A stretch of DNA of 64,000 bases from contig OZ024743.1 of the NCBI GenBank assembly GCA_964016885.1, forward strand, positions 20,584,001 through 20,648,000, written 5' to 3'. Made by a program: the position numbers and the translations under genes. Below are positions 1 to 64,000 of the stretch, one piece after another. Numbering within the stretch: the first letter of the stretch is position 1; every line of letters starts with the position of its first letter. The stretch is from Eledone cirrhosa. Lineage: Eukaryota. Below the pieces are notes generated by a model that ran no database searches, was not told the origin of the DNA, and saw nothing but the letters and a program-made list of their open reading frames with translations.

Positions 1-13845: not shown

Positions 13846-16790
13846 CTAGCCTGTATAGGTTGGCCACTGGTGTAAGAGGGAGTTTGTTGCTGCTGCCCTT
13901 AGGTTTCCCTCGTGTCTTGCTGTGGGCTCAACCGGGATCCTGGATAACAAGGTGTCGAGATGTTTCTTAAAGACATCCACCTCCACGTCATGCAAGTCTC
14001 TCAGATGCCTCGGCAGCCTGTTGAAGAGTTGAGGGCCCTTGAATCCCAGGCTATTGCAATACCTGCTCCTTATTCTAGATGTAGAAGACGGGACCTTTGG
14101 CACCACACAGTGACGTCCCGTTCGACGGTTGGTCCAGCTCCCAATGCCAAAGTTTGGTGCTAGTCCCTCCAGGATTTTCCACATGTAGATCACTGCGTAT
14201 CTCTCCCGTCTTCGCTCCAAGGAGTAGAGGTTCAGTTCCTTTAGCCTCTCCCAGTAGCTTGTCTCCCTCATCTTGGCAATCCTCTTGGTGTAGCTTTGCT
14301 GGATTGCCTCAAGCTCCGTGGTTAGTTTGACACTATGGGGTGACCACAACTGGGAGCAGTAGTCCAGGCGGCTTAGGACAAAAGTCCTCCACAGTGTCAA
14401 CATGGTGTCTCGATCTCTTGTTCGGAAAGTCCTCAAGATCCAGCCAGCGAGTTGTCTGCACGTTGTCGCCACTTTCATGTGTGAGGAAAAAGATGCATCA
14501 TCGCTCATGTCTATGCCCAGGTCTCGTATCGATTTTGACACGGGGATATCGGTCTCTCCTGGTCCTGTCTAGCTGTGTTCCACTATATTTGTGTTTGCAG
14601 GTTTGTATTCTAGGGCTTGGAATTTGCCAGCATTAAACTGCATGTTGTTTTCTTCCGCCCATCTGTATATGGCATCCAGATCCTGCTGTAAAAGGGCAGC
14701 GTCAGCCGGGTTTTTGATTGCCTGTGCTACCTTAGTGTCATCAGCATAGTTAGTGAGGGATGTTGTTGCATGCACCACAGAGGGCATGTCCGAGAGAGCC
14801 ACCAAAAACAGTAGTGGTCCCAGGACTGTCCCCTGGGGCACCCCACTTGTTATCGGTGTTTCCCTCGAGAGGGCCCCATTTGCTGCGACTGCTTTACTTC
14901 TGTCCCTTAGGAAGCCATGCAGCCACTCACCTACTTTTCCAGTTATGCCGAGTCCGTGTAGTTTGTGACATATCATTCCGTGGTCGACCTTGTCAAAGGC
15001 CTTCGCAAAGTCAAGATATATCACGTCCACATGTGAGCTGTCTAGTAGTTGTCTCAGTACCCAGTTGTAGTGATGTAGCAGCTGTGTAAGGCAGCTTCTT
15101 CCTGGGCGGAAGCCATGTTGCGTGCTAGTCAGGCGGTCATTTTCTTCGAGGAAAGTGATTAGTTTCTTTCTGACGACTCGCTCCATGACCTTACTGATAT
15201 GCGACGTCAGGGAGACTGGCCTATAGTTCTTGGCCTCCGATCTACTACCTCCTTTATGGATAGGGCATATTGTGCCTTCCTTCAGCTCCCTGGGTAGTAC
15301 ACCGCTAGCCAAGGAGCTTCTGAAGAGCATCTTCAGTGGAGTTGCTAAGGCCCGCTTACATATTTTTAAGAGAACTGCTGGGAATCCATCAGGTCCAGCA
15401 GCCGAGTCTGTTCTAATTTCATCAATGGCGTACACCACATCCTCCTCCGTTATGTCTATGTGGTTGATGGTTGCCATTTCTTGATGTAGTGTTGTGGCAT
15501 CAAAGAACTCCTCTGGCTTCGTTATTTGCATGTGCCTCAGTGGACATGTGAAGACACTTTTGTACTGTTCGTTCAGTATTTCACATATCTCTTGGGGGTT
15601 TTCGGTTAATGAACCGTCCGTGTGGAAGAGTGGCCCAATCTTGCAGTGTACTGAGGCAGTTCTTTTGCAAATTTAAAGAAGGCCTTAGGGTTTGTTTTAA
15701 TGTTTTCTATGGCCCTGTTCTCTTTCTTTGCCCTCTCATTCTCATGTGAAAGTTTGAGTGCAATCTTGGTGTCAAGTAGTGCACGTTTCAAATAGGATTC
15801 CTTCTTGGTTTTGTTTTGTTGACTATTCAACTGGTTTGAGAGTTTAGTTCTACGTCTCATAAGGATTTTCCTATCTCTGGGAATAAGATTTTTGTGTCTG
15901 TTTGCCTCTTTCTCCGGGACACACTTTTTGCATATGGTGTGTATCGTTGTCATGAAGTGTTGAAATTGTGTGTTAGTGTCTTGTGTGGCGGTGTTTTCAC
16001 TCCATGTTTGCTTCCGGATTTCACTCTTAATCTTTTTCCAGTTAGCCTTGTAGAAGTTAAGGCTGGATAGCGTCCCGGAGCTTCTTGGTGGTTTTGTCTC
16101 TGTTGGTTCTCTTGGACCACATATCATTAGCTCTACTAAGTTATGATCCGAGAGAATTGTTGGTGTCACCTTTACATTGTGGATGAGCACTTCGTTGTTT
16201 GTAAAACAGAGGTCCAGGACATTTTCGCCTCTTGTTGGGAGGAGTATTGCTTGCTCCATGAACAGCCTGTGTGTGAGGGCCAGCAGGGATTCCGTCTGTC
16301 TCTGTTCTATTGACGTCATTCCAGGGAGGAGGTGGCCCTCAGGCCATTTGACCTTTGGTAGGTTGAAGTCTCCCAGCAGTAGGATGTTGAGACCCTGGTC
16401 CAGTTTGTCAAGGACCTCTTCTATCCTACTTAGGCTATCCTCAAATTTACCCTCATGACTGGGGGCATCGGGCGGCCGATATGTGACACATATTACTGTC
16501 TGTAGTTGCTTCATATGTATTATCAGTGTGTCACAGATTGAGTTTGAATGTGTCAACAGTACAATTGGTGTTGACATCTTCACGGATATACAGAGCAACC
16601 CCACCATGAGTTCTCTCCTTCCTGTCCGAACGAAATACAGTATATTTCGGTATATGTATTTCTGCATCTGCTATACTGCTTGTCAGGTGCGTTTCGGTTA
16701 GTGCCATGCATAGTGCTTGATTGCTTATGGCTAAGTCTCCCAGGTAGGAAATTTTACTCATGTTACTCAGTTGAATTTCACCAGGCCCCT
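13846..16790 (-). pseudogene. LINE ORF2 (APE endonuclease + RT), broken into at least 4 frames
   Basis: ORF pieces 16531..16761, 15606..16667, 14569..15531 and 13846..14541. Confidence 0.9.
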
Positions 16791-16795
16791 GACAT

Positions 16796-17677
16796 TCAGC
16801 AGCAGCACTGGTGTGACTTTTGGGGTGCCAGTAATGGCTGTCGGTATGACACCTGGTCTGGTGTCAGCGGCGGCCACTCTGGGTCCCTTAACTGCGGTGG
16901 TCTCGAGTGCTGGTGTGGATGACCCTGGCTCTGGAGACGATGCAGCCAGGTCAGCTGTCCCACAATCTTCTCTGCCATCACTAAAAAATTTTTCTGATCT
17001 GCTGCTGCCATCTGTATCTCGTCGGCATGTGCGTGCCTTCTCCTTGTTGGTGCGGCACGCGCGACATCAGCATACTTCTGGAGCGGCTTATTTCGGCTTT
17101 GGCTGGGGCATGTTGCGCGAGTATGATGGGCATAGTTCGTTTGAGACCTAGGGTGGGCGAATCTGCATCCCATCCCTGTCTCTCAATGCCAGCATGTCTC
17201 GTTCTTGAAAAACTTGCACATTACTTGGGTTTTTTTGCTCCCAGTGTCTCGGTGCTTTCTGTTCTTCCTTTGAACAGTTGTCCACTGGTCCCTCTGCGCT
17301 TGGTTCTCCTTCGGAAGGTGATTTCGCTTTTCACCTTTGCCCTTTGCTTGTTGGTTGCCCGGCCTGCCCTCACTGCCTGTGGCGGAGGGTATATCATTTT
17401 CTTTCAGGTCCGTGCTTGTGCTCTCCTCCTTTTCCTTCTCCTTTTCCCTCTCCTTCTCCTCATCCCTCTCTTCGGTTTTCTCCTCCCTGAGGACACGGCT
17501 TAGCATCGCCATATGTGGCGCTATGAGGACATACGCCTTCTCAATTTCTTTTCTCTTTCTCTCTATCTGTGCCAGGGTCCTCAGAAACCCATGGCTCTTC
17601 AGGTTCTCCGCCATCTTTTTGCTTGGTGGAGACCCATCAGCCATGGTCCACCCCTTGATCAAAACCGCTAGTTCCAT
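16796..17677 (-). pseudogene. LINE ORF1 (coiled/charged region + CCCH-like finger), disrupted near 17180
   Basis: ORFs 17183..17710 and 16796..17173 join at the zinc finger. Confidence 0.6.
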
Positions 17678-17720
17678 CTTATATAGACACATATATATAT
17701 ATATACACACATATATATAT

Positions 17721-17968
17721 ATATTAACCTTGGTCTTCCTCTTCTAGTGTGTCCATGTAGGGGCTCCCAAAGGAGCACTGAATGCAATGTCAACTCTGGA
17801 TGTCGGTGAGCATGTCCAGCCAACCTCAGTCTCCTCTGTGTCACTGCCTAAGGACAGACACTGGTCTGTTGGAGATGCAGGATATGGCAGCGATAATGAG
17901 GGACAGAGACCGCTGGAGAGAACTCGTCCATGGATCTCGGGAATTTTACCCGCCTTAGATAGATAGAT
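17721..17968 (+). mobile_element. RTEX-like LINE 3' fragment with a 5' inversion and (TAGA)n tail
   Basis: Minus 17721-17855 encodes QRRLRLAGHAHRHPEL..VLLWEPLHGHTRRGRPRLIY; plus 17857-17959 encodes DTGLLEMQDMAAIMRDRDRWRELVHGSREFYPP*. The same tail is at 62355. Confidence 0.75.
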
Positions 17969-17997
17969 ATATATATGTATTTTCTTTATATATGTAT

Positions 17998-19045
17998 ATA
18001 TTTATAACAAGATGCATCCTTTCATGTATGGCCCATTGTGTATCTTTTTATGATTTTGTGTGTATATTCTTTTTATCATCATCATCGTTTAACGTCCATC
18101 TTCCACGCTAGCATGGGTTTGGGCGGGAATTTTCCCACTTGAGGCAAGATTGGTTGTCTTGCTCGTATAGGGCTGTCTGGCGGGTTTTCTACGGCTGGAT
18201 GCCCTTCCTAACACCAACCACATTTACAGTGTATATATATATATATATATATATATACACGCATATATATATATATTGTTATGTGGGTGTGTATGTGAAT
18301 ATGCGCATAGTTGTATGTATATGCGCCAGTGTGTGTGTGTACAAGCACCCGTGTTGGGAAAGGGCTTGTTTGTGTGTATATATGTGTGTTTGCGCGCGAG
18401 TGTGTACCTGTGTGTGTATATATGTATATGGGTACGTGTATATGTGTGTGCGTGGGTGGAGGAGGGTCTATGTATATGTCTGAAGTGTTTGTGTGTACGG
18501 GTATATATACATGTGTGCACATGTATGTGTGTGAGTATGTTGATGTATATAGGCATGTGGGTATGTGTCTGTGTGTGCGTGCCTCTCTGGATGCATGTAT
18601 GCATATATTAATATGTTCTCCTTAAATGTGTGTGTATAGCGAGCGACTATGTGTATGACTGTAATTATGTGTGTGTGTGCGCGTGCGTGGATGTGTGAAC
18701 AACCAAACACAGCAGTAATTTATTGAAGTGTAGCAGACATGGGACAGCTAACGCCCTGACGGTTAGCGGACTTACCTGTGGTCAGAATTATGATGACGTG
18801 GACAACCAGCAGCCAATCACAGGATGCGCGAAGAGGATGAAGTTTTTGACTGTACTAGCCCAGAGGGTCAGATACCCCAGTGAGAGAATATGCTTCGAAA
18901 TTATTAGATGTGTCCGTCGAATCTTCGGGTCCAGATCAGACACATCCACACAATGATCACGTCTTGTGCTGTCTGCCAGGGAAACAATTGTAACACACAA
19001 TAAATTGAGTTCAGATGCATCACTGATTTTTCGTTCTCTATTCTA
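17998..19045 (-). mobile_element. Second copy of the unclassified non-coding repeat (see 2273)
   Basis: Reverse-complement match to 2273-2828 + 4821-5135; interrupted by 18076-18232. Confidence 0.75.
18076..18232 (-). mobile_element. RTE-A-related 3' tail fragment
   Basis: (CAT)n-cgtttaacgtcc...ggatgcccttcctaacaccaacc. Confidence 0.8.
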
Positions 19046-19282
19046 TATATATATATAATGTACAAATCTAAATGGACACCAACTAACATAATTCATATGA
19101 CTGGTCAAAAATAAACTGCTATTGATTATCATTCATTTTTCATCCTCTCAGAAAATGCAGCCAACATATTTTAAGATGGATTAATAATGTTACTTTATAC
19201 AAGAATCCATATAACATTCTACAACAATAAAGTGTCAACCATCCTTAAACTTTACTCTAAATATAGGTATAGTGTATAATTA

Positions 19283-19320
<38 letters not shown>

Positions 19321-19325
<5 letters not shown>

Positions 19326-19689
19326 AGATCAAAAGATGGTTAAAGGAGTTCCATGTATTTTATTATGCGCATTTCAAAAACAAACATCATCATGCAATAA
19401 TATTTGTGTTTTCATCAGATAAAACAGGAGAACATGATATGAAGGCTAAAAAACACTTGTGGATAGTGCAGTTTTAAATCAACATATCATGTTCTCCTGT
19501 TTTATCTGATGAAAACACAAATATTATTGCATGATGATGTTTGTTTTTGAAATGCGCATAATAAAATACATGGAACTCCTTTAACCATCTTTTGATCTTA
19601 TATTATGTATACTCCAGTCCTACAAACTGTAGAGTGCCTCTTATCCGATATCTGCATTGCTTTATTGTACTACAATAAAACTCACCTCC

Positions 19690-19692
<3 letters not shown>
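19321..19692. mobile_element. P1 terminal repeat as a head-to-head palindrome; HHR on both strands (19356-19426 minus, 19498-19568 plus)
   Basis: Minus copy 19321-19487 joins plus copy 19483-19692 at CATAT microhomology; both arms share the variant ctcctGttttat. Confidence 0.85.
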
Positions 19693-19726
<34 letters not shown>

Positions 19727-20607
19727 CCTAGCTATCTCCATGGACAAAGAACTTAGCATATCCTGTACGTTTTCCTGTAGCAGATACGTTTTCAGAGACA
19801 AAATATCTTATCCTAATACTTCCTATTCCCCCAAAGTGATCTATATGAACAATAGATTTGAATTTGCACTGACAACACTTGTTAATGTTATGATACTCCT
19901 TCTGCTTCAATGTGAGATTTGTTTATTTATTTGGTACGTACCTAATTTCATCTGTACTGTGCCATTGGAAATTAAGGAATGAGAATACAAGGTAACATCT
20001 GCAAATCCTCTAATTGTTTACCTACTTTTTCTAACTTAAGTTTCTTTAGTTTCATACATGAATATACCTGTGTCATTGTTTAGAATTTATTAGAATTAAT
20101 TTCTTTATATAATTTTATATTGTCAATTTAATTTTTGTCTGTTCACAAGTATAATGATAAATTCAAATGAAATAAAATATTTTAAAAGTTTTATTTGGCA
20201 ATAAATTTTATTATTACCTGCCAGTATGAACATCAATGGAGAGAAGTTGATAATATGATATTCTCAATTAAATTTTAGAAAAGTTATAGCAATTACTTTT
20301 GTGACAGAATCAATAGAAACTGAAATTTATATATGTTAACAATAAAATTCACAACATAGAATATATGTTGATACATAAAGCAGCTGAGTATGTAAGTCAA
20401 ATTCCCAGAAATCCCATTATGACCTTCAAAAGAAAACCCTTTATATATGTAAATCATTATCATCATCATCGTACGTTCATTTTCCCTTCTAAAAAGAATT
20501 TGACAGGGCATAGCAAAGATTATGATCACCCAGACGAACCAGGGGCCCCAATATCATTTACATACATTATTGCACTCTACAAGATTGCTCAGATATATAT
20601 ATATATA

Positions 20608-20990
20608 TCATCATCATCATCATTTTACGTCCACTTTTCCCTGGTTGCAAGGGTGGGACGGAACTGATTCTGGCTTGATTTCTACAGCTGAATGCCCTTC
20701 CTAACACCAACCTCATTTACATTGAGTGGTTGGTGCTTTTTTTGTGGCGCCTACACGTTCACTTTACAGTGTGGGCTGGTTGCTTTTTTGCCATGGCACC
20801 TCCACGACCACTTTGCAGTGGAATGATAGGGATCCCAGTCCTATCATCTCATTTCTACAGCTGAGTAAACTGGAGCAATGTGAAATAAAGTGTTTTGATC
20901 AAGGAAACAACACATCACGCGGTCTGAGAATTGAACTCACAACCTTTCGATTGCAAGGCCAATCCTCTAACCACTAATCCATGTGCCTCC
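20608..20990 (-). mobile_element. SINE family 1 copy
   Basis: Reverse complement of 709-1100 including A/B boxes and (TGA)n tail. Confidence 0.85.
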
Positions 20991-21018
20991 ATTATATATA
21001 TATATATATATATATATA

Positions 21019-24000
21019 AATTAATAAAAATAATGCCAAAGTTAAAGTCAAATTCACCTCGTGGACGACAATGCGAGCACTCCTCTTTGTTTCGTCCGCG
21101 GATGGCTAACATAACCCCATCTCCCCCCGCCCCCCACCGCCCCCACCCTCCAAACGCAATCCAAAACTTCAGTGTTGGTACCATAAATGTAGGCACCCTA
21201 AAGGGTCGCGCTAACGAGGTTGTAGAAATGCTTGAACGTAAGGAGGTCGATGTTTGTTGTATTCAAGAGACCAGGTGGAGGGGTGGGTCTGCTAGATTCA
21301 TTGAGAGTAAAAAACGATGTTATAAGCTTTTCTGGGTGGGAAACGACGATGGGCTGGGTGGAGTAGGAATCATGGTAGCAGAAAAGTGGGCAGATAAGAT
21401 AATAGACGTAAATAGAGTGAACGACAGAATAATTAAAATACGACTTGTCCTCAATAGAACTACGGTGACAGTAATATCTGCGTACGCACCCCAATCCGGA
21501 CTGCCCGGCACTATAAAAGACAGATTCTATGAGACACTGTTGCTAACTACCTCCCAAATATCTGACAGTGACTATATAATTATTGCAGGCGACCTAAATG
21601 GTCACGTTGGACAACATTGTGACGGCTACGACGAAATCCATGGAGGCTATAGGTTTGGTACTAGAAATGAGGAAGGCTCCAGAATCCTGGAATTCTGTGA
21701 TGCAAATAACCTAACTATCTGTAACACTAACTTCAAAAAACGGGACAATCACCTGATCACCTATAGATCCGGGGAACACACAAGCCAGGTAGATTATATC
21801 CTTACCAGAAGACGTGACAGAGTGTCTGTTGTAAACACTAAATCCCTCCCCCATGAAGAATGCACCTCCCAACATAGACTGATAATTAGCGACCTCATAG
21901 TCAGGACGAGACGTACTCAACAGCAGAAGAGGACTATCCTCAGGAGAAAAATATGGAAGCTAAAGGACACAGCCAGAAATAAATTTCAAAGCATATTACT
22001 TGATGCTTTCGACAGTAAGGAAGAACATTTAGAGTCGGACAATATAGAGGGACAGTGGGAATTTCTGAAAGCAAACCTGCTGTTGGCGACAGACGAAGTC
22101 TGTGGCTGGAGCAGGCCTGTAGGCAGGAGGAGAGTAACATGGTGGTGGAACAGTAAGGTGGAGGGGTCAATTAAGGCCAAAAAGCAGGCTTGGAAAGTAT
22201 GGCGGGATGGGGAAGTAGAGTAGACTATCAAGTGGCCAGGAGGGAAGCTAGGAGAGAAGTGTACTTAGCAAGAAGGGAAGCTGAGGAAAGAAAGTTCAAG
22301 CATGTTCTACAACGCGATGACCAAAAACGTGAGGTGTTCAGGATTGCTAGGCAATGCGTCAAGGAAAACCGTGATATTGTCGAGGAGAAGTGTGTACAAA
22401 ACGACGATGGCACACTTGCCATCAATGACGCTGATAAGAAGGTAGCTTGGAAGTGTCACTATGAAAGGCTACTAAATGAGGAGAATAAATGGGAGAAAGA
22501 CAGTCTCCCCCATATCGACCCAATAGAGGGACCAGCAGTGTTAGTCGAGGGGAGTATAATAAGTAAGGCAATCAAGGATATGAAGACGGGTAAGGCGGCT
22601 GGGCCTTCGGAAATAGTTGCTGAGATGCTGAAGGCATCTGGCACGGTGGGACACACCATGGTCACCCGCATAGTTAACCAAGTCGTACAGAATGGGGTTG
22701 TTCCGAAGGACTGGCATAGCAGCATCATCGTTAACTGTTATAAGGGTAAAGGAGACGCCCTAGATAGGAGTAACTATAGAGGCATTAAATTAATCGACCA
22801 GGTCATGAAGGTCACGGAAAAAGTAATAGCGCAACTAATCAGAGAGAGAATTGACCTAGATGAAATGCAGTTCGGGTTTGTGTCAGGCAAAAGTACCACA
22901 GACGCTCTTTTCATAGTACGACAACTACAGGAGAAGTACCTAGCTAAAGGTAAACCCCTCTACTTAGCTTTTGTCGACTTGGAGAAAGCCTTCGACAGAG
23001 TCCCCCGCTCCATTATCTGGTGGGCTCTTAGAAAACTAGGCGTTGACGAATGGCTTGTGAGGGCTATACAAGCCATGTATAAAGAAACAGTCAGCAAGGT
23101 TAGAATTAACAACGAATATAGTGAAGAGTTTAGCGTAAAAGTTGGCGTCCATCAGGGCTCTGTTCTCAGCCCCCTACTATTTATTATTGCCCTTCAGGCT
23201 ATAACAGAGGAGTTCAAGACAGGCTGCCCATGGGAACTCCTATACGCAGACGACCTGACACTCATAGCGGAATCAATGGCCGAGCTAGAGAAGAAATTCC
23301 AAACATGGAAGCACGGCCTAGAGTCAAAAGGACTTAAAATTAACCTGGCTAAGACCAAAGTTCTAGTTTGTAGGAAAGAAAACAAGGCGGCGGTCCCTTC
23401 TGGGAAATGGTCGTGCTCGGTGTGTAGGAAAGGCGTAGGTAGAAACTCCATTTTATGTCCTAAATGCAAAGTATGGGTGCATAAAAGATGTAGTGGGATC
23501 ACAGGTAAGCTAACTAACAACATAGATTTTACATGTGGCCGGTGTTCTGGTGCAATAAGTAGCAGCAAGTGCCCACAAAATACTAGCTCTTTCAATTGCG
23601 CAGAGGGTTCTATAGAAATAATGGACAGCTTCCGTTACCTGGGCGATAAAATCAGCAGTGGGGGAGGGTGCTCTGAAAGTACTGTAGCTAGAGTCAGAAC
23701 TGGTTGGAAAAAGTTCAGAGAGCTTATACCACTATTAGCTGCTAAAGGGTTCTCCCTAAAAATGAAAGGCAGGTTGTACGATGCCTGCATACGAACAGCA
23801 ATGTTGCATGGCAGTGAGACCTGGGCATTGTTTGCAGAGGATATACGCAGACTAGAGAGGAACGAAGCTTGCATGCTCCGCTGGATGTGTAACAGTAATA
23901 TACGTGAATGGCAAAGCAGAAACGAACTAAGGAAAAAATTATAGATAAGAGGGATCAGATGTTGTTTACTCGAGAGAAGGCTACGTTGGTATGGACACGT

Positions 24001-24585
24001 GATGCGCATGAAAGTCGATAGCTGTATAACAAAGTGCAGGGCAATAAAGATAGACGGTAGTCACGGAATAGGCAGACCTAGAAAAACCTGGGACGAGCTG
24101 ATAAACTCCGACATCACACACTTACACCTCTCCAAGACAATGTCACTGGACCGAGACCTTTGGCGGTACTCAGTAACAGAGAAGACCCGCCTTACCTAAA
24201 TATATAGTAAAACCTACTCCAGCCAGTAGGCATCTCTAACAAAATACACCCCGTCCCACCACCCCCACCCCATCCACACCACCCCGTTCTATGTAAAGTT
24301 ATGTTGGTGCCGCGCCATCCAGGCCGAAACAAATGAGATCGTGTAGGTGTCACGACAAAAAAACACACAGTCCATGCTGTAATGTGGCCGTGTAGGCAGC
24401 ACCGTAAAAACCTCCCAGACCCACACTGTAAATGTGGTTGGTGTTAGGAAGGGCATCCAACTGTAGAAAACCTGCCAGACAGTCCTATGCGAGCAAGACA
24501 ATCACTCTTGCCTCAAGTGGGACTACCCCCGTCCAAAACCATGCAAGCGTGGAACACGGACGTTAAACGTTGATGATGATGATGA
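21019..24585 (+). mobile_element. Near full-length RTE-clade LINE (RTE-A)
   Basis: APE + RT + ~390-bp 3' UTR + (TGA)n tail. Confidence 0.92.
21033..24199 (+). pseudogene. RTE ORF (APE - RT - PHD-like finger); frameshift at ~22210 and stop at 23942
   Basis: GTINVGTL, CIQETRW, SAYAPQ, AGDLNGHVG, QVDYIL, SQHRL; then [21 protein letters not shown]; C-terminal GRPRKTW..DRDLWR. Confidence 0.92.
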
Positions 24586-25055
24586 ATGAATAAAAACAAA
24601 GAAACAGTTCCTTATATTAAAAAATTCATCGTTTTACGATCGTTTCTAGGATATATGTGTGTGTTGGTATGTATATCATAGATCTATGTAAAATTTTTAC
24701 AAACTATCAGAGGGAATATACATACCTACACATATATATATGCTGTCTTCAGAAATAATGATACTTGTTTATTGAAACAAACCAACAAAGATTTAATATA
24801 ATAGGTCTGTTTGGGAACAGGTTTTTGAATTGACCAATAGAAAGGTAGTAAGTGGTCAAGATGGTAGAATAGTAGTAATGGAACTTTAATTTAGGGCTAG
24901 AGGAAAGAAGTTTCAGTTTTGAATGGAAAGAGTATATTGAATGAAAAGATTATTTTGGAGATGAAAATAGGTCAAGTCGGTAAAAGGTACACGAAAATTT
25001 GATGTTATAAAAGAATAATGCTAATGTAAATATCTAAGGAGAATAAAATTTTACG

Positions 25056-25098
25056 ATATATATAGACATGTATATATATATATATATATATACAGTCT

Positions 25099-25130
<32 letters not shown>

Positions 25131-25267
25131 ATATATATATATGTATATATACATGTATATATGTATATATATATACATGTATATATGTATATATATATAC
25201 ATGTATATATGTATATATATATACATGTATATATGTATATATATATATATATATATACATGTATATA
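25056..25267. repeat. (TA)n array with palindromic TACATGTA units
   Basis: Direct reading. Confidence 0.9.
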
Positions 25268-26058
25268 CATCATCATCATCATCATCATCAACGTTTAACG
25301 TCCGTGTTCCACGTTTGCATGGGTTTGGACGGGGGTATTCCCACTTGAGACAAGAGTGATTGTCTTGCTCGCATAGGACTGTCTGGCAGGTTTTCTACAG
25401 TTGGATGCCCTTCCTAACACCAACCACATTTACAGTGTGGGTCTGGGAGGTTTTTACCGTGTTGCCTACACGGCCACATTACAGCGTGGACTGTGTGTTT
25501 TTTGTCGTGACACCTACACGATCTCATTTGTTTCGTCCTGGATGGTGTGGCACCAACATAACTTTACATAGAAGGGGGTGGTGTGGATGGGGTGGGGGTG
25601 GTGGGATGGGGTGTATTTTGTTCGAGATCCTACTGACTGTAGTAGGTTTTACTATGTATTTAGATAAGGCGGGTCTTCTTTATTACTGAGTACCGCCAAA
25701 GGTCTCGGTCCAGTGACATTGTCTTGGAGAGGAGTAAGTGTGTGAGGTCGGAGTTTATCAGCTCGTCTCAGGTTTTTCTAGGTCTGCCTATTCCGTGGCT
25801 ACCGTCTATCTTTATTGCCCTGCACTTTGTTATACAGCTATCGACTTTCATGTGCATCACGTGTCCATACCAACGTAGCCTTCTCTCGAGTAAACAACAT
25901 CTGATCCCTCTTATTTCTAATTTTTTCCTTAGTTCGTTTATGCTTTGCCGTTCACGTATATTAGTATTACACATCCAGCGGAGCATGCAAGCTTCGTTCC
26001 TCTCTAGTCTGCGTATATCCTCTGCACACAATGCCCAGGTCTCACTGCCATGCAACAT
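25268..26058 (-). mobile_element. 5'-truncated RTE-A 3' fragment
   Basis: MLHGSETW...GRPRKT*, 3' UTR and (TGA)n on minus. Confidence 0.9.
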
Positions 26059-26070
26059 GTATATATATAC

Positions 26071-27177
26071 ATGTAGGAGGTGAGTTTTATTGTAGTACAA
26101 TAAAGCAATGCAGATATCGGATAAGAAGCACTCTGCAGTTTGGAGGACTGGAGTATACATAATATATAAGATCAAAAGATGGTTAAAAGAGTTCCATGTA
26201 TTTTATTATGAGCTTTTCAAAAACAAATATCATCATGCAATAATATTTGTGTTTTCATCAGATAAAATAGGAAGACATGATATGAAGGTTAAAAACACTT
26301 GTGGATAGTGCAGTTTTAAATCAACATATGAAAAGTAGTTTTAGATTGATGTGTGATATTGGGGGGAAAAAAAATATTATTTTGAGGGGGGAGGTTGGAA
26401 AGGATGAAAAAGAGGAGGAGATGAGAGTAAAAAGTGGAGGGGGTGGAGTATAATGAGGAAGGATGAGATAGAATGAGAGATGGATGATAGAGAGAGAGAG
26501 ATAGCTTTTATAACTGAGAAAAATATATTGTTTTACATAGAGAGGTTGAAAAACCGTTGGAAGATAATGTATAAATTAAAAGAATTTGAAAATTAACGAA
26601 GAGAAAAATAATGTAAAGTTAAGGTTTGTATATTGAAGGGTTTAATAATATGTGCGATGAAAAGAAATTGTTAATATGTATTAAGAATAATATTTAAGGG
26701 TTTAATAATATGTGCGATGGAAAGAAAATGTTAATATGTATTAAGAATAATATTTAAGGGTTTAATAATATGTGCGATGGAAAGAAAATGTTGATATGTA
26801 TTATTAAAAAAAACGAAAGTAATGTAAGTAAGGATATATTGTGAGATGAGCATGAATAAGTTAGATGAAAGTGAGAAAAAAATAATGAATAGAGGATGAA
26901 TAATCTAATGTCAAAAAAAATGTTTATGTTTACGAAGGATTTTTTCAAGGTGATATAAAGTAAGAATATATTGTATTGTGTATAATTGTTTCTATGTTAG
27001 GCACAGTGAGAAAAGGTACAGATTAGGGGTTAGAAATTAAAAGAAAAAGAAAAGAAAAGGAAAAGGAAGAAAGGGAAGTGATAAATAGGAGTGATATAGA
27101 ATGAGTAACAAGTATTATATAATGTAGAAAAAATAACTTTGAAATAAGGTAGAAAGATGGGTATATTTTTAAAGAAG

Positions 27178-27208
<31 letters not shown>

Positions 27209-27306
27209 CTTTGAGAAAAGGATTCTGAATTGATGAAGTTTAGGATATTAGTTGTATACTTTATGGAATGTTCTGTGGGATTTATGCAAGAAGAGAGAAA
27301 AAAGTC
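26071..27306 (-). mobile_element. P1-related PLE 3' part (ORF end, 3' UTR, HHR 26199-26269, tail)
   Basis: Reverse-complement homology to ~8980-10177 and 19605-19692; ~60-bp tandem x3 at ~26636-26800; stem III loop altered to AGCTCA. Confidence 0.8.
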
Positions 27307-27391
27307 ACACACATTCAGCGCATCGGTAGGGGTTCTCCTACATGGATATAAAGTAGTAGCCGTACTCGAAAACGAGTTGGCAGCCACCATA
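27299..27391 (+). mobile_element. 3' end of the RTE-derived non-autonomous element (see 38988)
   Basis: Matches 39493-39585. Confidence 0.8.
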
Positions 27392-27477
27392 TATATATGT
27401 ATATATATACATGTATATATATATATGTATATATGTATATACATGTATATATATGTATATATGTATATATATAAATG

Positions 27478-27508
<31 letters not shown>

Positions 27509-27788
27509 GTATATATATATATGTATATATATATATGTATATATATATATGTATATATATATATGTATATATATATGTATATATATATATGTATATTTAT
27601 ATATATATGTATATATATATATATGTATATTTATATATATTTGTATATATGTATGTATATTTATATATATGTATGTTTATATATATATGTATATTTATAT
27701 TTATATATATGTATATATATATGTATATATATATGTATATATATATATGTATATATATATGTGTATATATGTATATATATGTATATGT

Positions 27789-27820
<32 letters not shown>

Positions 27821-28439
27821 GTGTATATATGTATATATATGTATATGTATATATATGTATATGTATATATATATGTGTATATATATATGTGTATATATAT
27901 ATGTATATATATATATGTATATGTATATATATATGTATATATATATATGTATATATATATATGTATATGTATATATATATGTATATATATATGTATATAT
28001 ATGTATATATATATATGTATATATATGTATATGTATATATATGTATATATATATATGTATATATATGTATATGTATATATATGTATATATATATATGTAT
28101 ATATATGTATATATATATATGTATATATATGTATATATATATATGTATATATATGTATATGTATATATATGTATATATATGTGTATATATATGTGTATAT
28201 GTATATATATGTGTATATGTATATATATGTGTATATGTATATATATATGTGTATATGTATATATATATGTATATATATATGTATATATGTATATATATAT
28301 GTGTATATGTATATATATGTGTATATGTATATATATATGTATATATATATATGTGTATATGTATATATATATGTATATATATGTGTATATGTATATATAT
28401 ATGTATATATATATATATATGTATATGTATATATATATG

Positions 28440-28470
<31 letters not shown>

Positions 28471-28567
28471 GTATATATATGTATATATATATATATGTGT
28501 ATATGTATATATATGTGTATATGTATATATATGTATGTATATATATGTATATATATATATGTATGTG

Positions 28568-28603
<36 letters not shown>

Positions 28604-28607
28604 TGTG

Positions 28608-28680
<73 letters not shown>

Positions 28681-28707
28681 GTGTATGTATATATATATAT
28701 GTGTATG

Positions 28708-28754
<47 letters not shown>

Positions 28755-28771
28755 GTATATATATATATGTG

Positions 28772-28808
<37 letters not shown>

Positions 28809-28859
28809 GTGTATATATATATATGTGTATATATATATATGTATGTATATACGTGTGTG

Positions 28860-28894
<35 letters not shown>

Positions 28895-28905
28895 GTATAT
28901 ATATG

Positions 28906-29002
<97 letters not shown>

Positions 29003-29003
29003 G

Positions 29004-29035
<32 letters not shown>

Positions 29036-29039
29036 TATG

Positions 29040-29071
<32 letters not shown>

Positions 29072-29084
29072 TATGTATATATAT

Positions 29085-29159
<75 letters not shown>

Positions 29160-29166
29160 GTATATG

Positions 29167-29197
<31 letters not shown>

Positions 29198-29226
29198 GTA
29201 TACATATATATATATATGTATATATG

Positions 29227-29295
<69 letters not shown>

Positions 29296-29297
29296 GT

Positions 29298-29343
<46 letters not shown>

Positions 29344-29371
29344 GTATATATATGTATATATATATATATGT

Positions 29372-29405
<34 letters not shown>

Positions 29406-29479
29406 GTATGTATATATATATATATATATATGTATGTATATATATATATATGTATGTATATGTATATATATGTATATGT

Positions 29480-29513
<34 letters not shown>

Positions 29514-29657
29514 GTATGTATATATATATATATGTATGTATATGTATATATATGTATGTGTATATATGTATATATATATATATGTATGTATATATATATA
29601 TGTATATATATATATGTATATATATATATGTATATATATATATGTATATATATATGT

Positions 29658-29689
<32 letters not shown>

Positions 29690-29832
29690 GTATGTATATA
29701 TATATATATGTATGTATATGTATATATATGTATGTGTATATATGTATATATATATATATGTATGTATATATATATATGTATATATATATATGTATATATA
29801 TATATGTATATATATATATGTATATATATATG

Positions 29833-29863
<31 letters not shown>

Positions 29864-29951
29864 GTATATATATATATGTATGTATATATATATATGTATT
29901 ATATATATATATATGTATATATATATTAATATGTATATATGTATATATATG

Positions 29952-29982
<31 letters not shown>

Positions 29983-29999
29983 GTATATATTTATATATG

Positions 30000-30034
<35 letters not shown>

Positions 30035-30220
30035 GTATATATATAGATATGTATATATATATATGTATATATATATATATGTATAATATAGATATGTATA
30101 TATATATAGATATGTATATATATATATGTATGTATATATATAGATATGTATATATATATATGTATATATATATATATGTATATATATATCTGTATATATA
30201 TATATATGTATATATATATG

Positions 30221-30251
<31 letters not shown>

Positions 30252-30413
30252 GTATATATATATATGTATATATATATATGTATATATATAGATATGTATA
30301 TATATATATATGTATATATATATATGTATATATATAGATATGTATATATATATATATGTATATAATATGTATATATATATATATATGTATATATATATGT
30401 ATATATATATATG

Positions 30414-30477
<64 letters not shown>

Positions 30478-30496
30478 GATATGTATATATATATAT
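27392..30496. repeat. ~3.1-kb interrupted (TA)n array (TG-type; AGAT units after ~30040)
   Basis: Direct reading. Confidence 0.95.
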
Positions 30497-32401
30497 ATGG
30501 TCCGCAAAGACCATAAGACAGTCGACGACCCGACAACAGGACCACCAACAAGACCTGTATGCGGAGCTAATATAGCTAGCAACTACAGGATCTCCTACTT
30601 CCTCTCAATGGTTATACGCCCCATAATCAAGATGTCCCCAGATGTATGTGAAAGTACAGAGGACCTCCTCAGCAGAATCAGTGAGTGCAACAAAAACAGG
30701 AGCCTATCCAACTGCATAATAGGCAGCATGGATGTGGTGTCACTGTACCCATCCATTAACATTGATTTTGCTGTGAAAAGATGTGTGGAGATGATCATTG
30801 AGAGTGAGGTGGAGTTCTGCGACGTCGACACAGACGAACTGGGCCTCCTACTTAGACTTACCTACGACACTGACTACCTAGACAGCCATGACCTTAGATG
30901 TTTCTGCCCTAGTAGACCTATAAGAGGTAGACCCCCCACCATAACCTCAATGGCTAAAAAGACTCCCATAGGAAGGTGGATTGGGTGGACCAAAGCTATA
31001 CGGACCCCCCAAAACACTGATCAGGTAAGAAAAATGGTCGCACATGCAATAGGGGCTAGTATCAAAACTACCCTAAAGGGCCACATATTTAAGTTCAATG
31101 AGAAAATCTACACCCAAAATGAGGGAGCAGCCATCGGCGTCAGCATAGCTGGCGATGTTGCCAACCTTTTCATGGTATGGTGGGAAAGGAGACTTAAAGA
31201 TCTCCTTAATGAAAGCTCCATAGACCTCATCATGTACTCTCGTTATGTAGACGATATCAATATAGTTATAAGAACACTCCCACTAGAGAGCACTAACAAG
31301 TTTGATTTAGAACGTAGCACGATGGAAAGCATCCAGCAGATAGCTAATTCCATACACCAGAGTATAACTGTAACTATAGACTTCCCTTCCAAACACCCTA
31401 ACAATAGACTACCTGTATTAGACACAGAACTCTGGATTAACACTATAGACGAGAGAGCCCAAATTCTCCACTCACACTATGCTAAACCCATGGCCTCCAA
31501 ATACCTGATACTCAAAAACTCAGCAATGTCCAGTAGTGCTAAGTTTAATATTCTGATCGCAGATTTGGTACGAGTGATGAAGAATGTGTCCAGCATGTGC
31601 GACCCAACAGAAATGGAAGGACACATCCAACACTTCATCAACCGCATGCAGTTCTCTGGCTACAACCAAAGAGACAGAGTCAGAGTATACGAAGGAGCCA
31701 TGGAAAAGTATAAGACCCTCATAGAACTGGACATGAAAGGAATTTGCCCACTATACAGGAGCAAATCATGGAATAGCTTAGATAGGGCTAGACATAAGAT
31801 AGGGAAGGCCACATCATGGTACGACAACCAGAGATATCAGAGTGTCATGTTTGTGGACGCCACCCCTGGAGGGAAATTAGCTAACCAGTGTAGAAAGGCC
31901 CTGAGAAAGACCCACTTAAAAATAAAGGTGGTAGAAAAGCCAGGAACCACCATAAAATCCCTGATCAGCAAAACCTACCCTTTTAAGAAAACCCACTGTA
32001 CCAATAGGAAATGTATCATATGTAAGGTGAACCCCCGGATAAACTGTAAAACTAGAAACGTAGTCTATAGCATAAGATGTACAGAGGGTACTTGCAGAAA
32101 CACGACAACAACATACATAGGTGAGACAGCTCGTAGCATAGGTGAAAGGATAGACCAACACTGGGGGGAACTAAAAGGACGAAAAAACGGGTCAGTACTA
32201 TACGAACATGCTAGACAACATCATGACGGTAACATAGACAACATAGAAATTAGAATAATATCTAAACATAGGAATGACCCAGCAGATAGGCAAATCAGAG
32301 AGGCCAGTGAAATAGAAATTAGAAGACCAAAGCTAAACAGAAAGAATGAGTGGAACAACAACAACACCCACACAAACAACACTGACCTAAGAGAAGTATA
32401 A
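30497..32401 (+). CDS. PLE RT + GIY-YIG endonuclease (N-terminally truncated, uninterrupted 634 codons)
   Basis: [39 protein letters not shown], Cys linker, [38 protein letters not shown]. Confidence 0.9.
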
Positions 32402-32924
32402 ATAAATAAGTAAATTAAATTAAATAAAATAAGATAAATAAATACATACACAAGCACATAAACGCACACTAGTCACCCAGCAGACACAACACTATACACA
32501 CTAGTCACACATCACACATAACACTATACACACACGCAAACGCATGCGCAAAGAAGACAAAATAAAATAAGATAAACAAACAAGCAAATAAATAAATAAA
32601 TAAATATATAGACAGACTGAACAAAAAAAATGGCGTAGACATACAACACAACAGGAGGAACAATGAATATAACACCACTGACGATGTTGCAGATGTGCAA
32701 CGAAAGATTTATGTAAACTATATATATATGTGTTTGTCTATATTGTATCTGTATTATTTTTGACCGCCGGTCAGTCAATGGCAACATTGAGGACCGAGTA
32801 AGTTAGATCGCAGATATATATATATAAAAGACAGCGAGAAGCGAAAACCAACCAAACAGTGAGTGTGTTCTGTTATTAATTCTGGCAATATTACGCAAAT
32901 ATGACCCTCCCCAAATATAACAAT
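30497..32924 (+). mobile_element. 5'-truncated Penelope-like element (family P2)
   Basis: RT + GIY-YIG ORF; 3' region with HHR-like CTGACGA-T-GTTGCA/TGCAAC-GAAA at 32678-32705; end atgaccctccccaaatataacaata is homologous to the P3 end at 54413-54438. Confidence 0.9.
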
Positions 32925-33217
32925 ATATATATATAGATATGTATATATATATAGATATGTATATATATATATAGATATGTATATATATATATAGATATGT
33001 ATATATATATATAGATATGTATATATATATATAGATATGTATATATATAGATATGTATATATATAGATATGTATATATATATAGATATGTATATATATAT
33101 AGATATGTATATATATATAGATATGTATATATATATAGATATGTATATATATATAGATATGTATATATATAGATATGTATATATAGATATGTATATATAT
33201 ATAGATATGTATATATG

Positions 33218-33268
<51 letters not shown>

Positions 33269-33269
33269 G

Positions 33270-33318
<49 letters not shown>

Positions 33319-33375
33319 GTATATACATATATATATGTATATATATATGTATATATATATATATATGTATATATG
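32925..33375. repeat. (TA)n array with AGATATGT units
   Basis: Same variant unit as 30040-30490. Confidence 0.9.
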
Positions 33376-35603
33376 TCATTTCTCCTGTCCATCCGTTTGA
33401 CGCTATGGATTTCCACAATGCAAACTGGGAAGCGATCAGTCATGATCTTGCACATGTCGACTGGTCCTTCACGCACACTCATACACCCACTAACATCAAA
33501 AAGTCCTGGCAGACATTTGTGGACACTGTTACAAACATATGTGCTAAACACACCCCATTAAGAACTATAAACAAATCTAAGAGCAGAATCCCTAGAAATA
33601 GAAAAACGCTCATCAGAAAAATTAAGAGAACGAACAAAAAAATCAACAATCTGAAATACTGTCAGCAGCAACACATCAACTTGACTGCCATTTCATCACT
33701 AGAGATTAAAAAACATAACCTCCAAAACAACATAATGTCCCTCATCAACAATCAGAGAAGAGCTGAAGAGGCCTGGGCCATTGAGAAGATCAAACTCAAT
33801 CCCAAAGTGTTCTTTTCATTTGCAAAAAAACACAAAATCACTGGCTCTACTGTTGGCCCTCTAATTGATGAAAATGGCACTCTTCAAGACAATGCTAAAA
33901 CCATGGGTGAGATACTGCAGAAACAATACTGCTCTGTTTTCAGCAATCCTGATATGGCCGATCTGGGCTGTATCGGCGATGTTACTCCCCATTACACCTT
34001 ATCGGACATAACGTTTGGCGCCCCTGATGTCTTGGCGGCAATAAAGGAAATCAAGCATAATTCAGCAGTAGGTCCCGATAGGTTCCCTGCTTGTGTCTTG
34101 AAGGCGTGTCAACACCAACTTGCTTCTCCTCTTGCCAATCTGTGGCGGAACTCACTGGATGCTGGATATGTGCCAGAAAACCTTCTATCCCAGTCTGTTG
34201 TCCCAGTTTTCAAAAAGGGAAACAAATCCCTTGCCGTGAATTACCGTCCAATCTCACTCACCTCTCATATCATTAAGGTATTTGAGCGAGTGGTAAGATC
34301 GCGAATGACCCACTTCCTTGAGAGTAACAATATGCTGAACTCCAACCAGCATGGATTCCGTAATGGAAGGGATTGCCTGACGCAACTACTGCATCACTTT
34401 GATGACATTTTGAGAGCCTTGGGAGAGGGTTCCAACACTGATGTTATCTACCTTGATTTCAGCAAGGCCTTTGACAGGGTTGATCATAACATTCTACTGA
34501 GAAAGCTGTCCAATATTGGTGTCACTGGAAAGCTGCTGCAGTGGATCAAGAGCTTCCTGTCAAACAGAACCCAACATGTTGTAGTTGAGGGAGTCAAATC
34601 AAGCCCAGCCAAAGTCAGTAGTGGAGTCCCACAAGGCACTGTGTTGGGCCCACTTCTCTTCATCATCTATATTAATGACATCACTGACATCATCAAACAC
34701 AGCAACATTAAAATTTTCGCTGATGATTCCAAGCTCCAAAAGGTCATCAATGGCGTGGATGACCGGATAAGCCTTCAGTCAGACCTACTGGCTGTTACCC
34801 AATGGGCAGAAAAGAACAACATGTTACTGAACGAAGACAAATTCGAACTGATCCACTTTGGAAAAGAGGATGCTCTGAAACTCCCGTACTCCCTTCCCTC
34901 CGGGGAAACTCTCGTGGCATCTAACAACATCAGAGACTTGGGAGTAACCGTGGACAGCAACATAAGCTGGACCACGCATATAAGCAGCAAAGTTGACATG
35001 GCCCGCAGAATGTGTTCCTGGATCCTCAGAACCTTCCAGTCGAGAGATTCCCGCACCATTATCCTTCTCTTCTCTACTTTCGCCCGACCACACCTTGAAT
35101 ACTGTTGTCCACTGTGGTCTCCCCACACGAAACAAAGTATCATGAAACTTGAAGCTCCTCAAAGGGCAATCACGAAAAAGATAGATGGCATGTCAGACCT
35201 TGACTACTGGGGTCGATTGGAAAACCTGAAACTTTACTCACTCCAACGTCACCGTGAGCGTTATATTATCTGCATGATGTGGAAAATGTTCCATCATCAC
35301 TGCCCAAATGATGTTGGCATCGCCTTCAAGATACACCCAAGGCTTGGGCCCCGTGCTATCCGTCCCATTCAAAAATCTAAATCGCAACTCATAACAACAA
35401 TACGGCACAATTATTTCACCTCAATCGGCCCTGCTCTCTTCAACATCACACCAGGACACGTCAAAACAGAAACTGACCACACAAAATTCAAGAAGTCTTT
35501 GGACAAATTCCTCCAAGTAATCCCGGACAAACCACCCACACCCGGATATGTCTCCGCAAACAGTAATTCTCTTCTCGAATGGGCCATGGTGCCCAAATCC
35601 TGA
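33375..35603 (+). CDS. LINE ORF2, partial (RT and C-terminal domain, ~740 aa)
   Basis: [71 protein letters not shown]. Confidence 0.9.
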
Positions 35604-35678
35604 ATTGAAAGACTTCGCCAGGTGGTGCTATTAAGTTAGACATGGCCTGGGCCAATACTGGCCAAAACATTTCAAAGT
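33376..35678 (+). mobile_element. 5'-truncated CR1/L2-group LINE with an uninterrupted ORF2 remnant
   Basis: Open to the stop at 35603; 3' end ggtggtgctattaag...ggccaaaacatttcaaag runs into (TA)n. Confidence 0.9.
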
Positions 35679-35770
35679 TATATATATATATGTATATATA
35701 TATATATGTATATATGTATATATATGTATATATGTATATATATGTATATATGTATATATATGTATATATG

Positions 35771-35830
<60 letters not shown>

Positions 35831-35840
35831 TGTATATATA

Positions 35841-36062
35841 TTAGAAAGTGAGGTTTTTTTTTACAAAATGAAAAATAACCGAGGTGTCCTACACGAGTGG
35901 AAGTATAAAGAAAAAGATGTGGGAAAAACCACAGACCCTCCATCTCAACTCACCTTTTGAAAAGCAGAAGAACTGGAAACCGGTAAAGGAACCAAATAAA
36001 TATATATATTTTTAAAAAGAATAAGACTTCAGTTGCATTTTCGATTTCATCCCTTTTTCTTT
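35841..36062. mobile_element. PLE-type terminal repeat (family P4): inverted tail + body with a variant HHR (35953-35989)
   Basis: 35841-35917 is the reverse complement of the tail at 54905-54985; body reads CCTT TTGAAAA GCAG..CTG GAAA CCGG TA AAGG. Confidence 0.7.
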
Positions 36063-36203
36063 ATGTATATATATATATGTATATATGTATATATGTATAT
36101 ATATATATATGTATGTATATATATATATATGTATATATATATGTATGTATATATATGTATATATGTATGTATATATATGTAAATATGTATGTATATATGT
36201 ATG

Positions 36204-36234
<31 letters not shown>

Positions 36235-36986
36235 GTATATATGTATGTATATATATATATGTATATATGTATGTATATGTATATATGTATGTATATGTAT
36301 ATATGTATGTATATATATATATATGTATATATGTATATATATATATGTATGTATATATATATATATGTATATATGTATGTATATATATGTATATATGTAT
36401 GTATATATATGTAAATATGTATGTATATATGTATGTATATATATATATATGTATATATGTATGTATATATATATATGTATATATGTATGTATATGTATAT
36501 ATGTACGTATATATATATATGTATATATAAACCCGCCAGACAGTCCTATGCGAGCAAGACAACCACTCTTGCCTCAAGTGGGAAAACCCCCGTCCAAACC
36601 CATGCAAGCGTGGAACACGGACGCTAAACCTGATGATGATGATGATGATGATGATATATATATGTATATATGTATGTATATGTATATATGTATATATATT
36701 ATGTATATATGTATGTATATATATATATGTATATATGTATGTATATATATATATGTATATATGTATGTATATATATATATGTATATATGTATGTATATAT
36801 ATATATGTATATATGTATGTATATATATATATGTATATATGTATGTATATATATATATGTATATATGTATGTATATATATATATGTATATATGTATGTAT
36901 ATATATATATGTATATATGTATGTATATATATATATGTATATATGTATGTATATATATCTATGTATATATATGTATGTATATATAC
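36063..36986. repeat. (TA)n/(TATG)n array containing an RTE-A-related tail fragment (36528-36654, +)
   Basis: aacccgccagacagtcc...cacggacgctaaacc(tga)n inside the array. Confidence 0.9.
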
Positions 36987-37255
36987 TGCCAAATCAACTT
37001 CACAAATGCAAGTCGATTGAAAGGTATGTCGTATCTATTTGTTTATAAGACTGTTTATATTGTATTTTGTCTGAAAAAGGCATAACATATTGTTAATATG
37101 ATATCCCTGAAATATATATAATGAAATAAATATGGTTTTATAAATATAGTTTCCATTTATTTAATATCATAAATATACTCCAAATACTTGTTGAGTGCTT
37201 TTATATCGGTTATAAATTTTTACTCGTTAACCCAACAATTTAAATATAACTTTCC

Positions 37256-37274
37256 ATATATGTATATATGTATG

Positions 37275-37305
<31 letters not shown>

Positions 37306-37338
37306 GTACGTATATATATGTATGTATATATATATGTA

Positions 37339-37370
<32 letters not shown>

Positions 37371-38248
37371 CGTATATATATGTATATATATATGTATATA
37401 TATGTATATATGTATATATATGTATATATGTATGTATATATATATATATATATGTATGTATATATGTATATATATGTATATATGTATGTATATATATATA
37501 TATGTATGTATATATATATATATGTATATATGTATGTATATATGTATGTATATATATATATGTATGTATATATATATATATGTATATATGTATGTATATA
37601 TATATATGTATATATGTATGTATATATATATATGTATATATGTATGTATATATATATGTATGTATATATATATATGTATGTATATGTATATATATATGTA
37701 TGTATATATATATGTATGTATATATATATATGTATATATGTATGTATATATATATATGTATATATATATATGTATGTATATATATATATGTATGTATATA
37801 TATATGTATGTATATGTATATATATATATGTATGTATATGTATATATATGTATGTATATATATATATATATGTATGTATATGTATGTATGTATATATATA
37901 TATGTATATATGTATGTATATGTATATATATATGTATGTATGTATGTATATATATATGTATGTATGTATGTATATATATATATGTGTATGTATGTATGTA
38001 TATATATATATGTATGTATGTATATATGTATATTTATATATATATATGTATGTATATGTATATATGTATATATGTATGTATATGTATATATGTATATGTA
38101 TGTATATGTATATATGTATATACATATATATATGTATGTATATGTATATATGTATATATGTATGTATATGTATATATATATATATGTATGTATATGTATA
38201 TATATATATGTATGTATATGTATATATATATATATATGTATGTATATG

Positions 38249-38281
<33 letters not shown>

Positions 38282-38292
38282 GTATGTATATG

Positions 38293-38355
<63 letters not shown>

Positions 38356-38360
38356 GTATG

Positions 38361-38391
<31 letters not shown>

Positions 38392-38987
38392 GTATGTATA
38401 TATATATATATGTATGTATATATATATATATGTATGTATATATATATATATGTATGTATATATATATATATATGTATGTATGTATATATATGTATGTATG
38501 TATATATATATATGTATGTATATGTATATATGTATGTATATGTATATATGTATGTATATATATATATATGTATGTATATATATATATGTATGCATATATA
38601 TGTATATATATATGTATGCATATATATATATGTATGTATATGTATGTATATATATATATGTATGTATATGTATGTATGTATATATATATATGTATGTATA
38701 TGTATGTATATATATATATGTATGTATATGTATGTATATATATATATGTATGTATATGTATGTATATATATATATGTATGTATATGTATGTATATATATA
38801 TATGTATGTATATATATATATATGTATGTATATATATATATGTATGTATATATATATATATGTATGTATATATATATATATGTATGTATATATATATATG
38901 TATGTATATATATATATGTATGTGTATATATGTATGTATATATATATATGTATGTGTATATATGTATGTGTATATATGTATGTATAT
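37256..38987. repeat. (TA)n/(TATG)n array
   Basis: Direct reading. Confidence 0.95.
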
Positions 38988-39585
38988 GTTGGTGCTACTG
39001 GTAACATGTATCCCAGTACAAGTGTCTCATTGTCGGGTCGTTGGCGACTAAACTGGCAACCCCACCAAGGTTTCTTGGTGAGGAGGGTGACTTTGGACAT
39101 CCTGCAGGACTACAAACAAAACCTGTCAAAGGGCAAAGGAGCTCTTAAGAGTCAATAGCCATCCAAAATCACCGGGAGAGATGACCCCTTAGCCTTTGTC
39201 AAGGCAGAATTCTAGGAGAAGGAAAACTCTGATATAACACCTGCAACCCTGATGGTATCCAATGATGTTGACTTGTTCTTCTTTTTGGTAAATATCATCT
39301 TGGTTAAGAGAGTGGGACTGTCTTTGTGCAGTGCCTTTGCTCACTATAAAAGCTTCACGGCACAGGCATTGCTATATATCTGGAGATCTCTCTGCACTTG
39401 TCGTCACATGGTACCATGGGCCCAGCACTATGTGTCAATAATTGTCACAAGTGTAGTGTTTGTACCAGAGTTTTCATGTCACAGGCTGAACTAAAAAGTC
39501 ACACTCGTTCAGCGCTTCGGTAGGGGTTCTCCTACATGGATATAAAGTAGTGGCCGTACTCGAAAAACGAGTTCGCAGCCACCAT
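38988..39585 (+). mobile_element. Bipartite non-autonomous RTE derivative (5' UTR-like head + ORF-end/3' tail)
   Basis: RTE 5'-UTR-like tctaggagaaggaaaactctgat; C-terminal finger remnant CSVCTRVFMSQAELKSHTR; terminal stem-loop ctcg-aaaaa-cgag; second 3' copy at 27299. Confidence 0.6.
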
Positions 39586-39825
39586 ATATATATATATATA
39601 TATGTATGTATATATATATATGTGTAATATATGTATGTATATATATATATGTAATGTATATATGTATGTATATATATGTATGTATGTATATATATGTATA
39701 TATATATAGCAAGATGTATGGTAGGTCCTATGTGAATCGCGATGATCACGTCTGACCTACCAAATATGTGATGGTAGCTAGTTAAGCTCTATACGTATAA
39801 GCAGAGCAGAAATATTAATATTTTC

Positions 39826-40102
39826 ATGTATATATATATATGTATATATATATATGTATATATGTATGTATATATGTATATATGTATGTGTATGTATATA
39901 TATGTATATATATATATGTATATATATGTATGTATATATATGTATATATATATATGTATATATATGTATGTATATATATGTATATGTATATATGTATATA
40001 TATGTATATATATATATGTATATATGTATGTATATATATATATGTATATGTATATATGTATGTATATATATATATGTATATGTATATATGTATATGTATA
40101 TA

Positions 40103-40145
<43 letters not shown>

Positions 40146-40526
40146 ATATATATATGTATATATTTATGTATATATATATGTATATATGTATGTATATATA
40201 TATGTATATATGTATGTATATATATATATGTATATATTTAAGTATATCTGTATCTATATATATATATGTATGTATATATATATATGTATGTGTATATATG
40301 TATGTATGTATATATATATATATGTATGTATATATATAATTATGTATGTGTATATATGTATGTGTATATATGTATGTATGTGTATATATGTATGTATATA
40401 TATATATGTATGTATATGTATATATGTATGTATATGTATATATGTATGTATATATATATATGTATGTATATATATATATATGTATGTATATATATATGTA
40501 TGTATGTATATATATATGTATATATG

Positions 40527-40563
<37 letters not shown>

Positions 40564-40729
40564 GTATATATGTATGCATATGTATATATGTATGTATGTA
40601 TATATATATGTATGTATATATATATATGTATGTATATATATATATGTATGTATATATATATGTATATATATATGTATGTATGTATATATATATGTATATA
40701 TGTATGTATATATATATGTATATATGTAT

Positions 40730-40761
<32 letters not shown>

Positions 40762-40944
40762 GTATATATGTATGCATATGTATATATGTATGTATATATA
40801 TATATGTATGTATATATATATATATGTATGTATATATATATATGTATGTATATATATATGTATATATATATATATATGTATGTATATATATATGTATGTA
40901 TATATATATATGTATGTGTATATATGTATGTGTATATATGTATG

Positions 40945-40975
<31 letters not shown>

Positions 40976-41007
40976 ATATATATATGTAATATATGTATGT
41001 ATATATA
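39826..41007. repeat. (TA)n/(TATG)n array
   Basis: Direct reading. Confidence 0.95.
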
Positions 41008-44761
<3,754 letters not shown>

Positions 44762-44830
44762 GTATTTATATATATATATATATATATATATGTATTTATA
44801 TATATATGTATTTATATATATATGTATTTA

Positions 44831-46404
44831 TCCCCCGCTCCATTATCTGGTGGGCTCTTAGAAAACTAGGCGTTGACGAATGGCTTGTGAGGGCTATACA
44901 AGCCATGTATAAAGAAACAGTCAGCAAGGTTAGAATTAACAACGAATATAGTGAAGAGTTTAGCGTAAAAGTTGGCGTCCATCAGGGCTCTGTTCTCAGC
45001 CCCCTACTATTTATTATTGCCCTTCAGGCTATAACAGAGGAGTTCAAGACAGGCTGCCCATGGGAACTCCTATACGCAGACGACCTGACACTCATAGCGG
45101 AATCAATGGCCGAGCTAGAGAAGAAATTCCAAACATGGAAGCACGGCCTTTAGTCAAAAGGACTTAAAATTAACCTGGCTAAGACCAAAGTTCTAGTTTG
45201 TAGGAAAGAAAACAAGGCGGCGGTCCCTTCTGGGAAATGGTCGTGCTCGGTGTGTAGGAAAGGCGTAGGTAGAAACTCCATTTTATGTCCTATGTGCAAA
45301 GTATGGGTGCATAAAAGATGTAGTGGGATCACAGGTAAGTTAACTAAGAACATAGATTTTACATGTGGCCGGTGTTCTGGTGCAATAAGTAGCAGCAAGT
45401 GCCCACAAAATACTAGCTCTTTCAATTGCGCAGAGGGTTCTATAGAAATAGTGGACAGCTTCCGTTACCTGGACGATAAAATCAGCAGTGGGGGAGGGTG
45501 CTCTGAAAGTACTGTAGCTAAAGTCAGAACTGGTTGGAAAAAGTTCAGAGAGCTATTAGCTGCTAAAGGGTTCTCCCTAAAAATGAAAGGCAGGTTGTAC
45601 GATGCCTGCATACGAACAGCAATGTTGCATGGCAGTGAGACCTGGGCATTGTGTGCAGAGGGTATACGCAGACTAGAGAGGAACGAAGCTTGCATGCTCC
45701 GCTGGATGTGTAACAGTAATATACGTGAACGGCAAAGCATAAACGAACTAAGGAAAAAATTAGAGATATGAGGGATCAGATGTTGTTTACTCGAGAGAAG
45801 GCTACGTTGGTATGGACACGTGATGCGCATGAAAGTCGATAGCTGTATAACAAAGTGCAGGGCAATAAAGATAGACGGTAGCAACGGAATAGGCAGACCT
45901 AGAAAAACCTGGGACGAGCTGATAAACTCCGACCTCACACACTTACACCTCTCCAAGACAATGTCACTGGACCGAGACCTTTGGCGGTACTCAGTAATAG
46001 AGAAGACCCGCCTTACCTAAATACATAGTAAAACCTACTACAGTCAGTAGGCATCTCGAACAAAATACACCCCCATCCCACCACCCCCACCCCATCCACA
46101 CCACCCCGTTCTATGTAAAGTTATGTTGGTGCCGCGCCATGCAGGCCGAAACAAATGAGATCGTGTAGGTGTCACGACAAAAAAACACACAGTCCACGCT
46201 GTAATGTGGCCGTGTAGGCTACACGGTAAAAACCTCCCAGACCCACACTGTAAATGTGGTTGGTGTTAGGAAGGGCATCCAACTGTAGAAAACCTGCCAG
46301 ACAGTCCTATGCGAGCAAGACAATCACTCTTGCCTCAAATGGGACTACCCCCGTCCAAACCCATGCAAGCGTGGAACACGGACGTTAAACGTTGATGATG
46401 ATGA
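44831..46404 (+). mobile_element. 5'-truncated RTE-A with stops
   Basis: ORF pieces 44806..45153, 45250..45771 and 45820..46020; (TGA)n tail. Confidence 0.9.
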
Positions 46405-46422
46405 TATATATGTATTTATATG

Positions 46423-46453
<31 letters not shown>

Positions 46454-46490
46454 GTATCTATATGTATATATATATATGTATATATATATA

Positions 46491-46687
46491 ATATATAAGA
46501 TCAAAAGATGGTTAAAAGAGTTCCATGTATTTTATTGTGCGCATTTCAAAAACAAATATCATCATGCAATAATATTTGTGTTTTCATCAGATAAAATAGG
46601 AAGACATGATATGAAGGTTAAAAACACTTGTGAATAGTGCATTGTGAATCTGCATTTCTTTATTGTACTACAATAAAACTCACCTCC

Positions 46688-46690
<3 letters not shown>
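46491..46690. mobile_element. P1 terminal repeat: inverted body (HHR 46528-46598, cleavage-site U mutated to C) + short plus-strand tail
   Basis: Minus match to ~10025-10177, then plus atctgcatt...aataaaactcacctcctac. Confidence 0.8.
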
Positions 46691-46760
<70 letters not shown>

Positions 46761-46761
46761 G

Positions 46762-46792
<31 letters not shown>

Positions 46793-46892
46793 GTATTTAT
46801 TTATATATATATATATATATATGTATTTATATATATATATATGTATTTATATATATATATATATATATGTATTTATATATATATATATATAT

Positions 46893-47237
46893 GGAGGCAC
46901 ATGGCTTAGTGGTTAGAGCATTGGCCTTGCAGTCGAAAGGTTGTGAGTTCAATTCTCAGACTGGGTGATGTGTTGTTTCCTTGAGCAAGACACTTTATTT
47001 CACATTGCTCCAGTTTACTCAGCTGTAGAAATGAGATGATAGGGACTGAGGTCCATATCATTCCACTGCAAAGTGGTCGTGGAGGTGCTACGGCAAAAAA
47101 AGCACCCAGCACTCACTGTAAATGAGGTTGGTGTTAGGAAGGGCATCCAGCTGTAGAAATCAAGCCAGAATCAGTTCCCGTCCCACCCTTGCAAGCAGGG
47201 AAAAGTGGACGTAAAATGAAATGATGATGAATGATGA
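46893..47237 (+). mobile_element. SINE family 1 copy (one internal repeat unit fewer)
   Basis: Matches 709-1100. Confidence 0.85.
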
Positions 47238-47730
47238 TATATATGTATTTATATATATATATGTATTTATATATATATATATATATGTATTTATAAATAT
47301 ATATATATATGTATTTATATATATATATATATGTATTTATACATATATATATGTATTTATATATATATATATATGTATTTATATATATATATATATATGT
47401 ATTTATTTATATATATATATATATATGTATTTATATATATATATATATGTATTTATAAATATATATATATATGTATTTATATATATATATATGTATTTAT
47501 ATATATATATATATATGTATTTATATATATATATATATATATATGTATTTATATATATATATATATGTATTTATATATATATATATGTATTTATATATAT
47601 ATATGTATTTATATATATATATATGTATTTATATATATATATATATGTATTTATATATATATATATATGTATTTATATATATATATATATGTATTTATAA
47701 ATATATATATATGTATTTATAAATATATAT
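47238..47730. repeat. (TA)n array with ATGTATTTAT units
   Basis: Direct reading. Confidence 0.9.
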
Positions 47731-49334
47731 CATCATCATCATCACCGTTTTACGTCCGTTCTTCCACGCTAGCATGGTTTAGACGGGTTGTCCTGTTGTG
47801 GGTAGTGTCTGGTCGGCTGACCATGCTTTGCTCATACAGGAACTGATCTGGCTTGATTTCTACAGCTGGATGCCCTTCCTAACACCAACCTCATTTACAG
47901 TGAGTGCTGGGTGCTTTTTCGTGGCGCCTACACGTCCACTTTACAGTGTGGGCTGGGTGCTTGTTTGCCGTGGCACCTCCACGACCACCTTGCGGTGGGG
48001 GGAGTGGGGGCATATTGTTTATATGCTTCAGCATGTACCCATGTGAGGTCGGGTACCCTTTATTACTGCGTGACGCCAGAAGTCACGGTCGTGTGTCATT
48101 GACTTTGAGAGGTGTAGTTGGGTAAGGTCGGCTTTTATCACCTCATCCCAGGTCATCTTGGGTCTCCCCACTCCGCGGTTTCCATCAACTTCTAGTGCTC
48201 TGCACCTTTTTATGCAGCTGTCATCCTTCATACGCATCACATGTCCATACCAGCGTAACCGCCTCTCCTGCACGCAGCATTTGATTCCTTTTATGCTCAG
48301 TCTCTCTCTCAATTCCTTTATGCTTTGTCGTTCACGTATATTACTGTTACACATCCATCGGAGCATGCAGGCTTCGTTTCTCTCTAATCTACGTAAGTCT
48401 TCCACCTTCAGCGCCCAGGTCTCACTACCATGCAACATCGCTGTTCGGATACACGCATCATACAGTCTGCCTTTCATTCTGAGGGAGAAGCCTTTTGCAG
48501 CTAGCAGTGGTAGTAGTTCCCTAAACTTCTTCCATCCCGTTCTTACCCTAGTTATTGTACCTTCTGAGCACCCACCTCCGTTGCTAATTCGGTCACCTAG
48601 GTAGCAGAAGCTGTCTACTGTTTCTACAGGGCCCTCCCAGAGATTGGTGGTACTTGTTTCCTGTGGCTGTTTGCTTGCTGTTTCAGCACAGCTGCTGCAT
48701 GTGAATCCTACATTCTTAATTAAGCTTCCTGAGGTCCCGCTACATCTCTTGTGTACCCATTGTTTGCATACCTTTCCTACATACTGAGCAAGGCCATTTC
48801 CCTGAGGGGATCTGGGTTCTGTTTTCTCGTCTACTTACAAGGACCTTAGTCTTTGTCATGTTGACTTTGAGGCCCTTTCTCTCTAGTCCCTGCTTCCAGG
48901 TTTGGAATTTATTCTCTAGTTCTACTATAGATTCAGCTATGAGTGCGAGGTCATCAGCATACAGGAGTTCCCATGGGCATCCGGTCTTAAACTCCTCCGT
49001 TATTGCCTGCAGGACTATGATGAACAGGAGAGGGCTAAGAACAGAGCCCTGGTGGACCCCAACCTGTACGCTAAATTCCTCGCTATACTCATTGCTAATC
49101 CTAACTTTGCTGACTGCTCCCCTATACATGGCTTGTACCGCTTTCACAAGCCATTCATCTACTCCTAGTTTTCTAAGAGCCCACCAGATTACTGCACGTG
49201 GAACTCTGTCAAAGGCTTTCTCAAGGTCGACAAATGCCAAGTAGAGTGGCTTACTTTTAGCTAGGTACTTTTCCTGTAATTGCCTCACAAGGAAGAGGGC
49301 ATCAGTGGTGCCTTTCCCTGGTACAAACCCAAAT
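47731..49334 (-). mobile_element. 5'-truncated RTE-B with a small deletion in the finger region
   Basis: Reverse-complement match to ~43123-44761. Confidence 0.9.
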
Positions 49335-49610
49335 AGACTATGGTGGTGTGTGGGGGGGCGGGAGCGAACTTGTGAGGTAGGAAGTGAGTTGTCGCATGGT
49401 AAATAACTGAGAGAGATACAATAGAATTAGAATACCGCATGGTAAATATCCAAGTTAATACTACATCAGTAAAATTAACAATAATAACGTCATGAGAACT
49501 ACTAAGAAAAACCCTCGAGAATTTATCCCTAATACAGCAGGGAACATCATTAATCATTAATATTAACAACAATATGTAGGCTAAAATACCTTCGTAGATT
49601 AGTAAGGTTG

Positions 49611-49626
49611 GATATATATATGTATT

Positions 49627-49660
<34 letters not shown>

Positions 49661-49922
49661 TGTATTTATATATATATATATGTATTTATATATATATATA
49701 TGTATTTATATATATATATATGTATTTATATATATATATATATATGTATTTATATATATATATATATATATGTATTTATATATATATATATATGTATTTA
49801 TATATATATATATGTGTATTTATATATATATATATATATGTATTTATATATATATATATATATGTATTTATATATATATATATATATATATATGTATTTA
49901 TATATATATATATATATATATG

Positions 49923-49957
<35 letters not shown>

Positions 49958-50038
49958 TTATATATATATATATATATATATGTATTTATATATATATATA
50001 TATATATATATGTATTTATATATATATATATATATATG

Positions 50039-50111
<73 letters not shown>

Positions 50112-50146
50112 TTATATATATATATGTATTTATATATATATATATG

Positions 50147-50177
<31 letters not shown>
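49611..50177. repeat. (TA)n array with ATGTATTTAT units
   Basis: Direct reading. Confidence 0.9.
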
Positions 50178-50406
50178 GTAAGTATGTATGTATACGTACA
50201 TACATATATGTATACAGACGTACAGTAGCATGCATATAATATATATATATACATACATACAGGTACACATATATATGTACGTATCAGTTTAGCAGACGTT
50301 TCTTATAACGCCCGCTTTGTCTGTTTGTAAACAAACGGACAGCCTGATTTATGCCGTACAGTGTTAAGGCAACCACGTCACCTTTTTGTTCAACACTGAC
50401 ACAGGA

Positions 50407-50449
50407 ACGATGTACTAGTTTCAAGCTTCTTAGCTATCATCAGCACCGT
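50407..50449 (-). ncRNA. Minimal type-I hammerhead (R1)
   Basis: ACGGTG CTGATGA TAGCT-AAGA-AGCTT GAAA CTAG TA CATCGT on minus. Confidence 0.85.
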
Positions 50450-50684
50450 ATACCCTTTTGCCAGATGGTTGAACTTTCGAAAGTATATACTTTCCTTAGG
50501 AAAATTAACGGCTGAGCAGCCTAATTTGCATATCGCGTGAGTTCAGTCGGCCAGGCGTACCGAAAACGATAAGTTGTAATATAACGAAACAAAATTTCAT
50601 TTCTCACTCTTAGTACAGCACTTACTTAAATGTAAGTATGTATGTATACGTACATACATATATGTATACAGACGTACGGTAGCA

Positions 50685-50732
<48 letters not shown>

Positions 50733-50893
50733 CATACATACATACAGGTACACATATATATATGTACGTATCAGTTTAGCGGACGTTTATTATAACGCCC
50801 GCTTTGTCCGTTTGTAAACAAACGGACAGCCTGATTTATGCCGTACGGTGTTAAGGCAACCACGTCACCTTTTTGTTCAACACTGACACAGGA

Positions 50894-50936
50894 ACGATGT
50901 ACTAGTTTCAAGCTTCTTAGCTATCATCAGCAGCGT
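50894..50936 (-). ncRNA. Minimal type-I hammerhead (R1), one stem I change
   Basis: Same motif. Confidence 0.8.
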
Positions 50937-51039
50937 ATACCCTTCTGCCAGATGGTTGAACGTTCGAAAGTATATACTTTCCTTATGAAAATTAACGGCT
51001 GAGCAGCCTAATACGTTCAACCATCTGGCAGAAGGGTAT

Positions 51040-51082
51040 ACGGTGCTGATGATAGCTAAGAAGCTTGAAACTAGTACATCGT
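51040..51082 (+). ncRNA. Minimal type-I hammerhead (R1)
   Basis: acggtg ctgatga tagctaagaagctt gaaa ctag ta catcgt. Confidence 0.85.
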
Positions 51083-51264
51083 AACTGTGTCAGTGTTGAA
51101 CAAAAAGGTGACGTGGTTGCCTTAACACCGTACGGCATAAATCAGGCTGTCCGTTTGTTTACAAACGGACAAAGCGAGCGTTATAATAAACATCCGCTAA
51201 ACTGATACGTACATATATATATGTGTATATGTGTACCTGTATGTATAAATATATATATATATAT

Positions 51265-51544
51265 TTAAATTTATTTCATTCCTTGTATTTTGATCATGCT
51301 TTATTTTTATTTTTATTTTTATTTTTATTTTTATTTTTAATTTCATTCGCACCGTTTCCTTTCGCTATATGTCTCTCCACCACTCCCCTACACACCCTTT
51401 GAACTCTGTTCCCACACACTTCTCACCTGAGGAAGGGATTATACCCGAAACGTCGTTCCCCACCAACACCCCACTCTCCAGTGCGTGAAATTAATAAACA
51501 TTCGTTGTACTGCCTCTCTGTTTTGTTCCTGTTCAAATTTTTCC

Positions 51545-51549
<5 letters not shown>
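51265..51549 (+). mobile_element. Solo PLE-type terminal repeat with a decayed HHR (51425-51456), inserted in the TA tract of an R1 unit
   Basis: CTGAGGA AGGG-attata-CCC GAAA CGTC followed by AATAAA and a T-rich end; stem I is weak. Confidence 0.6.
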
Positions 51550-51580
<31 letters not shown>

Positions 51581-51750
51581 TGCTACTGTACGTCTGTATA
51601 CATATATGTATGTACGTATACATACATACTTACATTTCGGTACGCCTGGCCGACTGAACTCACTCGATATGCAAATTAGGCTGCTCAGCCGTTAATTTTC
51701 ATAAGGAAAGTATATACTTTCGAACGTTCAACCATCTGGCAGAAGGGTAT

Positions 51751-51793
51751 ACGGTGCTGATGATAGCTAAGAAGCTTGAAACTAGTACATCGT
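51751..51793 (+). ncRNA. Minimal type-I hammerhead (R1)
   Basis: Same motif. Confidence 0.85.
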
Positions 51794-52720
51794 TCCTGTG
51801 TCAGTGTTGAACAAAAAGGTGACGTGGTTGCCTTAACACCGTACGGCATAAATCAGGCTGTCCGTTTGTTTACAAACGGACAAAGCGGGCGTTATAATAA
51901 ACATCCGCTAAACTGATACGTACATATATATATGTGTACCTGTATGCATATATATATATATATATATGCATGCTACTGTACGTCTGTATACATATATGTA
52001 TGTACGTATACATACATACTTACATTTAAGTAAGTGCCGTACTAAGAGTGAGAAATTACATTTCGTTTCATTATATTACAACTTATATATATATGTATTT
52101 ATATATATATATATGTATTTATATATATATATATATGTATTTATATATATATATGTATTTATATTTCGTTTCTGAATTTGTTTAGCAAGATTCTTTATCT
52201 GAAATCGTGTGTTGAAACCGATATTGTTATACTTTGGGAGGGTCATGTTGCCAATAAGAAACACACGCACCAGTTGCTTTCACTTCAATTTAATTTAATA
52301 TATATTTATAAATTTACAAATTTATAAATTTCTGGTTGGTTGGTTGGTTCCACAACCAGATAGTTGTTTATATATATATAGTCATAGTTCTTTCGTCACA
52401 CACTCTGTGACCTCTTCAGTGACTGGGGATTTCTTTCTTCGTTTCTGTGCCTTTCCTTTCTTCTATCCTACGCCATTTTGTTTGTGTGTGGGTTGCGTGC
52501 TCAGTTTGCGCATGCGCCACATCCGGGTGTCTGTGTGTGTTTGTGTTCATTTTTCTATTTTTCTATTTATATTTGTTTGTTTATTTATTTATTTATTGTT
52601 GGTTGGTTGTTTGTTCTATGTGTGTGTGTGTTTTCATTTTGTCTTGTGTGTGTTTTCATTTTGTGTGTGTTTTCAATTGTAAGTTGTTTATATATGTGTG
52701 TGTGTGTTTTCATTTTGTCC

Positions 52721-53254
52721 TTAATTGTAAGTTGTGATGTTGCTGTTCCACTCATATTTTCTATTTAATTTTGGTTTTAATTCTTTTATGCTTACTGCCT
52801 CTGTAATTTGCCTAAACATTGCGTCTTTCTTGTGTGTGGATTCTATTTTTATTTCTATGCTCTCTAATTTACCCCTGTGTTCTATCTTAGCATGTTGGTA
52901 GAGCACAGATGATTCTTTACTATCTTGGAGGTCTCGCCAGTGTTCATTTATTCGTTCCCCTATACTACGAGCTGTCTCACCTATGTACACTATATTTTTG
53001 TTTCTACATTGTCCCTCAGTACATCTTATGCTATATACTACATTTCTAGTTTTACAGTTAATATGGGGGCTTATTTTACAGGTTATACATTTCTTATCTA
53101 TACATGAGGGTCTTTGGAACGGGTATGTCTTGCTAATAAGTGTTTTTACGGAGGTACCAGGTCTTTCTACTATCTTAATATTGAGATTATGTTTCTTTAG
53201 GGCCCTTCTAAATTTGTAGGCTAGTTCGCCTCTAGGGGTTGTATTGATGAACAT
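52721..53254 (-). CDS. PLE GIY-YIG endonuclease fragment (left arm)
   Basis: [49 protein letters not shown]. Confidence 0.85.
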   Translation of the reverse strand: MFINTTPRGELAYKFRRALKKHNLNIKIVERPGTSVKTLISKTYPFQRPSCIDKKCITCKISPHINCKTRNVVYSIRCTEGQCRNKNIVYIGETARSIGERINEHWRDLQDSKESSVLYQHAKIEHRGKLESIEIKIESTHKKDAMFRQITEAVSIKELKPKLNRKYEWNSNITTYN

Positions 53255-53406
53255 TACACTCTGGTATTTATTGCTATCATACCATGAGTTTATTCTATTG
53301 GCCTTGTTCTTAGTTCTTAGTTCTTTGTTCTTAGTTCTTAGTTCTTTCTAAGAACAAGGCCAATAGAATAAACTCATGGTATGATAGCAATAAATACCAG
53401 AGTGTA

Positions 53407-53940
53407 ATGTTCATCAATACAACCCCTAGAGGCGAACTAGCCTACAAATTTAGAAGGGCCCTAAAGAAACATAATCTCAATATTAAGATAGTAGAAAGAC
53501 CTGGTACCTCCGTAAAAACACTTATTAGCAAGACATACCCGTTCCAAAGACCCTCATGTATAGATAAGAAATGTATAACCTGTAAAATAAGCCCCCATAT
53601 TAACTGTAAAACTAGAAATGTAGTATATAGCATAAGATGTACTGAGGGACAATGTAGAAACAAAAATATAGTGTACATAGGTGAGACAGCTCGTAGTATA
53701 GGGGAACGAATAAATGAACACTGGCGAGACCTCCAAGATAGTAAAGAATCATCTGTGCTCTACCAACATGCTAAGATAGAACACAGGGGTAAATTAGAGA
53801 GCATAGAAATAAAAATAGAATCCACACACAAGAAAGACGCAATGTTTAGGCAAATTACAGAGGCAGTAAGCATAAAAGAATTAAAACCAAAATTAAATAG
53901 AAAATATGAGTGGAACAGCAACATCACAACTTACAATTAA
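53407..53940 (+). CDS. PLE GIY-YIG endonuclease fragment (right arm)
   Basis: Translation identical to the left arm. Confidence 0.85.
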   Translation: MFINTTPRGELAYKFRRALKKHNLNIKIVERPGTSVKTLISKTYPFQRPSCIDKKCITCKISPHINCKTRNVVYSIRCTEGQCRNKNIVYIGETARSIGERINEHWRDLQDSKESSVLYQHAKIEHRGKLESIEIKIESTHKKDAMFRQITEAVSIKELKPKLNRKYEWNSNITTYN

Positions 53941-54234
53941 GGACAAAATGAAAACACACACACACATATATAAACAACTTACAATTGAAAACACACACAA
54001 AATGAAAACACACACAAGACAAAATGAAAACACACACACATAGAACAAACAACCAACCAACAATAAATAAATAAATAAACAAACAAATATAAATAGAAAA
54101 ATAGAAAAATGAACACAAACACACACAGACACCCGGATGTGGCGCATGCGCAAACTGAGCACGCAACCCACACACAAACAAAATGGCGTAGGATAGAAGA
54201 AAGGAAAGGCACAGAAACGAAGAAAGAAATCCCC

Positions 54235-54279
54235 AGTCACTGAAGAGGTCACAGAGTGTGTGACGAAAGAACTATGACT
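54235..54279 (+). ncRNA. Minimal type-I hammerhead (P3); mirror copy at 52380-52424 on minus
   Basis: AGTCA CTGAAGA G GTCAC..GTGAC GAAA GAAC TA TGACT. Confidence 0.75.
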
Positions 54280-54679
54280 ATATATATATAAACAACTATC
54301 TGGTTGTGGAACCAACCAACCAACCAGAAATTTATAAATTTGTAAATTTATAAATATATATTAAATTAAATTGAAGTGAAAGCAACTGGTGCGTGTGTTT
54401 CTTATTGGCAACATGACCCTCCCAAAGTATAACAATATGTATTTATATATATATATATATGTATTTATATATATATATATGTATTTATATATATATATAT
54501 ATGTATTTATATATATATATATATGTATTTATATATATATATATATGTATTTATATATATATGTATTTATATATATATATATATATGTATTTATATATAT
54601 ATATATATATATAAATACATATATATATATATATAAATACATATATATATATATATAAATACATATATATATATATATG

Positions 54680-54985
54680 TAGAAAAAAAGATGAAATCGA
54701 AAATGCAACTGGAGTCTTATTTAAAAAAAAATATATATATTTATTTGGTTCCTTTACCGGTTTCGCAGTTTTCTGCTTTTCAAAAGTAGAGTTGAGATGG
54801 AGGGTCTCTGGTTTTTCCCACAGAAGAACTGCGAAACCGGTAAGGGAACCAAATAAATATATATATTTTTTTAAAAATAAGACTCCAGTTGCATTTTCGA
54901 TTTCCTCTTTTTTTCTTTATACTTTCACTCGTGTTAGGACACCTTGGCTACTTCTGATTTTGTAAAAAAAAACACACTTTCTAAT
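54680..54985. mobile_element. P4 terminal repeat, head-to-head palindrome; variant HHR 54751-54787 on minus
   Basis: Minus arm 54680-54822, plus arm from ~54821 with tail to 54985; homologous to 35841-36062. Confidence 0.75.
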
Positions 54986-55007
54986 ATATATATATATATA
55001 TATAATT

Positions 55008-55038
55008 AAGGCACATGGCTTAGTGGTTAGAGCGTTGG

Positions 55039-55041
<3 letters not shown>
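55008..55041 (+). mobile_element. Isolated SINE tRNA head (A box only)
   Basis: aggcacatggcttagtggttagagcgttggcct followed by (TA)n. Confidence 0.6.
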
Positions 55042-55093
<52 letters not shown>

Positions 55094-55429
55094 ACACCAT
55101 TTTACATTAACTGACACTATATGACAGGTTACAATGACGTTGTTAAGCACACATCTAAGCAACCTAGGCTTGCTTGTAAAAATTTATGGCAATTTATTTC
55201 AAATAATAGTGAAACACTATCAATTATCTACAATCATATGCATTGAATATGCCCAACTGGTGAGGCATAAACATTAGTCGCATCACTTAAGTGTCACTTA
55301 TTTTAGAGGAAATAACATGGTATGAAGGATAATTTTAACATTTACTTCAAATGGGTTTACTGATTTACTTACAGTATGTATCAAACTTTTCTGTAATGTA
55401 TTAGAAAGGATGATATACTGTAGATGTGA

Positions 55430-55750
55430 TGGTGCATGACTCTGTAGTTAATGCAGTGGGCTTACAATTGTGAGGTTGTGAGTTCGAGACTGGGTGATGT
55501 GTTGAGTCTGTGAGCAAGACACTTATTTCACACTGCTCCAATTGACGCAGCTGTAGAAATAAGTTGCGACATCACTGGTCTCAAATTGTCTCAGCCTTTG
55601 CTTTTCCATTGGACAACATTTGTAGCATGGAAAGGGGAGAGTGGTATGTATGGGTGACTGTTGGCTTTCCACAAACAAAACTTACCTAGATTTGTGTCTC
55701 AGAGGGGGAACTTTCTCGATGTAAATCCCATAGTCATTCATGACCACAGG
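55430..55750 (+). mobile_element. Older tRNA/CORE SINE family 2, interrupted near its 3' end by RTE-B
   Basis: Homologous to 62063-62353; terminal ggggtc..tttac resumes at ~57064. Confidence 0.7.
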
Positions 55751-57063
55751 GCAATAACGGAGGAGTTTAAGACCGGATGCCCATGGGAACTCCTGTATGC
55801 TGATGACCTCGCACTCATAGCTGAATCTATGGTAGAACTAGAGAATAAATTCCAAACCTGGAAGCAGGGACTAGAGAGAAAGGGCCTCAAAGTCAACATG
55901 ACAAAGACTAAGGTCCTTATAAGTAGACGAGAAAACAGAACCCAGATCCCCTCAGGGAAATGGCCTTGCTCAGTATGTAGGAAAGGTGTAGGTAGGAACT
56001 CCATTCTTTGCCCCAAATGCAAACAATGGGTACACAAGAGATGTAGCGGGATCTCAGGAAGCTTAATTAAGAATGTAGGATTCACATGCAGCAGCTGTGC
56101 TGAAACAGCAAGCAAACAGCCACAGGAAACAAGTACCACCAATCTCTGGGAGGGCCCTGTAGAAACAGTAGACAGCTTCTGCTACCTAGGTGACCGAATT
56201 AGCAGCGGAGGTGGGTGCTAAGAAAGTACAATAACTAGGGTAAGAACGGGATGGAAGAAGTTTAGGGAACTACTACCACTGCTAGCTGCAAAAGGCTTCT
56301 CCCTCAGAATGAAAGGCAGACTGTATGATGCGTGTATCCGAACAGCGATGTTGCATGGTAGTGAGACCTGGGCGCTGAAGGTGGAAGACTTACGTAGATT
56401 AGAGAGAAACGAAGCCTGCATGCTCCGATGGATGTGTAACAGTAATATACGTGAACGACAAAGCATAAATGAATTGAGAGAGAGACTGAGCATAAGAGGA
56501 ATCAAATGCTGCGTGCAGGAGAGGCGGTTACGCTGGTATGGACATGTGATGCGTATGAAGGATGACAGCTGCATAAAAAGGTGCAGAGCACTAGAAGTTG
56601 ATGGAAACCGCGGAGTGGGGAGACCCAAGATGACTTGGGATGAGGTGATAAAAGCCGACCTTACCCAACTACACCTCTCAAAGTCAATGACACACGACCG
56701 TGACTTCTGGCGTCACGCAGTAATACAGGGTACCCGACCTCCCATGGGTACATGCTGAAGCATATAAACAATATGCCCCCCCCCCCCCCCACCGCAAGGT
56801 GGTCGTGGAGGTGCCACGGCAAAAAAGCACCCAGCCCACACTGTAAAGTGGACGTGTAGGCGCCACGAAAAAGCACCCAGCACTCACTGTAAATGAGGTT
56901 GGTGTTAGGAAGGGCATCCAGCTGTAGAAATCAAGCCAGATCAGTTCCTGTATGAGCAAGGCATGGTCAGCCGACCAGACACTGCCCACAACAGGACAAC
57001 CCGTCTAACCCATGCTAGCGTGGAAGAACGGACGTAAAACGGTGATGATGATGATGATGATGA
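55750..57063 (+). mobile_element. 5'-truncated RTE-B, nearly identical to the 42233 copy
   Basis: [13 protein letters not shown]; stop at 56219; (TGA)n. Confidence 0.92.
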
Positions 57064-57439
57064 GGGGTCATTTTACTGTTGTCTCAGGTATTTTCTTGTG
57101 TTTGTAAACTATACCTTGCTCTATTTTACCAGAGAATGCTAAAATACAGATTTGTACATAGATATGGTATAGCCGTATAGTTACAAATATCCTTTCAGAA
57201 GCACATAGTTTCTGGTTCAGTTTCCATCTGTCTTGTATAACTCTGGGTCAACTAATACCTTGTGTGTAAATTTAGTAATTCTGAAATTGTAAGATATTCT
57301 GTTGTGTTTCTATATATATATATGCTTGTATTTGTGTGTGTGTGTGTGTGTGTGTAATTATATATATATAATTAAGTTATATCTCTATAAATACAGTGTG
57401 TGTAACAGAGTGCTCTAACGTGTATAAATATATACACAT

Positions 57440-59294
57440 ATGTGTCCGGGATTATGCCGGTGTACTTAGTGTCACGAATGATCAGAAAAAGGAGGCCTGG
57501 AAATGTCATTATGAGAGACTGATGAATGTGGAGAACGAATGGGAGAGAGAGAAATTACCCTTGGTAGATTCGACAGAGGGACCAGCTATTGAGATTGACG
57601 AATATAGGGTCCAAGAGGCGATTAGGGAAATGAAAAATGGTAAGGCAGCCGGACCATCGGGAATAGTTGCTGAGATGCTGAAGGCATTAGGGGACGTAGG
57701 GACTAAACTGGTTGCACGCATCATCAATCAGGCTATATATGGTGGTGTCATACCCAAAGACTGGTGCAGCAGTATTCTCATAAATTGCTACAAAGGTAAA
57801 GGGGATGCTTTGGAGAGGAGCAATTATAGGGGTATAAAACTGATAGATCAGGTTATGAAAGTGGGAGAAAGGATTTTAGCACAACTAATTAGAGAAAGGG
57901 TCAAACTAGATGAGATGCAGTTTGGTTTTGTGCCTGGGAAGAGTACAACAGATGCCCTCTTCTTGGTGAGACAATTGCAAGAGAGGTTCTTAGAGAAGAA
58001 TAAGCCACTATACTTAGCCTTTGTTGACCTAGAGAAGGCCTTTGATAGGGTACCCCGATCTGTCATCTGGTGGTCCCTAAGGAAGCTGGGTGTTGAGGAA
58101 TGGCTTGTGAGGACAGTGCAAACTTTGTACAGAGGTACTCTCAGTAAAGTCAGGGTAGGAATGGAGTTTAGTGAGAAATTCCAGATAAAAGTAGGAGTAC
58201 ATCAGGGTTCGGTCCTCAGCCCTCTCTTGTTCATTATAGTCCTCCAAGCCATAACAGAGGAGTTTAAGACTGGCTGTCCATGGGAACTTCTCTATGCTGA
58301 TGATCTGGTTCTTATAGCAGAATCAGTAGAGGAGCTAGAGAATAAATTCTGGCTATGGAAACAGCAGTTGGAAGCAAAAGGACTGAGAGTGAATCTAGCT
58401 AAGACAAAAGTGTTGATGAGTAGAAAAGAGGACAAAACCCTGATTCCGTCAGGGAAATGGCCATGTTCGATATGCAGAAAAGGAACTGGCATAAATTCTA
58501 TAAAATGCACACAATGCAGATCCTGGGTACACAAGAGATGTAGTGGGATAGCAGGCAAACTAACAGGTAGGGAGAAATATGTATGCAGTAGATGTACAGG
58601 GAAATTAGACAGTAGAAGTCGCACTGATAGACACATTTTTCAAATGCAAGAGGGCGCTATAGAAGTGGTGGATAGCTTCCGGTACCTAGGAGATCAGATT
58701 AGCATGGGAGGAGGGTGTTCCGAGGCCATAGTATCTAGAATAAGGACGGGTTGGAAGAAGTTTAGGGAGCTGCTTCCTCTGTTGACGAAGAAGGGTTTCT
58801 CCCTGCGTACGAAAGGCCGGTTGTATGATGCCTGTGTGAGGAGCGCGATACTGCATGGTAGCGAGACATGGGCAGCAACTGCAGAGGATATGCGACGGCT
58901 GGAGAGAAATGAGGCAAGCATGCTCCGTTGGATGTGCAGTGTAAATGTGCGTGAACGACCCAGCATAAATGTGTTGAGAGAGAAACTGTGTCTGAGAGGG
59001 ATAGAATGTAGTGTACGGGAGAGGAGACTGAGGTGGTATGGACATGTGATGCGCATGGAGGATGACCGATGGGTGAAGAAGTGCCAGGAAATGCCAGTTG
59101 AAGGAAGACGTGGTAGAGGTAGACCACGACAAACATGGGCGGAGGTGGTGAGAACAGACCTCAGATCATTGAAGCTCACGGTGGAGATGACGAGGGACCG
59201 TGACGAGTGGAGAGATGCTGTGCTGAATAAGACCCGTCCCACCCTTGCAAGCAGGGAAAAGCGGACGTAAAATGATGATGATGATGATGATGAT
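57440..59294 (+). mobile_element. 5'-truncated RTE-C LINE; ORF open to 59270 and running into the (TGA)n tail
   Basis: RT motifs, PHD-like finger, [27 protein letters not shown]. Confidence 0.92.
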
Positions 59295-59519
59295 CTAATA
59301 TATAGGCATATAAACGGGCCACAAAATATGAATTTCCCTCTAAATTGGAAAAAATTATAATCTTTAATTGAATTTCGGATCTATTTGGACCTGTATATCA
59401 TCCAATCAGCCACAAGTAAACATGTATTTGATGGGTATATATACTAATTTGCTCATAGTATTATTCTGAAATGGATGTACTAATCTGTGTATAATTAGCA
59501 CCCTCATTGCTTCTTAATC

Positions 59520-61225
59520 GTTATCATCTTTTTTACTCCTGTTTTTCTACACTTTCATGGTTTGGATGGGTTCTTTTCAGCTCAGCCTCTCTTCACTTGT
59601 CGCTTTCCTTTATCCTTTCCTCTGTGAGTCTCAGCGATTTGAGATCGGCTCTGACCACCTCTGTACAGATTAACCTTTGCCTATCTCTACTGTGTCTTCT
59701 TATCAGACAGATTTCCAGATACTTCTTCAACCAGTGATCATCATCCATGTTCATCACATGTCCACACAAACAGTCTTCTCTCTTGCACACCACATAGCAT
59801 TCCCCTTAAACCCTGTTTTTCCTGCAGTTCATCCAAGCTCTGCCTTTGTCTCACATTTACATTGCACATCCAGAAAAGTATGGTAGCTTCATTTCTCTCC
59901 AACCTACACATGTCCTCTGCAATCACTGGCCATATTCCACTACCATTCAGCATTGCACTTCTTACACAGGCATCACACAGCCATCCTTTTGTATGTAGGG
60001 AGAAACCTTTTGTTGTCAACAATGGGAGTAGCCCTCTAAACTTCTTCCATCTTGTCATTATTCTAGCTAGTATACTCTTGAAGCACTCTCTACCGCTGCT
60101 AATTAGGTCACCTAGATTGCAGAAGCTATCAACCACTTTTATGGATCCTTCATGATATTGGAAAAAGTTTATATCACTGACACTCATCTCTTCAATTAAC
60201 CCTGTGCATCTTTTGCATACAAATTCTTCTTATTTGTCTACCTATTATCCCACATATCTTGTGAACATTGTATAGAGTTTACTCCTATTTCCTTTTCTAC
60301 ATATTAAGCAGGGCCACTTCCCTGAAGGAATCAGCATCCCATGTTCTTTCCCACTTACTAGCATTTTGTTTTGACTAAGTTTACTCTCAATCTTTTTTAT
60401 TCCAAATTCTGTTTCCATAGTCAGAACTTATTCTCTAGTTCTTTTATGAATTCAGCTATAAGGACCAGATCATCTGCATTGAGATATTCCCAAGAACAGC
60501 CAGTCTTAAACTCCCCTGTAATGGCTTAGAGAACTATGATGAACAGCAGTAGTCTCAGAACTGAATCCTGATGAACTCCTACCTGCACCTTGAATTCCTC
60601 ATTAAACTCATTTCCTACTCTCACTAACTGTCAACTCCTCTGTACATGGCTTGCACTGTTCTCACAAACCATTCTTTTTCACCTAATTTCATTAAGGATC
60701 ACCAGATAATAGAATGAGGTACTCTGTCAAAAGTCTTTTCTAGATCAACAAAAGTCATATATAGTAGCTTATTCTTGGCTAAGAACTTCTCTTCTAGTTG
60801 TCTCACTAAGAAGAGGGCATCTGTAGTACTTTTCCCAGGCATAAAACTTAATCGGATTTCATCTAAATTGAAATATCCCCTAATTAGCTGTGCTAGAACT
60901 CTTTCTGTCACTTTCATAACTTGGTCCATCAGTTTTATTATTCTGTAGTTGCTTCTTTCTAGAGCATCCCCTTTACTCTTATAGCAATTTATGATTATAC
61001 TGCTGCACCAGTCATTGGGTATGACAGTCTTGCATTACCTGATTGACTATGTGGGTTACTAGTTTGACTGCTACCCCTCTCAATGCTTTTAGCATCCCAG
61101 CAGTTAACTCTGGTGGTCCTGCAGCTTACCCATTGTTCATCTTCTTGATTGATTCTTTGACCATAAAACTGTCAATTTCAATAGCTGGTCCCTCTGTTTG
61201 GGTAGGTTAGAGTAATCTCTCTTCT
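59520..61225 (-). pseudogene. Old decayed RTE LINE
   Basis: [39 protein letters not shown]; many stops. Confidence 0.85.
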
Positions 61226-61227
61226 AC

Positions 61228-61326
61228 GATGTGTGTTGGTATCAGAAAGGCCATTTAGCTGTAGAAATATCTCATCCCAGTTTATGCCAGCATGGTTAGC
61301 CAGAAGTGAAAATGATGATGATGATG
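61228..61326 (+). mobile_element. Decayed SINE/RTE-type 3' tail
   Basis: gttggtatcagaaaggccatttagctgtagaaa...atgccagcatgg...(tga)n. Confidence 0.55.
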
Positions 61327-62017
61327 TTTAAGATGAACCTTAGTTATAGAGGTAAGCTTTTGAAGGATAGAATTCCATATTGTATAAACTGGCATATGCA
61401 GCATTTCAGAATTTGTAAAAATGATTATATTGTAAATTCACCATAAGGATATATTTCCTTTTGGCAACTAACTTATTCACCATAAATAATGTTGCAGCTT
61501 GAAATTTATGAATTTCTTTATTTAGGTATACTGCTACACTGATTTAGATTAAAAGAAGACTGTCTGGCACTAAAATTCTGACATGTCTAAATTCTGCATG
61601 GTCTAAGCAAAATAAAAAATATATTAAATTTTAATAGCTTAATAGTTTTCCAAAATTAAAAAATAAAATTGATAATAGAGATTTTCAAGGAAATAAATTT
61701 TGTGAAATTTTGGAATATAACATATTATTTTGCTTGAATCAAGTTAATTTATAAAAATTTAACAAAACATAACATCAATTAATCTCACTGAAAATATAGT
61801 TTTCCCCAAAATTATATTTATACAGAAACTATTCATGATATTCTTTTATTAGTTTCAGTCCTTCAACTGTGAATATTTGGCCACACTAGAATACCATTTT
61901 AAAGGGAAACAGATCCCTAGTCTGGGAGGTCAGTAGTTCCACTTCAGTAATGAATTGGTCTAAGTAGACCAGCCAACCCTTGCTAGCAGGGAAAATAGTC
62001 ATCAAATCGATGATTAT

Positions 62018-62018
<1 letters not shown>

Positions 62019-62060
<42 letters not shown>
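62019..62060. repeat. (CT)n microsatellite
   Basis: Direct reading. Confidence 0.95.
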
Positions 62061-62062
<2 letters not shown>

Positions 62063-62063
<1 letters not shown>

Positions 62064-62353
62064 AAGGTGCATGGCTTAGAGCATTGGGCTTGCAATCGTG
62101 AGGTTGTGTGTTCGATTCTTGAGCAAGAAACTTTATTATACGTTGCTCCAGTTTAATCAGCAGTAGAAATGAGTTGTGACATCACTGGTGTTGAGTTATA
62201 GTGGCCTTTGCCTTTCCCTTAGACATGGGAAGGGGAGACTGGTATGCAAGGGCGACTGGTTCTTTCATAAACAACCTTGCCTGGAATGTGCTTCAGAGGG
62301 GGAACTTTCTAGGTACATATCCCATAGCCATTCGTGACCAAAGGGCGTCTTTA
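62063..62353 (+). mobile_element. SINE family 2 copy
   Basis: tRNA-like head, CORE-like block, body shared with 55430. Confidence 0.7.
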
Positions 62354-62354
62354 T

Positions 62355-62434
62355 ATATCTATCTATCTAAGGCGGGTAAAATTCCCGAGATCCATGGACG
62401 AGTTCTCTCCAGCGGTCTCTGTCCCTCATTATCG

Positions 62435-62436
<2 letters not shown>
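62355..62436 (-). mobile_element. RTEX-like 3' end with (TAGA)n tail
   Basis: Reverse complement of 17889-17968. Confidence 0.8.
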
Positions 62437-62498
<62 letters not shown>

Positions 62499-62503
<5 letters not shown>

Positions 62504-62690
62504 AAAAAGTATGACCCCGACGGCAGAGCTCAAGCCATTTCGATGGCTATTTCTGGACCAGAAATAGCCGTCGAAACGGCTTAAGCTCTGCCGTCGGGGT
62601 CATACTTTTTCCTATTTCCCACTCTACTACCCTAAGTATTGAGTACTCTGGTGTGTTATGGTCCATCTGGTTCCTTACCACATTTCCTTT
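62499..62690. repeat. Fold-back repeat (centre 62557, arms ~58 bp) + tail; same family as 1102-1295
   Basis: aggaaaaagtatgaccccgacggcagagc...gctctgccgtcggggtcatactttttcct; tail actctactaccctaagtattgagtac is shared. Confidence 0.75.
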
Positions 62691-62824
62691 TATATATATA
62701 TATATATATATACTGTAGTGATGAAATATATATAACCAAGTGGTCAGTAGCTCTGATTGAGTACTGACTTTTGACAACCCCTCTATCCAATGCCATGATG
62801 ATGATAATAATTATTATTATTATC

Positions 62825-63014
62825 GGTGGATAGGCAGTATCAGTAGAGGGTCAGATGCCATGCTTTTCAGCATAGAGTTACGGCCCTTTACAGTGGGTTC
62901 AAATCCCGTGGAGGTTAACTTTGCCTTTCATCCTTAATGGGGTCAATGAAATAAAGCACCAGTAATGCACTGAGATAATTGCTGGCCTTGTGCCAAAAGT
63001 AGAAACAATCATTA
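62825..63014 (+). mobile_element. Decayed tRNA-derived SINE (family 3, Meta-like central domain)
   Basis: B box gggttcaaatccc followed by ttaactttgcctttcatcctt..ggggtcaatgaaataaagcaccag. Confidence 0.5.
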
Positions 63015-63035
63015 TATATATATATATATATATAT

Positions 63036-63345
63036 TTATGTAATAAACAACATAAGGCAATTATTCCATTTACCAGTGGTTTCTTAAAAGCAAAAAATTT
63101 TGCTTTCAATCCTCAGAATGAAAAAATCCTGGTCTGTTTATTGAATTTGGATTTTAAAATCCAAATTCAATAAACAGACCAGGATTTTTTCATTCTGAGG
63201 ATTGAAAGCAACATTTTTTGCTTTTAAGAAACCACTGGTAAATGGAATAATTGCCTTATGTTGTTTATTACATAACTATTAAGCTCTGTTACCTACATAG
63301 AGCACTCTTTTTTCCTGGACTTTTCCGACGGAATTACTTCATTTA
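63036..63345. mobile_element. Spacer-less 240-bp palindrome (centre 63155/63156) + tail; PLE-type terminal repeat P5
   Basis: Arms 63036-63155 / 63156-63275; HHR in each arm. Confidence 0.8.
63188..63247 (+). ncRNA. Type-I hammerhead (P5); mirror copy at 63064-63123 on minus
   Basis: TTTCATT CTGAGGA TTGAAAGCAA..TTGCTTTTAA GAAA CCACTGG TA AATGGAA. Confidence 0.8.
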
Positions 63346-64000
63346 CACACATATATATATAAGGCAAGCTGCTGGACAGTTTCCATGTACCAAATTTTAC
63401 TCATAAGGTATTGGTTAACCTGAGCTTATAGTAGACACTCAAGGTGCCACAGCATGATGCAGACATTTATTTATTTATTTCATAAAAGTGCCTTATATGC
63501 ATGTTTCTATATTATTTGTTGAGAATCTATTGTAGAATATCACTAAAATGTAATTAGGGTAGCTAGAAGCCATTAAGGTTACAAAGTAAGCAAGAAGTGA
63601 AGATTGTTAGTCTCATCAAAGTAAGAATATATATTGTTAAGGTCATTTAATAATGAATCATTGACATTGAATCGAAAAAATGAAAGAGGTGGGGTTCAGG
63701 ATTTGGTTCAAAGGTTTTTATTGCAGATTTGAGTAATTGTTCCTATGATGTCTTGAACAATAACTTTTGTCTCGCTTAATTTATTTAGATTGAAAGATTC
63801 CTGTTGTTTATCATTGAAGAATATTTTATTAGATGAATTATTTGTGACCTTTGAAGGGGATTGTAAATTCAAATCATTCTAAGAAGACATGATTAATTAT
63901 CATATTGAACACATTGGTGTGTGCTAGAAGGATAATTGAACAGTAACTAAATTGTTACTTTCTTTGATTATGAAGCATACAGATGCATGCGTCAATATTT

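What the first reader, a model, noticed from the sequence alone, without database searches (positions are those of the whole stretch)
50178..52087. Retrozyme-like ~454-bp tandem ribozyme unit living in (TA)n arrays
Seen: an ORF-less unit repeated head-to-tail (50178, 50632), then flipped at ~51012 and repeated again. Each unit has one intact minimal type-I hammerhead with a palindromic CTAG loop and GUA site. Each also has further hairpins (gcggacgtt/aacgcccgc, tccgtttgt/acaaacgga, gttcaac/gttgaac enclosing the HHR, gaaagtatatactttc, tatgaaaatta..ggctg-ag-cagcc..taatttgcata) and an internal (TA)n tract. The array ends fall at different points of the unit. Established: metazoan non-LTR retrozymes are tandem HHR units that self-cleave to monomers, circularise and are thought to be mobilised by PLE RT. 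Inference: this is a retrozyme/circular-RNA family, probably cephalopod, that carries its own TA homology to the target. I do not know of a description of it.
Basis: partly seen in the sequence, partly recalled or inferred. Interest (0 to 1): 0.85.

Follow-up and report, generated by a model that had tools for sequence, protein, structure and literature searches.

The report
Octopod retrozyme with fixed Penelope-type ends
This is one insertion of a protein-free repeat of 450-500 bases whose predicted self-cutting RNA motif occurs about 40,000 times in this probably octopod genome; its copies end at two fixed points inside TA runs, the footprint of Penelope-type jumping genes, which likely copy it into DNA, possibly from a circular RNA that has not yet been observed.

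Summary
The repeat is real: four ORF-less units in two back-to-back arms (50178-51012 minus strand, 51013-52086 plus strand), each with a type I hammerhead. Exact-pattern counts: 443 for this subfamily, 40,386 for the clan (control 27). Hammerhead stems covary across subfamilies (7 of 15 pairs). Ends are not permuted: 3' ends fall at two fixed sites 63 nt apart, the Penelope (PLE) 'tail' signature; 32 of 47 sampled tailed insertions end at the second site on an inverted arm. The internal (TA)n tract is not at those junctions; other PLEs insert into it. Best reading: a non-LTR retrozyme mobilised in trans by a PLE reverse transcriptase. A circular template is suggested, not shown: one young insertion has five identical units sharing a 7-nt deletion at the cut site, but long arrays show higher-order variants. 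No partner PLE was identified; transcription, cleavage and circularisation are untested. New member of a known class; seven literature searches found no cephalopod description (Repbase/Dfam not searchable). This scan reported related families on other DNA of this genome at least eight times.

The parts
50178..50631 (-). Copy 1, full unit; its 3' end at 50178 is the untailed end of the insertion and abuts a long TA-rich array
   Evidence: model positions 1-447
50407..50449 (-). Type I hammerhead of copy 1; predicted cut between 50413 and 50412; matches subfamily majority
50632..51012 (-). Copy 2, 5'-truncated at model position about 106 (inversion junction)
50894..50936 (-). Hammerhead of copy 2; predicted cut 50900/50899; one stem I mismatch
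51013..51264 (+). Copy 3, first part, 5'-truncated at model position about 156, running into its internal TA tract
51040..51082 (+). Hammerhead of copy 3; predicted cut 51076/51077; two changes just 3' of stem I
51265..51546 (+). Separate insertion inside the TA tract of copy 3: 3' end of a Neptune-like PLE with its own hammerhead core at 51427
   Evidence: same kind of end found downstream of a GIY-YIG ORF inserted in a unit's TA tract on C2
51547..51634 (+). Copy 3, last part (rest of TA tract to unit end)
51635..52023 (+). Copy 4, model positions 67-447 (about 62 nt missing at its start)
51751..51793 (+). Hammerhead of copy 4; predicted cut 51787/51788; matches subfamily majority; sits at the tip of a longer hairpin
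52024..52086 (+). 63-nt 'tail' (start of a next unit); tailed 3' end of the insertion, abutting TA
49612..50177 (.). Left TA-rich target array
52087..52164 (.). Right TA-rich target array, shared with the tailed end of a neighbouring ORF-bearing PLE fragment
13260..13745 (-). Copy of sister family B (467-nt unit, same layout, hammerhead core at 13517); used for comparison, not part of the same insertion

Best explanation
This is one insertion of an ORF-less, hammerhead-bearing repeat with two back-to-back arms whose outer ends lie at two fixed sites 63 nt apart inside TA runs; it is likely a non-LTR retrozyme that a Penelope-type (probably Neptune-like) protein copies in trans, possibly from a circular RNA. 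Steps: (1, inferred) tandem copies are transcribed on the hammerhead strand. (2, predicted) The hammerhead has a one-pair helix III with a palindromic loop and, in clan A, a U.U base to helix II, so it would cut poorly alone and better as a dimer in multimeric RNA, releasing monomers or dimers that would be ligated to circles that then resist cutting. (3, inferred from PLE biochemistry) The PLE endonuclease nicks both strands of a TA run; reverse transcription starts at two internal RNA sites, one per strand, giving one tailed and one untailed arm. (4, shown in DNA) Each arm stops at a scattered position, often past the cut site and sometimes after several units, and the arms join head to head. 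(5, shown in DNA) Some arrays later carry higher-order variants, and the internal TA tract collects other PLE insertions.
For: Fixed ends: of 47 tailed ends sampled in order along C1, 36 have an inverted arm, 32 of these end at model positions 442-447 and 29 of those abut TA; the same two ends occur in the window's own subfamily and in family B. This is the published PLE layout (PMC8557442), and the tail corresponds to two internal RT start sites with both strands cut and extended (PMC11167929). The ORF-bearing PLE fragment next door (52165-54438) has the same tailed/untailed pair with a tail of about 60 nt. A young PLE with a 1217-aa open frame and at least 69 copies at 99% or more identity is in the genome. 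Selection on the ribozyme fold: 94% of cells paired, 7 of 15 pairs with changes on both sides, covariation score 0.39 against 0.15 (0 of 500 shuffles; slid controls 0.01-0.12) over 13 hand-picked variants; a second organism keeps mainly the hammerhead and two hairpins. Circle: 5' junctions do not pile up at the cut site (3 of 76, 1.2 expected) and 52 of 76 arms read through it; L227 has five identical 465-nt units that all lack 7 nt ending at the cut site, and no other copy with that deletion and those flanks is among the 100 deletion variants in the assembly; L082 has no substitutions among 6 monomers from both arms. The same helix features give weak monomer and stronger dimer cleavage, with circles in vivo, in axolotl (PMC7229834).
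Against: No transcript, cleavage or circle was observed. No autonomous PLE sharing sequence with the unit ends was found. Read-through of the cut site fits uncleaved linear RNA equally well, and for the one PLE tested in vitro unprocessed RNA is the main substrate and the hammerhead is dispensable; 8 of 9 Xenopus retrozyme dimers did not cleave. Long arrays are not uniform copies of one monomer: a 31-unit B array has shared variants with roughly 7-unit periodicity, another alternates 467/480-nt units, and an A array has 36 singleton and 6 shared variants in 7 monomers; a 43-kb satellite of this subfamily exists. In the three other multi-hammerhead insertions checked (L231, L244, L246) the cut-site deletion is in one unit only. 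No significant A-to-G editing bias (62 against 46, p = 0.10; 27 against 25 in this subfamily). The covariation set is related by descent and was chosen by hand. The 47-end census is mostly sister subfamilies and was selected on a tail followed by TA.
Confidence: 0.55

Rival explanations
1. Same non-autonomous PLE-mobilised element, but the template is uncleaved linear multimeric RNA. The hammerhead acts at another step or rarely; multimers come from read-through of arrays, template jumps and later unequal crossing-over.
For: [quoted passage not shown] Dimer-period and 7-unit-period arrays and a 43-kb satellite. Most insertions hold 0-2 hammerheads (43 of 47). Cut-site deletions are rare (100 variants) and unit-private in 3 of 4 multi-hammerhead loci.
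Against: Compensatory conservation of the whole hammerhead across subfamilies implies it matters for spread; L227 has no parent array in this assembly; daughters of linear templates cannot be longer than their parents, yet young multimers recur (inference).
Confidence: 0.33
2. The unit is just the pseudo-LTR of an autonomous PLE family that was not sampled; the copies are 5'-truncated fragments of it.
For: All end features are those of PLEs; Xenopus retrozymes match pLTRs (10.64898/2026.07.22.740005). Searches only score the best candidates.
Against: Units follow each other head to tail with no ORF between them, up to dozens of times; arms run from the end of one unit straight into the next; eight PLE protein queries against 220 sequences (867 kb) found no ORF running into a unit, and the eight nearby PLE fragments read were separated by TA runs or other sequence.
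Confidence: 0.07
3. One reading: circles are primed at arbitrary points using the unit's own TA tract, or the family is a hairpin-rich satellite or MITE spreading without RNA.
For: The unit does hold a TA tract, 5' junctions are scattered, and satellite-sized arrays exist.
Against: 3' ends are fixed and lie outside the tract; family B lacks a long tract; one-sided truncation, tail and inversion are retrotransposition marks; no terminal inverted repeat other than the arms.
Confidence: 0.05

Closest known systems
Metazoan non-LTR retrozymes: coral, mussel, axolotl (Cervera and de la Pena 2020, PMC7229834; parts 2-3 of 6, Discussion and passages read; supplement not readable) and vertebrate survey (Li, Clavereau, Pollet 2026, 10.64898/2026.07.22.740005; parts 1-3 of 5 read; supplements closed)
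   Same: ORF-less tandem units of a few hundred bases, one type I hammerhead per unit, GC below 50%, tens of thousands of copies, PLEs in the same genome; helix III like axolotl HHR_Amex1 and U.U helix II base like HHR_Amex2.
   Different: Unit slightly longer than their invertebrate range (170-400 nt); here the insertions show PLE tail-and-inversion ends, which the parts of those papers that I read do not describe; no pLTR homologue found here; RNA, cleavage and circles not shown here.
EN+ Penelope-like elements (Neptune, Hydra, Naiad, Poseidon) and non-autonomous Chlamys elements such as MRC1 (Craig et al. 2021, PMC8557442; passages and Hydra section read)
   Same: Partial tandems, inverted 5'-truncated arm, tail at one end only, (TA)n insertion bias, multicopy head-to-tail non-autonomous forms.
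   Different: No RT or endonuclease ORF; tail 63-70 nt instead of 30-40; no 3' similarity to an autonomous family found; canonical-like hammerhead.
Poseidon from Anolis carolinensis, in vitro (Frangieh et al. 2024, PMC11167929; parts 1-3 of 4 read)
   Same: Two adjacent internal RT start sites defining the tail, both strands cut and extended, AT-rich targets, no homology needed between RNA start site and DNA.
   Different: Autonomous, start sites inside the ORF; circular and trans templates not tested there.
Newt satellite 2 (snRNA-type promoter with octamer; recalled, not read)
   Same: Tandem hammerhead unit; an octamer-like ATGCAAAT is nearly invariant in clans A and B.
   Different: This host's U1/U2 promoters carry no octamer, and their proximal and distal motifs do not match the unit.

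Membership tests
Non-LTR retrozyme | Tandem units of a few hundred bases, each with a type I hammerhead | tested here: met
   17 of 47 sampled insertions hold two or more hammerheads
Non-LTR retrozyme | No protein-coding capacity | tested here: met
   Longest ATG ORFs in circularised monomers 54 aa (A) and 20 aa (B), not shared between clans
Non-LTR retrozyme | GC below 50%; no LTR pair | tested here: met
   AT 59-72% per unit; layout is tandem/inverted. PBS and PPT were not searched for
Non-LTR retrozyme | Dispersed high copy number with PLEs in the same genome | tested here: met
Non-LTR retrozyme | Transcribed and accumulates as monomeric linear and circular RNA | not testable with these tools
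   No RNA holder listed; genomic hints only
Non-LTR retrozyme | Self-cleavage in vitro | not testable with these tools
   Fold and covariation only
Canonical type I hammerhead (definition in PMC4209133, passages read) | Invariant core, helix I about 6 bp with loop 1, helix II about 4 bp, helix III 1-2 bp with palindromic loop | tested here: met
   core invariant in 13 of 13 rows; helix I 6 bp plus loop and 3-bp extension; helix II 4-5 bp
Canonical type I hammerhead | G10.1-C11.1 pair; Rfam gathering score | tested here: not met
   U.U in 8 of 13 rows (clan A, incl. the window), G-C in clan B; no Rfam hit at gathering
Minimal PLE hammerhead (min-HHR) | Helix II 7-8 bp with 5' unpaired base, helix I 4-5 bp with poorly defined loop 1 | tested here: not met
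Non-autonomous PLE | Tail at one end and inverted 5'-truncated arm | tested here: met
   32 of 47 tailed insertions; window itself
Non-autonomous PLE | Insertion bias for (TA)n | tested here: met
   29 of 32 untailed ends abut TA, an end not selected for TA; 4,203 forward-strand tail-plus-TA matches
Non-autonomous PLE | 3'-end similarity to an autonomous family | tested here: inconclusive
   None with the Neptune-like and Hydra-like ends seen; PLE families of the genome only partly sampled
Autonomous PLE | RT plus GIY-YIG ORF between repeats | tested here: not met
snRNA-promoter-driven satellite (newt type, recalled) | Host snRNA proximal and distal elements inside the unit | tested here: not met
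   Matrices from 9 U1/U2 promoters score the units no better than shuffles (54-193 of 200 as high); no octamer in 12 promoters. U6 not examined

The most novel reading that the evidence does not exclude
Octopods host a clan of about 40,000 retrozyme units whose ribozyme cuts only in multimers, so monomer circles persist; a Penelope RT rolls round such a circle from two fixed start sites, one on each strand of a cut TA run. Insertion L227, five identical units all missing 7 nt at the cut site, would be a genomic fossil of one trimmed and re-ligated circle, giving direct evidence for the circle-templated step that has only been proposed for animal retrozymes and a mapped 70-nt signal for loading any circular RNA onto a PLE enzyme.
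Probability: 0.45. Interest if true: 0.72.

Novelty: new member of a known kind. Interest (0 to 1): 0.46.

Why it matters
Animal retrozymes are proposed to move through circular RNA copied by PLE enzymes, but the papers read here support this by co-occurrence and pLTR similarity. This clan shows the PLE enzymatic footprint on the ORF-less elements themselves and maps two predicted RT start sites to the base, so a trans-mobilisation and rolling-circle assay with a purified PLE protein can be designed directly. It also marks a large, young repeat clan (at 420-500 nt per unit, roughly 0.6% of the assembly, my estimate) that no Rfam hammerhead model detects at threshold. The class and the PLE tail mechanism are already published, so the surprise is moderate.

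Tried and rejected
Expression: no RNA holder listed; this is no evidence either way. Partner PLE: the young 1217-aa Neptune-like family, a second Neptune-like fragment and several Hydra-like fragments share no detectable sequence with the unit; a family-profile search was not possible because the profile is not in the library; a cluster with apparent 4-kb spacing on C2 proved to be a 43-kb satellite of the unit, not ORF-separated repeats. snRNA-type promoter: rejected on U1/U2 evidence. A-to-G editing scars (lead from e1-8803865): not significant in my sample (subfamily A3 alone 16 against 6, p = 0.052). Ligation scars: by hand count, 63 of 96 distinct loci have a deletion that touches or spans the cut site, 27 of 54 among deletions up to 8 nt against about a third expected; microhomology hot spots and non-independent copies confound this, so inconclusive. 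A first within-array comparison was spoiled by truncated units and replaced. Intron reading of the 62-nt gap before copy 4: no AG acceptor, rejected (sequence). Rfam miRNA hits are TA-repeat artefacts far below gathering. Literature: searches found no description of a cephalopod retrozyme; the giant squid genome paper only counts 235 Hammerhead_1 hits (PMC6962438, passages). Repbase and Dfam could not be searched; the supplements of PMC7229834 and of the 2026 preprint could not be seen and might list cephalopod repeats.

Full report
OBSERVATION. The sequence holds four copies of one unit. Read on the hammerhead strand, the left arm runs on the minus strand from an internal junction at 51012 to 50178 (1.8 units); the right arm runs on the plus strand from 51013 to 52086. 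A profile built in a script from 60 distinct natural units (447 positions, TA runs shortened) places the hammerhead core at 189-219. On it the left arm ends at position 447, the right arm ends 63 positions into a further unit, and the two arms start at about 106 and 156. A 280-bp piece of another element interrupts the TA tract of copy 3, and positions 5-66 are missing before copy 4. The unit has no meaningful ORF and no Rfam match at threshold.

HOST AND ABUNDANCE. The genome is 3.0 Gb. The closest named relative of a window PLE protein is from Octopus vulgaris at 68% (1 of 120 listed hits), so an octopod host is inferred, not shown. The exact 36-nt hammerhead of this subfamily occurs 443 times (control 0); a looser core pattern occurs 40,386 times (control 27). 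The first 100 listed matches show clan A subfamilies (units about 420-500 nt) and clan B (466-467 nt), of which one copy lies at window 13260-13745. Runs of organism A carry the whole unit; a second organism B keeps mainly the hammerhead region and two hairpins.

RIBOZYME. Helix I has 6 pairs, then an internal loop and a conserved GG/CC extension; helix II has 4-5 pairs with an AANA loop; helix III is one A-U pair capped by palindromic CUAG. Over 13 variants chosen by hand from both clans, 7 of 15 pairs change on both sides; percentage paired and covariation score exceed all 500 shuffles, but the two measures that count pairs or types do not (50 and 266 of 500), and the rows are related, so this is support, not proof. 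By the definitions in PMC4209133 (passages) it is canonical-like, not minimal. A weak palindromic helix III impedes monomer cleavage and allows dimer cleavage; axolotl hammerheads with this helix III or with a U.U helix II base cleave 6% and 22% as monomers and much better as dimers (PMC7229834). Activity here is predicted only.

ENDS. In the 30 best-scoring loci of this subfamily, unit ends and tail ends either continue into the next unit (60 and 23 cases) or stop in TA (13 and 9), with 4 other cases each (two duplicate loci left out, one longer stretch added). For a less biased view I took the 47 distinct tailed ends in the first 100 rows of a tail-plus-TA search (C1, first 35 Mb); they are mostly sister subfamilies. 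36 of 47 have an inverted arm, 32 of those end at positions 442-447, and 29 of those abut TA. The 76 inner junctions are scattered: 3 lie within 3 nt of the cut site against 1.2 expected, and 52 arms read through it. Boundaries are profile estimates, and seven short sense arms were dropped by my score filter (seen by eye). Clan B has the same two ends about 70 nt apart, including a 31-unit array. In both clans the untailed end lies in the loop of a small hairpin.

WHO COPIES IT. Tail at one end, inverted 5'-truncated arm and TA bias are the published marks of PLEs; TA bias is reported for Neptune, Naiad and Hydra (PMC8557442). In vitro a PLE protein cuts and extends both strands of AT-rich DNA and starts at two internal RNA sites that define the tail and have no homology to the DNA (PMC11167929). 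That explains both arms and removes the need for TA homology in the RNA. The neighbouring palindromic PLE fragment at 52165-54438 (GIY-YIG) shows the same end pair with a tail of about 60 nt. A family with a 1217-aa open frame and a CX4CxxC linker (Neptune-like by the motif) has 69 of 69 scored copies at 99% or more; Hydra-like fragments with CxCX5C also occur. Clade names rest on these motifs, not on a tree. None shares detectable sequence with the unit, so the partner is unidentified. No PLE ORF runs into a unit in 220 sequences searched. The internal TA tract acts as a target: a Neptune-like 3' end sits in it in copy 3, and a 2.2-kb fragment of a similar element with a GIY-YIG ORF sits in the tract of a unit on C2.

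CIRCLE OR LINEAR TEMPLATE. For a circle: no pile-up at the cut site; uniform young arrays (L082: 0 substitutions in 6 monomers of both arms; L117 and L118: 5 and 3 variants); and L227, a two-armed insertion with five identical 465-nt units, each lacking 7 nt that end at the cut site, whose short opposite arm matches them exactly but does not reach the ribozyme. Those five are the only matches with that deletion and those flanks among all 100 deletion variants. Local duplication after insertion or a parent absent from this haplotype could also give it. Against: in L231, L244 and L246 the deletion is in one unit only (20 loci fetched, chosen for deletions near the cut site, 16 with a single hammerhead in the insertion); long arrays show 2-unit and about 7-unit periodicity and a 43-kb satellite exists; uncleaved RNA is the main substrate for the anole PLE; 8 of 9 Xenopus dimers did not cleave. 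I put PLE mobilisation at about 0.9 and the circle step at about 0.6, hence 0.55 overall.

PROMOTER. An octamer-like ATGCAAAT is almost invariant in both clans while its hairpin partner strand has two forms, which hints at a DNA-level signal. The host's U1 and U2 promoters lack it and their motifs do not match the units, so the snRNA-promoter idea (newt satellite 2, recalled) is not supported. How the unit is transcribed is unexplained.

COMPARISON AND VERDICT. It works like, and meets every testable criterion of, a metazoan non-LTR retrozyme; the RNA-level criteria are untested. It also meets the end criteria of a non-autonomous PLE, in line with the 2026 preprint that derives retrozymes from PLEs in vertebrates. 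Seven searches found no cephalopod description; Repbase, Dfam and two sets of supplements were not visible. Eight earlier notes of this scan describe related families in this genome with the same reading; I had reached it before looking, they are not independent evidence, and their editing-scar claim was not reproduced here. Verdict: new member of a known kind, interest 0.46.

Noticed in passing
L227:2714-5548 (G000:C1, about 184,445,200-184,448,050): Young two-armed insertion with five identical units, each missing 7 nt that end at the hammerhead cut site; candidate trace of one trimmed, re-ligated circle.
   Followed up: yes
window:52165-54438: Palindromic Neptune-like PLE fragment (GIY-YIG ORFs on both strands, hammerheads at -52419 and +54240) with one tailed and one untailed end.
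   Followed up: partly
window:30479-32700 and L081: Young Neptune-like PLE; full copies have a 1217-aa open frame with an Asn-rich insert; 69 scored copies at 99% or more identity; good candidate for purification.
   Followed up: partly
window:7737-10170: Hydra-like PLE fragment (CxCX5C linker) with a long 3' region; a further hammerhead-like motif recurs at +10080, -19418, +19506, -26261, -46590.
   Followed up: no
L220-L224 (G000:C2:60,568,000-60,611,000): About 43-kb single-orientation satellite of the window's subfamily with decaying hammerheads and a Neptune-like PLE fragment in one unit's TA tract.
   Followed up: partly
L115, L218, L116 (G000:C1:5,738,000-5,752,900): Clan B insertion with 31 units on one arm and one on the other; untailed and tailed ends intact; variants recur with about 7-unit period.
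   Followed up: yes
L083:2637-5478: Clan B array alternating 467- and 480-nt units (dimer period).
   Followed up: partly
L184-L217 upstream of U1/U2; L067 and L180 3' regions: U1 and U2 promoters share a distal motif near -255 and a proximal motif near -57 and lack an octamer; the distal motif (TTACCTCCCTT) also occurs in the 3' regions of two Hydra-like PLEs.
   Followed up: no
L005:2050-2400, L014:2081, L006, L007:372, L010, L025, L027, L028: Several other short TA-inserting repeats with their own hammerhead-like cores; the genome holds many non-autonomous PLE-like families.
   Followed up: no
window:51634/51635: The stretch missing before copy 4 (model 5-66) almost equals the tail, which may record a jump between the two RT start sites.
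   Followed up: no
window:10595-12290, 21993-24585, 42247-44742, 47731-49334, 55750-61197: Many RTE-like LINE fragments, plus CR1-like LINE fragments at about 2993-4786, 13846-16670 and 33400-35603; family labels from my own knowledge.
   Followed up: no
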